Positions 1-57,305 of a stretch of 57,305 nt of DNA are shown in pieces (the first letter of the stretch is position 1; each line of letters begins with the position of its first letter). Location of the stretch: positions 1-57,305 of the IMG/VR virus record IMGVR_UViG_3300035182_000325; one strand, given 5' to 3'. The stretch is from a virus. Taxonomy: Duplodnaviria; Caudoviricetes. Under the pieces are notes generated by a model. It searched no databases. It was not told where the DNA came from and saw nothing but the letters and a program-made list of their open reading frames with translations. The translations under genes were made by a program, and so were the position numbers.

Positions 1-91
1 ACATTTTGAGATGAGCATCATCGATTTGGACTTCAAACATTTTGAAGTAGTGTTCTGGCCTCTTTTCAATATCTCCTGCTACTCTCTCCAA
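1..91. repeat. 91-bp direct repeat identical to 57215-57305 (circular assembly overlap)
   Basis: First and last 91 nt are identical, and a single ORF reads through the junction in frame. Confidence 0.95.
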
Positions 92-796
92 ATACTTCTG
101 ATCGGAGAGTTTCCCCTGTTTTAATTGGGGCTTACGAATCACATTGTAAAGAATTCCCCCCAGAGGAATCTTGGGGTTGTCGTGTCGTATGGAGAGCAGG
201 TACAGCATAGGCTGAAGCATATAGCCTAGAGTCTGTTGTATCTGATCTTCGTTGATTGTGCTCTTAGTCTTGTTCTCCTGAAGCCATAGAAGACCCTCCT
301 TAATGTAGCATTGGTCTCTACGTCCTCTAAGTATTATGGTCTTACCCATCACTTGATAAGGGATTTCAAAGACCTCCTCTGTCTCAATGTACTTAGCTCC
401 TTTCAGTTGGTTCTTCCAGAACTTGAGGTAGTAAGGAACCATCAAAGCAGCAAGCTTACAAAGTTTTAGATCGTAATGCTTTGATCGTGCTTTCTTCTGT
501 AAGTGGGCAAAGATTTGGGAAGTAGTTTTACCTTGAGCATTGAGTTCTAATGCCTTGTGGTAAATCGTACCGAACTCCATAGCCTCTTTACTGGAGTCTT
601 TGACAGTAAGACCCTCTACTACTCGGAGTCTGAACCTTTCTCTGCATAGAACGAACTTGTTCATGAGAGACTGGCTTAGTCCATGCTTGACTCTGGGGTT
701 AGGGTAGAGGTCCCAATTGCATGGAGGTTGGAGATTCGTCTTTAACTGGTAAGGAGGAACCTCCCTATTCTTCAGTACCTTCAAAGGCTTGTTCAT
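1..796 (-). CDS. PD-(D/E)XK (Cas4/AddB-like) exonuclease, 5' part; continues into 57214..56967, about 347 aa in total
   Basis: Manual translation from ATG 796: MNKPLKVLKN...LSQSLMNKFVLCRERFRL...EFGTIYHKALE...TEEVF...LRGRRD...QENKTKS...QPMLYL. In frame with ORF 56967..57305. Missing from the ORF track. Confidence 0.85.
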   Translation of the reverse strand, partial: MNKPLKVLKNREVPPYQLKTNLQPPCNWDLYPNPRVKHGLSQSLMNKFVLCRERFRLRVVEGLTVKDSSKEAMEFGTIYHKALELNAQGKTTSQIFAHLQKKARSKHYDLKLCKLAALMVPYYLKFWKNQLKGAKYIETEEVFEIPYQVMGKTIILRGRRDQCYIKEGLLWLQENKTKSTINEDQIQQTLGYMLQPMLYLLSIRHDNPKIPLGGILYNVIRKPQLKQGKLSDQKYLERVAGDIEKRPEHYFKMFEVQIDDAHLKM

Positions 797-1527
797 ATTC
801 CGAGTTCTTGTTTGAGTTTTTTGAGTTGGAGCACAAGACGCTTAAAGTCTACTGATTCAGCACCTCCCTTACGTAGGATGTAGGCGGGATGAACGTAAGC
901 AAGGAAGTCTACCTTGAGCATTGTTAGAGCTTGTTTAGCTTTGTTCCCAAGAGCTACAATCTTTTCAGGCTTAAGGATTTCAATAATCTCCTTAAGTCTT
1001 GGAGAACAGGCTTTCATCTCATCCTTAGCTGGTTCTCTGAATGAAGACCTTGACTTATCTTCGTACGGAGCACAGAGAACAGTGTTAGTAAATGATCTAT
1101 ACTTCCCTTCTATCCCAGCTTCAGAGATTGCTAAATCAATTAGTTTACCACTAACTCCTACAAATGGTTGTCCTAATGAATCTTCAGATTCTCCAGGAGC
1201 TTCACCTACGAAGAGTATTTTAGGTCTGAATGCTCCGCGATGAAATACTTTACAGGAGGCGAGTTTATGTAGAGGACATTTCTTACAACAAGCCCATTGT
1301 AGAAAGTGTTCTGCTAAGTTATCTACAACATCAGTCTTTGTCGAAACGATAGGCTTCCGTTTCGGAAGAGTCTTGAATCTTGTAGATTTCAAGGGTACGC
1401 TTTCGTCTTTCTTCGAGGGTAAGGTTTTCTTCTTCAATTGTAGATTCCTTTTCGTCTTCAATTTGATGAGCCTTGCTACTTCTGGGGGAGAAGTCCTTAG
1501 GTACCTGATCGTGCTTCCATAGATCAT
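793..1527 (-). CDS. Uracil-DNA glycosylase, family 4 (Fe-S cluster type)
   Basis: CKKCPL, FVGEAPGESED, PFVGVSG, TNTVLCAP and HPAYILR motifs. Start uncertain; Lys-rich N-terminal extension. Confidence 0.9.
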   Translation of the reverse strand: MIYGSTIRYLRTSPPEVARLIKLKTKRNLQLKKKTLPSKKDESVPLKSTRFKTLPKRKPIVSTKTDVVDNLAEHFLQWACCKKCPLHKLASCKVFHRGAFRPKILFVGEAPGESEDSLGQPFVGVSGKLIDLAISEAGIEGKYRSFTNTVLCAPYEDKSRSSFREPAKDEMKACSPRLKEIIEILKPEKIVALGNKAKQALTMLKVDFLAYVHPAYILRKGGAESVDFKRLVLQLKKLKQELGI

Positions 1528-2173
1528 AGGTACGGATACAACGATACAGCTTTACAGGAACGAACTTATAGAGGTCTTCTAGTTCAGAGTTGTTTGGAAT
1601 ACTCCAAGCATGGAATATTCCCTTCTGTACTGCGTACTGATGAATGTCCTCCATTTCAGCTACAGTGAAGAATCGAGGATCAACAATCTTGTACTTAATA
1701 CATCCTTCTTGGCATTCAGTGAATGTAGGGAACCAAGTCGATCCACGATCCTTAACTATGTGTCCTTCAGGTGAGTACCTGAATGGATAGAGGATAGGTC
1801 TAGCTTGACCTTTATAGAGAGTGCCTAGCTTGAATTTATTACGGTAATGATTCAGAGTGTGCTTACCAGAGGTTAAGGCTCCTCCTGGATTAATTGTTCC
1901 ACCACCGAACTTTGTAGGCTTTCGATTACCAAACTCTAGATCGTAGTTGTACTTGATCTGTTCGTCGGTTAAAGGTTTGACTGCTTTGTTAGTGAGATTC
2001 GCTAAACATCGCATCTCGTTCATCTCGAATACAGCAGCAAGCCACCTGCTAATAGGGAGACCGGATTTAGCTCCGATACACTTGTGACCTTTGAGAACGA
2101 GACGCTTAGAGACTCGTACCTCAGTATCAAGGATATCATTGATCCAACGAGAAACCCGAGACACTTTAGCCAT
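1331..2173 (-). CDS. Hypothetical protein
   Basis: 280-aa ORF with ATG start; no recognised motif. Confidence 0.6.
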   Translation of the reverse strand: MAKVSRVSRWINDILDTEVRVSKRLVLKGHKCIGAKSGLPISRWLAAVFEMNEMRCLANLTNKAVKPLTDEQIKYNYDLEFGNRKPTKFGGGTINPGGALTSGKHTLNHYRNKFKLGTLYKGQARPILYPFRYSPEGHIVKDRGSTWFPTFTECQEGCIKYKIVDPRFFTVAEMEDIHQYAVQKGIFHAWSIPNNSELEDLYKFVPVKLYRCIRTYDLWKHDQVPKDFSPRSSKAHQIEDEKESTIEEENLTLEERRKRTLEIYKIQDSSETEAYRFDKD

Positions 2174-2216
2174 AGCAGTCCTAGGGATGAGAGGTGTTTC
2201 TAGTTGCGGTCCAAAA

Positions 2217-2603
2217 CTATGATTGGAAAGGAATGCCAGAAGAAATTAACAGATGTGATTGCTGTTTAGTAATCTTCGTTTCATAATCAAGTATTCCGGT
2301 GTCTCCGTCGATTACTTGAAACAAATGAGCCTTTGAGTCAGATATATTAATTCGGATGATTGCCGAGTCTTTTATCAAAGATTCAATTCGAATTTGCTGT
2401 ACGAGTTGCTCGCAAACTAAGTCGCGAATTACTTGAAACCCCGTATGTATCCTGTCAAGATATCCGTAGTCAAAGTGCTTAATCAAGGATTCGCGTTTGA
2501 TCGCTTTTTTTTGAACGCCCTTGTTCTTAACTTTTTTCGTCATAATGTCCTCTAGAGGTTGAGAGAGAAGAGAAAAAGACCTAGCTACTTCTGCCTCGGT
2601 CAC
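2217..2603 (-). CDS. Hypothetical protein (likely start ATG 2543)
   Basis: GAGG RBS precedes MTKKVKNK. Confidence 0.5.
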   Translation of the reverse strand: MTEAEVARSFSLLSQPLEDIMTKKVKNKGVQKKAIKRESLIKHFDYGYLDRIHTGFQVIRDLVCEQLVQQIRIESLIKDSAIIRINISDSKAHLFQVIDGDTGILDYETKITKQQSHLLISSGIPFQS

Positions 2604-2662
2604 AAAGCTTAGGTAGCAGGGAAGTAAGTCCGCTTACTATCCTTTTCGGTCGAAGCTGGATT

Positions 2663-2950
2663 CTAGCTATTAGTCGGTTCGGTGTCAACTGGGTCTTTAG
2701 CTTTTTTGAGAAGTTTTTCTGACTCCTGGATAGACCAGAGGACTAATAGTTTCGCTGCGGACGCTACAAAGGGTAGGTTTCGTTTCTTGGCTTCCGCACG
2801 CATCCAACCAATGATGATGTGAATTTGTCTACGACATTCCAGAGGACCCCAGAAGTCCATAGTTTTACGATGTTCTTCACAGTTGCAGCTACTTGTTAAA
2901 GTGACTCCAAAGGATGCAAGCTTCTTGTGGAGGATGGTTCCTGGACCCAT
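2663..2950 (-). CDS. Small Cys-containing protein (GPGT...CxC...MDxWGP.EC domain), paralogous to a domain in 4501..5871
   Basis: By-eye alignment with 4501..5871; stop/start coupled to the upstream methyltransferase. Confidence 0.75.
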   Translation of the reverse strand: MGPGTILHKKLASFGVTLTSSCNCEEHRKTMDFWGPLECRRQIHIIIGWMRAEAKKRNLPFVASAAKLLVLWSIQESEKLLKKAKDPVDTEPTNS

Positions 2951-3468
2951 TACTTATTGTCCACTACGATAAAGTGGAATTCGTTTTCGTGTCGAGTCCT
3001 TGGAAGCCAAGTTAGAATATCTCCATCTGGCCAATCCTTAAATAGTGGATTGGCCCTTGCCATGTTAAACCAGAAGTCATCTGCCCCAGCTTCAATTCGC
3101 TGGAGAGCTAATTTCTTAGGAGAGTTCTCCCAATACATTTCTGGGAATATGTGGTCTGCGTGTCGCATGAAGTTAATGCTGACTACGCCGATATGACCAA
3201 CTACCATAGCCATTTCACTAGCAGAGTCTGGACAACGTATTTCTACAGTTGATCCAAGTTTCCCAATACGAGCACATTCTCTAAGAAACATCTTTGGGTC
3301 TTTAACATGCTCGATACAGTGGCTGGAGTAAATCATATCAGCAAAATCGTTCTCTACTGGCCAAGGAGCATAGTCCAAGTTGTGGACTATATTAGCAGTA
3401 GGACAGATATCTAAATTTATCCAGTCTTCTTTCCGATTGCGAATGCCTCCTCCGATTTCAAGCTTCAT
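2950..3468 (-). CDS. Class I SAM-dependent methyltransferase
   Basis: KLEIGGG motif I, WINLDI, DMIYSSHCIEHV, FLRECARI. Confidence 0.85.
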   Translation of the reverse strand: MKLEIGGGIRNRKEDWINLDICPTANIVHNLDYAPWPVENDFADMIYSSHCIEHVKDPKMFLRECARIGKLGSTVEIRCPDSASEMAMVVGHIGVVSINFMRHADHIFPEMYWENSPKKLALQRIEAGADDFWFNMARANPLFKDWPDGDILTWLPRTRHENEFHFIVVDNK

Positions 3469-4526
3469 TAAATAAATTCCTTATGTATTCTTGGGACGAG
3501 TATAGAGTCTTCAATAAATTGGTTAGTCCCAAAGTGCCTACAGAATGAAGGGCAATCTTCACTAACAATAAATCGCGTACCTAAATGCTTCTTCCATATC
3601 TTCGTAAAGGTGTCTGTTTCTAAATCACCTATTGCAAAGTTCAGGTTACCCTTATGGTGACAGCAGGTATACACCATTCCATCTGCACTTATTGCAGATT
3701 CAAAGTAGATACCATGACAGTTCTTAGTGCGTCCTGGTTCTCCGTTAGCAATTGCTTTGTACTTGACTTCTGAGCAAGTGACCCTGGAATCAATTGCCTT
3801 AGCTTTAGCAATGAGACCGATAACAGTATCCGTGTCTGATTCCCATTGTTTTCCATGTGTGTCATGTAATGGACGATATTGAATGTAATCAACCGGAACA
3901 TCCTTCCAAAGATTCGGAAAAGTTTCTATCTCCTTCCAGGACTCAAAATGAGTTAAGAACCCTACCCCTACGGTAACCTCTAAATTCTCATCTCGTTTCC
4001 GATTCGCAGCCTTAGTTATATTTTCTAAGACCTTAGCAAAGTGTTGAGGTTTACCGTGTTGGTCTCTGTAACCCTCAACAGTAGAAGCATCGACAGAGAA
4101 GCGTACCCATTCAAAATGATGTATCAATTTTGATACGTCAATTACACCATGAGTAATAAGAGCTTGCTTAAGCCCTGCATAGCTTGCGAACTCTACAATT
4201 TCTTGGAGTCCTTTATGTTGTGTTGGGTCTCCTCCTCCAGTCCAAGTAATGGCTTGAACTCCCAAATGTTTTAGTTCTGAGATTAGATTCTTAACTCCAT
4301 GAACTGAGTTCTCTAGTCTTTCTGAAGGGGAAGCACCATCTGCAAATAAAGTAGCATTACTCCACTTTCGATCTAAGTACCCAGCACACCAAGGACAGGC
4401 TGAAGCACATAGGTTAGTGAGGTCTATCTCCACTAAGATCGGAGGATACTCAGTACTGCCCAGTATATAATCGGTGAGTATCGGAAGATGAGCCAGAATC
4501 TTATGTTGTTTGAATGGGCCGTTCAT
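3468..4526 (-). CDS. Radical SAM enzyme with SPASM/twitch C-terminal domain
   Basis: CASACPWC (CxxxCxxC), WTGGGDP, RFSVDA, and C-terminal CHG...ISADGMVYTCC...IGDL...CPSFC. Confidence 0.9.
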   Translation of the reverse strand: MNGPFKQHKILAHLPILTDYILGSTEYPPILVEIDLTNLCASACPWCAGYLDRKWSNATLFADGASPSERLENSVHGVKNLISELKHLGVQAITWTGGGDPTQHKGLQEIVEFASYAGLKQALITHGVIDVSKLIHHFEWVRFSVDASTVEGYRDQHGKPQHFAKVLENITKAANRKRDENLEVTVGVGFLTHFESWKEIETFPNLWKDVPVDYIQYRPLHDTHGKQWESDTDTVIGLIAKAKAIDSRVTCSEVKYKAIANGEPGRTKNCHGIYFESAISADGMVYTCCHHKGNLNFAIGDLETDTFTKIWKKHLGTRFIVSEDCPSFCRHFGTNQFIEDSILVPRIHKEFI

Positions 4527-5871
4527 TACGGAACCTTTCTAGTTGGGGTTGTATCTCTTCATTCCAATATTCAAGACTATATAGATCGTCGGAATAGTCT
4601 GCAAACAAACATCCTGTATCGTCGGGATGAAACATTAGTCCTGGGTACGATTCAGTTCCAAAAAAGAATTGATCCACTGTTCTCCAGTCTCGATTGAAAA
4701 CATCTCGATTACGGAACCAATAGAAAGTCCCAGAGTAGTGCCATTGATGATTGTTGAACGTGTCGAACATGCCGTATCGTTTGAATGCCCCAGTCATCGC
4801 TTTGGTAGCTAGTTGTTCTTTAACTAGGTCCCAATGGTCTAAGCAAGTCTCGTACATTACTGAAGTCCAACGATACAACGTCGAGTCTTCAGTATGTTCG
4901 TCTACGTGGTGTCTTGCTATCTTACTATGACAGGAGAATGTGACTTGGTTAGAGTCTAATGATTGCTGTCTCTCTAACATTGGAACGAAAGAAACAACTT
5001 CACGAATGCTAGGATCGTTAGAGAACTCTAAAAAGTCAGTAGTGAAGTCTTTAAGGTACTCTCGTACTTCGCCAGCACTACAAGAATCTTTATCTGTTGC
5101 GATGGACACAATCCTTCGACCATTGAATAGAGAAGCCCTTTCCATTACTTGATCGCAGTTCCATTGCCAAGCCCCATTACGAGAGGGCCAAATGTGCATT
5201 TGGAAATTGCGGATTAAATTAGAAGTATCAATCGTCTCTACGTTAGGACCTCTTACAGGAGTTCCTTCTCCTCTTCTGCGTCTTCTTCTTGGAGAGTTGA
5301 AGGTTGTCTTTACTTCCAATTTCCGAACATTGGCAGCTTCTTCCAGTCTATGCCTAACATCCTTAATTGCTTCCGATAGGAGCCAACCAGCACCTAATCT
5401 TAATGCTGGATCAAGAAGTCCTAAACCTACAGTCCAACCGGCAATAGACTGTACCGTTGATCCTAGAGAAACAAGGCTATCCTTAAGCATCTCCTTGTTT
5501 TCCATAAGTCTGCTAATGATATACTCTCTACGAGCATCACATTCATCTGGACCCCATTGGTCCATTTGAGCAGCCAAGGTATTACACCCACAAGTTCCAC
5601 CCGTCTTAACTTGTAAGAGTCCAGCTATTTTATCTTTCAGAGTTGAGCCTACTCCTAGAACATTACGGAACCTAGGATTAACTGCTAAGCCCGCTCTATG
5701 TGGAACTGAGGGATTGTAGTCGTATAGGGTGTCAATCGTTGCTACTTGGCCAGCTTGACAACGATTGAAATGCACATCAGGAATTTCACACTTCCGTCTA
5801 GTACACATCCCAGCTTGTAAACATTCGCACTTCATATAAATAATGTCCCACCGCAAGATACTTGACAGCAA
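4501..5871 (-). CDS. Cys-domain protein fused to a putative glycosyltransferase-like domain (likely start ATG 5835)
   Basis: N-terminal CxC..MDQWGP.EC domain. C-terminal CHSK...HYSGTFYWFR...E pattern resembles RgpF-like HTK...GTMFWAR glycan enzymes. Confidence 0.55.
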   Translation of the reverse strand: MLSSILRWDIIYMKCECLQAGMCTRRKCEIPDVHFNRCQAGQVATIDTLYDYNPSVPHRAGLAVNPRFRNVLGVGSTLKDKIAGLLQVKTGGTCGCNTLAAQMDQWGPDECDARREYIISRLMENKEMLKDSLVSLGSTVQSIAGWTVGLGLLDPALRLGAGWLLSEAIKDVRHRLEEAANVRKLEVKTTFNSPRRRRRRGEGTPVRGPNVETIDTSNLIRNFQMHIWPSRNGAWQWNCDQVMERASLFNGRRIVSIATDKDSCSAGEVREYLKDFTTDFLEFSNDPSIREVVSFVPMLERQQSLDSNQVTFSCHSKIARHHVDEHTEDSTLYRWTSVMYETCLDHWDLVKEQLATKAMTGAFKRYGMFDTFNNHQWHYSGTFYWFRNRDVFNRDWRTVDQFFFGTESYPGLMFHPDDTGCLFADYSDDLYSLEYWNEEIQPQLERFRNERPIQTT

Positions 5872-7241
5872 TCAATTGGTTTACCAGCACACGCTCCATT
5901 AACTCCAATAATTGCAGCAGTACAATCAATTGTAATGTCAAAGGGTATAGACGCTGCTACTCCTCCTACAGGATCACAGGTGCAAGTACTAGCTTGAACT
6001 CGTTTCCAAGAGTAACCGCTAGCTCCTCCATCTGGGCTTTCTCCTACGTCACCTACTTGTTTGAGTAAGGAGCCCACCCATAACCATAATCGACTACATT
6101 GAGTGTTCCCTCCAGGTTTGTCATACCTAGCAGTACACTCAAGAAACAATTTTAGACTATTGCTACATGGAGTAGTTGGACAGTTATAACCTGAAGGAAA
6201 GTCGAATTGGTATCGAGTTCCTGTCATCGAACCACCTGTAGTAAACGTGGTTGCGAAGACTACTTCTGTCGAGCAAGGTTCATCTCCAGGCTGTGCTCTA
6301 AAGAATCCACTACCACCCCCACCACATCCCGTATATGAGAAAGGTATATCTTTGATAACCCCTCCAGGATAGGTAGGATTGCTGAAGTCCATAGGGAGAC
6401 AACAATATTGACAGTACTCTGTTGATTGACAACCACAATCTTTTGACTTGATACGTACTATCGAACCATCGTAAAGAGTATATGTTACGTCTAATTGCTT
6501 ACAATTAGTAACGATTTTTGGAGGGAGAGTCAGCTTGTTGACTACCCCAGAAAGAATACAAGCTCCAGTGTATGGGTCTCGATATAAGTAAACGTATACG
6601 TCTATATCTTTTTTAAGAACATTAAAGGTTACAGGTACTGATCCTCTCCATTCGGGTCCGTCACATTTAGGATCAATGTAAGGGTCCATCCCAATCTCTT
6701 TTTCACCTAAGAGAACTGCTGAACCGGATTTAATATGAAGAATAGCACAAAGTTCTTTTGGAGCACATTCACAAGTACCACAAAAGAAGTCCATACAACC
6801 ATCGTCGGTTTGGACGTAAGGTAGCTTTTGAGTTTCTTGCCGAGTCCAGGAGAGTTTACCGTATTCGTAATCAATGGTCTTCATTACGAATCCGCTTGAA
6901 TCTCTACAAGTAACTCCTTCGTTACAGCTCGTAGCTTTTATTTGTTTTTCATCTAGCAGAACTACAAAGTAACAGACTCCATATCTGTTTTCCCAATAAG
7001 CAATGAAGGTATGTCCAAAGATAGTCCCTTTCCAGTATGCCCTATCCTTATCAAAGGTAGCTATCCCTATTTCATCAGGCATCCCATATACTTCCCACTT
7101 GAGACAGTAAGTACAGGGAAGTACAGCACAACAAAGATCAGCTAGTTGAGGGTCACAAACATCAACATGGAATTCGGAACAGCGTTTAAGACCATCATTC
7201 TGGAGCCATACAGGCCCCATTCCTTTGTTTGGTCCTAACAT
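5832..7241 (-). CDS. Cysteine-rich putative tail-tip/fibre protein
   Basis: 35 Cys in 469 aa by my count, repeated CC..PC..C-like modules, distal tail position. Confidence 0.55.
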   Translation of the reverse strand: MLGPNKGMGPVWLQNDGLKRCSEFHVDVCDPQLADLCCAVLPCTYCLKWEVYGMPDEIGIATFDKDRAYWKGTIFGHTFIAYWENRYGVCYFVVLLDEKQIKATSCNEGVTCRDSSGFVMKTIDYEYGKLSWTRQETQKLPYVQTDDGCMDFFCGTCECAPKELCAILHIKSGSAVLLGEKEIGMDPYIDPKCDGPEWRGSVPVTFNVLKKDIDVYVYLYRDPYTGACILSGVVNKLTLPPKIVTNCKQLDVTYTLYDGSIVRIKSKDCGCQSTEYCQYCCLPMDFSNPTYPGGVIKDIPFSYTGCGGGGSGFFRAQPGDEPCSTEVVFATTFTTGGSMTGTRYQFDFPSGYNCPTTPCSNSLKLFLECTARYDKPGGNTQCSRLWLWVGSLLKQVGDVGESPDGGASGYSWKRVQASTCTCDPVGGVAASIPFDITIDCTAAIIGVNGACAGKPIDCCQVSCGGTLFI

Positions 7242-9005
7242 TTATGCACACTCCGGTTGTCCGCAAATTGCATCAATTATCCAAACACCAGAGCAAGAGG
7301 CTCCGTAGGCTGCGTTAGTATGCCAATAAGTAGCTCTACCTGTAGCCCCTCCAGTTAAGAAGTCTTGAGTATAGTAAGAGAGAACACAACTGTCAATAAC
7401 CTTAATGTACCCGGTATATGGATCAATTCCAGGAGGGATTGCACCACACGATCCAGTGTAGTGAGTCCACTGTACCCATACGCATGGAGTAGTTCCAGTA
7501 CAATCTAACTTCTTAATGATGAATCTAATTTCGTCACTACCTCCACCTCCACCTCCAGAAATTAGTTCGTACCTTCTGGTATGAATGTTGAAGTGAACTC
7601 CAACCATATCTCCAACAGCTACGTCATCTTTAGATTCATTAAAGAAAGGAACTTTGAATGCGGTATGTCCTAGCAATGGAAGTTTAAGTTCACATTGAAC
7701 GGATGAATTTTCTGTAGTAGGTGCAGTACCGCCAATAGTAACAGTTCCCCTAAGGAATGGAGGAACGTACTCTAAGCCTCTACTGATCTGATTGACTAAA
7801 GGGGGAACCGCTAGTCCTTCTGGGGGGGAAGAGTACGTAGAGGTCAACATCCCCTGCGGAGAATAGACGTATCGAACTTTACTAATCGTTGCTGACGGTT
7901 CAATTAAAACTATGTCTTTGTATACTAGCTTAACCATTCGAAGCGTTCTGGCTTCGTAGTTGGTTTTTAGTGCTGCGATAAGGTTCATGTACTCGGAGTT
8001 CGAGTTGGGAGTTCCGTAAGTGTCATTTTCAAAGAACGGATAGTAGATCGCTTCAGCGTTACCACTAGAAGGAGTCCGAGCTACGTTTGGTAATGTTGGG
8101 TCTGTAGTTGCTGATGGTGAAACTTGATCTTGTGCCCAAGGTGTATCGGTATTCCCTAGATAGTCGATCAATAAAGTAGTTCGTTGTTTGGACTGCTGAT
8201 GCCCATTCTCAGAGAATACAACGTCAACTTTTGTGGGACAAGCTGGAGGCCCGTACGATGAATAAATTAGCTGATCTTTTGCTGGTACTAATTCAGAGCT
8301 AGTTTGGGCATTGGTCATGGTGAGCACTCCATTTTTATCAATGAAGACTACCATGTAATGAGCATCAGCAATAGTTCTTAGAACATCCTTTAATGCTGAC
8401 CCAGCTATAAGTACATTCCTTGGTTTGAATGAAGCTGGAAACCCTGAATGCGATAGGGTAAGGGTTGTAGTCCCAACCGGATGGTTAGTAAGTATGTCCG
8501 ATATGATTTGAGGGAAGGTTAATAACGATCCTACGATTGGCTCAAATTTATTAGCTGTATCCTTAGGAGCTAACCGAGTGATTTGATTGTAGTCTTTGTC
8601 TAAGATATCGCCCATGTTAGCGGAGTAGTCAACCAGTTCAACGATAGCTACTTTACGAGACTCTTCAGCATCAGTAGCAGGGTTAGCCAATGCCCAGGAA
8701 GTAACAGGGACTTCAAAGTAACTAACTGACTTGACTAGCAGATTCTGAAAGGTGATAGCATAATAAGTCTCGTTATTGAAAATGGTAAGTGTTATTTCAA
8801 ATTTACCAGTATTGATTACTGAGACTTTATCCGCAGCTACAACGAACTTACCAGAGCTTCCATCAGGGAAGATTCCATAGGTATACGAATTCCACTTATC
8901 CATTTCTGGATCAGAGATACCTAAGGCTTCATATCGTTCAATGATAGACTTCTGATCGTACACCTCAATCGATACTGCTGAAGTTGCATTCGTTATCGTT
9001 ATCAT
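7242..9005 (-). CDS. Putative tail (hub/tip) protein
   Basis: 587 aa in the structural operon; Gly linker followed by a Cys-containing C-terminal domain. Confidence 0.5.
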   Translation of the reverse strand: MITITNATSAVSIEVYDQKSIIERYEALGISDPEMDKWNSYTYGIFPDGSSGKFVVAADKVSVINTGKFEITLTIFNNETYYAITFQNLLVKSVSYFEVPVTSWALANPATDAEESRKVAIVELVDYSANMGDILDKDYNQITRLAPKDTANKFEPIVGSLLTFPQIISDILTNHPVGTTTLTLSHSGFPASFKPRNVLIAGSALKDVLRTIADAHYMVVFIDKNGVLTMTNAQTSSELVPAKDQLIYSSYGPPACPTKVDVVFSENGHQQSKQRTTLLIDYLGNTDTPWAQDQVSPSATTDPTLPNVARTPSSGNAEAIYYPFFENDTYGTPNSNSEYMNLIAALKTNYEARTLRMVKLVYKDIVLIEPSATISKVRYVYSPQGMLTSTYSSPPEGLAVPPLVNQISRGLEYVPPFLRGTVTIGGTAPTTENSSVQCELKLPLLGHTAFKVPFFNESKDDVAVGDMVGVHFNIHTRRYELISGGGGGGSDEIRFIIKKLDCTGTTPCVWVQWTHYTGSCGAIPPGIDPYTGYIKVIDSCVLSYYTQDFLTGGATGRATYWHTNAAYGASCSGVWIIDAICGQPECA

Positions 9006-10306
9006 GCTGCTTCCGGTTTAGGTGTAGATTTCTTTGCTGGTTTCTTAGTAGCAGGATCGGGTTTACCTGAAGTTGGTTTAGCTCCAGGTTCTTCAGGTGC
9101 TTCAGGTGGTGTAATCTCTACAGACTTCAAAGGAATCACTTTATAAATCTTGTAGTCAATGTCTTTACGGAAGTTGACTTTAATTAGGTAGTCAAGTACG
9201 AATCGTTTGAAGTCATTGATTACGTTGTTGACCAATGGAGAGAGGGAAGAGTAATAAACTTGTAGAGGAACCTCTCTACCTGAGGATGATCCTAAACCAC
9301 CATCACCGCCCTCTACTACTTCGGGTGGAACTCCCATTGCTTCGAGCATTTCTAGACGTAGTACTTCTGGGTATTCCATTAATCCTTGAGGGGTAACGCT
9401 AGCGGTCGGAGGTTCCCAGACCCATTTCTGAGTCTTACCATCTTGTTGGAACTCGTTTGGAAGCACTAGGAAGCCTCCAGTTCGACGATTGGACATAATC
9501 CCTATCGCCAACTGCTTATTGTCCATCTTGTTCGTAGCATTCGTTCCTACGCTTCCAATGGGATACCGCATAACCCCCCCATCGTAGGCATTCCGATGGA
9601 ACCATGTGCGGCGTATATCCCTAGCTCCATAACAGACCCATGTTTCATGCCAAGGAACAAACGCCCAAGAGAGACGGGATTGACCTACGATAGGATGATG
9701 GGACTTTTCGTGTACGTGCCACATAATCTTGGGGATATCGATTTCTTTACCTTCTTCGTATCCAGGTACCCCACGAACCCGAGCACCTACTAGCTGTTCT
9801 CTCCAAAGTTTAGGAGCTACGTTGAATGGGTGAATATGTTTCATGCTGGAGTAGTGAATCTTACCATCAAGTTTCTTCTTATACATAACTTGACAGCAAG
9901 AGAATCCCCAGTCTAAAGCTAAAAGCATTTCCTGAAGTCCATCTTGCCATAGTTGGCTAAGTGACTCCATGATGAACTCTTTAATCTCTTTGTCTTCGCA
10001 CTTAACACCGTAGACAAACTGGATACCCTGTTCTCGTATGGTCTCGTGGAGTTGGGGATTCTCAGCCTCTTCACTATCAACGAATGCAGCAAAGGACTGG
10101 ATAGGACCTTTGAGAAGATTCAATCCGTATCGAATCCTTGGGTCCTGTTTCATCGTAGGAACTAAGGAGAGCCTGAAGAGAGGAAAGTTGTGCCCATACT
10201 CTGGAGAGAATGAAGTAGGATAGTTCGAAGTCATGATAAAGTCAGTAGGGTTGGTGTTGTAGGTTACCAACAAGTCTCTACCAGTTTGAACTTTACTTCT
10301 ACTCAT
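9002..10306 (-). CDS. Portal protein, Mu gp29/DUF935-like
   Basis: MKQDPRIRYGL, EMLLALDWGFSCCQVMY and GQSRLSWAFVPW resemble DUF935 portals; no other portal candidate in the genome. Confidence 0.75.
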   Translation of the reverse strand: MSRSKVQTGRDLLVTYNTNPTDFIMTSNYPTSFSPEYGHNFPLFRLSLVPTMKQDPRIRYGLNLLKGPIQSFAAFVDSEEAENPQLHETIREQGIQFVYGVKCEDKEIKEFIMESLSQLWQDGLQEMLLALDWGFSCCQVMYKKKLDGKIHYSSMKHIHPFNVAPKLWREQLVGARVRGVPGYEEGKEIDIPKIMWHVHEKSHHPIVGQSRLSWAFVPWHETWVCYGARDIRRTWFHRNAYDGGVMRYPIGSVGTNATNKMDNKQLAIGIMSNRRTGGFLVLPNEFQQDGKTQKWVWEPPTASVTPQGLMEYPEVLRLEMLEAMGVPPEVVEGGDGGLGSSSGREVPLQVYYSSLSPLVNNVINDFKRFVLDYLIKVNFRKDIDYKIYKVIPLKSVEITPPEAPEEPGAKPTSGKPDPATKKPAKKSTPKPEAA

Positions 10307-10808
10307 TTTTTAATTTCCCCAATTAGATAGCTATTTTCAGCTTTGTTAGCATCATCAAAAGAGAACCCAGCCCGAAGCATAAGAGTCTTTATGTTTCCTG
10401 AATGAACAGGTTCGTTAATAGCAAGCTTCTCTTCTGCTTCAATACGGACTCGGGCATACTCTAAGAGTTCGAGGTCTCTGTCGTTTCTTGGGGTCCAGGA
10501 GAATCGGAAGAATCGTAGACTTCTTGCAAACTTGAGAACTTTTTTTTGAGAACTTCCTCAATCTTATCAAACTCAGCAAGTAGGACCATTGCAGTCCCAT
10601 TGGAGATTTTAATGTTGTGGTTCTTCTCATATATCTCACTTACGAATGATGCGAACACCTCATTAGAAGTTTGACCTGTGACCTTCATCTGAGTGTACGC
10701 TTCTTGTACGTATCGTTGATGGTCAAAGTAGTCGATGATGAACTCAGCACCACCTACTTTGATCTTAACGGATGTTTCCTCAGCAGTTGGGAGGGATAAT
10801 TCGTGCAT
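10303..10808 (-). CDS. Tail assembly chaperone, -1 frameshifted long form (about 168 aa)
   Basis: The -1 frame after the slippery site is open for 78 codons (VLKFARSLRFF...LIGEIKK); its TGA overlaps the portal ATG. Confidence 0.7.
10461..10808 (-). CDS. Tail assembly chaperone (short, gpG-like form)
   Basis: AAAGGA RBS; ends ...LKKKF with slippery A-AAA-AAG at 10545-10539. Confidence 0.65.
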   Translation of the reverse strand: MHELSLPTAEETSVKIKVGGAEFIIDYFDHQRYVQEAYTQMKVTGQTSNEVFASFVSEIYEKNHNIKISNGTAMVLLAEFDKIEEVLKKKFSSLQEVYDSSDSPGPQETTETSNS

Positions 10809-10823
10809 GATGGTCCTTTGGGG

Positions 10824-12752
10824 TTAGGCAAATTCGGCTGATCGTCCAGAAGTTTCAATTACAATACCGTTGCTTTCAGCAGTTCCTTTAAGTGCATACT
10901 CATTATCCCAAGTCGCCATGTAAATGGGAATTTGGTCCGACACACATAAAAGATTGCATGACCAGCTGCTTTCTCCGATTCGATAACAATCTCTATTATT
11001 AATCTGAGAAATGACTGGACACGGAATTTCGTAACCAATTCGTATAGCGTATCCTTTTGACCGCACTGTGTAAATAGGCTTTCCACGAACATGAATGATA
11101 TCGTTGTTGTATGGGGTTTGGTCTGCTGCTGCTGAAGCCCCATTAATACCAAACCCAACTGAGGATTTTGAAGAGGTTTCTAAGGAAGAGGCTTTTCGAC
11201 TATTCAGGAACTGACTAGTAATGGTAGGCAGTATTCCTGAATTTGTAAACTCTTTTATCAAGAACCAAGGGACGTATTCAATCCATGAGTTTTCTGGAGT
11301 AATCCCATCCAGGTACTCACCGTAAGCAGAAACGTCATATGATCCTTTACCTAAGGGCATTGTGTCCCGCTCATAACTATCTGTTCTATAAGGTCTAACG
11401 GGTTCTCCAGGAGTATTCTGACTTTGATAAGAAGATTGACGGGAATTTGACAACGAAGATTGGTCAGCAGTACATAGATCGAAGAGTAGACTGAATGTTG
11501 GTAGAGAAGGATTACGAAATCCGGTACTACCCTGAACCCCACCAATGTTAGTTTTCCACAATGACCATTGATCAGCCCGAGAAAATGGATTAGCAGTATT
11601 GAGGTTATCAGGAACTCTTCCATCTTCTACAGCACTCCAAGCCACATCTACGGGATAGAACATCCCTGTTGACTTAAATAGATTCAAAATAGAAGTATAA
11701 GTAACCCATCGCATGTTTACAGAAACCTTGCGAGAGTTGCAAGATTCCTTGATTCGTATGCTTAAAGGAATTTGCTTTGGTAGTTCCTTCTTTTTATCGT
11801 TCGGTTCTTTGTTATCCTTTAGGAACTGATCTATTGGGGCTGCAAAGAAATTAGATCGATTACGACGATTAGCCATGTAGATAGCGAAAGCTACCCAGGC
11901 CCATCCCTTCCATTCTCCAGGCTTAACCGTGAACTCACCACTCATATCATTAGCCCAAGTTCTAAATCCTGAACCTTCAAATATATTATCTGAAAGCAGA
12001 TTAGAACTAATAGAATGGGAAACTTCTTGAGATACGATGTAACGATAGAACGGATTCTCTGAAGCAATTTCCGTGTCAGTTATTTGATAGTCAAGAGTAC
12101 GTTGATCTCTTCGAACAGTAATCCTACTTGTACGTTGGAAGTTAAGAAGTTGGTTTTTATCGAAGTACGCAGCAAATATCTTAAGAGCGTTAGGAGTTAG
12201 GAGTCCTCTTTTTCCGGATTGACCAGCAACTTCAATGGAACCTGAAGTAGTAATTACAGCAGCACCTTCTTCATTAAAAGCTATCTCTGTCTCTTCGATT
12301 AATGAGAGGATCGTTAATTGTGCTGCTGAAGCTACAGTTAGATCGGCTGGAATAGGGCAGGCTGTTGTAGTAGCTTCTAGTCTCCAAGTTACCTCAGCAG
12401 CAAGATTACCGCCTAAGGTTTTCCATTCAAGGATTTCAGGAATAGGTCCATAGTTGATATCAGTGTAGGTACTGCCCGGACCATTTAATGAAATTACGTT
12501 ACCAAACCCTCTACCTTCAAAATGGAACTCTAACCCTTTGGTAAGTAGCTGTCCTTTAATAAGATCGAATTCATCATCAGTACCGCTAGGATTAGCTAAG
12601 ATGAACTTAACTTCAAACGTAGTCTTGTAGTACTTAATCGTAATCCCATCGTCTGCACGAACAGGTACTACTTTAGCATCAGTATGAATCGAGTAATTAG
12701 CAAAGCTGAATAAACCATAGCTAACCGGCATGAAGGACGAACAATCGATCAT
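10824..12752 (-). CDS. Putative tail structural protein
   Basis: 642 aa, directly after the tape-measure-like gene. Confidence 0.5.
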   Translation of the reverse strand: MIDCSSFMPVSYGLFSFANYSIHTDAKVVPVRADDGITIKYYKTTFEVKFILANPSGTDDEFDLIKGQLLTKGLEFHFEGRGFGNVISLNGPGSTYTDINYGPIPEILEWKTLGGNLAAEVTWRLEATTTACPIPADLTVASAAQLTILSLIEETEIAFNEEGAAVITTSGSIEVAGQSGKRGLLTPNALKIFAAYFDKNQLLNFQRTSRITVRRDQRTLDYQITDTEIASENPFYRYIVSQEVSHSISSNLLSDNIFEGSGFRTWANDMSGEFTVKPGEWKGWAWVAFAIYMANRRNRSNFFAAPIDQFLKDNKEPNDKKKELPKQIPLSIRIKESCNSRKVSVNMRWVTYTSILNLFKSTGMFYPVDVAWSAVEDGRVPDNLNTANPFSRADQWSLWKTNIGGVQGSTGFRNPSLPTFSLLFDLCTADQSSLSNSRQSSYQSQNTPGEPVRPYRTDSYERDTMPLGKGSYDVSAYGEYLDGITPENSWIEYVPWFLIKEFTNSGILPTITSQFLNSRKASSLETSSKSSVGFGINGASAAADQTPYNNDIIHVRGKPIYTVRSKGYAIRIGYEIPCPVISQINNRDCYRIGESSWSCNLLCVSDQIPIYMATWDNEYALKGTAESNGIVIETSGRSAEFA

Positions 12753-14398
12753 TGAAAAATTCCCTTGATAGGTGTGTTAGTGTTTCGTCCTCCAGGACCA
12801 TCTTGCTTATTGTTCAAGAATGCTTCTACATCCCCAATAACTTGTGGAGATTTATTTCGATTCTGAGCATCTTTCATAGCTTCTGAGAATACGCTGGTCC
12901 AGAAGGTTGAAGAGAATATAGAACCACCCTTATCCATTCTAGCGATTGCATTCTTATACAAATCAACCACTAAAGTAGTGGCATCTACGATAAAAGCAAC
13001 ACCTTCCATAATCGCAGACAGCGTAGGTCCAAAGGTCTCAATCAGCTTATCTGCCAAACGCTGGGAAGAAGCTTCCAACATAGTACGAGACTTTGAAATG
13101 TCTGCAAGTACTGACCCAAGCTTCTCTCCTCTCTGTATGTTCATATCAAGGAACAGAAGTTGTTTGTTGATCGAAGCATTAATCAATTCAGGACTAAACG
13201 GAAGTGTCTTCTGTTCCGTGTTCTTAGCGATATTATCTAGCGTTGATACAATTTCAGTAAGAACCTTACCGACATAATTAAAAGGTATATCAGCCCCAGT
13301 TGCAGCACCTGTTACAGTTCCAGGGTCGCCACTGGTTAGGTCTCTAGCTTTCTTTCCAGCACTTGAAATAGCTCTGGAGATAGCTTGGTCTACTATGGCT
13401 GCTACAGCAACTATAGCAGCTACCTTAGCAAATAAAGAACCCGCAGATGCTTTTGATCCTACAGCATCATCTGAAGCCTTTGTATTTACTGGAGGGGGAA
13501 CAGGACTTTCACCCCTAGCAAGACTTCGTTCGCCCCTAGCAACTTCTTCAGGAGAAGGTACATTACTAGCAGTTAGTTCGTTGTATTTCTTCTGAGCTGC
13601 TTTCTCAGCCTCTTCCAATATCTTTGATTGACGATTAGCGTGTCCTGAACCAGAGACCTTACCTCTCCGACCCATCAATAGGACACGATCAATAAAGTCA
13701 GTCATAGCTTCAAATGGAGACATTTCCAACTCTGAAGCTCGACTAGCAAGGTATTCTCGTTTAGCTAAATCAGCTTCTACTTTAGCAGAAGCTTTAAGCT
13801 GTTCTAACCTTTGCTTTTGAAATTTAGCATCTTCGTGGTCAGTCTTACGTTTGGTTCTCTTAGCTTCTAAATCCTTTTCAGCTTGTTCTTTCTTAGCAGC
13901 CCTATTGACCATCTCCTTTTGGGATACTTCTTTAAGAGCATCCATAATCTCTTGGACTTTACCAGGAGCATCAGCTAAATTGCCTGACTCAAGTTCATCG
14001 TAGATAGCTTTAACGTGGGCAAGGTCTTCTTCGTTTCCTCCAGTAGTTTTGATCCAAGTCTTGATAGCATCAAATGATTTCATAAGGTCTACTTCTAGAC
14101 CCTGGATACGATTGTTCTGCTTCTCGGCCATCCCTGAGACTATTTCGTCTAATCGTTCAGGAGTCTTAGCAGCCCTAGCTCTTTGCTGAGCCATAGCTCC
14201 AGCAGTAAGTACTTGAGACTTCAAACGAATCTGTAGCTTGTCTACAGCTTTTTCGAAGTCTCGAATACGCTTCTCAAGAATCAATCTCCCCTTACGATCT
14301 TGCTTAGGGATATCCTTAATCTCTTCCCCTTGAGGAATATCATTAGAATTGGCTGGTCCAATGTTTCCGTCGCCAATATTAATATTGAACCCAGCCAT
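12749..14398 (-). CDS. Tape-measure-like protein
   Basis: Ala/Lys/Glu-rich helical sequence with hydrophobic stretches; follows the tail tube gene. Confidence 0.5.
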   Translation of the reverse strand: MAGFNINIGDGNIGPANSNDIPQGEEIKDIPKQDRKGRLILEKRIRDFEKAVDKLQIRLKSQVLTAGAMAQQRARAAKTPERLDEIVSGMAEKQNNRIQGLEVDLMKSFDAIKTWIKTTGGNEEDLAHVKAIYDELESGNLADAPGKVQEIMDALKEVSQKEMVNRAAKKEQAEKDLEAKRTKRKTDHEDAKFQKQRLEQLKASAKVEADLAKREYLASRASELEMSPFEAMTDFIDRVLLMGRRGKVSGSGHANRQSKILEEAEKAAQKKYNELTASNVPSPEEVARGERSLARGESPVPPPVNTKASDDAVGSKASAGSLFAKVAAIVAVAAIVDQAISRAISSAGKKARDLTSGDPGTVTGAATGADIPFNYVGKVLTEIVSTLDNIAKNTEQKTLPFSPELINASINKQLLFLDMNIQRGEKLGSVLADISKSRTMLEASSQRLADKLIETFGPTLSAIMEGVAFIVDATTLVVDLYKNAIARMDKGGSIFSSTFWTSVFSEAMKDAQNRNKSPQVIGDVEAFLNNKQDGPGGRNTNTPIKGIFQ

Positions 14399-14411
14399 GA
14401 TGATCCTTGAA

Positions 14412-14443
14412 TAAAATAAGAGCTAACTAATCGTCTAGCTCTT
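14412..14443 (-). terminator. Putative intrinsic terminator after the tail tube gene
   Basis: AAGAGCTA/TAGCTCTT stem followed by a T-rich tract on the minus strand. Confidence 0.5.
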
Positions 14444-14487
14444 TGGAGTAAAAGAAAGGGCTAGCCCTTCTGGAGGGAGAGAAGCTA

Positions 14488-14973
14488 TTAGGTGAAAGTG
14501 TAGAAAACTCCACCCGCACAGCCCATCACAGCAGCAGAAGACTTCGGAACTGGGAGGATTGCAAGTGAGACTGCTACTTTCCGTTGTTCTCCGGCTAATT
14601 TAGTTTTGACTGCTTCAGTCCAAAGAACAGCCCGAGTAAACGTAAGGCTGGTTGGTACTGCTGCGTTACCAGTGCACTTGGTAAGGATCAACGGAAACGC
14701 AAGGGTTGACATTAGAACCCCGGTAACTCCAGCATCACCGTTAGTAATGGTCCAGGGCCACAACAAGGCTTGAACACCTGTTAGGGTAGGCTCGTTGAGA
14801 ACGAAACTGATGTTCATCTCTACACCTTGGTAGACTCCGTCTTCCCGAGCCCTCCAAAGGTCCGAATCAATGTCTTGAACCTTTTGGGAATAGTCCCATT
14901 CGAACCCATCATCAATTTGACCAATAGCAACAGCATTGTAAGTTGCTGAGTAACCACCTGCGATATGAGCCAT
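14488..14973 (-). CDS. Major tail tube protein (putative)
   Basis: 161 aa, beta-rich pattern (IGQIDDGFEWDY...NISFVLNE), position, downstream terminator. Confidence 0.6.
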   Translation of the reverse strand: MAHIAGGYSATYNAVAIGQIDDGFEWDYSQKVQDIDSDLWRAREDGVYQGVEMNISFVLNEPTLTGVQALLWPWTITNGDAGVTGVLMSTLAFPLILTKCTGNAAVPTSLTFTRAVLWTEAVKTKLAGEQRKVAVSLAILPVPKSSAAVMGCAGGVFYTFT

Positions 14974-15031
14974 TTACTCTTCTCCTAAGTTTGTGATCTA
15001 ACGGAATTAATTAAGGGGTTAGAAGGGAGTT

Positions 15032-15445
15032 CTAAGGGGCGAAAGGATTAGGAGGAGTATCCCCTTCAAAGACAATCTCAGTGTTAGAAGGTTCGTCTAC
15101 TTCCACTGGTTTGGGGTCCATCAGGTTATTGTCTTTGAGATACTTGACACACTCATAGCAGGTACAGGCCAATGGTTGATTCGTTCCATTGACTGGATGA
15201 ACTTTGGAGTTACATGCTGTCTGCCATTGTACTCCAGAAGCTCCAGATACATCAGGAGGGAACCCCAGAGGGATATCATCTGAGGTATGGAGGTGGTTCC
15301 CTCCTTCTCGGAGAGGAATGAAACAACAGATTTTGGCTAGGTCTATAAAAGCTGTTCCACCACACTTTTCACAGGGGGGAGCAACTTCTCGTAAGGACTT
15401 TGTGTAAAACACGTTTTGGCACGATTGGCATCGTTTGGCAAACAT
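15032..15445 (-). CDS. Zn-finger hypothetical protein
   Basis: CQSC, CEKC and CYEC motifs. Confidence 0.55.
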   Translation of the reverse strand: MFAKRCQSCQNVFYTKSLREVAPPCEKCGGTAFIDLAKICCFIPLREGGNHLHTSDDIPLGFPPDVSGASGVQWQTACNSKVHPVNGTNQPLACTCYECVKYLKDNNLMDPKPVEVDEPSNTEIVFEGDTPPNPFAP

Positions 15446-15459
15446 TTGGGGAACTTTCG

Positions 15460-15652
15460 TTTAATAAAATCCGCAATTTCGGTACGGAAAAGATTTTTCA
15501 ATTTAATAAAATCCGCAGTTCCAAAACCGGGTTTTCAGCTTTTTTTCGCTAATTAATTCCGCAAACCGCTTTTCCTGTGAATTCCGTTTCATTTAATAAA
15601 ATCCGCAAAAACAGGGTGGAAATTTGGCTTTTTTCGGTTAATTAATTCCGCA
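15460..15652. repeat. Five phased short repeats (TTTAATAAAATCCGCA x3, TAATTAATTCCGCA x2)
   Basis: Copies end at 15475, 15517, 15563, 15607 and 15652 (spacing 42, 46, 44, 45 nt) in an AT-rich intergenic gap. Confidence 0.85.
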
Positions 15653-15654
15653 GA

Positions 15655-16299
15655 TCAGCAGGGAGTTTTGAGGACCATATTTGGCCCCTGAAAAGCTAAT
15701 TTCATACTCCAACCGGACTCCTGAATTCTATCATTTCCGAAGGGTATTTCAACACCTCTTTTTGTGTTAAAAGCGTGGAAAAACTCATCAAATCGAGGAA
15801 TTGGAGTCCCTGAGAAACCCGAGACTAAAATGGGTTGGAGAACCGTCAAATTTGCCACCAAATCGGAGAGGCTAGTTGAAGCGGGCGATGGGGGGGTTGA
15901 CAAGGAAATTTGATTTACTATACTTGTCTTACTGTTCTCTATACTACTTACTATATTACTATATAATATAATACTATTATCTATTAGTAGTGTAAGTATG
16001 GAACCCACTGATGATAGAGCAGTAACTTCTTCTAAGTAGCACGCGAGACGTTGACGATCATTTGGGAGGTTCCCCATTTTTCGATTGATCGAAATGTGAG
16101 TTGTTAGAACGTACTCAGCAGCCATCTTTTGCGACTTGCGAAAAACTTCGCTTCCGTGAATCGTAATCGTCTTGTCTCCAGAACTTGGAAATGGTTTTTC
16201 ATCTGGAGTGATCTGAACTTGATACTCTTTCAGAATCGCGACGGAATCAATTAACGCTTTGGTTTCGGTGAGGATGTTAGATAAGAACATATTTAGCAA
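15655..16299 (-). CDS. Putative tail completion/terminator-like protein
   Basis: Position between neck and tube genes; no firm motif. Confidence 0.4.
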   Translation of the reverse strand: MLNMFLSNILTETKALIDSVAILKEYQVQITPDEKPFPSSGDKTITIHGSEVFRKSQKMAAEYVLTTHISINRKMGNLPNDRQRLACYLEEVTALSSVGSILTLLIDNSIILYSNIVSSIENSKTSIVNQISLSTPPSPASTSLSDLVANLTVLQPILVSGFSGTPIPRFDEFFHAFNTKRGVEIPFGNDRIQESGWSMKLAFQGPNMVLKTPC

Positions 16300-16834
16300 A
16301 TCCGGCTATCAAGTGTGGGGTGGCTTTTTCAATTGCAATTCTTAACCAAGGGTCTATTGACTCTGGGAAGTACGGTCTTACTTCTTGAACATCGTCAGCG
16401 TAGGGAATATTAATCTTAATTTGAATCCCTTGCTCGGTTATCAGTACTTGTTGATCTGGGTTTGGAGGAACATACTTCCATCCAATAACCTTTCCTGGAG
16501 CCAACGCATTTATTAAACGCTTTGTATCAATATTGATCGGAGGATTACGATCAGCCAAGAGTTCTTTCTTCGTTCGTTTCCTCCGACCAATCTTGAACTG
16601 AGTTCTCTCTCCCCGCTGAAGGGGTTTGTATAGTCTCCGAGATTCACTTAGAGGTTTCCATTTCACGCCTAACGAATCGGAGTATCCTTTACTCTTTATA
16701 ATGAACTCAGTATGTATCAAATCAAATAAGTAATACAGCACCCAGGAACTAAACAACAGAATTAATTGGCTTCTCTCTGTTGGGGTTGGGTTCCTCCTAA
16801 GGTTGTATTGTTTGAAGTCTAAAGGTATTTTCAT
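16277..16834 (-). CDS. Virion morphogenesis (neck) protein, Mu gpG-like
   Basis: GVKWKPLSESR motif, YA...RPYFP C-terminus, GGAGG RBS. Confidence 0.6.
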   Translation of the reverse strand: MKIPLDFKQYNLRRNPTPTERSQLILLFSSWVLYYLFDLIHTEFIIKSKGYSDSLGVKWKPLSESRRLYKPLQRGERTQFKIGRRKRTKKELLADRNPPINIDTKRLINALAPGKVIGWKYVPPNPDQQVLITEQGIQIKINIPYADDVQEVRPYFPESIDPWLRIAIEKATPHLIAGFAKYVLI

Positions 16835-16864
16835 CTTCCCCTCCAGAAAACTGGGGTGCCGGGG

Positions 16865-17377
16865 TTACAACCAACTGAAGGGGATGTATCGTTGTACGAA
16901 TCGAACACCTGAAACATCTGGAGTAGCTGAGATAGGATCAATTCGCATTGGTGTGAATGGGTAACGATTGTCGGATGAGACATTCAGGAAGACTGCTTGG
17001 CTTGTAACATTAGCCGGAAGGTCATCTAAGTATCGTTCTCCGTTTACTAATGCAGTAAGGTCTTCTAAAGCTTCCAGATACTCATTGAAGTACTGTGAGT
17101 CATTACCTCTTCGAATTGAAAGTAAGTACGCTCCGATGTAGGTTGCTCTTGCTCGAATCCACGGATGTGGTTTAGCAACAGAGTCATCAAACAACTTATT
17201 GATGATACTCTTAACTTCATAATGAGCCCTGATGATTATCTCATTCATCGTGTCTACGTAGTCTGGCTCTAATGCAGTATAATCATCTCTTCGATTCTCA
17301 ACAGCATCTACTGAAAACAGTCTTTGAATCTCAGCTAAAGAAGTATAGTAGGTACTATCTACAGTTACACTTGGCAT
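16865..17377 (-). CDS. Head-tail adaptor, Mu gp36/DUF1320-like
   Basis: YYTSLAEIQRLF...A..EV.S.I...Y.EALE.L pattern and position. Confidence 0.65.
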   Translation of the reverse strand: MPSVTVDSTYYTSLAEIQRLFSVDAVENRRDDYTALEPDYVDTMNEIIIRAHYEVKSIINKLFDDSVAKPHPWIRARATYIGAYLLSIRRGNDSQYFNEYLEALEDLTALVNGERYLDDLPANVTSQAVFLNVSSDNRYPFTPMRIDPISATPDVSGVRFVQRYIPFSWL

Positions 17378-17408
17378 TTTAGATTGTCTCTACTATATAA
17401 AATTTAGC

Positions 17409-17735
17409 TTAGGTAGTGATTGCTGTTAGTGCTGCATTAAGTTGAGCAGTTGTTGCAGTTGGAATTGCTTGCTTGATTTGCTTGGCAACTCCTGTAGCAG
17501 CAACTGTTTCTAGGGCAGCAGCTACATTAAGTAAGTGAGCAGCAGTAATTCGTTGAGACAGTATGGTTTGATAACTGTTCTTACGATCTGCTGCTGTGAC
17601 GTTAGGAAGTTGAGGAAGTACGTTTCCTTCAGCAAGTCGTTTAGCGTTTTCATCAGCAATGGCTACATCCATTACTAATTTATCGCCTTGGTCAACATTG
17701 CCAGATACGTTGGCGGCTAGAACTATAGTACTAAT
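17409..17735 (-). CDS. Hypothetical virion protein (probable ATT start at 17735; ORF track uses ATG 17672)
   Basis: GGAG RBS 7 nt before an in-frame ATT; extension reads STIVLAANVSGNVDQGDKLV. Confidence 0.5.
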   Translation of the reverse strand: MSTIVLAANVSGNVDQGDKLVMDVAIADENAKRLAEGNVLPQLPNVTAADRKNSYQTILSQRITAAHLLNVAAALETVAATGVAKQIKQAIPTATTAQLNAALTAITT

Positions 17736-17737
17736 GG

Positions 17738-18283
17738 TTAGGCTCCTTGAGCAATTGCTAAGTATTCAGACAACGATTTAACATTTCCCGGCGAGACAGT
17801 AGCCCACAAGGAAGCATACATTAAAGCTCCTGATGCTCCTACAGCAGATGATCGATACCACTTGGTTCCGATTTGCTGTGGAACATGACTAGCTCCAAAG
17901 GTTCCCCAAGTAGACCACATTTCGCCGGTACTACTGAAAGGACAGAGGGTAGTGGCTGGGTCTGTACTCAATTCGAAGAATACAGGCAATCCTTCTACGT
18001 CACCACCTACAGCAGTTACTAAGGCTACTAAGGACAGTGGAATCCTCTCTAACTTAGAGATAGGTCCACAGCACGCAAGAGGAACAGTTCGATCAATAGA
18101 TGATCCTGTAGCTGTTCCTATTTGTGTGATGATGTCATAGTAAGGGTTTCTTTGTCCAGCAGTTACTAAGGCTTTGCCTAGTAGCTGATGGAGTTGGTTA
18201 ATTTGCTGGGTAGCTGCGTCTGTAAGTGTTGGATCAGATATATCCGTAGGAATATGAATCCAACATTTTCCGTCATTTTTCAT
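17738..18283 (-). CDS. Hypothetical virion-associated protein
   Basis: 181-aa ORF coupled by ATGA overlap to the fibre gene. Confidence 0.55.
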   Translation of the reverse strand: MKNDGKCWIHIPTDISDPTLTDAATQQINQLHQLLGKALVTAGQRNPYYDIITQIGTATGSSIDRTVPLACCGPISKLERIPLSLVALVTAVGGDVEGLPVFFELSTDPATTLCPFSSTGEMWSTWGTFGASHVPQQIGTKWYRSSAVGASGALMYASLWATVSPGNVKSLSEYLAIAQGA

Positions 18284-20799
18284 GCTACATACGCCTGTGC
18301 GTTAGTTTTGTCAGTTCCAGTAAGAGCCGTTCTTGCTGCAAGATATCTATCGTCTCCATCGGTTTTCGTTCTTCGGAATCTGGTATCTACTACCGATTCG
18401 TTTTGAACATCGTACCCAGGTGCGTACTTATCAGCAGAGGTTGATCCAATATTTACCAATGATGGAGCGTTCCAATAGTCTTGGAGTAATCGGGAGTATG
18501 GGTTTCCATGCTTGCCGACGCTGAGTGTTTTGGCGTTTCCGGCTGCATCGTTTGCCGATGCAACCTTTCCAGGCACGAACGAGCCGTTGGCAGCGATGCC
18601 GCCACCGTTGTTTATGCACCAATCTTGAGCGTACGGACAGCGAGCCGCAAACATAGTCGAAACAGTTCCGTTGATAATCCCGGAAGCTACCGCCACCGCC
18701 GTTCCATCAGAACACATGATGTAAAAATCGCGATTCGTATTCGAGCTACCCGGACCACACTGATCGAATAGCGGGTAATAAGTCTTTCCGCTCGTTGTGA
18801 CTGCGAACCCTGCAATTGCGCCGGAATTAGGGAATGATGCCCCGGCCTTGTCAAGCAATTCCGTACTGACTTGCAGAACCGTACCGACGCTAGGCATTGT
18901 ATTGATCGATGCTGATCCGCCGATCGGTGTTACCGTAGTGACGATATTCGTACCGGATCGCACAATGTCAATTCTGTGCCACGTAGCAGCAACAAATGCC
19001 CCAAGCGTATTAACACTAACTCCGTTCCATACAACCTCTAACGCGCCGGCAGTACCGCCGCCTCCGTTTGAGTTCGCCATGATCGAAAAGCGGTTAGCAG
19101 TGGCCGATGTCCATTGGGTTAAAACCCACTGGCGAGTGGTGTTGTTAGCCAGATGATAGTAATAAAGCGTTGCCGAAAAATCCGCCGTCGATGGAAGAAT
19201 AGGGGTTCCGAGATTAACGCTTGCCGAAACGCCGTCACCAGTAATGCAAGGTACTTCCATCACACCTGGAAGCATGATCGGACCTGCGAAACCAAGAGTA
19301 TTACCAGTACAATCAAGCGTAGGTGACGCTTCGTTGCGCGGAATGACAATACTTGACAGGAATGCAGTCGTCGAAGCGTTAGCACTGTATGGCAATGCCG
19401 TCGATGTTCTTGTAATAGTAGGGGAAGCTACACGTATCGTTTTGCTCGTACCTACATAGCCAGGACTCCAAACAGTGCTATTAGTTCCAAGCATCGCTAT
19501 CGACGCATTTCCAGCGGAGGATGCTGGACGACTGTATGTCATTATTAACCGATACCAGCCAGAGCCGATGCTTGATACAGATGTAGCCAGGATTTTCCAT
19601 GTTGTTCCAAGTGATGTAGTATTACCAAGTAGCCCTGTGGACAGGTCAATGTTTACACCTACACCGTTTGAAGCCGCATCCGATACCATAATTCGAGCAA
19701 GACTTGCAGTGCCTGCCTTTAGATATGCAGAGGCTGTGTAGGTGTCAGCCACGTCGCCTGCCGCAGTACTGCATGATATTGCACGGAACGCGCTAGCGGT
19801 ATCCTCAGTAATCACAAAGCCAGTTGCTCCTACTACACCGGATGGTAAATCAGAATTATCTAGCGTTGCTGTTAGATCCGTCTTTATCCATGTTGCTGAG
19901 GTAAGATCATTCGTGATCGCTAATAGGTTGTTGCCGTATGATGTATTACCTAGCTCGTTAGGGCCACTGTAATTAACGGATGTATCCGCTGCGTGAAACG
20001 TAGCCGCTGTGATGTTGGTTAGCGTTAAATGGTTTCCGTTGCCTGACCAATCGTATCCTATGGTCCCGGCTTCTTCCGAACAGTAGTAACCACCGACAAG
20101 TCCAGTACGATCATGAGCAATTACTTGAGCGTATGTTTTAATTCCAGTGTAAAAGCTCATATCCCAGGCTTTGATGCCAGTATAGGATACTCCGGTTGTT
20201 CTTCGACCAATGTTGAACGGGCCGGTATTGGTAGGTTGCAGATAACTTCCAGCAGTTGTATAGGGAACTTGCAGAACACCGTCGATATACAATTGGAAAC
20301 GAGCAAGCCCTGTAAGTGCCGTATTGTGGACAGCTAGATAGTGCTTAGCTGTTGAATAGTTTACTGTGAATTGTGCCCATCCAGTCGCGTTGCCTATCAA
20401 AAGTACGGTAGAACTGTTCACCCAAAGTAAAAAGCTAGAAGCACCGTTTGCCGACATGAAATAACCAGCGACGGTGAAGTCTTTCATGTAAAGACCGATT
20501 GAAAAATCACCGGCTAGAATCGCCGCTAAGTTGTTGTTTACTGCGTAATCGTCAACTCCGTCAAACAACCAGCATCGACCAGAGCGAGGCTGGGCTAGTA
20601 TTCCTGGAATGCTAGTGAGGACTGGAAGAGCTGCAACTTGGGAAACGTTATACGACAATGGAGAACTAAGGTTCTGGAGGGAGTTAGAACCTAACGATGC
20701 TGGAGTCCAAGGTGGAGCTACGATACTACCATAAGTATCTGTAGCATTAACCCGAGTATTGGACCGAGTATTCGATCTAGTATTAATTCTAGTTGCCAT
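18280..20799 (-). CDS. Fibre/spike protein with two LamG (concanavalin A-like) domains and a central carbohydrate-binding-like domain
   Basis: FDGVDDY...LYIDG...FNIG, DWSGNGNHLTL, central TYTASAYLKAG...GWYR, second GDG...WHRI unit; Ser/Thr/Gly/Ala rich. Confidence 0.7.
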   Translation of the reverse strand: MATRINTRSNTRSNTRVNATDTYGSIVAPPWTPASLGSNSLQNLSSPLSYNVSQVAALPVLTSIPGILAQPRSGRCWLFDGVDDYAVNNNLAAILAGDFSIGLYMKDFTVAGYFMSANGASSFLLWVNSSTVLLIGNATGWAQFTVNYSTAKHYLAVHNTALTGLARFQLYIDGVLQVPYTTAGSYLQPTNTGPFNIGRRTTGVSYTGIKAWDMSFYTGIKTYAQVIAHDRTGLVGGYYCSEEAGTIGYDWSGNGNHLTLTNITAATFHAADTSVNYSGPNELGNTSYGNNLLAITNDLTSATWIKTDLTATLDNSDLPSGVVGATGFVITEDTASAFRAISCSTAAGDVADTYTASAYLKAGTASLARIMVSDAASNGVGVNIDLSTGLLGNTTSLGTTWKILATSVSSIGSGWYRLIMTYSRPASSAGNASIAMLGTNSTVWSPGYVGTSKTIRVASPTITRTSTALPYSANASTTAFLSSIVIPRNEASPTLDCTGNTLGFAGPIMLPGVMEVPCITGDGVSASVNLGTPILPSTADFSATLYYYHLANNTTRQWVLTQWTSATANRFSIMANSNGGGGTAGALEVVWNGVSVNTLGAFVAATWHRIDIVRSGTNIVTTVTPIGGSASINTMPSVGTVLQVSTELLDKAGASFPNSGAIAGFAVTTSGKTYYPLFDQCGPGSSNTNRDFYIMCSDGTAVAVASGIINGTVSTMFAARCPYAQDWCINNGGGIAANGSFVPGKVASANDAAGNAKTLSVGKHGNPYSRLLQDYWNAPSLVNIGSTSADKYAPGYDVQNESVVDTRFRRTKTDGDDRYLAARTALTGTDKTNAQAYVA

Positions 20800-20806
20800 G
20801 TTACTA

Positions 20807-21103
20807 CTATTGGTATAGCGGATAGATAGTTATGGAAATAGTGCCAGCAATACCAGCAATATTGAAGTCAATATCTCCACCACCAGAAATATCAAAATCA
20901 GTATTTACTGTTGTTGATACCGCTGAGACTGGAGCAGGAATATTTACAGCAGAAGGTTGTGAGGTAGGGCTAGGATAGTATCTCGGAGTCACCGTTCCAG
21001 CAGCCCCTCCTCCGAAGTTAACTGAAACTTTATTCCAACCATCTCGGAGCTTATACTTAGCTGTAGCTCCGTTTACGGTAACATCGAAAGAAGTAGCTGC
21101 CAT
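20807..21103 (-). CDS. Small beta-rich virion protein
   Basis: 98 aa, Gly/Thr/Val rich, adjacent to the fibre gene. Confidence 0.5.
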   Translation of the reverse strand: MAATSFDVTVNGATAKYKLRDGWNKVSVNFGGGAAGTVTPRYYPSPTSQPSAVNIPAPVSAVSTTVNTDFDISGGGDIDFNIAGIAGTISITIYPLYQ

Positions 21104-21105
21104 AT

Positions 21106-21495
21106 TTAATTTCCCGAGTTGATGGTATCTATCTTTTGCTCAGAAGAGAAAACCCGAGCTTTAATCTCAGCCCTTTCTCTATCTGATATTTCCATTCTGG
21201 CTTTCAAAGCAGCCCTATCTTGTTTGCAATCTGATATCTCTTTCCATTGAGCATCGCAAACATCTTCGAGTTCTTTGTATTTAGTATTGAAGGTTTTTTC
21301 AATTTCTTTATAGTCATTTTTGAGCATTCCTAATTCACTCTTAAGAGTCTCGATTGTTTGTTGGTATTGACCTTGAATCATTCGAGCTAGTGTCACTATT
21401 CCACCAATGGCTCCACTTAGAGCAGCCAATGTTGAAGTAATTATCCAAGCAGGCCAACCACCATCTCCTACCGGCATTTCTGGCATCATCCACAT
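21106..21495 (-). CDS. Membrane-anchored coiled-coil protein (holin-like)
   Basis: Hydrophobic WIITSTLAALSGAIGGIVTLA followed by a charged coiled coil. Confidence 0.5.
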   Translation of the reverse strand: MWMMPEMPVGDGGWPAWIITSTLAALSGAIGGIVTLARMIQGQYQQTIETLKSELGMLKNDYKEIEKTFNTKYKELEDVCDAQWKEISDCKQDRAALKARMEISDRERAEIKARVFSSEQKIDTINSGN

Positions 21496-21512
21496 CCCTA
21501 CAAGCGAAAAGA

Positions 21513-22478
21513 CTAACTCCAGATGCTTTGCTTAGACCAGTCGAATACCTTAGGTTGAGCAGGGTATCCTTCAAAGGAACTAAACGCATACACTTCGGAG
21601 TACTGCGATTGACATTCGTTGTGGACTAAATCCAAAGGAAGCCACAATCCTCCCTTAGCACCACCACCTGGATCAGTACCATATACGTCGGCACCCCATT
21701 GATTCATCTCATAGATGAGTTCACCTAGGTCTGGATGATTCCAATAACCGACCCAGCCCTCTTGGTGTCCACCTCTACCGTTATATGAGCCTATCAATGC
21801 TCCATGTTTAACTGTAGCAGTCCCAGGATTAGCAAACTTACCAAAAGCCCGAGTACACCCATAACCATTAACAATAGCGTCTCGAACTTGAGGTCCACTA
21901 TTAACAGGAGCACTGGAGAACTTATGAGGTTTAGCTTCATTGCGTAGAGCTTGACTAGCATGATTACCATCAGACCAAATAAGTTCTTGACTCTTACCAA
22001 TGGTTAGCTGATCGGCAACTTTGAAGTCTGGGAGTCCAAGAGTCTTATCCCAAAACAAGCTACCATCTTCAGAAGCACTCTTAGCAAAGGTAGCTCCCAT
22101 TGAGCCCTCACCTTGACCACGCATCCCAGCTAATAGCCGAGACCGACCATAGTTGTAAGCCCAAGCAATGAGCCCTATACGCTCTGGCTGACCTCGAAGG
22201 AGAGCATCAAGGATATTCGTAGTCTGGAGGATGTTGCCCCCACCTACACCCACGCACGAACCCGAAAATTGATGCCAACCTAAGAACGCGAATCCAAGCT
22301 GTTCTACAGTGTCAGGATGCTTCCAGTAGTCAGTGAGGAGAATCTTAGTCCCTACTGGAGGAACTTCCCCTACCAAACCAAAGGCAGGCATCTTCGCTAC
22401 AGCAGCATTGTGGATCTCATTTTGTTCATCGGTTCGTTCCTCGAAAGGAACCCAACCTAATAATTGAGTATAGTCCAT
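21513..22478 (-). CDS. Papain-like (C1 family) cysteine peptidase
   Basis: Q..GSCVG (oxyanion Gln and catalytic Cys), GGH (His), MNQWG (NSWG-like), GLWLP. Confidence 0.75.
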   Translation of the reverse strand: MDYTQLLGWVPFEERTDEQNEIHNAAVAKMPAFGLVGEVPPVGTKILLTDYWKHPDTVEQLGFAFLGWHQFSGSCVGVGGGNILQTTNILDALLRGQPERIGLIAWAYNYGRSRLLAGMRGQGEGSMGATFAKSASEDGSLFWDKTLGLPDFKVADQLTIGKSQELIWSDGNHASQALRNEAKPHKFSSAPVNSGPQVRDAIVNGYGCTRAFGKFANPGTATVKHGALIGSYNGRGGHQEGWVGYWNHPDLGELIYEMNQWGADVYGTDPGGGAKGGLWLPLDLVHNECQSQYSEVYAFSSFEGYPAQPKVFDWSKQSIWS

Positions 22479-22480
22479 TA

Positions 22481-23197
22481 CTACTTCCCTTCAAAACCAG
22501 TAGCGACTTGGAGCATAATAAGGTCTGCGTTCTGAGGGAGAACTGCGTCACCTAGGAGAGGTTGAAGAACCTTACCCATAGACATTTTGAAATTGGTACG
22601 AGTAGCTAGGTCTAGGACATTACCTCTAGCCCCTAGTTCTAACATCGTCTTGATCTTCCCTGCTTTAATCTCTTGGGCTATGGTTCTCATATCATTAGCC
22701 ATAGCTGTAGTAAAGACATTGAAGATTTTATTAGATTCAAGTGACAATCCATTCAGAATATCATCAGGTATTACCGGATCGACTGGTCCTACTGGAGGGG
22801 GAGTAGAAGGATTGTAATCAACGATCCACTCATCATCGATGAATCCCTTTTCAGGATCAAATCCATCGTATGCAAATTTGTATTTACCAGCAGTGGCACC
22901 CGAACGGAACCAATAGGTTTCCGAATCAGGAGCTTTCTCCACAGCAATCTTCTCCCCCAGAGGAATACGCTCTACCTTTAATCGATAGAACTTATAGGGT
23001 ATTGCGGCATCAAATGCGTATTTGGTGGAGAGTTTCACTACAGGCTTGGAGTCTGGTCCCGTAGTTAGTTCTCCATTGCTCCCAAGTACCGGATTATCAA
23101 AGCCAGTCCATACTTGAGTTTTTAATTCAGTCATTTTGAGTTGAGCATAAGCAGGGCTTATGATTAACATCAGGAGGATTAAGATCAAGTTTTTCAT
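22481..23197 (-). CDS. Secreted protein with signal peptide and Pro-rich linker
   Basis: MKNLILILLMLIISPAYA signal; PSTPPPVGPVDPVIP linker. Confidence 0.6.
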   Translation of the reverse strand: MKNLILILLMLIISPAYAQLKMTELKTQVWTGFDNPVLGSNGELTTGPDSKPVVKLSTKYAFDAAIPYKFYRLKVERIPLGEKIAVEKAPDSETYWFRSGATAGKYKFAYDGFDPEKGFIDDEWIVDYNPSTPPPVGPVDPVIPDDILNGLSLESNKIFNVFTTAMANDMRTIAQEIKAGKIKTMLELGARGNVLDLATRTNFKMSMGKVLQPLLGDAVLPQNADLIMLQVATGFEGK

Positions 23198-23247
23198 TAT
23201 TCGTCTTTCGTCAAGAGAACAGGAAGGGGAAGGAGTTAAGTACAGAC

Positions 23248-24210
23248 CTAAGCAGCTAGATCGTAGAAGTACCCTGAGAGGTTATCGATACTCACATAGG
23301 GTTCTGTATTAACAGAATCCATTGGAGTGTTTCCAGCGAAGAGTTTAATTAATTCGAGGATGATCGGTAGAACAGTCTTAAAGAAGTCTTTAAGCTTACT
23401 CCAATCTACAGCCCCAGTAGCATTGGCCAATCCTTGCTCTGCTGCTGCTTCCTGAAGTGCTGCTTCTAAGTGCTGAGCAACCTCAGGGAATCGAGAAGCA
23501 ATACTGATCTTAAGGTATTCTGCTGCTGAGATATCACCATTGTCTCTAGCTTCTTTTGCAGCAGCCATTAAAGATTTGCGGAAATTATTACCTTGAAAGA
23601 TTCCTTCAGATGGAGGAGCAGCAAAGGAAGCTTGGCTATTGATTTCAGCTTCAGCTTTCTTAAACTTATAGCAAGGGCAATTCTCACAAGTACAACCTGA
23701 AGTCTTAGCAACTGGGGGAGCAACACTGTACGTAGGTCCGATGGAGGTAATAACATCACCGTACCTATCCCTACTGCCTACTCCAAAGCTTCCCCCTCCA
23801 GAAGAACCGAAGGACTTCATTGCTGAACCTGCTGATCCAAACGAAGCACTAGAACGAGCAGGGTAATTGGCTTTAGTAGAAGGGTTAATAGGCATAGCCT
23901 TACCTTCATGAAGGGCATCATGAAGATTCAACTTTTCCCGCCAACTCAGACCAGCAGTAGATACTCCATGAGTACCTTCTAGGTGTGCATCAATGTTACC
24001 TGGATAACTCCAATGTCCTGGAGCATTAGCAGTAGCTGTGTAGGCTTGAACTGGAGCAGCAGAAGTAGGGCATACCCCACCTGGACAAGATGAACCTACT
24101 TGTTTTGTCTGATTCCACCAAGCATTTGGAAACAATTGAGCACTAGCTACCGATGGTAGTAGGGCACATACAAGACAGACCAGAAAACGAATCATAATCA
24201 GAAACCTCAT
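23248..24210 (-). CDS. Secreted multidomain protein (CPGGVCP motif, His-rich domain, amphipathic C-terminal helix)
   Basis: Signal peptide ending VASA; CPGGVCP; HL..THG...LHD.LH; CTCENCPC; DWSKLKDFFKTVLPIILELIKLF. Confidence 0.6.
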   Translation of the reverse strand: MRFLIMIRFLVCLVCALLPSVASAQLFPNAWWNQTKQVGSSCPGGVCPTSAAPVQAYTATANAPGHWSYPGNIDAHLEGTHGVSTAGLSWREKLNLHDALHEGKAMPINPSTKANYPARSSASFGSAGSAMKSFGSSGGGSFGVGSRDRYGDVITSIGPTYSVAPPVAKTSGCTCENCPCYKFKKAEAEINSQASFAAPPSEGIFQGNNFRKSLMAAAKEARDNGDISAAEYLKISIASRFPEVAQHLEAALQEAAAEQGLANATGAVDWSKLKDFFKTVLPIILELIKLFAGNTPMDSVNTEPYVSIDNLSGYFYDLAA

Positions 24211-24226
24211 TGGATCGGGAGAAAGA

Positions 24227-24251
24227 GGGTCTAGCCACGCCGGCTAGACCC
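24227..24251 (-). terminator. Hairpin after the major capsid gene
   Basis: 10-bp perfect stem GGGTCTAGCC/GGCTAGACCC followed by TCTTTCT on the minus strand. Confidence 0.65.
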
Positions 24252-24276
24252 GAGAACTTATATCAAAGCTCAACCG

Positions 24277-25437
24277 TTATGGGAGAACTGTTGCTACGTT
24301 GACTGCCCGAGGCAGGAAGAGACAAGGGATACCATTATCAACTGCTGTAACGTCGAAGCGTCCAGGGTTAATTGCAGGAGTACGCCATACTCCAAAGCCG
24401 GTGACTTCCTTAGGAGCCATATCCATGACAGTTTCACGAACTGGTTCACATCCTTGAGCATAACCACACCAAATTCCATCCACTGGAGGAAGAATGATTG
24501 CAGTCTTAGGTGGAACCAACTGAGTGAAGTTGGCCAAAAGAATTTGGTTCGATTCGTTTGGAACCAATTCATCCAAATTAAGACCATCGTTGATAACGTG
24601 GAAAGTAATCCAAGGAAGACCACCAAACACGATAGAGAACATTGCTGAACTCTTAGCATCTGACTCAGTAAGAGGCTTCTTGCTGAACGTATCAAAAATA
24701 CGATTAGCAGTACCACGAACTTTCGAAAGCCCAGTGTTATTAAACAGAGGAGCAATAACTCCACTGTCACACATAACGTCACTAGGGGAGTATCCGCTGG
24801 TACGAGCCATACGCTGAGCAAGTGCTAGGAACTGTGAAACAATATCAGCAGCAGGGTCATTCCAAAGGGTAGCAATCAAACCGTTTAGGTTACCCTTGTT
24901 TTCTGCTGGAATCTGATAATCGTTGACAATGGTAGCAGCACCATCAGTAGCTTCACAGAAACGGTACTGATCCCCAGCAGCAGGTTTCAAACCGAATCCA
25001 CCAAGCAACATACGAGAGACCATAAATTCCCGAGTATTGCGGAACATAGTACTCAAGTGATTCAACTGAAGGGCAATGTACTTCTGCCCTTGAGCATCAA
25101 CTTCGCCGAGGCTTCCACCGATAGGACGCGATTGGAATACCTTCTCATCATAGATGGTAATCGATCCAATGGTACGAACCATTGTAACCGAGACCATACC
25201 AGTAGGCTTCAAACCTAAGCGAGGTGCTGGAGCCATAGGAGCAGAAGCAGGAGCCATTGTACGAGTATTCGAATACGTATCGTATCCAAACATACGCATT
25301 TTTGAAGTAATGGCAGGAGCATCTTTAATGCCCATCTTCATGAAGCGTTGGAAGAAGGTTGACGATTCATTGAGTTTCGCAACAGCCCGAACTACCTGAG
25401 TAGGCTTCATTAGCTGTTCGTAGGATACACCCGGCAT
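24277..25437 (-). CDS. Major capsid protein (lambda gpE-like, HK97 fold)
   Basis: REFMVSRMLLGG, NDYQIP and WNDPAADIV; follows the decoration gene and precedes a terminator. Confidence 0.8.
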   Translation of the reverse strand: MPGVSYEQLMKPTQVVRAVAKLNESSTFFQRFMKMGIKDAPAITSKMRMFGYDTYSNTRTMAPASAPMAPAPRLGLKPTGMVSVTMVRTIGSITIYDEKVFQSRPIGGSLGEVDAQGQKYIALQLNHLSTMFRNTREFMVSRMLLGGFGLKPAAGDQYRFCEATDGAATIVNDYQIPAENKGNLNGLIATLWNDPAADIVSQFLALAQRMARTSGYSPSDVMCDSGVIAPLFNNTGLSKVRGTANRIFDTFSKKPLTESDAKSSAMFSIVFGGLPWITFHVINDGLNLDELVPNESNQILLANFTQLVPPKTAIILPPVDGIWCGYAQGCEPVRETVMDMAPKEVTGFGVWRTPAINPGRFDVTAVDNGIPCLFLPRAVNVATVLP

Positions 25438-25539
25438 AGTAAATAATCCTTACAGTTGAGAAAATTTTTAGTAATGTAAAAGTCTCCCCCCACTGGACGA
25501 AACAGCAGAGGGAGACCACTCCAACCCCAACCCTAAAGA

Positions 25540-26373
25540 TTAGGTTACGATAGTCTGGGTCTGGGTTTCCCAAAGTGTTGGGAGAACGATCCAACCCGTA
25601 CCATCACCGATAACATCAAAAGCACCACCGATCTTTTCACTTGCAGTTGACAATGAAACACTGTCAGCATTCAAGTCATTCAAAACTACCATCGTATCTG
25701 CTGTACCAGCAGTAATGGTTAAGTTCTGATCCGATACGTTAATGATCGGTCCAAAACGACGACCCTTTGAAGGAGTAGCTGGTAGTGTCAAGTTGACAGC
25801 ACCTACCGCACCTCGAATGACAAGAATTTGTCCAGCGTGAGCAACACCTAAAGTTGCAGAGGCAGCTAGAATTGTGATTCCGCGACCTGAACCACCACTT
25901 TGACCACCCTGAAGATCGTCGTCCAATTGGAAGAATCGATTCAATTGAGCACGAATATTGAACTCTTCAGCAGTACCGACAATGCCTGAAGTAGTAAGTG
26001 CTGCTTGGGTAAGAGCCCGAGCATACACACCACCAGTAACTAGAAGCGTACCGCTGAATCGATCAGCATTCGAACCCATGAACTGCATAACAAGTTCATG
26101 AACCAGAACACCACCGATAATCTGGCTACCATCAGTTGCCGTTGGGTCCCACTGTTTGAACTTGCCAGTGGCAGTAATTTTGCCCATTAGCAAGTTCGGA
26201 CGTAGTACAGTGACAAAACCAGTGTTACCAGCATCCCGAGAAGCACCATCAATTTGAACAGGAAGAAAGCGAAGTTGTGAGGCTTCACTCCACGTTAAAC
26301 CAGTTGCTGCTACCACTTGTTCGATTTCAGTTCGAACTCCTGGAATCATCTGGTAACCACTAAAGTCGTACAT
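25540..26373 (-). CDS. Head decoration protein (lambda gpD-like) with an extra C-terminal domain
   Basis: LMGKITATGKFKQWDPTATDGSQIIGGVL; Gly linker then a LTLPA...DGTGW domain. Confidence 0.75.
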   Translation of the reverse strand: MYDFSGYQMIPGVRTEIEQVVAATGLTWSEASQLRFLPVQIDGASRDAGNTGFVTVLRPNLLMGKITATGKFKQWDPTATDGSQIIGGVLVHELVMQFMGSNADRFSGTLLVTGGVYARALTQAALTTSGIVGTAEEFNIRAQLNRFFQLDDDLQGGQSGGSGRGITILAASATLGVAHAGQILVIRGAVGAVNLTLPATPSKGRRFGPIINVSDQNLTITAGTADTMVVLNDLNADSVSLSTASEKIGGAFDVIGDGTGWIVLPTLWETQTQTIVT

Positions 26374-26439
26374 TTGATAACTACCTATCTTAAATTATGG
26401 ATTTTGAAAGAGAGAACGCTTGGAGTTGTAGGTAGTTAC

Positions 26440-27693
26440 CTAGATCAGACTGACCATTGCCTCAGCAATCTTGTCACCTTCTTCATCACTCAGTTCAGCA
26501 TCATCGTTGTCGATGAAGCTACCATAGGTGAATGCTTCAGATTTTGGAGGAGCCTTAGCAGGCATGGCTTGAAGTGACATAATGATCGCTTCTACAGGCT
26601 GAGTGCGAACATTCTGTCCATCGAATTCCAGGACATAATTATCAGCTTTCGGATACAATTCCGTATCAGCAAAAGCCTTAGGACATTGACCCTTCTCAAC
26701 GAGACTGTTAATACGTTCTCGGAGACCTTGACGCTTCTGATCCTGAAGATGATTAGCCATTGCAGACATAACCAACTGATCCTGGGTAGGACCTTTTTGT
26801 TCTTGTTTTACAGCACCCAATTCCGCAGCCGTAAATGGCTTGCCAGTATCAGGATTGATGGTCTTGGTAAGTGCTGCTAACTGGGTTTGAGTAAAGCTAC
26901 TCATAACGATAGGCTCCGTTCTAAAAGGTGTCGATTCTGGACCATCATCATCTGACTCTTTCTTGCTCATCAGTTTCAACTGATTGAGTGCAACAGTCAG
27001 ATTCGAAACTAAACTTGCCGCAGTTGTTGAAGCAGGCAAATAAATTCCGGCTACTTCTGCAAGTAATCCAGAAAGTTCGGTAAAGCTAACATCAGTTTCA
27101 GGTAGATCGTTTGGATCAGCCTCATACTCTGACATAGCAATGTATACGTCATTTGGATCAGGGAGAACTTCAAAGTTCTTCTGTCCAGGCTCAATTGGAT
27201 GAGTCACTAGAGCAACGTGCATAAGCACATTCTCAAGCATCTCTCCAGTTTCGTCAGTCATTTCATAGGTTGGACGCATGTAGATCGATACGTCTTGGAC
27301 TGAAGAACCTACTTTACTGGCAGGAGAGTCAGTATCGGCAACTGATCCAGGAACCTCAATTTCACCGTAAAGGACTTTCTTACCTTTCTCATTGATCTTG
27401 GTGAACATCTTATCCCAGAATCCAGCGTTCTTACTGGAGTCTTCTAGGAGTCCTCCATCACCTTCAGTAATTTTGGTGAAGGTGGTAATCCCGAAGTCAT
27501 GCTTCCAAGGAGCAGGAACTTTGAGACCCTTGCTTCGCATCTTATCAAAGGTTGCAACTGCTTTATCAATGTCTTCAGCAGTCAACTCTTTGAGTGTCTT
27601 CTTCCCATTTCGGTCGAAGGTACGATACTTACCTTCGGTTACGATTTCTTTGGTGAAGCGAGTTGTAACAGGTTTTTTAGTAGTCTTTGTCAC
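26440..27693 (-). CDS. Capsid maturation protease/scaffold, Mu gpI-like
   Basis: PWKH, AGFW, DVSIY and LMHVALVTHP motifs; acidic helical C-terminal scaffold. Confidence 0.7.
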   Translation of the reverse strand: MTKTTKKPVTTRFTKEIVTEGKYRTFDRNGKKTLKELTAEDIDKAVATFDKMRSKGLKVPAPWKHDFGITTFTKITEGDGGLLEDSSKNAGFWDKMFTKINEKGKKVLYGEIEVPGSVADTDSPASKVGSSVQDVSIYMRPTYEMTDETGEMLENVLMHVALVTHPIEPGQKNFEVLPDPNDVYIAMSEYEADPNDLPETDVSFTELSGLLAEVAGIYLPASTTAASLVSNLTVALNQLKLMSKKESDDDGPESTPFRTEPIVMSSFTQTQLAALTKTINPDTGKPFTAAELGAVKQEQKGPTQDQLVMSAMANHLQDQKRQGLRERINSLVEKGQCPKAFADTELYPKADNYVLEFDGQNVRTQPVEAIIMSLQAMPAKAPPKSEAFTYGSFIDNDDAELSDEEGDKIAEAMVSLI

Positions 27694-27777
27694 TTAAGGG
27701 GTCTCCTATTACGCTCAACTCTAGAGCACGTAATAGGAATGTCAATATTAACCCTATTGCTAAATTGAATATCTTTT

Positions 27778-30234
27778 CTAGATATACGGTTTGTAAATAC
27801 TTGGAGGATCGGTGTAATACCCAGGCGAGTTATCTGGTAGTGTCTGCGTATAGTCTATTTCCATTTGCATAACTGGATCAAGTCCAGCACCTTGAGAGGA
27901 AACATAATTACAAGCATCAGATAGTGTATCTACAATATCATCAGGAACTCCAGGGTGACCAGTCCAAGAGAAGACTTCATCCATACAGGTTTGGAGCCAA
28001 GGAGCATCTTCAGGGAACCAAATCCTACGCTTCTTCATACGATAGATCGCACTAGCAGCATTCTGAATCTTATCCTTACTCTTCTTGTGATCCATGATTG
28101 GAACACCTCTAGAAGCAAGAATCTGAGCAGGACCAATCCCTAATCCGTTAGCTTCGACTAGCACATATTTAGGTTTGAAGGTTTTATTAATCCGAATGAC
28201 TTGCTCAATCAGATAAGGAATCTCTTCTCTGAACCTCATCATGTGAAGCCATACCAACTGATAGTCTGGAGTCAAACCCCATACAGAGATAACAGTATAC
28301 GAAGGACCTTTCTTCTTATTAGTCACTTCGTCAATGGGTCCTTCCATAGTCGATGCTGCTGGATCAACAGTAACGAATACTTCTAAGAAGTCCTCCAACT
28401 TAATGACATACGGACCTAGTTGGAAGTAGTCTCCTCTAGAAGTGTAGAACTTAGCATGTAGAGAGTTGAATCTACTATCAGGAGAGATGTCCCAGTCACC
28501 ATAGAGTAGTTGTTGCTTACGAATCTCATCCAATCGATCGAGACTAGAAGCATATCCCCTTTGATCGATGAACTCATTATCAGCTAGTGTAGAAGGGATA
28601 AAGGGCATGTGAGGGTATCGTCCTACCCATTTAACTCTTTTCTCTCCTACTTCATCGGTGTATATCTCTTTGTGGATACCATATCTAGTTTTGATCCAGT
28701 GGTGTCCAGGTCCTCCAGGATTTCCAGCCATACGGAATCTAAGAGGTAACCCTTCATACATTGAGCATACTTTGCATCCTTTAACGTAGTTAGGTATTTT
28801 TTCTCCAGTATCAGGACATTTCTTTAACCTATGTTTAGGACATACGTTTTTTCTTAATCGAGAAAAGAGATAAGTTGGCGCAGAATCATTTTCAAAGTGA
28901 GAAGCTTCATCAATACCACAATTGGCATTGACAAGACCACACATTGTGATATAGTGTGAACTGTCTTCAACGGTTATATCACAAACATCAAAGGTTCCAG
29001 GCAATGACAAAAGGTATGAAGTGGAAACATCCAGGTGACAAGCGTTGGTTTTCTCGACCAGGATATCCTGATTCGTATATGGGTGGATATACGAAGCTGA
29101 ACAGGCAAGGTTATGTTCTTGAATACCATCCACACATTTCAACGAATGCTGCAAAGATGGTATCACAACATCGTTTAGTTTGGTTGGACGTTCATTCTGT
29201 TCTTCCTGAGGGGTACGATGTTCATCATAAGAACGAAATAAAAACGGATAACCGGATTGATAACTTAGAGTTGAAGACAAAATCGGATCATGGAAAGCAT
29301 CATATAAAGAACAATCCGATCTATCGAGTGTGTACTTTGACTTCAAAGGAAGTGAAAAAAGCACTGAAGGGGCGGACAACTTTGAAAGCGGCTGAACTAC
29401 TCGGAGTACATCATCAAACTTTGAGGAATCACTTTGACCATCTTCTAGATAAGAGAAAAGTACCTTCTTCAGATACTCCTGAGATTCAAAAGATAATTCG
29501 GAAGTACGCGAAAGACCCTGATAAGACCTTTCGAGACCTTCACAAGGATCATGGAATAGTGGCAAGGTTTGCTTGCAAGATTCTAAAGAAGTACTCGATT
29601 CCTTGGTTTTATCGACGGCCTTGGGGAGAGGTTGTGTCAAAAACCTATGATTGACTCCTTGAATCTGAAGTCCGTATCTTGTGACAGCTAGAACACACTC
29701 TTTATTAAGTTTATGTGTTTTAGTTACTCGTTTTGGACCGTTCAAAGTCCAAACCATATCACCAACTTCAATAAGACCAATCTTCTTGTAAGACTTATCA
29801 TCCATTAAAACTGGGGTCTCCGGAACACAACAGAACTGATATTCAGCACCTTGGTATCTAGTTTCAGCTTGATACTCCCCCAGATAGCCAAATTGAATTT
29901 TAGCGGGGTGTCCCGGTGATCCATTTGGCCAAAAGGTAGGAAACGAATAAGTATGGTTTTGACTATCATACTTAGCCGAAGTACCGCTGAACCATTGATG
30001 AGCCTTATCAAGCAGAGCTTTAGGTTGAGTCAATTCAACTAAAGTTCTTCGAAGAATAAGGGCCGCATACCCAGGCACATCAACGTACTGAGTAGCAGCC
30101 ATTAGAAGAACTTCAGACTTACCTCCTCCAGCAGCACCACCAAAGAAGGCTTCCAAGTGAGGAAGTAACAGGAATGCTAATTGAGTGGCATAAGGTTCCG
30201 TTGGAATGTATTCGCGATTCCATTTTATGTGCAT
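27778..30234 (-). CDS. terL: Terminase large subunit containing an intein
   Basis: GGAAGGGKS Walker A; YQGAEYQF|CGIDE Walker B after intein removal; GNPGGPGH; nuclease VDPA, VEANG and DDIVD. Confidence 0.93.
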   Translation of the reverse strand: MHIKWNREYIPTEPYATQLAFLLLPHLEAFFGGAAGGGKSEVLLMAATQYVDVPGYAALILRRTLVELTQPKALLDKAHQWFSGTSAKYDSQNHTYSFPTFWPNGSPGHPAKIQFGYLGEYQAETRYQGAEYQFCCVPETPVLMDDKSYKKIGLIEVGDMVWTLNGPKRVTKTHKLNKECVLAVTRYGLQIQGVNHRFLTQPLPKAVDKTKESSTSLESCKQTLPLFHDPCEGLERSYQGLSRTSELSFESQEYLKKVLFSYLEDGQSDSSKFDDVLRVVQPLSKLSAPSVLFSLPLKSKYTLDRSDCSLYDAFHDPILSSTLSYQSGYPFLFRSYDEHRTPQEEQNERPTKLNDVVIPSLQHSLKCVDGIQEHNLACSASYIHPYTNQDILVEKTNACHLDVSTSYLLSLPGTFDVCDITVEDSSHYITMCGLVNANCGIDEASHFENDSAPTYLFSRLRKNVCPKHRLKKCPDTGEKIPNYVKGCKVCSMYEGLPLRFRMAGNPGGPGHHWIKTRYGIHKEIYTDEVGEKRVKWVGRYPHMPFIPSTLADNEFIDQRGYASSLDRLDEIRKQQLLYGDWDISPDSRFNSLHAKFYTSRGDYFQLGPYVIKLEDFLEVFVTVDPAASTMEGPIDEVTNKKKGPSYTVISVWGLTPDYQLVWLHMMRFREEIPYLIEQVIRINKTFKPKYVLVEANGLGIGPAQILASRGVPIMDHKKSKDKIQNAASAIYRMKKRRIWFPEDAPWLQTCMDEVFSWTGHPGVPDDIVDTLSDACNYVSSQGAGLDPVMQMEIDYTQTLPDNSPGYYTDPPSIYKPYI
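28928..28955 (+). promoter_or_regulatory. Antisense sigma70 promoter inside the intein, driving the nested HNH gene
   Basis: TTGACA (28928-33), 16-nt spacer ending TGn, TATAGT (28950-55). Confidence 0.75.
29004..29654 (+). CDS. HNH homing endonuclease (216 aa) encoded antisense within the intein
   Basis: HRLVW...VHHKNEIKTDNRIDNLEL motif; C-terminal HTH (KAAELLGVHHQTL); AAAGG RBS before ATG 29004. Confidence 0.88.
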   Translation: MTKGMKWKHPGDKRWFSRPGYPDSYMGGYTKLNRQGYVLEYHPHISTNAAKMVSQHRLVWLDVHSVLPEGYDVHHKNEIKTDNRIDNLELKTKSDHGKHHIKNNPIYRVCTLTSKEVKKALKGRTTLKAAELLGVHHQTLRNHFDHLLDKRKVPSSDTPEIQKIIRKYAKDPDKTFRDLHKDHGIVARFACKILKKYSIPWFYRRPWGEVVSKTYD

Positions 30235-30770
30235 TACGCATTCCTAAATTTTAATCTACATGCTTCAGAGATTAGAACTGAATCAGCAGTCTCTACATTG
30301 ATAAGAGGGTGTTTGAACAATCGAGTAGCTAGTTTAACCATCTTGGTCTTATCCTTCCCAGGACTTGAAGCTTCCTTTTTCCACTGGTTAGGAGTAGGAC
30401 ACCAAATAGATTCAATGTTGAAAGCCTTAGCCATTCCTACAACGAATCCATAATACCAATGCATAGACGCTATGGACTTCTTACCATTGAGAGGCATGAA
30501 CACTGGAGCCTCAATCGTAAGGTAAGTCTCAGCAGGGGAATCAAAGACTTCTCGGAGAAGATCAGCCAATTCATCTTCACCCATAGTACGAAGTCTAGTT
30601 CCACCATGCCTACCCCAGAACCAATGTAGCTCTAGAGTAGGCTTCTTGAATGGAGGTTTCTTCTGAATGGAGATTGATCCCTTTTGGCCTAGATCAATCC
30701 CGATGTACCTAAGCATTGGATTCTTTGTTCGCTTCGTATACATCAAAAGCGTTGGACATAATATCTGCAA
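30234..30770 (-). CDS. RuvC-like Holliday junction resolvase (likely start ATG 30716)
   Basis: YIGIDLG, IEAP, TPNQWKK and ADSVLI motifs. Confidence 0.8.
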   Translation of the reverse strand: MQILCPTLLMYTKRTKNPMLRYIGIDLGQKGSISIQKKPPFKKPTLELHWFWGRHGGTRLRTMGEDELADLLREVFDSPAETYLTIEAPVFMPLNGKKSIASMHWYYGFVVGMAKAFNIESIWCPTPNQWKKEASSPGKDKTKMVKLATRLFKHPLINVETADSVLISEACRLKFRNA

Positions 30771-31077
30771 AATTAATTACTTCTACAGCAGCCCTCTCAA
30801 TCATGGGTCTCCTATCACCCATTCTACCCTGAAGCATATAGGTCTTGAGGATTCGTTCCATACCCATTTGTAGAGCAGAAGCGATAACTAGGTCTCTCAT
30901 CGTAAGAGCACCTGTTACACGAAGTACTGTTTCAGGTCCGTTCTCTTTACTAATCTGACGTAAGAGTTCTTGGTCTTCAGGATTCGGCGTAGCTTTAGCC
31001 ATGTAATAGTCCCTATAGAAAAGGAGAAATGGAGCAAGAGTTACAAAAAATAGAGCGTAGGAAGTTAAGCTAATCAA
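30709..31077 (-). CDS. Hypothetical protein (likely start ATG 31002)
   Basis: ORF in operon; LTMRD motif. Confidence 0.5.
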   Translation of the reverse strand: MISLTSYALFFVTLAPFLLFYRDYYMAKATPNPEDQELLRQISKENGPETVLRVTGALTMRDLVIASALQMGMERILKTYMLQGRMGDRRPMIERAAVEVINFADIMSNAFDVYEANKESNA

Positions 31078-31081
31078 TAGC

Positions 31082-31744
31082 CTAAGTTTCTATGTTAGTC
31101 GCTAGAGACGATGGTAAGGAAGGAAACACATTAGACAGAACTCCATTGCTGGTTAATAAATCCTGTTCTTTTTCCTTAGGAGCCTCAGTCTTGATCGTGA
31201 GTAGATCAAGGTCCAGAATCGAGTTTATATCCAAACCCTGCCTACGAGCAAGCTTCAAGGATGCTATCAAATTAGCCCCAACATCCAGTCTAGTCTTAGT
31301 TTCTTCTTCTTCAGAACTAATCTTAGACTCTACCCAATCATCCCCCAGAAGCTGGCTAGTCTTGGACTTCAAGAATAGTTCAGGGTTCTTTTGGGCTAGG
31401 GAGGTTTCCGCCAGAATGCGGGCTTGTGAATACCCCTCTTGTAGATACTTCCACAATTTCATGTGTGGAGTCAGGGTAAACTCTGGATCGTACTTTAGAC
31501 AGTCCTCACGCCCTCTGTACGCCCAGTTGGAGAAGGTTTGGGGTGAAACCCCTACGCACGCTGCAATCGTCCCTAGAGAGCATCCTAGGAACGCTTTGTC
31601 TTGAATGATCCCCACCTTCTTGTGGTTCTTTAGAATCCCCTCCAGAAGGGTTTCCTTAGTCTTATCGTTCAGAGGAACTAGCTCGACTACTGGTTCAGTT
31701 TTTGGTAGCGAGCTGATTCTTCTTAGTATTCTGAGTTGTCGCAT
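31082..31744 (-). CDS. Terminase small subunit (putative)
   Basis: HTH AACVGVSPQTFSNW, helical body, upstream of terL. Confidence 0.6.
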   Translation of the reverse strand: MRQLRILRRISSLPKTEPVVELVPLNDKTKETLLEGILKNHKKVGIIQDKAFLGCSLGTIAACVGVSPQTFSNWAYRGREDCLKYDPEFTLTPHMKLWKYLQEGYSQARILAETSLAQKNPELFLKSKTSQLLGDDWVESKISSEEEETKTRLDVGANLIASLKLARRQGLDINSILDLDLLTIKTEAPKEKEQDLLTSNGVLSNVFPSLPSSLATNIET

Positions 31745-31935
31745 TGGGTTATCTCTTGGGGGTCAAGGTCTTCTGACCCCCCCAAGTCTACCCATAACCC
31801 GTTCCCCAATTCAATGGGCTCCCCCAAATTAGCCATGATAACTTCTTGCAAAGCTTCAGGGTCTGGTTGGAGACCGTGAAAGTCTACTAACATCGTAATC
31901 TCCTTTTCAGATAAAGAAAAACTCTCGTACACCAA
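31723..31935 (-). CDS. Small acidic hypothetical protein
   Basis: AAGGAG RBS before internal ATG (MLVDF). Confidence 0.4.
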   Translation of the reverse strand: MVYESFSLSEKEITMLVDFHGLQPDPEALQEVIMANLGEPIELGNGLWVDLGGSEDLDPQEITQCDNSEY

Positions 31936-32159
31936 GGATAGTATACGAGAGTCAATGAGAAGCGAAAAGGTTCAGTCAATGGTCTAAAAGAGTTTATTTT
32001 CCTAATTGATCTCTTTTACAACGGTCTGACCAATAGCAGCCCTGTCTGCATTCTTCTCGACCACAATTCACTTTCGAACCATAAACTAATCGAAAGGACT
32101 CTGCGGTTAGAGCACTATACAGAATATCCCTTTCAAGTATGTTTATTTGATTGACAGAC

Positions 32160-32477
32160 TCAAGGAATGATGATCGGGGAACGCTCTGGGAGGATGAGGT
32201 CCGATTCATCGGATGCTGGTGTAGTTCCGGTGTCACCATTGACTCCTTTAACAAAATTCTCAAGTTCAGTGGTTAGAGTATTCTGGGTCAACATGAATTG
32301 CATCATGGTTTGGGATAGCATCGTATGAGACACTGAAGCCCCTGCCATGAACATAGCTCTCATCTCCTTAATAGCCGGAGGAAGGAGCTGTTCCACATCG
32401 TACTGTGAGATTAAGTATCGTTGGAATTCAGTCTCTAAAAGTAAGGAACCGATAATTGGATCATCTTGGGCTGGCAT
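32160..32477 (-). CDS. Hypothetical protein
   Basis: Translationally coupled ORF; EMRAMFMAGA motif. Confidence 0.55.
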   Translation of the reverse strand: MPAQDDPIIGSLLLETEFQRYLISQYDVEQLLPPAIKEMRAMFMAGASVSHTMLSQTMMQFMLTQNTLTTELENFVKGVNGDTGTTPASDESDLILPERSPIIIP

Positions 32478-32704
32478 TACTGTTCTCTTTCATAGGATTT
32501 AATTAACTCTTTCAGCATCCGAACATGACGATTATGTTCAATCTCTCGGAGTAGTGCTAATGCTTCTAGCTCCTTAATTCTCTCTTTTAACTTAACCTCT
32601 CTTTCCTTTGTTGCTAAGTACCTTGTCTGATAGTACTTCTCTGACTTGATCGTTGCCCTAAGCTCCTTTAACTTAGTCTTGTACCATTGTATCGTAAAGT
32701 TCAT
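32477..32704 (-). CDS. Hypothetical coiled-coil protein
   Basis: Coupled ORF in a string of small genes. Confidence 0.5.
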   Translation of the reverse strand: MNFTIQWYKTKLKELRATIKSEKYYQTRYLATKEREVKLKERIKELEALALLREIEHNRHVRMLKELIKSYEREQ

Positions 32705-32915
32705 CAGCGTCTCCGTTGAGTTGGTCTACGATACTTGGATCAGTCCCGTAATATTTAGCTCTATCCTTTGTTGCTGTAGCAAAAGCAGTAAGGCAAGCAC
32801 ACATATATTTGGCAAGGATAAAATCAGGAGTGTTCGATTCCCTCTCAACGCTGTGAGCGTTAACCAATCTCTCTAGTTGCTGGATAAATGTCGGTTTTTC
32901 TTGTTGTTCAGGCAT
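32673..32915 (-). CDS. Conserved-looking phage hypothetical protein
   Basis: N.HS.E..SNTPDFILA.Y motif. Confidence 0.6.
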   Translation of the reverse strand: MPEQQEKPTFIQQLERLVNAHSVERESNTPDFILAKYMCACLTAFATATKDRAKYYGTDPSIVDQLNGDADELYDTMVQD

Positions 32916-33135
32916 AGTACTCTTGGACCCTTCTTTCTACTTCATTAGCTGGAATTGGAAACAACGCATAAACGGTAATCTCAATCGGAGTATTGAACTT
33001 TCGATGAGTAAACTTGTGTTGTCTATAGTACTCAACACCTCCTATTATCTTATGCTCTAAATGAGGTTTATCTTCACTGATGTTAATGATCTTCCCATCT
33101 AGTGATCCTCCTATGAACAGTCTAGGTAACTGCAT
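32908..33135 (-). CDS. Hypothetical protein
   Basis: LFIGGSLDG N-terminal motif typical of small phage proteins. Confidence 0.55.
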   Translation of the reverse strand: MQLPRLFIGGSLDGKIINISEDKPHLEHKIIGGVEYYRQHKFTHRKFNTPIEITVYALFPIPANEVERRVQEYYA

Positions 33136-33380
33136 TAGTACCTCTTTCCTGAACTAATATAAACGGGAAGGTAAATTACATGCTGTTGTCTAAGCTGGTA
33201 GTAGTAAGCATTCTGTCTTACTCTTTCCCAACGTAGCTTCCTCTCATACTCCTTCTGTAAGTAAGCGTCAGAAGACCGTATCTTCCTAGCAGCATCGATA
33301 AGCCTCTGTTCATGGGGAAGGGTTCCATACGTAGTACTCACAAGTCCCATGAACAATAAGAGAGTTAATAAATTTCTCAT
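33135..33380 (-). CDS. Hypothetical secreted protein
   Basis: Signal-peptide-like N-terminus. Confidence 0.5.
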   Translation of the reverse strand: MRNLLTLLLFMGLVSTTYGTLPHEQRLIDAARKIRSSDAYLQKEYERKLRWERVRQNAYYYQLRQQHVIYLPVYISSGKRY

Positions 33381-33435
33381 AATTTAGTTTCCTAGTATTA
33401 CTGGAGGGGAGAGATTACTGCTTTGGTTTAGCGAT

Positions 33436-33759
33436 CTATTCGTAGGTCGTAACTACTTCTGTTGCTATTTTATTCAACTGTTTCCGATCTTCAATATGAT
33501 CCTTAATCAAGTCCTTCGGAATCTCCAAACAGTCCCGAGGATGTTGTTCGTCACTATCGTACCAATCGAGGATAGGTGCTAGCATAGTGCTCTCATAGTC
33601 AGAGAGGAGTGTGTTATAGTCCTTATCAGCTTGATCGAACCTCCTCTCCCAGTCCCGAGCTTTGAGTTTCCAGTTGTCTATCCGATCAGTAAGGATTGAA
33701 GCCCAAACTCCCATTATCAATCCGAAGAACACATAAATGACTGACACTATCGATTCCAT
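33436..33759 (-). CDS. Hypothetical membrane-anchored protein
   Basis: N-terminal TM helix; AGGAG RBS; upstream promoter. Confidence 0.55.
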   Translation of the reverse strand: MESIVSVIYVFFGLIMGVWASILTDRIDNWKLKARDWERRFDQADKDYNTLLSDYESTMLAPILDWYDSDEQHPRDCLEIPKDLIKDHIEDRKQLNKIATEVVTTYE

Positions 33760-33800
33760 AACACGCTCCTACAAAATGAGACTCGAACAACATTCCCCGA

Positions 33801-33829
33801 ATCCTACACTTTAGAGTTCGACAAGTCAA
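33801..33829 (-). promoter_or_regulatory. sigma70-like promoter
   Basis: TTGACT-N17-TAGGAT. Confidence 0.6.
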
Positions 33830-33864
33830 TAGGTAGAATTCGATAACCTTTCTGAGAATCCTAT

Positions 33865-34401
33865 TTACCTGGAAGGAGTATTCTTTCCTCTATATTTTCT
33901 AGCCCGAGCTTTGTTCTTATCGAAGTCTAACCATCGGCAATTAGAAGGGGTGTATCCTTTTTCAGGTTTAATTCTATCGATGGATTCATTAGGCTGAGGG
34001 AGGCCCATATCAGCTAAGAAGTTTACGAATGAAGTTCTCCATCGTTTACAGACAGTGATACCGAGTGCTCCATATCCTTTGTAACTTCTACACTTGGAGT
34101 TGTGGCAACGATGAACCATATCTCTCCACGCTGAATACACTTTAGTATTTGCGTAGCCGTGAAAGGTTAATTTGTTTCCAGGTTGGACTCCTCTTCGGTG
34201 TTCCTTAGCCAAACATCCACAAGATTGGGTAGCTCCAGATTTAAGGTTGTTTCGAATAACTGTTGCTTCCTTACCACAGTCACATTTACAGAGCCAGTAG
34301 AAATAGTTCTTTTTTGACTTACCACGCACTTCGGTATGAGACAGACGTAGGACGACCAAACGCCCGTAACGAATGCCAACAAGGTTAGTAACTGGTTTCA
34401 T
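33865..34401 (-). CDS. Free-standing HNH-type homing endonuclease
   Basis: YGRLVV, WLCKCDCG, QSCGC, YGALGITVCKRW, SIDRI...GY.PSNCRW. Confidence 0.85.
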   Translation of the reverse strand: MKPVTNLVGIRYGRLVVLRLSHTEVRGKSKKNYFYWLCKCDCGKEATVIRNNLKSGATQSCGCLAKEHRRGVQPGNKLTFHGYANTKVYSAWRDMVHRCHNSKCRSYKGYGALGITVCKRWRTSFVNFLADMGLPQPNESIDRIKPEKGYTPSNCRWLDFDKNKARARKYRGKNTPSR

Positions 34402-34441
34402 TCAAAGGTCCTTTCAAAAGAGTGTTGAGTAGTATAAGTAT

Positions 34442-34470
34442 ATCTTACCAAGCTCATAAAAAATTTGCAA
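34442..34470 (-). promoter_or_regulatory. sigma70-like promoter for the HNH gene
   Basis: TTGCAA-N17-TAAGAT; AAAGGA RBS downstream. Confidence 0.55.
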
Positions 34471-34822
34471 GGGCCGTATTGTAGCTAGGGTATCCCCGCC
34501 CTAAGAGTACTCAATAACATATATCAGTATTTTAGCTTAATAAAGTAATACAGTATTAAGGTAGAGGAGGGGTATCGTATATTAGAAGATAGAACGGTTG
34601 TTTATTAGTCGGGGAGAGAATCATTAAAAGACTCCTAGCAGGGATTCCCCACTACCCTCCCCGGTCCCACTCTACAGCATCACACGATCAGAACACATTG
34701 TCGTACCATGATTGGACTACACTACCCGTACTCGGGTACTCAGATGCGGCCATATGCTATGACCATCAATACCCGTACTCCGATCATAACAAGCATCTAC
34801 ATCTAGTACGCTGAGGGAGGGG

Positions 34823-34890
34823 ATACACATATATAATACATACGTACATACGTACATACATGCATACATACATATTAATATATAATACAT
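34823..34890. repeat. Low-complexity alternating purine/pyrimidine tract (TACA/TACG/TGCA units)
   Basis: ATACATACGTACATACGTACATACATGCATACATACAT. Confidence 0.8.
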
Positions 34891-35071
34891 GACCAGTGAG
34901 GAACGGGGATATAGATCGCTTGGAGCAAAGCGAACAAGGAATGAGTACATCAGTATCATAGAGAGCGGGGATTAGATCATCATAGTGATAAGAGCATGAG
35001 AGGCTTGGGGAGCGGGGCCTATGATGATAATGGGAATGTTGTGAGCTGTGGGGAAACTCATACCTCAATAC

Positions 35072-35122
35072 ACCCCACACCTATTTTTACTCTCGCGAAC
35101 TACCCCACACCTATTTTTACTC
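35072..35122. repeat. 21-bp direct repeat x2 (ACCCCACACCTATTTTTACTC), 30-bp period
   Basis: Copies at 35072-35092 and 35102-35122. Confidence 0.85.
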
Positions 35123-35206
35123 ATCCCCACATACTGTTATATATTATTGTATATTCCTCCTCACTACTTATTCTCACTAGGTTTATTGACGATATCAATT
35201 GATACG

Positions 35207-35233
35207 AAAAAACCCTAGCTATTAACTAGGGCT
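35207..35233 (-). terminator. Intrinsic terminator of the early gene block
   Basis: CCCTAG/CTAGGG stem followed by TTTTTT. Confidence 0.7.
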
Positions 35234-35265
35234 GAAAATGGGAACGGATACATAGGAGTAGGATT

Positions 35266-35577
35266 CTAGCTATCCAGCAGGGCTTGGTTATGGTAGCTCA
35301 CTGTTCCCGATGGTACACCTTCAACCTCGAACGGAGCACCATACACATTACGCCACCTGCGAACAAAGCCCTTCAGGCAAGTGTAGCTACCCCACTCCGA
35401 TACAAAGTAGCACCCATTATCAAACTGAATTACAAGCTTTGCTTCGTTGTAGCCGTCGAATAGAATCCGACCAACGCAAAGCTTGGTTATCAGGTGGTTC
35501 GAAACATACCTGCGAATTCCAGCTAGGTTTCTAGACCGCTGGACAATTTTCCCATTAGCATCTTTGACTACTTCCAT
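35266..35577 (-). CDS. Early hypothetical protein
   Basis: GGAG RBS; SRNL.GI.RY...F.S...RWRN..G pattern. Confidence 0.6.
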   Translation of the reverse strand: MEVVKDANGKIVQRSRNLAGIRRYVSNHLITKLCVGRILFDGYNEAKLVIQFDNGCYFVSEWGSYTCLKGFVRRWRNVYGAPFEVEGVPSGTVSYHNQALLDS

Positions 35578-35613
35578 AATGTACGCTCCGCAAATGTTTA
35601 GAATGAATTAGGA

Positions 35614-36102
35614 TCAGCCTACGAATAACACGCTAGTACTTATACGCCGATAGAGGGGTGTGTCTTTGAACCGCGTAGGATCGATTTTGACACGCTCTAC
35701 CGCAATCCAGTCTAGATATCCGAATTGCAGCTTAGAGCGGTTTACAGGGCAGCCTAGGGCTTTGCAGAGGGTTTTAGCACTATCGCCCACAGCCACCCAG
35801 TAGCCCCTAGTGCCGAATAGTACTACTGGGGGGATTCTGAATGGTGGAAGGATACTCAACACCGCCCCTTCCCTCGGGACCGGAACGAATGGGAATGGGA
35901 TTAGGCCACCCCCATTCGTTCCAGTGTGATCGTCGGAATTAATTAGCGACACTTTGAACCCCAGCGATTGGAGATTCGCGTTCCTTGTAAGTGATGAAGC
36001 AAACGATACATGAGCCACTAGGTCGCAGTTCGATAGTATCTTCCCACTCAGTCCTGAGGCATCGTCCGGTAATACCAATGGCCGATTTTGCCTTACGTAC
36101 AA
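35614..36102 (-). CDS. Early hypothetical protein (start uncertain, probably shorter)
   Basis: Fills the gap between neighbours, but its 5' part overlaps 35939..36607. Confidence 0.35.
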   Translation of the reverse strand: MYVRQNRPLVLPDDASGLSGKILSNCDLVAHVSFASSLTRNANLQSLGFKVSLINSDDHTGTNGGGLIPFPFVPVPREGAVLSILPPFRIPPVVLFGTRGYWVAVGDSAKTLCKALGCPVNRSKLQFGYLDWIAVERVKIDPTRFKDTPLYRRISTSVLFVG

Positions 36103-36607
36103 TTTGGGTTCGTGATGAACCCCCCGGAACCTGGATTACTTCCCGACGAACCCATGAATAGTTGGCCTCACCTCCATAGGTGTCCGTAAGCTCTACGTCA
36201 TAGGTCTCTACCCCAGCGTATCGTTTCTGAAGATCACGAACCCTACGCTTAACGTAGGTTGTGATCTTACGATACTCTGAGTCACCTGGATGAATGATCC
36301 GATTCGGTTGGAGGTTGCATACTACGGTACGCCGCCCATTAGAATCAAATGAGCACTCCAAGCCCCAGTAGGCTCTTTTGTATGACACTGATAGATATAA
36401 CGGCTTCCCTCCAATCATTCGAGTGTAGGTGTGGTGGGCGTAGGGCTCCGATTCCTGGTAGCCCTTCCCGATTCGTGTGGTGTGCGAGTATGAGAACCCC
36501 AGCAGCGTTATCAGGTGATGATATAGGTTGCTTCCGTGGACGATGCAATAACCTTGACCGCTGGAATTTGGATTCTCAATTTTCATGTGATCGACGATGG
36601 TAACCAT
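35939..36607 (-). CDS. Early hypothetical protein
   Basis: AGGA RBS; C-terminal ELTDTYGGEANYSWVRR motif. Confidence 0.6.
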   Translation of the reverse strand: MVTIVDHMKIENPNSSGQGYCIVHGSNLYHHLITLLGFSYSHTTRIGKGYQESEPYAHHTYTRMIGGKPLYLSVSYKRAYWGLECSFDSNGRRTVVCNLQPNRIIHPGDSEYRKITTYVKRRVRDLQKRYAGVETYDVELTDTYGGEANYSWVRREVIQVPGGSSRTQIVRKAKSAIGITGRCLRTEWEDTIELRPSGSCIVCFITYKERESPIAGVQSVAN

Positions 36608-36651
36608 GTTTGCGTTCCTGTATTTCTGGGAGGGATGTGTGATCGCTGGAA

Positions 36652-38286
36652 TTAATCAGCGGCATGTTCTATCGCCAATTGGAGGTCAGTAGGTAAACCC
36701 AGTTGAGCCGCAATGCTGAATACCTCTTCCCTAGGGATACGATGACAGCCCACTACTAGGCAGTCAAGGCTCGTATTATCTTCTGGGTGAAATGAATACG
36801 CACCCCATTGACGAGGAAGTTTGTCGGCTGAGAGTTCCCCATTCAAGTACCGTACCAATCGTGACCATACTGCCCTAGCGAACTTGATCGGAATATCGCA
36901 ACCTCGATTTGATTGGACCGTATCATTTTTAATCCTGAGAAGATACCCAACATCATAGGGTAGAGTTCCTACGTAGCTTCCTAGCCGCCAAGCAGCTATC
37001 TTTTCGGCGTTGTCAAGCTTGGCTTGTGCAATTCCTAGTGCTCGTTTCTCTTCCCGTTCTCGCGAATCTTCCACTTGGACGATTTTCGCGATTCGGGAAG
37101 CCTCTTCGACGTATGGGCGATAGAGAGTGCTGAAGAGTTTGCTGAGAGTTTCAGATAGTCTAAGATTCTCGATTGTCCGATCGTTGTAACCGCATGCCCA
37201 CTGGGTCGGCAAAGCCTCAAACTGATCGCGGAGATTATCGGCCAATACGTTTACCTGCAATTGGAAGTGCTCCGCCACCAATTCAGGATGAGCTAGCACA
37301 CTGATCGCTGAGGAGATTCTATTACGAACCCACCAACTTAGATTCTGGTCTTGCGGAGTGTACTCTGATACTCTTCCTTCAATCAATACTTTGCATGCCA
37401 AGTATTCTTGCAGGTACGATTCGGAAGTGAAGCAGGTCTGGATGAACTTTAACCCGTCATAAGCGGAATCGATTAGTTCATTAATTGTGGGGTAGCCTTT
37501 AATCGATTCAATATCGTCAGGTCTGATCGCGAATAGGTCGCGGGTTTGGCAATCGTTGAACAGAGTCTTAACATCTGGACCGAATTCAAGGAGAGTACTG
37601 GCGGTGACCGATTCATACTGACTGATCGGACAATGAGACTCAGTACCGATGAGCCATTGGAAGAGGTTGTAACCTAGGCGATATTGATCCCGGCGAGTTT
37701 GTTTAGTCTTGAGTGCTGTGGCAATACGCTTAGCAGTCTCTTTTTTCTTTAGGTCGTCAGCGAATAGTGCTTCCACTGGATTCGATTCCGAAGCGTTTGC
37801 GTGCTGTGTTAACACCTGCTTCCAGAACTTGTTCAAGTACTTCTTAGCGGTTTTGAAATGGGCTAGATAATCACGTAGGAAGCCTATAGCGTAGTTCATC
37901 CGCAATCGCGGTTGATATATTTTGTCCTTCAGTGTAGCGTATGCTGCGGATCGGATGTTGCCCTGAAGATATTCCAGGTTTTGCATATGCGAGGTTTTGC
38001 AGTCTGGACCTACATTTGGGACTCTGATGATTGTCCCAAAGGCGGATCGCGAAGCCCATGTTAGTTGTTTGGATGTAGTGACAGAGTAAGTATAGGAGTC
38101 TAACAGAAAGAAACGGTCTGCATGTTTTTTGGCAATGCGAGTTCGGTACGAATATAGGTTACCGTTATCGTCTCTGCTGCAATTGGAAGACTCATAAGCT
38201 TCGGACTTGCGAGCATTGTCGCGGTCGATGGTGCGTGAGTGTGCCCAGTTGTGAATGACAGTTTCAGTGTTTGATTGGCGAGGCAT
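36652..38286 (-). CDS. Early hypothetical protein (544 aa)
   Basis: IHNWAH...LYSY...YSVTTSK N-terminus and QSNRG...VGCHRI C-terminus resemble a phage family of unknown function. Confidence 0.65.
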   Translation of the reverse strand: MPRQSNTETVIHNWAHSRTIDRDNARKSEAYESSNCSRDDNGNLYSYRTRIAKKHADRFFLLDSYTYSVTTSKQLTWASRSAFGTIIRVPNVGPDCKTSHMQNLEYLQGNIRSAAYATLKDKIYQPRLRMNYAIGFLRDYLAHFKTAKKYLNKFWKQVLTQHANASESNPVEALFADDLKKKETAKRIATALKTKQTRRDQYRLGYNLFQWLIGTESHCPISQYESVTASTLLEFGPDVKTLFNDCQTRDLFAIRPDDIESIKGYPTINELIDSAYDGLKFIQTCFTSESYLQEYLACKVLIEGRVSEYTPQDQNLSWWVRNRISSAISVLAHPELVAEHFQLQVNVLADNLRDQFEALPTQWACGYNDRTIENLRLSETLSKLFSTLYRPYVEEASRIAKIVQVEDSREREEKRALGIAQAKLDNAEKIAAWRLGSYVGTLPYDVGYLLRIKNDTVQSNRGCDIPIKFARAVWSRLVRYLNGELSADKLPRQWGAYSFHPEDNTSLDCLVVGCHRIPREEVFSIAAQLGLPTDLQLAIEHAAD

Positions 38287-38354
38287 GGTATTAACTTTCA
38301 GAATGGATGAAACGAAAACGGAATTGCGAAGTGTGATCGGCGAAACAGGAACGA

Positions 38355-38789
38355 TTAAGCGTCAAAGTGAGTAAACGGGGTTTGTTCGATGAACAATTCA
38401 GGGTTTGCATCGATCGCGAATCGGTCACCAAAGATCGACCGATAGGCGGATGATACTTTGAGGATACGCAGTAACTCAGTATCGGATAATCGGAACCAGT
38501 AGCGGAGTTTATCACAATCGGAACTGAGGAGTAGCATAGGGGATGTTTTGGTGACACGCTTTACCCAACGCTGAATGAGTGATCGTAGGGTGTGATCGTA
38601 TCGACGTTGATCGGATCTACATTCTGACGATGCGAGCAATTGAGCCTGCAAATTCTTATATTCAAGCTCGCGACTGTGAATTGCCCAACGACATTCTAGA
38701 CCTAGTGTGAGCTTGACACATGCGGATAGTGTAGACTCGGTGGTGGTTTGCCATTGGCCATTGGAATCGAGGACTGATACTGTAAACAT
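38355..38789 (-). CDS. First gene of the early block, hypothetical
   Basis: AAAGGA RBS before ATG 38789, downstream of a strong promoter. Confidence 0.55.
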   Translation of the reverse strand: MFTVSVLDSNGQWQTTTESTLSACVKLTLGLECRWAIHSRELEYKNLQAQLLASSECRSDQRRYDHTLRSLIQRWVKRVTKTSPMLLLSSDCDKLRYWFRLSDTELLRILKVSSAYRSIFGDRFAIDANPELFIEQTPFTHFDA

Positions 38790-38828
38790 TGTGTGATCCT
38801 TTGAACTGGGTGCGAGCAACTATGAAAC

Positions 38829-38872
38829 CGATTACTGATAGTAATCGTATCGTCCAGCAGAATTCCAGTCAA
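38829..38872 (-). promoter_or_regulatory. sigma70 promoter with overlapping palindromic operator-like site
   Basis: TTGACT-N17-TACGAT; CGATTACT-gat-AGTAATCG at 38829-38847. Confidence 0.7.
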
Positions 38873-39481
38873 GTAGGGATTCTCTAGAAATTTTCAGAAT
38901 TCGCAAAACTCAACAAAACGCTAGAGAATTCGTTGTTAGAAAAGATTCTGAGTATTACTGAACACTTAGTATTCAAACCAGTTAGGGGAGAAATGGTCCA
39001 AATAGTTAAAGGAGTCTGATCTAGCCAAGTGAGCAACCGGGGTCGGGGGATGTGAGCGTAACAATCAACTATACCGAGTACGGGGCTCCTGGTCCAGAAC
39101 AAGTAGATGCTCCGGGACGGGGGCACGTCTCAGGTGCAAATTATTGTTTAAGTACGGGGAGGTGCGATCCGGTGTAGTGCGTTGTTCTGATGCAAGTTGG
39201 GGACAGCGGACGGGGAGCACAAAGCTTATTGATATTGATTCTCAGTATCAATTCTCAAAATGAGACTCGAAAAAATTTTCTCTATATAACGGCAAAAAAT
39301 TTGAATTCTAAAAACGGATTTTGGAATCGGCTAAAATGCTGGAAAGTGCTACCCCACCCCCCTTGTATTTCTGGAGGGAAGGGAGTAACGATCAGCCCTA
39401 GATTGTGGGGCTTGATTGGAATAGAATGTAAGCTCTTGGGGAAAGAGTAGAATTAATTAACGATTAAGGGAGAATAGAATC

Positions 39482-39895
39482 ATGGCTGCATTAACGGGCA
39501 TTACTGGAGTTAGACCATTTGCGAATACATCGATTGTGCCTAAAGCAATCTATGGTGAAACGATTGGTTTTGGTAAGGCTATTTATTTAGACCCTGCCAC
39601 AAATTTATGGATGCTTGCGGATTCGAATTTATCCGTGTTAGCTGCTGGAGCTAAAGGTATCTCTATGACACCTGGAGTGCTCAACAGCTATGGTATCATC
39701 GCTACAAGTGGTGATATCTTCCTTGTAGGGGCTGCTGGAGTTGTCTCTACCACTTACTTTGCTGGTCCTACTCCAGGTGACCTAATCCCTGAAGCAGATA
39801 GGACCACTGGGGAATGGCTGACTCGTATGATGACCTGCATTGCAGCGAGTACATTCAGGATCAACATTGAGGCTGTTGGGGTGCAAAAACCTTAG
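39482..39895 (+). CDS. Capsid cement/decoration-like protein (DUF2190-like), isolated on the plus strand
   Basis: GETI..G.AIYLD...WMLADSN...A.GI pattern; GGAG RBS; terminator downstream. Confidence 0.6.
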   Translation: MAALTGITGVRPFANTSIVPKAIYGETIGFGKAIYLDPATNLWMLADSNLSVLAAGAKGISMTPGVLNSYGIIATSGDIFLVGAAGVVSTTYFAGPTPGDLIPEADRTTGEWLTRMMTCIAASTFRINIEAVGVQKP

Positions 39896-39928
39896 TGTGT
39901 TCGGTGGATTTTATTAACTCAATCAACG

Positions 39929-39964
39929 AAAAAACCCCAGTCTCATCAACTGGGGTTTTATTTT
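39929..39964. terminator. Bidirectional intrinsic terminator
   Basis: AAAACCCCAGT/ACTGGGGTTTT stem between convergent genes. Confidence 0.8.
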
Positions 39965-39988
39965 GGTTATTCAGTAGGTGATACTGAG

Positions 39989-41377
39989 TTACGCTGCTTC
40001 TTCAGCGTCTTCAGTCTCAGAGACTTCACCACCATTAGCAGTCAGCCATTCATGGTACTTGGTTTCGATACCGTTAAAGGTCATGACCTTGTTGCTGAGT
40101 TTCTTGGTATCGTCACCGGCTAGGTAAGCAGCCAGCATCGATTCGATAGCGGGTAGTTGTTCGATTGCTTTCTTGACCTTGTTGGTGCAAAGCTTAACAA
40201 CGCACTTGTGTTTCGATTCAGCACCCTTGTAGACTTCTTCCAAGAACTCACGGAACTTAGCGTAGAGTTTGTCAGCACTAAGCTTCTGCTGCGAGTCGAA
40301 CAAGCAATCTGCGAATGCTGTGAGGTAGTACTGAGCGTTGGGCATCCCTGGACCGGATACCAATGGGTGACATAGGGTAGGCATACGCTCACCCTTCTTA
40401 TCGTCTTCTGGATTGATGAGGCAGGTAGACTTCAGCAGTTCAGTTAGCAGATCGGTGTAGTAGTCGAATGGTTCTGAATCGGTAATGAAACCAGCAACAT
40501 CATCTGCTTGAAGTGTGATGGGTTTCTGCTTGTCGTTGACAATGTGCGGAAGGGTCAATCGCGAGGAATTGATACCTCGGCCATTGGCTAGGAGCACACT
40601 GAAGCGTAGTGCTGAAGCAATCTCTGCTGCGAATCCATCAGGAATACCAGTGATGGTAGAGAGAGCATCTTTAACCGATCGCTTACGCATTGCTTGATCG
40701 AAGAGGCGGAAGAGTGAGGAAGCATCAGCACTACCCTTAGGCTTGCCAATGAACTTCACATCGATATCGACGTACTCAACTTCGTAATCATTCAGGTAGT
40801 GCCATAGGGCCAGCAACGAGTGTTGACCGTCCAAGCAGAAACCATCCCAATCGAATACCATTGAGCGAAGTTCATGACGGTATCCAGTTCGTGCGAATCG
40901 GAGTTTGAGGTTGCTGATGTGACCAGTGGTTGGAACTCGATTACGCTTCAAGTGAGTGGGTTCCCAACGCTTGACTAGAACGAGCTTAGCTGTTTCGTCA
41001 CCATTCTTCTTGGTGGTAACGATTTCTTCCTTGAGAGGCATTCCTTCAGCATCGTAGACCTGGGCTAGCTTCCAGTTCTGAGGGATGTAGGTTTCAGCCT
41101 TGAATGCTTTAGACTTTGGGTCTTCCTCAGTGAAGAAGACCATTGCTGCATTGATTTCGTCTTTGGTGATTCGTGCAATGTAGGTAAGGGTCTTACCAGC
41201 ATCTAACGATTCAGGAAGAGAGGAGACAGCGTTTATCGGGCTGATTGGGAAGAGGTCTGTCAATTGATTATAGACTGAGGCTTTCATGATCGGGTCTTTC
41301 GTCTTGGGTGGAGTAAATTCGAGAATTGAAGTTTGTTCTGACATGATTAACTTTAACTTTATATCGATTGGAATCAA
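39989..41377 (-). CDS. ParB-like (DGQHR-type) domain protein (likely start ATG 41344)
   Basis: RNR...MVFDWDGFCLDGQHSLLA...FDQAMRKRSVKDAL. Confidence 0.6.
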   Translation of the reverse strand: MIPIDIKLKLIMSEQTSILEFTPPKTKDPIMKASVYNQLTDLFPISPINAVSSLPESLDAGKTLTYIARITKDEINAAMVFFTEEDPKSKAFKAETYIPQNWKLAQVYDAEGMPLKEEIVTTKKNGDETAKLVLVKRWEPTHLKRNRVPTTGHISNLKLRFARTGYRHELRSMVFDWDGFCLDGQHSLLALWHYLNDYEVEYVDIDVKFIGKPKGSADASSLFRLFDQAMRKRSVKDALSTITGIPDGFAAEIASALRFSVLLANGRGINSSRLTLPHIVNDKQKPITLQADDVAGFITDSEPFDYYTDLLTELLKSTCLINPEDDKKGERMPTLCHPLVSGPGMPNAQYYLTAFADCLFDSQQKLSADKLYAKFREFLEEVYKGAESKHKCVVKLCTNKVKKAIEQLPAIESMLAAYLAGDDTKKLSNKVMTFNGIETKYHEWLTANGGEVSETEDAEEAA

Positions 41378-41407
41378 CTGGGGTAAGAGAAAAATTTCAC
41401 GAAAAGA

Positions 41408-41707
41408 TTAGGAATTCAAAATGTAGCCGAGAAGGAAGGAGATACCGATCAGGACCCACCAGATGAGAACAGGGAGTCTATCGTCTGCTGATATGAATCC
41501 ATCGACATAGCCAGCTTCTCTACCATCTTCGTAGTACTGTTTGAGGATACGTGAGAACTCTTGATCTTCTGGAGGGGAGGGAAGGTACTCTAGACCGTAT
41601 AGATTCACTTTAGGTTCGTCTTGAGTGATGATATGACCCTTCCCATCGCAGAGAGGGCAGTGAGCAGTAACTCCACGACAATGAGAGCAGGTTCTAACAC
41701 TAGGCAT
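41408..41707 (-). CDS. Small Zn-finger protein with C-terminal TM helix
   Basis: CSHCRG..CPLCDGKG; hydrophobic C-terminus; GGAGG RBS. Confidence 0.6.
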   Translation of the reverse strand: MPSVRTCSHCRGVTAHCPLCDGKGHIITQDEPKVNLYGLEYLPSPPEDQEFSRILKQYYEDGREAGYVDGFISADDRLPVLIWWVLIGISFLLGYILNS

Positions 41708-41744
41708 TATCTCTTCCTCCAGTAATACAAAGGACTTGATTTAA

Positions 41745-42086
41745 TTAGTGAACTGGCATTTCAACGCAACGGATAGCTTCAGTGACAGTCATGGCCTTTG
41801 AGGGTAGTAGCTTGATTGCTTTGGGATAGACGTGGGTCCACTGTGTAATGTCACCAATTAATCCAGGATGGTTCGCTATGGCTCTGCGAACCGTTAAGCT
41901 AGTAGGAACTCCAAGATTGTAGTGAATTCTTACAACTTTGAATACCGCTTCTAATCGAGGAGAATAGAGATACATCCCTATCTCCAACATATCTGGAGCA
42001 ATCAAGATTTTGAGCTTAGTATAGAACTTCGCTACTGTCTTGATTGACTCCATATTGTATTGGGTTTTGTTGTTACAGTCTCTCAA
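41745..42086 (-). CDS. Hypothetical protein
   Basis: ORF on the coding strand. Confidence 0.45.
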   Translation of the reverse strand: MRDCNNKTQYNMESIKTVAKFYTKLKILIAPDMLEIGMYLYSPRLEAVFKVVRIHYNLGVPTSLTVRRAIANHPGLIGDITQWTHVYPKAIKLLPSKAMTVTEAIRCVEMPVH

Positions 42087-42258
42087 TTAACATCTCGCTT
42101 CATAATGTAGTGGTAGTGATGCCAAAGGGCCTCTTTGATTGAACATAGATGCTCATTTGTTATTTCGTCGTTGGCGTTTCGAGTCTGGAGTAATTTAGTT
42201 TGCTCCAAAGCGTCTAAATGTGTTTTATCTACTCTCTTGTTGAAAAAGTAGATAATCG

Positions 42259-42297
42259 TAGGAATCAGGATTAACTAGAAGCTAATCCTGATTCCTA
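42259..42297. terminator. 15-bp perfect inverted repeat after the helicase gene
   Basis: TAGGAATCAGGATTA / TAATCCTGATTCCTA; no clear U-tract. Confidence 0.5.
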
Positions 42298-42315
42298 GAC
42301 CAGTCAGTATAGCAC

Positions 42316-43920
42316 TCATTCGATAACATCCTTCATAGTGGTAGTAACGTAACAGAGATGGAACTTTGCTCTTGTCAGGGCTACGTAAGTCAGATTGGTT
42401 TCTTGCTGACGATTGAATTCTGACTTAGCAGCTAGCTTTGGATGAGGTAGTAGCTCAGGTCGATAGATGTAGACCTTGTACCACTCTAGACCTTTTGAGC
42501 GATGGGCGGAAGAGAGGGTAATTACATTCTTCTTGTTCTCGTCAGAGAAGAGGGTGTTGAATTTATTAATCACACATTCAACAGTGGAGCACCCATCGCA
42601 GAAGATACGGACAACGATACATTTGTCTGAGAGTTCTTCTAGTTTCATATCCTTTTCAGGATGAGTTGAACAGAGGAGTTTGGAGGATTCTAATTGCTCG
42701 TATGCTTCGAGGTGCATCAGTAGTTCACTAACTGAATTGGCTTCGAACTTCTCAATCAATCGGATGATACCTTCAGCAAACTTACGTCCTTTAATGATTA
42801 CTGGAACTTTGTGTTTGAGGAGGTTCAAGGCTAGGCGTGTCAATGGAGCATTAGTGCGACATAGAACTGCTGATTCGATACCTCCTCGAAACTCTGATAG
42901 GAGTTGCTCACATAGCTTAATGTCCTTGATTGAGTCAACGATACCTTCGGGGTTGTCTGGATGTGCTCTGAATCCAGGTATGATCTTCTGGACTTCTCGG
43001 GCAATTGCTTTAGCACATCTACGAGTTTCAGTTAGAGCAAAGCCCTGCATTTTTCTGGGGGAGGAGAGCATCCACTCTTCGAGGTTGGGGATTGATGTAG
43101 GATCAGCTCCAGCGAATCCAAAGATGGACTGATTGATATCACCTACAGTACAGAGTCGTCGGCATGAGTGGGTAGCAAGCCACTGTTGAGCCTTGTTCGT
43201 GTCCTGTACTTCATCGATAACTCCGAAGTCTACAATCTCGGGTTGGAGGTTGTGCATTGCAGGAAGCCAGATCATATCGTCAAAATCAATCCAGTCTGTA
43301 CGTTCACAAGATACCTTCAGGACCTCGATAGCTTTGGCTAGTGAAGTATCTGAGCATTCGACCGAATAGAAGGAGCATACTGAGGCTAGGTCCTCAGGTT
43401 CTGCGTGGTACTCACCTGTACCTAAGCAATCTTCAGAACCAGCTAAGCAAGCTTTGCTGATCGATACGATATCGCCAATCTCACGGTACTGGTTAAGTGT
43501 AGCTCGTTTATCTTTAGCGTCAGATACTTTGCCGTACAAGTCTTCGCAAATGTTCTGAGTCTTCCAAGCAGAGACCTTATGTCGTCCAAGGTTCTCATAC
43601 AATGTGGATTTGCCTAGGGAGTGATTGGTCGATGATTGAACTGATTCAGGTAGGCGAGTAGAGAGTTCAGTAGCGATTGCTTTACTGAATGCTGTGAATC
43701 GAGCAGTCTTAGGCTTCTCTGACTGCATAGCTGCGATGATTGGGGATTGTTCTTCTGAGAGCTTCACCCCTTTAGGAGTACCACTGAATCCCCAACAAAT
43801 AGTTGTGGTCTTTCCAGTTCCGGCAAGTGCTCGGATAGAGAGGTGAGATGCTTTGGAACCGGAACTGATCTTACGTAGAAGCTTTGCCATGACAATGACT
43901 TTCGAAACGGTAGAGAACAT
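42316..43920 (-). CDS. SF1 UvrD/Rep-like helicase (start 43920 or 43890)
   Basis: ALAGTGKTT, IDEVQD, VGDINQSIFGF, LCRTNA, HRSKGLEW and YVALTRAK. Confidence 0.9.
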   Translation of the reverse strand: MFSTVSKVIVMAKLLRKISSGSKASHLSIRALAGTGKTTTICWGFSGTPKGVKLSEEQSPIIAAMQSEKPKTARFTAFSKAIATELSTRLPESVQSSTNHSLGKSTLYENLGRHKVSAWKTQNICEDLYGKVSDAKDKRATLNQYREIGDIVSISKACLAGSEDCLGTGEYHAEPEDLASVCSFYSVECSDTSLAKAIEVLKVSCERTDWIDFDDMIWLPAMHNLQPEIVDFGVIDEVQDTNKAQQWLATHSCRRLCTVGDINQSIFGFAGADPTSIPNLEEWMLSSPRKMQGFALTETRRCAKAIAREVQKIIPGFRAHPDNPEGIVDSIKDIKLCEQLLSEFRGGIESAVLCRTNAPLTRLALNLLKHKVPVIIKGRKFAEGIIRLIEKFEANSVSELLMHLEAYEQLESSKLLCSTHPEKDMKLEELSDKCIVVRIFCDGCSTVECVINKFNTLFSDENKKNVITLSSAHRSKGLEWYKVYIYRPELLPHPKLAAKSEFNRQQETNLTYVALTRAKFHLCYVTTTMKDVIE

Positions 43921-43951
43921 TGACAGCCCCGTAAGCTGTCTGACTTGAAGG

Positions 43952-43980
43952 ATTGTACTGATATCGATTGTGGCGGTCAA
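43952..43980 (-). promoter_or_regulatory. sigma70 promoter
   Basis: TTGACC-N17-TACAAT. Confidence 0.7.
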
Positions 43981-44136
43981 AGGGAAACAGAGAAAATTTA
44001 GAGAATAATCGAAACTGAGTTTCTAGTTCTCCTGGGGAGGGAGATACCCGCTCAAAAGTTTGGGATAGTTAATCAAGAAAGATTTGAATTCTGAAAACGG
44101 ATTTTAGATATTCAGAGAATGCTGGAGAGTTAAACG

Positions 44137-44177
44137 AAAACACCCTGCTTGACATTGATAATCAAGCAGGGTGTTTC
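44137..44177 (-). terminator. Intrinsic terminator
   Basis: AAACACCCTGCTTGA/TCAAGCAGGGTGTTT stem with a T-tract. Confidence 0.75.
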
Positions 44178-44238
44178 AGCGGTTAGCGTCCCATTCACGG
44201 GCTGTTTTCAAGTTAGCTGATTCGGTTTATCAAGTCAA

Positions 44239-44658
44239 CTACTTTTTAGCTTTTTTCTTCTTGGGTTTGACTGGAGCATCGTCTTCATCAGGATCGGTTA
44301 CTTGGCCCCTTGGAGTCTCTTGGGTCATTCCAGCCTTGGAGCCCTTATTGCGGCCCCCTAGCACGTATACGTAGCCTGGAAAGTCCTTATGGAACTGTTC
44401 TGACTCAACTGCACAAATAGCGTCAAAACGTGTCTGGAGGTCCTTATCGGCCAAACCTTGGAGTAACGTCAATGCGAGCGACAATGCTACTGCTTCTTCC
44501 ACTGTCTCGGCTGAGGCTTTGAGGACCTTAGCTTTAATGTCTGGAAGCTTATCCATCTTGTGACGGGTAGTCCAGTGAGTGAATTCTGAGAACTCTAGAC
44601 GCTTCCAAGCGTTGGCAGTTGTGGAAGTAGCTTTGATTCGTTTTTCTTTCTTGACCAT
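44239..44658 (-). CDS. Hypothetical protein with basic termini
   Basis: AGGA RBS; upstream TATACT inside a CCAGAACT/AGTTCTGG inverted repeat. Confidence 0.6.
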   Translation of the reverse strand: MVKKEKRIKATSTTANAWKRLEFSEFTHWTTRHKMDKLPDIKAKVLKASAETVEEAVALSLALTLLQGLADKDLQTRFDAICAVESEQFHKDFPGYVYVLGGRNKGSKAGMTQETPRGQVTDPDEDDAPVKPKKKKAKK

Positions 44659-44767
44659 TTGTATGTTTCCTGAAAAGTGGAGTTGAAATGTTTTTATGAC
44701 AACCAGAACTAGAAGTATACACTGTTCAGTTCTGGAAGTACAGGAGTGTTATTGTAGATTTAATTAG

Positions 44768-45163
44768 CTACTTTTTATTCCCTCCGAAGAGACCTCTACC
44801 TACTCGCTTACCTAGAGACTTAGGGGCTTTAACCGCTGCTTTCTTCTTAACTGGTCGAGTAGTCTTACGAGAAGATTTAGCTGTTGTGGCTTTGCCCTTT
44901 GAAGCAGCATCCTTACGAGCCTTAGCATTGCGTTTGGTGCTGGTCTTGGCTACTCTCTCAACAGCTTTCTTACGGGCTGCTTTGTCTTTCACCTTACGAG
45001 CATTCTTTCGGTTCTGCTTTGTAGGGGATGCTGTCTTTGAGGATGATCCCGATTTCTCTTTGGGGGCTGATCCTCGAACCTTACCTACCTTCTCTTTGTC
45101 CTTTTGTTTAGGAGATTTCCTACCGCTGAGTTTGAATCCAGGTGCTGCTTTTTTCTTGGCCAT
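44768..45163 (-). CDS. Lys/Arg/Ala-rich histone H1-like basic protein
   Basis: Very basic low-complexity 131-aa sequence. Confidence 0.6.
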   Translation of the reverse strand: MAKKKAAPGFKLSGRKSPKQKDKEKVGKVRGSAPKEKSGSSSKTASPTKQNRKNARKVKDKAARKKAVERVAKTSTKRNAKARKDAASKGKATTAKSSRKTTRPVKKKAAVKAPKSLGKRVGRGLFGGNKK

Positions 45164-45169
45164 TGAGTA

Positions 45170-46483
45170 CTACTTTCTTGCTCTAAGTTTTCTACGTTTC
45201 TCAGTGTATTGGGGTAGGTAGATATATTTTACACCCTTAGGTAGGTGTCCGTGAAGATACTTTTGTTTCTCCTCCCCTCCATAGAGTAAGAATGCTTCAG
45301 GTTTACGTACAGAGATAATTAGTTTAATGAAGGAGAGAAGTCCCTCATTGTCTGACTTTCGGCATTGGATCGCAAGTGAGGGACAATGCTTAGGAAGTGT
45401 TTCCAGAGCAAACTCTCTAGTTGTAGTCGCATCACCCAAGGATTGGATAGAAGGTACAATCGGGAAACCCAGTTCTTGCCAGAATCTTCCGACCCACCTG
45501 GAGCGATACAGAGAGAAGATACGTAGTGCTCCTGGCCAATCTGAGTAAGTGCTAAAATCTGGGGTGAGGACACATTTAGGTTGCAGATCGTTAAGATATT
45601 CTGCGAATACTCCTGCGTTGGAATAGCTATCGTTAAATCTATGGTCTTCTGTATAGAATCCAAGAGTTCCAATAGGTTCTCCTTCGGTAAACGGGCCGGA
45701 AGATACGCAAAAATAGGCGTCCTCTCCATAAGCGTCTCTAACGTATGTTCTGGAGGGCAAGAGGTCTGGTCCAGCAAGTTCTGAAGAAAGGAGTTCTGGA
45801 ATTCCCAGCCATGTTGTCCCGTTAAACATAACGTCATCATTGATAATTTCGGCATGCACATCCCGTTCGATCCCATCTCCTGGTTCGTAGGATTGTTCAG
45901 GTCCATCTTCTGGTTCCTCTTCTTGTTTAATCTTGGGTGGACGAATCTTCTTCTTACTCTGGGGGAGAAGGACAGATGGTGAGTCTTCGTTCTCAGATAC
46001 TTCAGATAGGTCTTCGTAGAGTTGGGCTAGCTTCTGTTCTTGTGCGTTCTTAACTTTGCCCATTCTCTCCTTGGTAGCTTCAGTTAAGGATTTCAGAGCT
46101 TCGTTGTTACGCTTAGCTAAGAGTCCAATGTTGTCTAGGGTAGCTAGGACTTCATTCTCTCCATCCTCATCTACGTACTTAAGGATTACAGGGACATAGG
46201 GTTCTTTGTCCTTTATAGCTTCCTCTACTCGCATGTGACCATCTAGAAGCTTAGAGGTCTTGAGATTGTAGATTACGAAGCCTAACCAACCATACTTCTT
46301 CTTGAATGCGTTGAAGGTTGCTCTTTGACGTTGAGTATGAACTCTCCAATTCTTTGGATTCTCGTTTAGTGTTCTCGGGTCACACTGGAGGATGTAGAGG
46401 TCTACTTGATCTAGGTAGATTACCTGAGATTGTAATGACTTTGGGAGTGCTGAAAGAATTGGGTTGAGTTTAGACTTAGCCAT
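45170..46483 (-). CDS. ParB-like N-terminal domain fused to a DUF4417-like domain
   Basis: NPKNWRVH...LLDGHMR; FYTEDHRF...TPDFSTYSDWP...YRSRWVGRFWQ..G..IVPSI. Confidence 0.75.
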   Translation of the reverse strand: MAKSKLNPILSALPKSLQSQVIYLDQVDLYILQCDPRTLNENPKNWRVHTQRQRATFNAFKKKYGWLGFVIYNLKTSKLLDGHMRVEEAIKDKEPYVPVILKYVDEDGENEVLATLDNIGLLAKRNNEALKSLTEATKERMGKVKNAQEQKLAQLYEDLSEVSENEDSPSVLLPQSKKKIRPPKIKQEEEPEDGPEQSYEPGDGIERDVHAEIINDDVMFNGTTWLGIPELLSSELAGPDLLPSRTYVRDAYGEDAYFCVSSGPFTEGEPIGTLGFYTEDHRFNDSYSNAGVFAEYLNDLQPKCVLTPDFSTYSDWPGALRIFSLYRSRWVGRFWQELGFPIVPSIQSLGDATTTREFALETLPKHCPSLAIQCRKSDNEGLLSFIKLIISVRKPEAFLLYGGEEKQKYLHGHLPKGVKYIYLPQYTEKRRKLRARK

Positions 46484-46731
46484 TATCGTTGTTCTACTCC
46501 AGCTATTGCTGCTGCTAATTGTTTAACAAGGTTACCAGTAAGCATAGCTACGAATTCATCACCATCAATGGTTTTGAATTGAAAGTCTACAGTTGGTCTT
46601 CCTTCTACAGTGCCATTTTTAACAATGATTGCTGTATGAAGAGTTGCGGCTCTAATGTCGATTGCATCTCTACGATAATGTGGGGCGTTTTCGGGGGAGT
46701 CTGCTATCAATATCCGTAACGAGTTTGTCAT
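46483..46731 (-). CDS. Hypothetical protein
   Basis: GT..GRPTVDF...FVAMLTG; coupled to the downstream gene. Confidence 0.55.
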   Translation of the reverse strand: MTNSLRILIADSPENAPHYRRDAIDIRAATLHTAIIVKNGTVEGRPTVDFQFKTIDGDEFVAMLTGNLVKQLAAAIAGVEQR

Positions 46732-47053
46732 GATTACCTTTCAACTTTTGAGCGAGTAGTTTCTTACGAGCCTTGAGGGTAGTAGGATTCCCTCCGACAC
46801 TCTTCTTTACCTTAGGAACGTGGTAAGCAGTTTTCGTCTTTGATTCTTGAACAGTTCTAAAGTACTTATGTTGAGCGAACTTTTTAATATCCTCAACATC
46901 CTTGAAATTGTTCTCCAGTCTCTCCTTATCGGTGAGGATGATTACTGCGTCTTTGTACGTACACACCAAGTCTTCCCCAGTCATACCGATTAGGACTACT
47001 TCTGGTTTCTTTGGTGTAGTTGCTTGTTCTAAGCCACTCATCATAACACCCAT
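46670..47053 (-). CDS. Hypothetical basic protein
   Basis: ORF on the coding strand. Confidence 0.45.
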   Translation of the reverse strand: MGVMMSGLEQATTPKKPEVVLIGMTGEDLVCTYKDAVIILTDKERLENNFKDVEDIKKFAQHKYFRTVQESKTKTAYHVPKVKKSVGGNPTTLKARKKLLAQKLKGNHDKLVTDIDSRLPRKRPTLS

Positions 47054-47139
47054 TTTGATAACGTCTTAAAACGGTAGAGACAGTTGACCTAGATAAGCTC
47101 CGTTGAAGAATGCTTTCTGAGGTCCGTAAATGACAGCCA

Positions 47140-47328
47140 TTATGACCTCTGTAAATGGGTCCAGGATCGTCGGGCTCTGATATCCTTGATCGTCTTGACA
47201 GAAACATTGTACTCGTTGGCAAGTTTAATGGCTGGAGTGTTGATCGTTGAATCAAGGATATCTTGGGCTTGCTCCTTAGTCAGTTTCCGTTGAGCAAGTT
47301 TAACGGACTTTGGTAGTTCTCGTTTCAT
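47140..47328 (-). CDS. Stand-alone HTH protein resembling the C-terminal DNA-binding domain of HNH endonucleases
   Basis: KLTKEQA..I...LANEYNVSVKTIKDI....SWTHL. Confidence 0.65.
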   Translation of the reverse strand: MKRELPKSVKLAQRKLTKEQAQDILDSTINTPAIKLANEYNVSVKTIKDIRARRSWTHLQRS

Positions 47329-47588
47329 TTGATTAAGTCATTAAGGAGGAGTGATTCGCCAGTAGTAATGTTGAGTCCCCAAATGTTGTGCTCAAGTTCT
47401 TCAGTACTTAAGTCCTTTCCAGGTACTGAGGGAAGCTTACCAATGAACTTACCTCTGAGGTCCTGGATGAGAGCATCCATATCGTCGTACTGGACAGTAC
47501 GGAGCTTTTCATCTCCTGTAGGGAGTTGGAGGGTTCGAGGTTGAAAACCACCTGATAGAATTACAATCCACATTCGTCTAGCTTTCAA
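47325..47588 (-). CDS. Hypothetical protein
   Basis: ATGA-coupled ORF. Confidence 0.5.
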   Translation of the reverse strand: MKARRMWIVILSGGFQPRTLQLPTGDEKLRTVQYDDMDALIQDLRGKFIGKLPSVPGKDLSTEELEHNIWGLNITTGESLLLNDLIK

Positions 47589-47657
47589 AGGGTTAAAGGA
47601 GGGGCCTAGGGATTCAAACCCTTGGTTTAACGGATGTGCCGCGACCCCATATAAAAA

Positions 47658-48026
47658 CTACTGAGGGAGTTTGATTTCGATAATCAAGGTACGCTTACCA
47701 TCATCTGAGTTGAAAGATGCAATCCCTAATACTCGGGTTCCATCCTCTAGCATGTTCGCAACATTCCTTAGGTCTGCTGCCATGAGCTTAGCATCTCCTG
47801 AAGTTGCTTGTTCTCCTGGAGGGAGAGTAGTACCCGTCGCAACAGAATCAAAGAACGCGTTAAGGTCATTGATTGCTGCTTGACGGATTCCAGGAGATAG
47901 GATTTTATTAATGTCGAACTGGAACATTGACCGTACTGCGATTTCAGTAATGGTCGGGCCCTTGAGTGCGCTAGAGTTAGGGTTCTGTTCTACTCGCATT
48001 AACTTTTGAACATAGGATACGATCAT
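47658..48026 (-). CDS. Hypothetical protein
   Basis: ATGA-coupled to the primase-helicase. Confidence 0.55.
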   Translation of the reverse strand: MIVSYVQKLMRVEQNPNSSALKGPTITEIAVRSMFQFDINKILSPGIRQAAINDLNAFFDSVATGTTLPPGEQATSGDAKLMAADLRNVANMLEDGTRVLGIASFNSDDGKRTLIIEIKLPQ

Positions 48027-50125
48027 GAGGTTACTTTTCGTCTAGGGAGTTTACTGAAGCGGGATTGTTTCTTAGGAGTTGCGTTGTCTAAGCAGCCCTG
48101 AATAGTTTCGCTTACTTGGTAGAAAGAAGCATCTCTTCCTCTTTGCCCAGAACCGTTGTTGACTTTGCACTTCTCTAGGATGTTTAAGTGACAGAAGTCA
48201 ACGATGATCTGATGTACTCTAGTCTTCGGGATTTGAAGACGATTTACTAAAGTGTTTATTGAGCAAGCTTTTACTTTATGTATATAGTTTATACACTCTA
48301 GAGCTAGTCCAGGGCAAGAGTCAAAAGCTACCTTTTGTAAAGTTTCGTAGATATCGGTTGTAACTTCTTCTTCTTGCTTTGCCCACATAAGACCCTTGGC
48401 TATGGTCTTGAGTTGTAAGGCAAAGCGAGTAGGAGACTCTGCTACAGGTCTAGCAATCATTCCCTCGAACCGATCCTTGCTTACCTTAGTTCTGAGTTTG
48501 GTTGCCAGCTTAGCGAGCATCTTAATACGTTCTTCAGTCTCCGTACCGACTTGAGGAGGTGTTGTGAAGTCTGTATTGTTATGAAGGTGACGTAGATATC
48601 CGAGCATATTCTCTCGGAGTATCTTTTCAATCTCAGGCCAATTGTCCTGATTCATCATAGCTTGATCCATCTGAGCATCTTCATCAAAGTCTCGACCTGC
48701 AAAGTCGATCTTGACAAAGCGTTCACCCATATCGGATTCGTTGAAGTTGTAGATAGCGTGGGTGACTCCAGCAATCATACAGAACTTTTTACCGTAGTAT
48801 TCCTTGGGAGCTTGGTTACCGAAGGTTACCTTTAAGACTCCCCCGTATGCTTCTTTGAGGAGTCCCCAAAGTTTTTGCTGTACCAAGATAGGAAGACTAA
48901 GAATACCAGTAAGATCGCCAATAACCAACGTCTTACGGTCGATGTTAGCCATAAGAGAGATTTCATCTACTTCTCCTTTTGACATACCAGAAACAAATGA
49001 TTCAGAAGTTACCTTAGAAGCGTATTCAAAGTACTCGTTAGTTCCTCCCAGAGAATCTAGGGCAGTTGACTTACCTGTTGATGCTGCACCTACTACCATA
49101 CTCCATAGAGGTTTATCGGGGAGGTGTACTGATAATGATGTTGCTACAAGGAACTCGTATGTTCGTCGCATAGATTCGTTAAGGTATAGATGTTCCTTGA
49201 TTACTGATAGCCATTGATCGTAACTCTCAACTGGTTCTATGTCTTCAATGGAGGTGCGGAAATGAGATTGACCATTGCCTGTATTCGTTCCACTTTCATC
49301 TATAGTAACGCCTTGAGGAGAGTTAGCCATATCCATTAGAGTAAGAGCTACAGAGGCTTTGTCTTTAGATGTCTTCCAGAGGTCTCGTACATCGTTAATC
49401 GTCTCTGGATCATGGTCTGGAGACCAACCAGCAAATGAGTACGTGAAACCCTTTGCTCGTTTGGTAACAAGCTTCTTACCGTCTTCACCTCCTTTATCCT
49501 GGTTAAAGAAGAATACTACGTTCTTACCCTTGACTGCTTTGTTCATATCTGGAGTCCAGGTTGTGGCTCCTGATGTTGATATCAATGATGGTGCTTTCAT
49601 CCCTGCTTTACTAAATGCAGACTTAGAAGCCCATAGATCCCACTCACCTTCAAACGCATGAATGTCTTCCGTGAAGCGTTTGTTGTCAAATGGTCGATAG
49701 AGTTTGATTGGTAGCTCTGGAGCCTTGAGGATACGGTATGGGTTGGACGATCCAGGCCAGAACACTCCTAAGTTATTCAGGCAGGTCCCTTTGTCCTTGA
49801 ATGATACTAACCAACGATTCCAGTTCTCATCGTAGGCTAATCCTGCTGTCTGTAGCGTCTTACTTAATACTGATCGCTCTCTACCAAGTTCCTTGTACTT
49901 CTGGAGAGGAGTGATATCCAAATACTGCTTATGGAGTTCAGTCAGGAATGCAAAGACATTACCCTGCATACCGCATTTAAGACAGCGGTACAATCCGTTA
50001 GTAACATTAACTGAAAAGTGGTTCTCCTTCTCACAACCAATGAAGGGGCAATCTCCATATTTGTTGTCACCTTTCTGTTCATTGAAAGTAACTTTGTAGA
50101 ATTCGTAAATGCGGATAAAGTCCAT
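48023..50125 (-). CDS. Primase-helicase: Zn finger, Toprim, MCM-like AAA+ ATPase, winged helix
   Basis: CPF..C..H...YRCLKC; FEGEWD; GAASTGKS; LVIGD; GERF; SPTR. Confidence 0.75.
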   Translation of the reverse strand: MDFIRIYEFYKVTFNEQKGDNKYGDCPFIGCEKENHFSVNVTNGLYRCLKCGMQGNVFAFLTELHKQYLDITPLQKYKELGRERSVLSKTLQTAGLAYDENWNRWLVSFKDKGTCLNNLGVFWPGSSNPYRILKAPELPIKLYRPFDNKRFTEDIHAFEGEWDLWASKSAFSKAGMKAPSLISTSGATTWTPDMNKAVKGKNVVFFFNQDKGGEDGKKLVTKRAKGFTYSFAGWSPDHDPETINDVRDLWKTSKDKASVALTLMDMANSPQGVTIDESGTNTGNGQSHFRTSIEDIEPVESYDQWLSVIKEHLYLNESMRRTYEFLVATSLSVHLPDKPLWSMVVGAASTGKSTALDSLGGTNEYFEYASKVTSESFVSGMSKGEVDEISLMANIDRKTLVIGDLTGILSLPILVQQKLWGLLKEAYGGVLKVTFGNQAPKEYYGKKFCMIAGVTHAIYNFNESDMGERFVKIDFAGRDFDEDAQMDQAMMNQDNWPEIEKILRENMLGYLRHLHNNTDFTTPPQVGTETEERIKMLAKLATKLRTKVSKDRFEGMIARPVAESPTRFALQLKTIAKGLMWAKQEEEVTTDIYETLQKVAFDSCPGLALECINYIHKVKACSINTLVNRLQIPKTRVHQIIVDFCHLNILEKCKVNNGSGQRGRDASFYQVSETIQGCLDNATPKKQSRFSKLPRRKVTS

Positions 50126-50160
50126 TTGATACTCGGGTAGGTCTAGAAGGTTCGGAGGAA

Positions 50161-50655
50161 TTAATTAGCTTTAGTTTGGGTTTCTGATTCTAGCCGTTCT
50201 AGCTCCATCTGAACACAACAGAACCAAGCTACTTTAGCTAAGTGTTTCTCTGATCGGTCTCCCTCTTTCCATTTGATTAGGTGGAGTATAGCGTGTTCTA
50301 GTCTTTCCTCTTGGAATTCAGGATCATTAACTCCCTGTTTCCAGTTGTCTCTACCATACCTTAATCCTTCAACGAAGATGCTTCCTATCTCTAGTACAGA
50401 GTACATTGGAACCATTGTTAGTCCGGTTCCAACTTTATCTGTCTTGGCTTTCTTCGGATCAGCTACTTGTTCTTTTTCCATCGGTGTCTCCTTAAATTGA
50501 GGATTGTTTAGTAGGTAGTATTGTTGAGTAAGGTCCATTTGTTTTTGTACCTGAAACCGTTCGGAGCATTGTTTACATAAGAAAGTTCGGGTAGCAGGAA
50601 AGTATCCCAATCGTTGACAGTTGCAATGAGGACATTTAGGGTAGTCCTCAATCAT
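50161..50655 (-). CDS. dATP/dGTP diphosphohydrolase domain protein (DUF5664-like)
   Basis: G..YGRDNWKQG...H...WKEGD..E.HLA..AW. Confidence 0.75.
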   Translation of the reverse strand: MIEDYPKCPHCNCQRLGYFPATRTFLCKQCSERFQVQKQMDLTQQYYLLNNPQFKETPMEKEQVADPKKAKTDKVGTGLTMVPMYSVLEIGSIFVEGLRYGRDNWKQGVNDPEFQEERLEHAILHLIKWKEGDRSEKHLAKVAWFCCVQMELERLESETQTKAN

Positions 50656-51389
50656 GGTGCTTGTCTTCCATGTTTACAGAATGCGGCGTAGGTAATAGGC
50701 ATACAAGTAGCAAATATATCCTCTACTCTACGGGCTGCTACTTCAATCTCGTACAGAGGATAGCTAACTTTATTAGCGTCAGCATCATGGGTTCGTAGTG
50801 ATAGAAACGCCATGAGAGAACGAGCATTGCAAGATACCCAGCAAGAGGAGTATATTCCTACTGGCAGGCAGTCTCGGGCTAGCCCTGGATCAATGCCCAA
50901 CTCAAGGTTGGCTTCGTACATTGGATACGCCATACGATAGGAGTGCTCCAGGTTGTCACAACATTGTGACCATTTTTCTAATCCTCCTTCTACTTCTCTA
51001 GGAGTGAGAAACTTTGGCCGTCCTGGTTTCCAATTCGGAACGCAGAGCATCGGACGATTATTCGGAGGCATATAGAACACCGGGTCTAATTTTTTATATC
51101 GTCCGCTCTCTTCGTTATATGAGAATCCGATTCGGTGACGATGCCACTCACGCCATACGAATATCGGGGCATGAACAAAGAATTGAAAGAAGTTATGTTC
51201 GAAGGGTGTACCGTGTCGATGTTGGATGAGATAGTTGATGAGCCCTTCAATCTCTGCTTCAGGTGGTTGAGTTTCCTGCCCTACTTGTCCGCGAGTAGAT
51301 ACTCTTGCAGCATGTAGTACAGATAGATCGTTGGCGGAAACTTGTTGTAGTTCTACCGTAATATTAGAAATAAACTTAAGTTCTGTCAT
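50652..51389 (-). CDS. thyX: Flavin-dependent thymidylate synthase
   Basis: AARVS, HGTPFEH, RHRIGFSYNEESGRY, ARDCLP, NARSLMAFLSLR. Confidence 0.93.
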   Translation of the reverse strand: MTELKFISNITVELQQVSANDLSVLHAARVSTRGQVGQETQPPEAEIEGLINYLIQHRHGTPFEHNFFQFFVHAPIFVWREWHRHRIGFSYNEESGRYKKLDPVFYMPPNNRPMLCVPNWKPGRPKFLTPREVEGGLEKWSQCCDNLEHSYRMAYPMYEANLELGIDPGLARDCLPVGIYSSCWVSCNARSLMAFLSLRTHDADANKVSYPLYEIEVAARRVEDIFATCMPITYAAFCKHGRQAP

Positions 51390-51660
51390 CTTGGACTGTT
51401 CTGATTTTATTAAGTTGAATTACTCTGTCAATTGCTTCTTGGTACGTACTAGCTTCATGGTAAAGTTTCAAACATTCTTGACTTACCATGTAAGGATGAG
51501 GTGGATCAGTAAGTACGTATACTGATCCACTTATCGTTGTGACCTTATGCCCATCTCTTGAAACGAGCATTGAGGTTCTTATATTCTTACCGTTATCGTT
51601 GACTCCAATTAAACATCGACCTGCTACGCACCAGTTACTGAGAGTCTTTTCCTTTAGCAT
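51376..51660 (-). CDS. Hypothetical protein
   Basis: L.NW...G..IRTS...T.SGSVY.L pattern of a small phage family. Confidence 0.55.
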   Translation of the reverse strand: MLKEKTLSNWCVAGRCLIGVNDNGKNIRTSMLVSRDGHKVTTISGSVYVLTDPPHPYMVSQECLKLYHEASTYQEAIDRVIQLNKIRTVQDDRT

Positions 51661-52420
51661 CGTTTAGCCCTTCTTCAATTTTGTTGATAAAAATCGTGGT
51701 CCAATCAATCCCATTGGAATACTCTTCTAAGATTTGTGCAATCACAGGTTCAGGAGCAACGTAGTTGGGTCCTTTAATGAACTTGGTATGTTCTCCGTTC
51801 CATAGCGGCTTACCATCGATTAACTTAGAGTCTTGGCTGTCTAGGATAGCATGAAGGATTGCTACGATTGGAATACCCCAGCGTTGAGCCTCTGATACTA
51901 CGTAGACAATAACATCACCTAAAGTATCCGCCACAGTTACTAAATCAATCGTATCGTCTGCTTCATCACCTACAATTGCTCCTCCAAACTCCTCTACTTC
52001 TTCCGAGAGGATTTTAACAAACGCTTCTAGTCTTACCTTCCCTAGATTGGTAGGCTTCTCCAGCATTGGGACTTCGAAGGTCTCTCCCATCTTACGAATA
52101 CGAGCAACGATACACTCAAAGGTATCTCGAAAGTCAATTCGAGGAAGGTCTTCAGGAACTGTTAGAGATGCGTCAATCTCTGGTTTGTATTGTTTGTTGT
52201 GTTCATCTCTTGATTCAAGACAACGATCAATCCATTGAGTTCGTGATAAACGGTCTCTGTCTTTCTCTCCAGCGTTGACCCAATCAGTTAGAACCTCATC
52301 AAACTCTACTGAGCACATACCATAGAAATATAGTGCCCAACGTAAGGCTGCTTTAGGACTATTGAACTCATTAACTGGAATTGCGGATTCAATGTTCTCA
52401 AACTTAAATGTAGCTTTCAT
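51635..52420 (-). CDS. MazG-like/PRA-PH family NTP pyrophosphohydrolase
   Basis: SEEVEEF...ADTLGDVIVY...SQDSKL..GKP...KFIKGPNYVAP; ATG 52420 follows the pol stop. Confidence 0.75.
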   Translation of the reverse strand: MKATFKFENIESAIPVNEFNSPKAALRWALYFYGMCSVEFDEVLTDWVNAGEKDRDRLSRTQWIDRCLESRDEHNKQYKPEIDASLTVPEDLPRIDFRDTFECIVARIRKMGETFEVPMLEKPTNLGKVRLEAFVKILSEEVEEFGGAIVGDEADDTIDLVTVADTLGDVIVYVVSEAQRWGIPIVAILHAILDSQDSKLIDGKPLWNGEHTKFIKGPNYVAPEPVIAQILEEYSNGIDWTTIFINKIEEGLNDAKGKDSQ

Positions 52421-52451
52421 CGTCTTGTCTTTCTGGAGGGGGGAGAAGTTA

Positions 52452-54425
52452 TTAAACAGCAATCGCTTCAGGGCTTCCCCAGTTGTGAGGAAGTTTTTCA
52501 GGTTTGGCTTTACATGGAACATTGAAGTTATCTCCAGCTTGTTCCATGAGGTCACATATATGTTTGACTGGGAACTCTACTCCCTTGGGGCATTGGAAGA
52601 GGAATTCATCGTGGACTTGTAGGATGATCTGAATAGATGGTTCGTTGAACTGGAGGTAATCGTAAATGTTTCCAAGAGTGTATTTAACAATGTCTCCCTC
52701 CGTTCCTTGTACTCTGTAATTAACTCCTGCGTAGGCTTTGTTTCGGGGGACTGTGAGGGGGTAGCCAGAAGCTGTTCTAATGAAACCATTCTTACGTACC
52801 TCTTCGGATGTAGAAGCGATGTAGGAAGCGACGTTAGGGTACATACGAGTAAACTGCTTATAGATTCCCTTCTTACCACAAATCAATTCGATCTTACGTT
52901 CTCCAGCACCAAAGATGATTCCGAAGTTTACGTTCTTAGCAATTCTTCGTTGAGATTTACTTGGAACATCTACCCCAAATATCTCTTGAGCAACTGTAGT
53001 GTGAAAGTCGAATCCTCTTCCTAGAGCATCCATTAGAGATTTCTCTCCAGAGAGGAATGCAAAGATTCTCATCTGAAGTTGGTCATAGTCGATAGCATAC
53101 CAATCGTATCCAGGAGGAGGACCAAATACCTTTCGCAATGAGTAAAGGATGATTTTATTACCGTCTTCATCTAGGTCTTCAGTCTCTCTACCTTTGGATA
53201 CGTTCTGTCCGTTTGGTTCTGAGGAGGAGAGACGGGTAGTAGCAGTCCCTACAATGTTCATGTTAGGGTGTAGGAAGCGATTGAATTGGAATCGATCATA
53301 AGATTCCAGATAGGTTACTGCTGTATTGGTAGCTCTGTATCGTAAGAGTGTTGCTGCAAAGCGTTTAGCCTGTAAGGTATTCTTCTGATAGAGTAACCCT
53401 GCCAATGCTCCTTTATCGGTGGATGGTGCTCCAGTCTTAGTAGTCTTCTCTGGTTGGAATCCAAAGTGAGAATAAAGAACTTCTTTGACTTGGGGTCCAG
53501 ATTCAGGGTTCAGATCTGGATCATCACAGAGGGTGCGTAGGGATGCTAGGAAGGTCTCTCGTTGGTCTCGATACTCTGCTAACTGATCGTCAAATTCATC
53601 AGGGAGAAGGTGGATACCATTCTCTTCCATATCGATTAGAGGGAAGAAGCAACGCTGTTGAATACGGTAAGCAGAAACTGCTTGTGGGTCCTCGTTGATT
53701 GACCCAACGAATACATTGAAGAGACCTGCTGTTCGTTCGGCATCTTGCTTGGCATATTTACCGCAGACATTAATAAGAAAGTCTCGATACTCTTTTGTTC
53801 CTTCAAAGTGTTCGGATTCAGCATAGGCTCTGGCAAGCCACATATCCATTTTGTGCCACTTCGATTTAGCTCCAGGGAATTGAGGATGATTTGGTCTTGC
53901 ATAATCCCAGCCTACTCTTTTAGCTACAAAGTGGAGTTTCTTGATTGTCTTGTCTAAGTCTTCTTCATCATCGTCTAGACAGTCCAGGTGGAGCACTGAG
54001 AGGTCTTTGAGACCCCTAGGGCCTTTGGAGTCTAGGAGGTGAGCTAGGACCATCGTATCGTGCATACGGGTTACGTCGAAGCTTCTGAAAAATCTTCGTA
54101 GGACTTTGCTTAGTTTCGAAAGTACTTTAACGTCAAATATGAGATTATGGAACACATAATGACCGTCCTTAAAGGACAGCACTAAAGCTTCCAGTTGCTT
54201 GATTAGCTTCTTAGTCCAAAGTGGTTTACGATTGGTGGGGTCTACAGGAACTTCGAAGTAATGAATGTTCCCTTCATTGTCACAAGTGGATACTGCGAAT
54301 GCTGCACAACCATGAACTAAATCCAAGCCTGAAGTTTCTGTATCCAAGGCAAGGAAGCGGGTAAACTTAATTTGATGAAACTTCTTGAATTTATTACGTT
54401 CTCGAAGATTAGCAAAGTCTACCAT
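52452..54425 (-). CDS. Family A DNA polymerase with 3'-5' exonuclease
   Basis: DTETSG, HNLIFD, TTRLSSSEPNGQN, motif A DYDQLQMR, motif B RIAKNVNFGIIFG, motif C VHDE. Confidence 0.93.
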   Translation of the reverse strand: MVDFANLRERNKFKKFHQIKFTRFLALDTETSGLDLVHGCAAFAVSTCDNEGNIHYFEVPVDPTNRKPLWTKKLIKQLEALVLSFKDGHYVFHNLIFDVKVLSKLSKVLRRFFRSFDVTRMHDTMVLAHLLDSKGPRGLKDLSVLHLDCLDDDEEDLDKTIKKLHFVAKRVGWDYARPNHPQFPGAKSKWHKMDMWLARAYAESEHFEGTKEYRDFLINVCGKYAKQDAERTAGLFNVFVGSINEDPQAVSAYRIQQRCFFPLIDMEENGIHLLPDEFDDQLAEYRDQRETFLASLRTLCDDPDLNPESGPQVKEVLYSHFGFQPEKTTKTGAPSTDKGALAGLLYQKNTLQAKRFAATLLRYRATNTAVTYLESYDRFQFNRFLHPNMNIVGTATTRLSSSEPNGQNVSKGRETEDLDEDGNKIILYSLRKVFGPPPGYDWYAIDYDQLQMRIFAFLSGEKSLMDALGRGFDFHTTVAQEIFGVDVPSKSQRRIAKNVNFGIIFGAGERKIELICGKKGIYKQFTRMYPNVASYIASTSEEVRKNGFIRTASGYPLTVPRNKAYAGVNYRVQGTEGDIVKYTLGNIYDYLQFNEPSIQIILQVHDEFLFQCPKGVEFPVKHICDLMEQAGDNFNVPCKAKPEKLPHNWGSPEAIAV

Positions 54426-54442
54426 GATTCGCCTAGGTGTAG

Positions 54443-54472
54443 AAAATCCAGGGTAGGGTTAGTACCCTGGAT
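54443..54472 (-). terminator. Intrinsic terminator
   Basis: ATCCAGGGTA/TACCCTGGAT stem plus T-tract. Confidence 0.7.
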
Positions 54473-54513
54473 CAGAGATGAGATAGAGATTGATGAGACT
54501 ACTAGCAGATCAG

Positions 54514-55614
54514 TTATTCAACGAAGTCTTTAACATCGTCTGGTGAACAAGTCTTGGTAACCTTACCTTGTTTGATCGTAAGGAGGTTTTTCTTCTTGTC
54601 AAACTTGGTGATTTCCCATACCGAAAGCTTCTTCTCACCTTCAGGTTTAATCTTAGCAGATTGACCAATCCAAGTAGAAGGATCGTCTGCGTCAACTTCC
54701 TCTTCTTCCTCTTCATCGTCCTCTACGTCTTCGTATTCAGGTTCTTCTTTCTTGGACTTAGAAGGGGATGCAGTCTTCGTTGTAGCCTTTTTGGTTGCAA
54801 TAGTAGCAGACTTTGAAGAGGACTTTTTTGGTGGCTCCTCTTCCTCTTCCTCTTCTTCATCTTCGTCTTCTTCGTCGTCCTCATCTTCCTCTTCTTCCTC
54901 AGGCTCTGCTTTCTTCACAGTCTTCTTAGCAGCACCCTTCTTAGCTTTTGGAGCCTCTTCTTCTTCATCATCCGAATCGTCATCTTCTTCGGTGTCTTCA
55001 TCTTCTTCCTCATCCTCTTCATCCGAATCTACTTCCTCATCAGATTCAGGATCGTAGGAAGAATTAACACGAACTCCATACTTGACTACACCCTTACTCT
55101 TGCCAGATTTACCTTTGTAGCAATTGACGTAGATAACGCAGTATGGTTTCTCTTCGGAAAGGTCATCGGCCAAGTCACACAACTTGGACATATCCAGTTC
55201 TTCGCTGGTATCGTATCCGAGTTTCTGAAGCATGAAGATAACTTCCTTCAGAGACTTCTCTGTTCTCTCTTCATCGTCAGCATCGAACCAAATATCGGTT
55301 CCTACTGGAGTTCCTTTACCTTTGCCGGATTGAATCACAAAGCGGAATTTAAGAACTTCAGAATCATTGACCTTGACAAACTTAACACTGGTCAAGCGAG
55401 CCTTGGCTGTTTGGCCCGATCCTGGCTTAAGACCTAGAAGCTTGATAACTTCTTCATCCTTAACGAATCCGGCTGGAGCAGTTTCCTTACCAGTCCGTTT
55501 GATGGTCTTGTTGAACTTCGCGTACTTCTTGACCATATCCGATTTGGATACTTCTACCTGCTTGCCCTTAGCTGGAGCAGTCTTCTTAGCAGGTGCTTTC
55601 TTTGGTACAGCCAT
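54514..55614 (-). CDS. Putative ssDNA-binding protein with very long acidic/basic low-complexity region
   Basis: OB-like N-terminal half next to the Sak4-like ATPase; poly-E/D tracts; own promoter and terminator. Confidence 0.55.
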   Translation of the reverse strand: MAVPKKAPAKKTAPAKGKQVEVSKSDMVKKYAKFNKTIKRTGKETAPAGFVKDEEVIKLLGLKPGSGQTAKARLTSVKFVKVNDSEVLKFRFVIQSGKGKGTPVGTDIWFDADDEERTEKSLKEVIFMLQKLGYDTSEELDMSKLCDLADDLSEEKPYCVIYVNCYKGKSGKSKGVVKYGVRVNSSYDPESDEEVDSDEEDEEEDEDTEEDDDSDDEEEEAPKAKKGAAKKTVKKAEPEEEEEDEDDEEDEDEEEEEEEEPPKKSSSKSATIATKKATTKTASPSKSKKEEPEYEDVEDDEEEEEEVDADDPSTWIGQSAKIKPEGEKKLSVWEITKFDKKKNLLTIKQGKVTKTCSPDDVKDFVE

Positions 55615-55659
55615 AGATCAGATTTCCTTTAGTAGGGTCTAGGTAACAATCGTGTGAGT

Positions 55660-55688
55660 AATGTAAACTTAGAATCGTCTTCTGTCAA
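55660..55688 (-). promoter_or_regulatory. sigma70 promoter
   Basis: TTGACA-N17-TACATT. Confidence 0.7.
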
Positions 55689-55703
55689 TGCATTATAGAG
55701 AAA

Positions 55704-56660
55704 TTATACAGATTTTCTCTTAACTTTTTTCTTTCTAGTTGGGGCGGGCGTCTCTTCAGAATCGTCTTCAGGTGCTTCGGGAACTACTCCTCCTTCCCAA
55801 TGTTCAATTACTAATGAGAATGGTTCGTTTTCAAATGCGGCACGTACAGCTTGTCCAGCAGTTTCCTTACTTGGAATCTCCAGGGCTGCAATCATTTGAC
55901 CATCGGTATCAAGGAACCTATCATCATTCCCGCAAGCAGTCCAAATGTTATCCTCCCATCGGATGTGCATAGCTCGAAAACCTTTATGCTTCCCATAGAA
56001 GAAAGCAAAGTCACAAGCCTGCTTCACATACTCCGATGGTTTCTTAGCACAACTAGGGCTATAGACGGTATGCTTCTTTAAGTCTGCTTTGCTGGCAGAA
56101 TTAATCTCAAACCGATCTTCAGTACAGTGAGAGATAAGCACTAAGCACAGTCCTGAATGCTTACGAATCGATTCCATTACTGACCGGAACTCAGCAGAGA
56201 CTTCATTCCAAGTAGCTCCGTAATCATTCATATCGTTTGGATGAGAGATACCATTCTCTTTACAGATATGATTCATACAAGCTTGATAAGCTAGGTCCAC
56301 TGAATCAACTACGATAATATCGACGTTAGCATCAGGGTCCATTGCATTCTCAACCACACCCTTGAAATTAGCCCAAGGGTCCGGTTCTCCGTTCTCCATC
56401 TCTTCCACTGTCTTCGACGGGAACGCTTTCATACGAATCTTGGTATTGTACCGATCCTCGAACATACATACCAATGTCTTTTCAGACAGTTGTGAACAGA
56501 GGGTAGTTTTACCAATACCCTTCTGTCCGTAGATGATGTAGCAATAATCAGTGAACTCATTCGGAGGTTCGTTGTACTCTCCTACTGCTGGAATTGTGTT
56601 ATCATCCTCAGCAGGTTTACGTTTCTTCTTTTTATTCTTGATCTGTTTTGCTACAACCAT
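55704..56660 (-). CDS. Sak4-like/AAA_24 P-loop ATPase (recombination)
   Basis: IYGQKGIGKTT, IVVDSVD, VLISH; flanked by nuclease and SSB-like genes. Confidence 0.8.
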   Translation of the reverse strand: MVVAKQIKNKKKKRKPAEDDNTIPAVGEYNEPPNEFTDYCYIIYGQKGIGKTTLCSQLSEKTLVCMFEDRYNTKIRMKAFPSKTVEEMENGEPDPWANFKGVVENAMDPDANVDIIVVDSVDLAYQACMNHICKENGISHPNDMNDYGATWNEVSAEFRSVMESIRKHSGLCLVLISHCTEDRFEINSASKADLKKHTVYSPSCAKKPSEYVKQACDFAFFYGKHKGFRAMHIRWEDNIWTACGNDDRFLDTDGQMIAALEIPSKETAGQAVRAAFENEPFSLVIEHWEGGVVPEAPEDDSEETPAPTRKKKVKRKSV

Positions 56661-56718
56661 GTTAATCTTTCAAGTGGGGTTAAAGTGAAGTCCCTAGTAT
56701 CTTCTGGAGGGAGAGGAA

Positions 56719-56922
56719 CTATTGCTCGGGCTTGGGAATCGTTAGAGTCTTCGCCCCTTGAATTCCAAGGTAGGTTGCTACAATTGCTCCAAGAGTACTC
56801 CAGTCTTTAAGTTCCAATCCGTGGATGTAATTAAAATGAAGCATGAACATTAGCACCGCTGAGAGAACAGTAATGGTAATGATCTTCCAGATGATATGAT
56901 CGGATGGAGGCATGGTGAACAC
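56719..56922 (-). CDS. Small two-TM membrane protein
   Basis: Two hydrophobic segments. Confidence 0.5.
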   Translation of the reverse strand: MFTMPPSDHIIWKIITITVLSAVLMFMLHFNYIHGLELKDWSTLGAIVATYLGIQGAKTLTIPKPEQ

Positions 56923-56966
56923 CTTTCAAGAGAGTAAAAACAGAGGGGACGTATTGTAGCAGATCG

Positions 56967-57305
56967 TTATGGTTCTGCCAATTCGGGGAAAACATCGCAG
57001 TTAGGTTCTAGTCCTACGTCGATACCATTTACGACGCGATTGAAGTAGTCTCCTAGACCGTGAGACATTGGATCGTATATTCCGAACGGTCTTAGGTAAT
57101 GATGTGGATTTGGTTGACCGTCTACGCCTATCCACGGATCGAAAGGGTTTTGTTTTATTGACTCCCACCAAATGACGATCTGACAGAGCAGAGGGTAGAG
57201 GTATCGTTGCTCCCACATTTTGAGATGAGCATCATCGATTTGGACTTCAAACATTTTGAAGTAGTGTTCTGGCCTCTTTTCAATATCTCCTGCTACTCTC
57301 TCCAA
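56967..57305 (-). CDS. 3' part of the PD-(D/E)XK exonuclease that starts at 796
   Basis: In frame across the circular junction. Confidence 0.85.
   Translation of the reverse strand: MERVAGDIEKRPEHYFKMFEVQIDDAHLKMWEQRYLYPLLCQIVIWWESIKQNPFDPWIGVDGQPNPHHYLRPFGIYDPMSHGLGDYFNRVVNGIDVGLEPNCDVFPELAEP
57215..57305. repeat. 91-bp direct repeat of bases 1-91
   Basis: Identical sequence. Confidence 0.95.

What the first reader, a model, noticed from the sequence alone, without database searches (positions are those of the whole stretch)
28921..29832. Intein whose homing endonuclease is a separate antisense gene fully nested in the intein coding sequence
Seen: the 304-aa TerL intein has splicing blocks only at its ends, and its middle (about 215 aa) is motif-less. 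The opposite strand of exactly that middle is a 216-aa HNH plus HTH endonuclease (29004..29654). Both frames stay open for 651 nt. The register aligns first codon positions, unlike the third-position register of the shadow ORF I checked (31092..31604). Roughly ten stops would be expected by chance (3/64 per codon), which implies selection on both strands. Established: inteins normally carry the endonuclease in frame. Inference: a two-strand selfish element in which protein splicing hides an independently expressed endonuclease gene. I recall alternative-frame endonucleases being noted in some actinobacteriophage inteins, so novelty needs checking.
Basis: partly seen in the sequence, partly recalled or inferred. 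Interest (0 to 1): 0.9.

Follow-up and report, generated by a model that had tools for sequence, protein, structure and literature searches.

The report
Terminase intein with antisense HNH gene
A phage DNA-packaging gene is interrupted by a self-splicing protein insert (intein) whose DNA-cutting "homing" enzyme is a separate, intact gene read from the opposite strand of the insert's own middle; the layout is real and conserved, but it is an HNH-type variant of an arrangement already described for other nucleases.

Summary
terL (27778..30234, minus strand) carries a 304-aa intein (28921..29832) at its Walker B motif. An HNH_3 plus HTH gene (29004..29654, plus strand) lies entirely inside it on the opposite strand, with first codon positions facing each other.

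In this phage's 40 other ORFs that register has 0.079 stops per codon and a longest open run of 86 codons. Here the run is 234 codons.

Of 24 related IMG/VR loci, 21 show the same antisense HNH in the same register, with both frames stop-free. Between 4 and 17 stops per locus would be expected.

Amino-acid constraint switches strands inside the intein. The ends evolve as intein (Hint fold). The middle evolves as HNH and is only kept stop-free on the terL strand.

A sigma-70-like promoter (11 of 12 positions, extended -10) and an SD-like AAAGG lie upstream of the HNH start, within the codons of the C-terminal splicing blocks.

Antisense homing endonucleases in contiguous inteins are already in print for LAGLIDADG and VSR-like enzymes. 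My eight paper searches found no antisense HNH version. This scan has noted the same layout on at least 20 other genomes. Splicing, expression and cleavage are inferred, not shown.

The parts
27778..30234 (-). terL (large terminase) precursor ORF, 818 aa, read through the intein
   Evidence: ORF. PHROG phrog_979 terminase large subunit, E 3.4e-53, in two stretches. TIGR01630 E 1.3e-8, below cut-off.
29833..30234 (-). N-extein (TerL residues 1-134, Walker A to ...AEYQF)
   Evidence: Aligns with intein-less P0001 and P0002 up to residue 134.
28921..29832 (-). Intein, 304 aa (Cys1 ... Asn304, followed by Cys +1), inserted in Walker B (YQF|CGIDE)
   Evidence: Single 304-aa insertion relative to intein-less homologues. 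Coordinates. Hint fold.
29635..29832 (-). N-terminal Hint half (intein residues 1-66; blocks A and B with His62)
   Evidence: pLDDT 84-95 over residues 1-60. Invariant C1, T29, L30, G32, V36, H62 and L65. Codon-position diversity 0.44/0.41/0.68, typical of coding on this strand.
29095..29634 (-). Stop-free linker of the intein frame (residues 67-246), which is the reverse complement of the HNH gene body
   Evidence: No Pfam family. pLDDT below 50 for residues 70-111 and 164-245. Amino-acid identity 0.21, with the intein's second codon position the most variable (0.46/0.64/0.43).
28921..29094 (-). C-terminal Hint half (residues 247-304; HPY motif, block F DITVEDSSHYIT, block G LVNAN)
   Evidence: Invariant H250, Y252, D285, V288, H293 and Y294. 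pLDDT 71-93 over residues 271-304.
27778..28920 (-). C-extein (CGIDE... to the stop codon)
   Evidence: Aligns with intein-less homologues from VGIDE onward.
29004..29654 (+). Antisense HNH-HTH homing-endonuclease gene, 216 aa from ATG 29004 (open from 28950)
   Evidence: HNH_3 E 2.7e-14. AlphaFold mean pLDDT 84.7. Best PDB fold match is I-HmuI 1u3e. Homologous antisense ORFs in 21 of 24 related loci.
29169..29294 (+). HNH_3 catalytic core (HNH residues 56-97)
   Evidence: Pfam stretch 56-97. H74, H75, N83, N87 and H96 are invariant in 20 of 20 sequences.
29358..29429 (+). First helix-turn-helix of the DNA-binding tail (HNH residues 119-142)
   Evidence: HTH_23 E 0.0013, below cut-off, in the window. 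HTH_23 at E<=0.001 in 11 of 20 family members. Helices modelled at pLDDT above 90.
28928..28955 (+). Sigma-70-like promoter for the HNH gene: TTGACA, 16 nt, TG-n-TATAGT. It is written in the antisense of the codons for HYIT...LVN.
   Evidence: 11 of 12 matches with an extended -10 TG. It is one of 5 sites with >=11/12 on both strands of the window, where shuffles give 1.7. This is a consensus match only.
28990..28994 (+). Shine-Dalgarno-like AAAGG, 9 nt before ATG 29004
   Evidence: Read from the sequence. It has the same style as other genes here, for example gaaaggttccgtaATG before ORF 3468..4526.

Best explanation
This is a two-strand selfish element in the Walker B codons of terL.

On the minus strand, the late terL mRNA is translated straight through a 304-codon class-1-type intein. 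Its N-terminal 66 and C-terminal ~58 residues form a Hint domain. The ~180 residues between them are an unstructured, stop-free linker. Protein splicing (Cys1, block B His62, block F Asp285/His293, Asn304, Cys+1) then restores YQF-CGIDE and an active terminase.

On the plus strand, the same DNA encodes an I-HmuI-like HNH-HTH endonuclease. It is expressed from its own promoter and ribosome-binding site, which lie inside the antisense of the intein's block F-G codons. The enzyme would nick or cut intein-less terL alleles of co-infecting relatives. Repair from the intein-bearing copy would then spread intein and nuclease together.

Shown here: both ORFs, the Hint and HNH folds (predicted), the conserved register, the stop avoidance and the strand switch of amino-acid constraint. 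Inferred: splicing, transcription from the predicted promoter, the cleavage target and homing.
For: (1) Anatomy. There is a single 304-aa insertion at Walker B relative to intein-less TerL at 83% and 80% identity. The ends match Hint structures: PI-SceI 1ef0 at E 2.5e-4, with the listed matches down to E 0.2 all inteins or Hint-type autoprocessing domains. A profile of the family hits PI-SceI at 5.6e-6. 13 of 18 family members hit Pfam Hom_end_hint.

(2) The antisense ORF is a real protein. HNH_3 is found in 20 of 20 family members, with invariant H74/H75/N83/N87/H96. Mean pLDDT is 84.7, against below 50 for most of the intein-frame middle. I-HmuI is the top fold match (E 8.7e-3, prob 0.99) and the top sequence-profile match (E 0.0024).

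(3) Conservation. 21 of 24 IMG/VR loci found through intein blocks alone carry the antisense HNH in the same register, with both frames open. In 20 sequences x 131 aligned codons the intein frame has 0 stops, against 86-146 in the four other alternative frames. Every one of 21 sequences has 0 antisense stops where synonymous resampling expects 3.95-16.6, and P(0) is at most 0.017 for each.

(4) Strand switch of constraint. Codon-position diversity in the intein frame is 0.44/0.41/0.68 in the N-terminal Hint part and 0.37/0.33/0.65 in blocks F-G. In the middle it is 0.46/0.64/0.43. In HNH-frame terms the middle reads 0.47/0.43/0.64.

(5) The middle is dispensable for the fold. L053 and L062 are 179-183-aa mini-inteins of the same family without it.

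(6) Expression signals: promoter-like site, 11 of 12 with TG, and an SD-like AAAGG.

(7) Patchy distribution. The closest TerL homologues lack the element. Across 15 loci the Hint ends and the HNH are more alike (0.39 and 0.38) than the exteins (0.26), and their distances co-vary (Spearman 0.44, Mantel P 0.0005).
Against: There is no expression, splicing or cleavage data.

The window's own intein gets no Pfam Hint hit at E<=0.01. It also departs from textbook motifs: GVNH instead of TxxH in block B, and Ala instead of the penultimate His.

The promoter is a consensus match only. The family-wide test for codon bias towards a promoter gave P 0.003 against an extein codon null but only P 0.087 against a null matched to the intein's own third-position GC content. 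Most of the promoter likeness therefore follows from the conserved amino acids.

The distances of the HNH and the Hint ends also correlate with extein distance (0.43 and 0.52). Vertical descent within terminase clades is therefore not excluded.

The other runs that hold this phage show the intein-bearing allele only. No empty allele was seen at near-identity.
Confidence: 0.8

Rival explanations
1. The antisense HNH is intact but no longer acts as this intein's homing enzyme. It is either a relic in an element that is now inherited vertically, or it has been recruited for another phage function, such as the terminase-associated HNH nucleases that help DNA packaging.
For: HNH genes next to terminase genes with a packaging role are described (abstract of PMC3592412, seen in the listings). 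Element and extein distances correlate. No empty allele was seen in other samples.
Against: The closest TerL relatives (83% and 80% identity) lack both intein and HNH, so neither is needed for packaging. The enzyme is of the HNH_3 plus HTH, I-HmuI-like homing type. Its catalytic residues are invariant in 20 of 20 sequences. The same element sits in terminases that are only 26% identical on average.
Confidence: 0.1
2. terL is a 'fractured gene'. Two separately translated halves, each with half of a split intein, are joined by trans-splicing, and a free-standing nuclease gene lies between them. On this reading the open read-through frame is incidental.
For: Split inteins with a free-standing endonuclease gene between the gene halves are known (Dassa et al. 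2009, as cited in the preprint passages; I did not read that paper). The linker has no fold of its own.
Against: The terL frame is stop-free across the nuclease gene in the window and in all 21 loci that carry it, where 4-17 stops each are expected. Eleven further homologues in the protein collection are called as single 780-837-aa proteins.
Confidence: 0.03
3. The plus-strand ORF is a chance shadow ORF of the intein, or the insertion is an RNA intron rather than an intein.
For: Shadow ORFs of 150-206 codons do occur in this genome in the two other antisense registers.
Against: The HNH_3 match is E 3e-14. The register used is the most stop-rich one in this genome. Amino-acid constraint lies in the HNH frame. 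No Rfam intron family matches at E<=1 in 28400..30400. The ends have a Hint fold.
Confidence: 0.01

Closest known systems
Contiguous inteins with an antisense homing-endonuclease ORF. These are the antisense LAGLIDADG of the Synechocystis DnaX and Chloroflexus SpoVR-like inteins (Gorbalenya 1998 and Gogarten et al. 2002, as cited), and the antisense LAGLIDADG and VSR-like ORFs in actinobacteriophage inteins (bioRxiv 10.1101/2025.01.02.630785; passages read).
   Same: A full-length, stop-free intein ORF whose would-be endonuclease region has no fold of its own. A separate nuclease ORF lies on the opposite strand of that region. The host genes include the terminase large subunit. The distribution suggests the two parts move as a unit.
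   Different: The nuclease here is HNH_3 plus HTH (I-HmuI-like). That preprint lists HNH only as an in-frame type. This family lies at the Walker B site of terminases from uncultured phages of very different G+C content. Its ORF also overlaps conserved Hint segments and lies downstream of a promoter-like site inside the antisense of the block F-G codons. I could not see the preprint's supplementary table of all 784 inteins.
ShiLan-type hidden HNH (PMC11855218; abstract and sections 3.6 and 4 read)
   Same: An HNH endonuclease ORF hidden inside an insertion that stays stop-free in the host gene's frame. Gene callers miss it.
   Different: The ShiLan HNH is on the same strand, out of frame, and its insertion has no splicing domain. 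Here the gene is antisense and is flanked by a Hint domain. A same-strand, +2-frame HNH inside a second terL intein does occur in loci L052 and L060.
Canonical bifunctional inteins (PI-SceI type) and in-frame HNH inteins
   Same: Hint fold. The nuclease-coding DNA sits between blocks B and F.
   Different: In those inteins the nuclease is a domain of the intein polypeptide. Here the in-frame translation of that DNA is an unconstrained linker, and the nuclease is a separate protein made from the other strand.
I-HmuI, the HNH homing endonuclease of a group I intron in Bacillus phage SPO1 (PDB 1u3e; the phage and intron context are recalled, not from a call)
   Same: N-terminal HNH core followed by a helical/HTH DNA-binding tail. 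It is the top fold match and the top profile match.
   Different: The similarity is weak (E 8.7e-3 and 0.0024). I-HmuI is intron-encoded. The window's protein has further HTH repeats.
Fractured genes with split inteins and a free-standing endonuclease (Dassa et al. 2009, cited; not read)
   Same: A nuclease gene placed between the two halves of an intein.
   Different: There the host gene is physically split into two ORFs. Here the frame is continuous in all 22 sequences examined.

Membership tests
Intein (class 1, Hint fold) | In-frame insertion absent from close homologues of the host protein | tested here: met
   A 304-aa insertion after residue 134 relative to P0001 and P0002.
Intein (class 1, Hint fold) | Nucleophile at position 1, C-terminal Asn (or Gln), and Cys/Ser/Thr at +1 | tested here: met
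   Cys135, Asn438 and Cys439. The family shows C1 and N or Q followed by C, S or T.
Intein (class 1, Hint fold) | Block B TxxH and a penultimate His in block G | tested here: inconclusive
   His62 is invariant, but the window reads GVNH. The penultimate residue is Ala (K, S, R, T or A in relatives). That such departures occur in active inteins is recalled, not tested.
Intein (class 1, Hint fold) | Hint fold | tested here: met
   Foldseek: PI-SceI at E 2.5e-4, followed by BIL, DnaB, gp41-1 and Prp8 inteins. Profile against PDB: 5.6e-6. Pfam on the window's own intein gives no hit.
Intein (class 1, Hint fold) | Protein splicing | not testable with these tools
   Needs expression of the precursor.
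HNH homing endonuclease (Pfam HNH_3, I-HmuI-like) | HNH_3 domain above Pfam's cut-off, with catalytic His/Asn/His | tested here: met
   52.8-53 bits against a cut-off of 24.8. H74/H75/N83/N87/H96 invariant in 20 of 20.
HNH homing endonuclease (Pfam HNH_3, I-HmuI-like) | Attached sequence-reading DNA-binding module | tested here: met
   HTH families at E<=0.001 in up to 11 of 20 members. In the window HTH_23 is E 0.0013, below cut-off. Helical repeats are modelled at pLDDT above 90.
HNH homing endonuclease (Pfam HNH_3, I-HmuI-like) | Cuts the element-free allele and drives gene conversion | not testable with these tools
   Only indirect evidence: the closest TerL relatives lack the element, and the element is shared by terminases with 26% mean identity.
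Non-canonical inteins with an antisense endonuclease ORF | Contiguous intein ORF plus a nuclease ORF on the opposite strand inside it | tested here: met
Non-canonical inteins with an antisense endonuclease ORF | Nuclease of a described type (LAGLIDADG or VSR-like) | tested here: not met
   The nuclease is HNH_3. The preprint lists HNH as in-frame only.
Fractured gene / split intein | Host gene split into two ORFs | tested here: not met
   There is one 818-codon ORF. No stops occur in the window or in the 21 loci with the HNH.
ShiLan-type hidden HNH insertion | Same-strand, out-of-frame HNH with no splicing domain | tested here: not met
   The ORF is antisense and is flanked by Hint blocks.

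The most novel reading that the evidence does not exclude
The element is a self-contained bidirectional cassette whose control signals are co-encoded with the splicing chemistry. The conserved block F (HYI) and block G ([VI]N) codons read, on the other strand, as the -10 (TATAGT/TATAAT) and -35 (TTGAC/TTGAT) of the nuclease promoter. Host RNA polymerase could therefore make the nuclease early, before late terL transcription. The intein could then not lose its splicing motifs without also silencing its mobility gene. Reciprocal double constraint also holds at both ends of the overlap, for example HPY in the intein frame against Y-R/M-G-G in the HNH frame.
Probability: 0.3. Interest if true: 0.65.

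Novelty: new variant of a known kind. Interest (0 to 1): 0.5.

Why it matters
This family shows that a free-standing type of homing endonuclease can live inside an intein without becoming part of its polypeptide. It does so in an essential gene, across phages with G+C contents from about 42% to 65%.

It is a clean natural example of long antisense dual coding (651 nt here). One strand is selected for amino-acid sequence and the other only for the absence of stops, and the boundary between the two regimes can be read directly from codon-position diversity.

The family bears on the 'splicing first, nuclease later' view of intein origins. It may represent a possible route between contiguous and split inteins.

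It also matters for annotation. Gene callers report only the terL strand. The nuclease had just 11 relatives at E<=1e-5 among 5.8 billion protein clusters, while 21 of 24 related loci encode it.

Tried and rejected
Nucleotide search of the phage collection with terL found nothing. Protein searches there found only distant terminases and HNH domains.

The search for related loci with the whole TerL found no pattern match in IMG/VR. With the HNH alone it found only distant HNH cores (L001-L038), which I did not analyse further.

The DNA of the 11 intein-bearing protein homologues therefore could not be read. Their antisense strand is untested, and only their open terL frame is known.

I therefore have no host assignment and no wider count.

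No RNA holder was listed among the public runs.

Laying four DNA runs gave identical short contigs in X2 and X4, including one across the N-terminal intein junction. No joint skipped the intein, and cover was patchy.

The test for codon bias towards the antisense promoter is not robust: P 0.003 with the extein null and 0.087 with a null matched to intein GC3. I do not claim selection on the promoter.

Rfam gave only a chance-level match (FdoG1 thermometer, 16.9 bits against a gathering score of 50).

I could not open the dnaX preprint 10.64898/2026.09.14.751524 and saw only its listing. Gorbalenya 1998, Gogarten 2002 and Dassa 2009 are known to me only through citations in the passages. Supplemental Table 1 of the actinobacteriophage intein preprint, which gives HEN types for 784 inteins, could hold an antisense HNH that the main text does not mention.

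The statement that an antisense HNH intein is not in print rests on the searches only.
Full report
WHAT IS THERE

The window is a complete 57,305-bp virus record with direct terminal repeats. All long ORFs but three lie on the minus strand.

terL is the 818-codon ORF 27778..30234 on the minus strand. It matches terminase large-subunit families in two separated stretches (phrog_979, E 3.4e-53).

A search of 5.8 billion protein clusters returned many homologues of 475-553 aa without any insertion. The closest are P0001 (83% identity) and P0002 (80%). It also returned eleven homologues of 780-837 aa that align along the whole query.

The alignment places one 304-residue insertion after residue 134, between ...AEYQF and CGIDE. 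This is inside the Walker B motif. The intein-less proteins read EYQY|VGIDE there.

On the plus strand an ORF runs from 28950 (open) or 29004 (ATG) to 29654. It hits Pfam HNH_3 at E 3e-14, above the curated cut-off, plus weaker HTH families and fourteen HNH-endonuclease PHROGs. The two frames face each other first codon position to first codon position.

IS IT MORE THAN CHANCE?

Yes. In the 40 other ORFs of this genome this antisense register is the most stop-rich of the three (0.0786 stops per codon, 1102 of 14025). Its longest open run is 86 codons, against 234 in terL.

I kept the HNH protein fixed and redrew synonymous codons from the phage's own usage. This gives a mean of 16.6 antisense stops, and none of 1000 draws was stop-free.

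WHAT THE TWO FRAMES ARE

An AlphaFold model of the intein frame was built from an 18-sequence alignment. It is confident at both ends (pLDDT about 84-95 for residues 1-60 and 71-93 for 271-304). It is below 50 for residues 70-111 and 164-245.

The confident parts match solved inteins and other Hint domains. PI-SceI is first (E 2.5e-4), followed by BIL, DnaB, gp41-1 and Prp8 inteins and hedgehog. A sequence profile of the family hits PI-SceI at 5.6e-6.

In Pfam, 13 of 18 family members hit Hom_end_hint and 12 hit Vint. No other kind of family appears. The window's own intein gets no hit at E<=0.01.

The expected catalytic positions are present: Cys1, block B His62, block F Asp285 and His293, Asn304 and Cys+1. 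However, block B reads GVNH rather than TxxH, and the penultimate residue is Ala.

The model of the plus-strand protein has a mean pLDDT of 84.7. Its best match among solved structures is the HNH homing endonuclease I-HmuI, both by fold (E 8.7e-3, probability 0.99) and by profile (E 0.0024).

No Rfam intron family matches the region at E<=1.

RELATIVES

I therefore searched IMG/VR with an alignment of the intein parts only. The patterns came from blocks B and F, so the search did not require an open middle.

All 24 loci returned have the intein at the terminase Walker B site. Their terminases are otherwise very different.

tblastn with the window's HNH protein found a homologue on the strand opposite the intein, inside it, in 21 of the 24 loci (E 5e-35 to 2e-9). 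In all 21 the register is the same as in the window. Both the host ORF (728-1459 codons) and the HNH frame (227-333 codons) are open. L040, L041 and L045 are near-identical copies of one sequence.

The three loci without the antisense HNH are shorter inteins of the same family:
- L053 and L062: 179-183 aa.
- L060: about 240 aa by my reading.
This shows that the middle is not needed for the Hint part.

All 20 members of the HNH alignment (the window plus 19 loci) hit HNH_3 at E<=0.001. H74, H75, N83, N87 and H96 are invariant.

WHICH STRAND IS UNDER SELECTION, AND WHERE?

I compared 20 sequences (L041 and L045 left out as duplicates) over 131 fully aligned codons:
- The intein frame has no stop, while the four other alternative frames have 86-146.
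- Mean pairwise amino-acid identity is 0.405 in the HNH frame and 0.210 in the intein frame. The latter is no better than the non-coding frames (0.21-0.32).
- Nucleotide diversity at HNH codon positions 1, 2 and 3 is 0.47, 0.43 and 0.64.

Seen from the intein frame, the pattern at positions 1, 2 and 3 changes along the element:
- N-terminal Hint part: 0.44/0.41/0.68.
- Blocks F-G: 0.37/0.33/0.65.
- Middle: 0.46/0.64/0.43, the mirror image.

Purifying selection on protein sequence therefore changes strand inside the intein. Across the middle the terL strand is selected only to stay open. Each of the 21 sequences has no antisense stop where 3.95-16.6 are expected.

The overlap is not confined to the unconstrained part. 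The first ~30 HNH codons lie over intein residues 247-277, including the invariant H250 and Y252 of the HPY motif. There the HNH N-terminus is the poorly modelled partner. The last seven HNH codons lie over block B.

EXPRESSION SIGNALS

On the plus strand, TTGACA, 16 nt, then TG-n-TATAGT lies at 28928..28955, 49 nt before the ATG. It is one of five sites with at least 11 of 12 matches on both strands of the genome, where shuffles give 1.7 on average. It is the only one of the five preceded by the extended -10 TG.

It is the reverse complement of the codons for HYIT...LVN in blocks F and G. An AAAGG lies 9 nt before the ATG, in the style of this phage's other genes.

In relatives the same positions again read TTGAC/TTGAT, about 16 nt, then TATAGT/TATAAT/TGTAGT. 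Much of this follows from the conserved amino acids. Observed promoter likeness exceeds synonymous resampling at P 0.003 with extein codon usage, but only at P 0.087 when third-position G+C is matched to the intein's own N-terminal part.

The promoter is therefore a reasonable inference for this window. It is not a demonstrated family trait.

MOBILITY

The nearest TerL relatives lack the element. Across 15 loci the Hint ends (0.39) and the HNH (0.38) are on average more alike than the exteins (0.26). Hint and HNH distances co-vary (Spearman 0.44, Mantel P 0.0005). Both also co-vary with extein distance (0.52 and 0.43).

This fits an element that moves as a unit mainly among related terminases. 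It does not exclude long vertical descent with losses.

Public runs gave no RNA holder and no empty allele at near-identity.

COMPARISON WITH WHAT IS KNOWN

A note from earlier agents of this scan pointed me to antisense LAGLIDADG inteins. I checked this lead in bioRxiv 10.1101/2025.01.02.630785 (passages read).

That preprint states that antisense LAGLIDADG endonucleases in full inteins were reported for Synechocystis DnaX and a Chloroflexus protein, citing Gorbalenya 1998 and Gogarten et al. 2002, which I did not read. [quoted passage not shown] It lists HNH only as an in-frame type.

The ShiLan paper (PMC11855218; abstract and sections 3.6 and 4 read) describes a same-strand, out-of-frame HNH in an insertion without splicing domains.

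Eight full-text searches found no antisense HNH intein. The layout is therefore known. The nuclease type, the insertion site family and the overlap with the splicing blocks are the new elements.

The same layout has already been noted by this scan on at least 20 other genomes, and the promoter has been noted on this window.

VERDICT

I class this as a new variant of a known kind and set interest at 0.5. The mechanism rests on strong comparative evidence for dual coding. Splicing, expression and homing rest on inference.

Noticed in passing
L052:2525-3103 and L060:3583-4170: [quoted passage not shown] This is a ShiLan-like 'hidden' HNH, but it lies inside an intein. The host frame stays open across it.
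   Followed up: partly
L046:1193-5569: One terminase ORF of 1459 codons appears to carry several inteins. One lies in Walker A (GGARGGGK|A...HN|T). The Walker B intein carries the antisense HNH. At least two more lie downstream.
   Followed up: no
proteins P0008, P0017, P0025, P0063, P0066, P0067, P0070, P0074 (relatives of window 27778..30234): The same TerL family hosts insertions of 336-403 aa at three sites: after residues 38 (Walker A), 134 (Walker B) and 207 of the intein-less P0001. Four of these proteins carry a LAGLIDADG Pfam domain (PF14528). The gene is therefore a multi-site intein sink.
   Followed up: partly
L054, L056, L057 (intein C-termini): These inteins end in Gln instead of Asn (...VNAQ|S, ...IQAQ|T, ...ISSQ|T). 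They still carry the antisense HNH, with both frames open.
   Followed up: no
window 15897 (+), 51431 (-), 7396 (-), 2688 (-): These are the only other sites in the genome with at least 11 of 12 matches to the sigma-70 consensus. One lies on the otherwise almost gene-free plus strand.
   Followed up: no
window 54514..55614, 42316..43980 and 31082..31744 (antisense): Long stop-free antisense runs of 206, 155 and 172 codons lie in the other two antisense registers. They look like ordinary shadow ORFs. I did not search them against families.
   Followed up: no
intein versus extein third-position G+C in L039-L061: Mean GC3 is 0.70 in the C-exteins, 0.60 in the first 59 intein codons and 0.51 in the last 16 intein codons. 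The element is AT-richer than its high-G+C hosts, most of all at the putative promoter.
   Followed up: partly
window 27000..31000 in runs X2, X3, X4: Short contigs identical to this phage occur in sediment and microbial-mat metagenomes of other studies. They include pieces inside the intein and across its N-terminal junction.
   Followed up: partly
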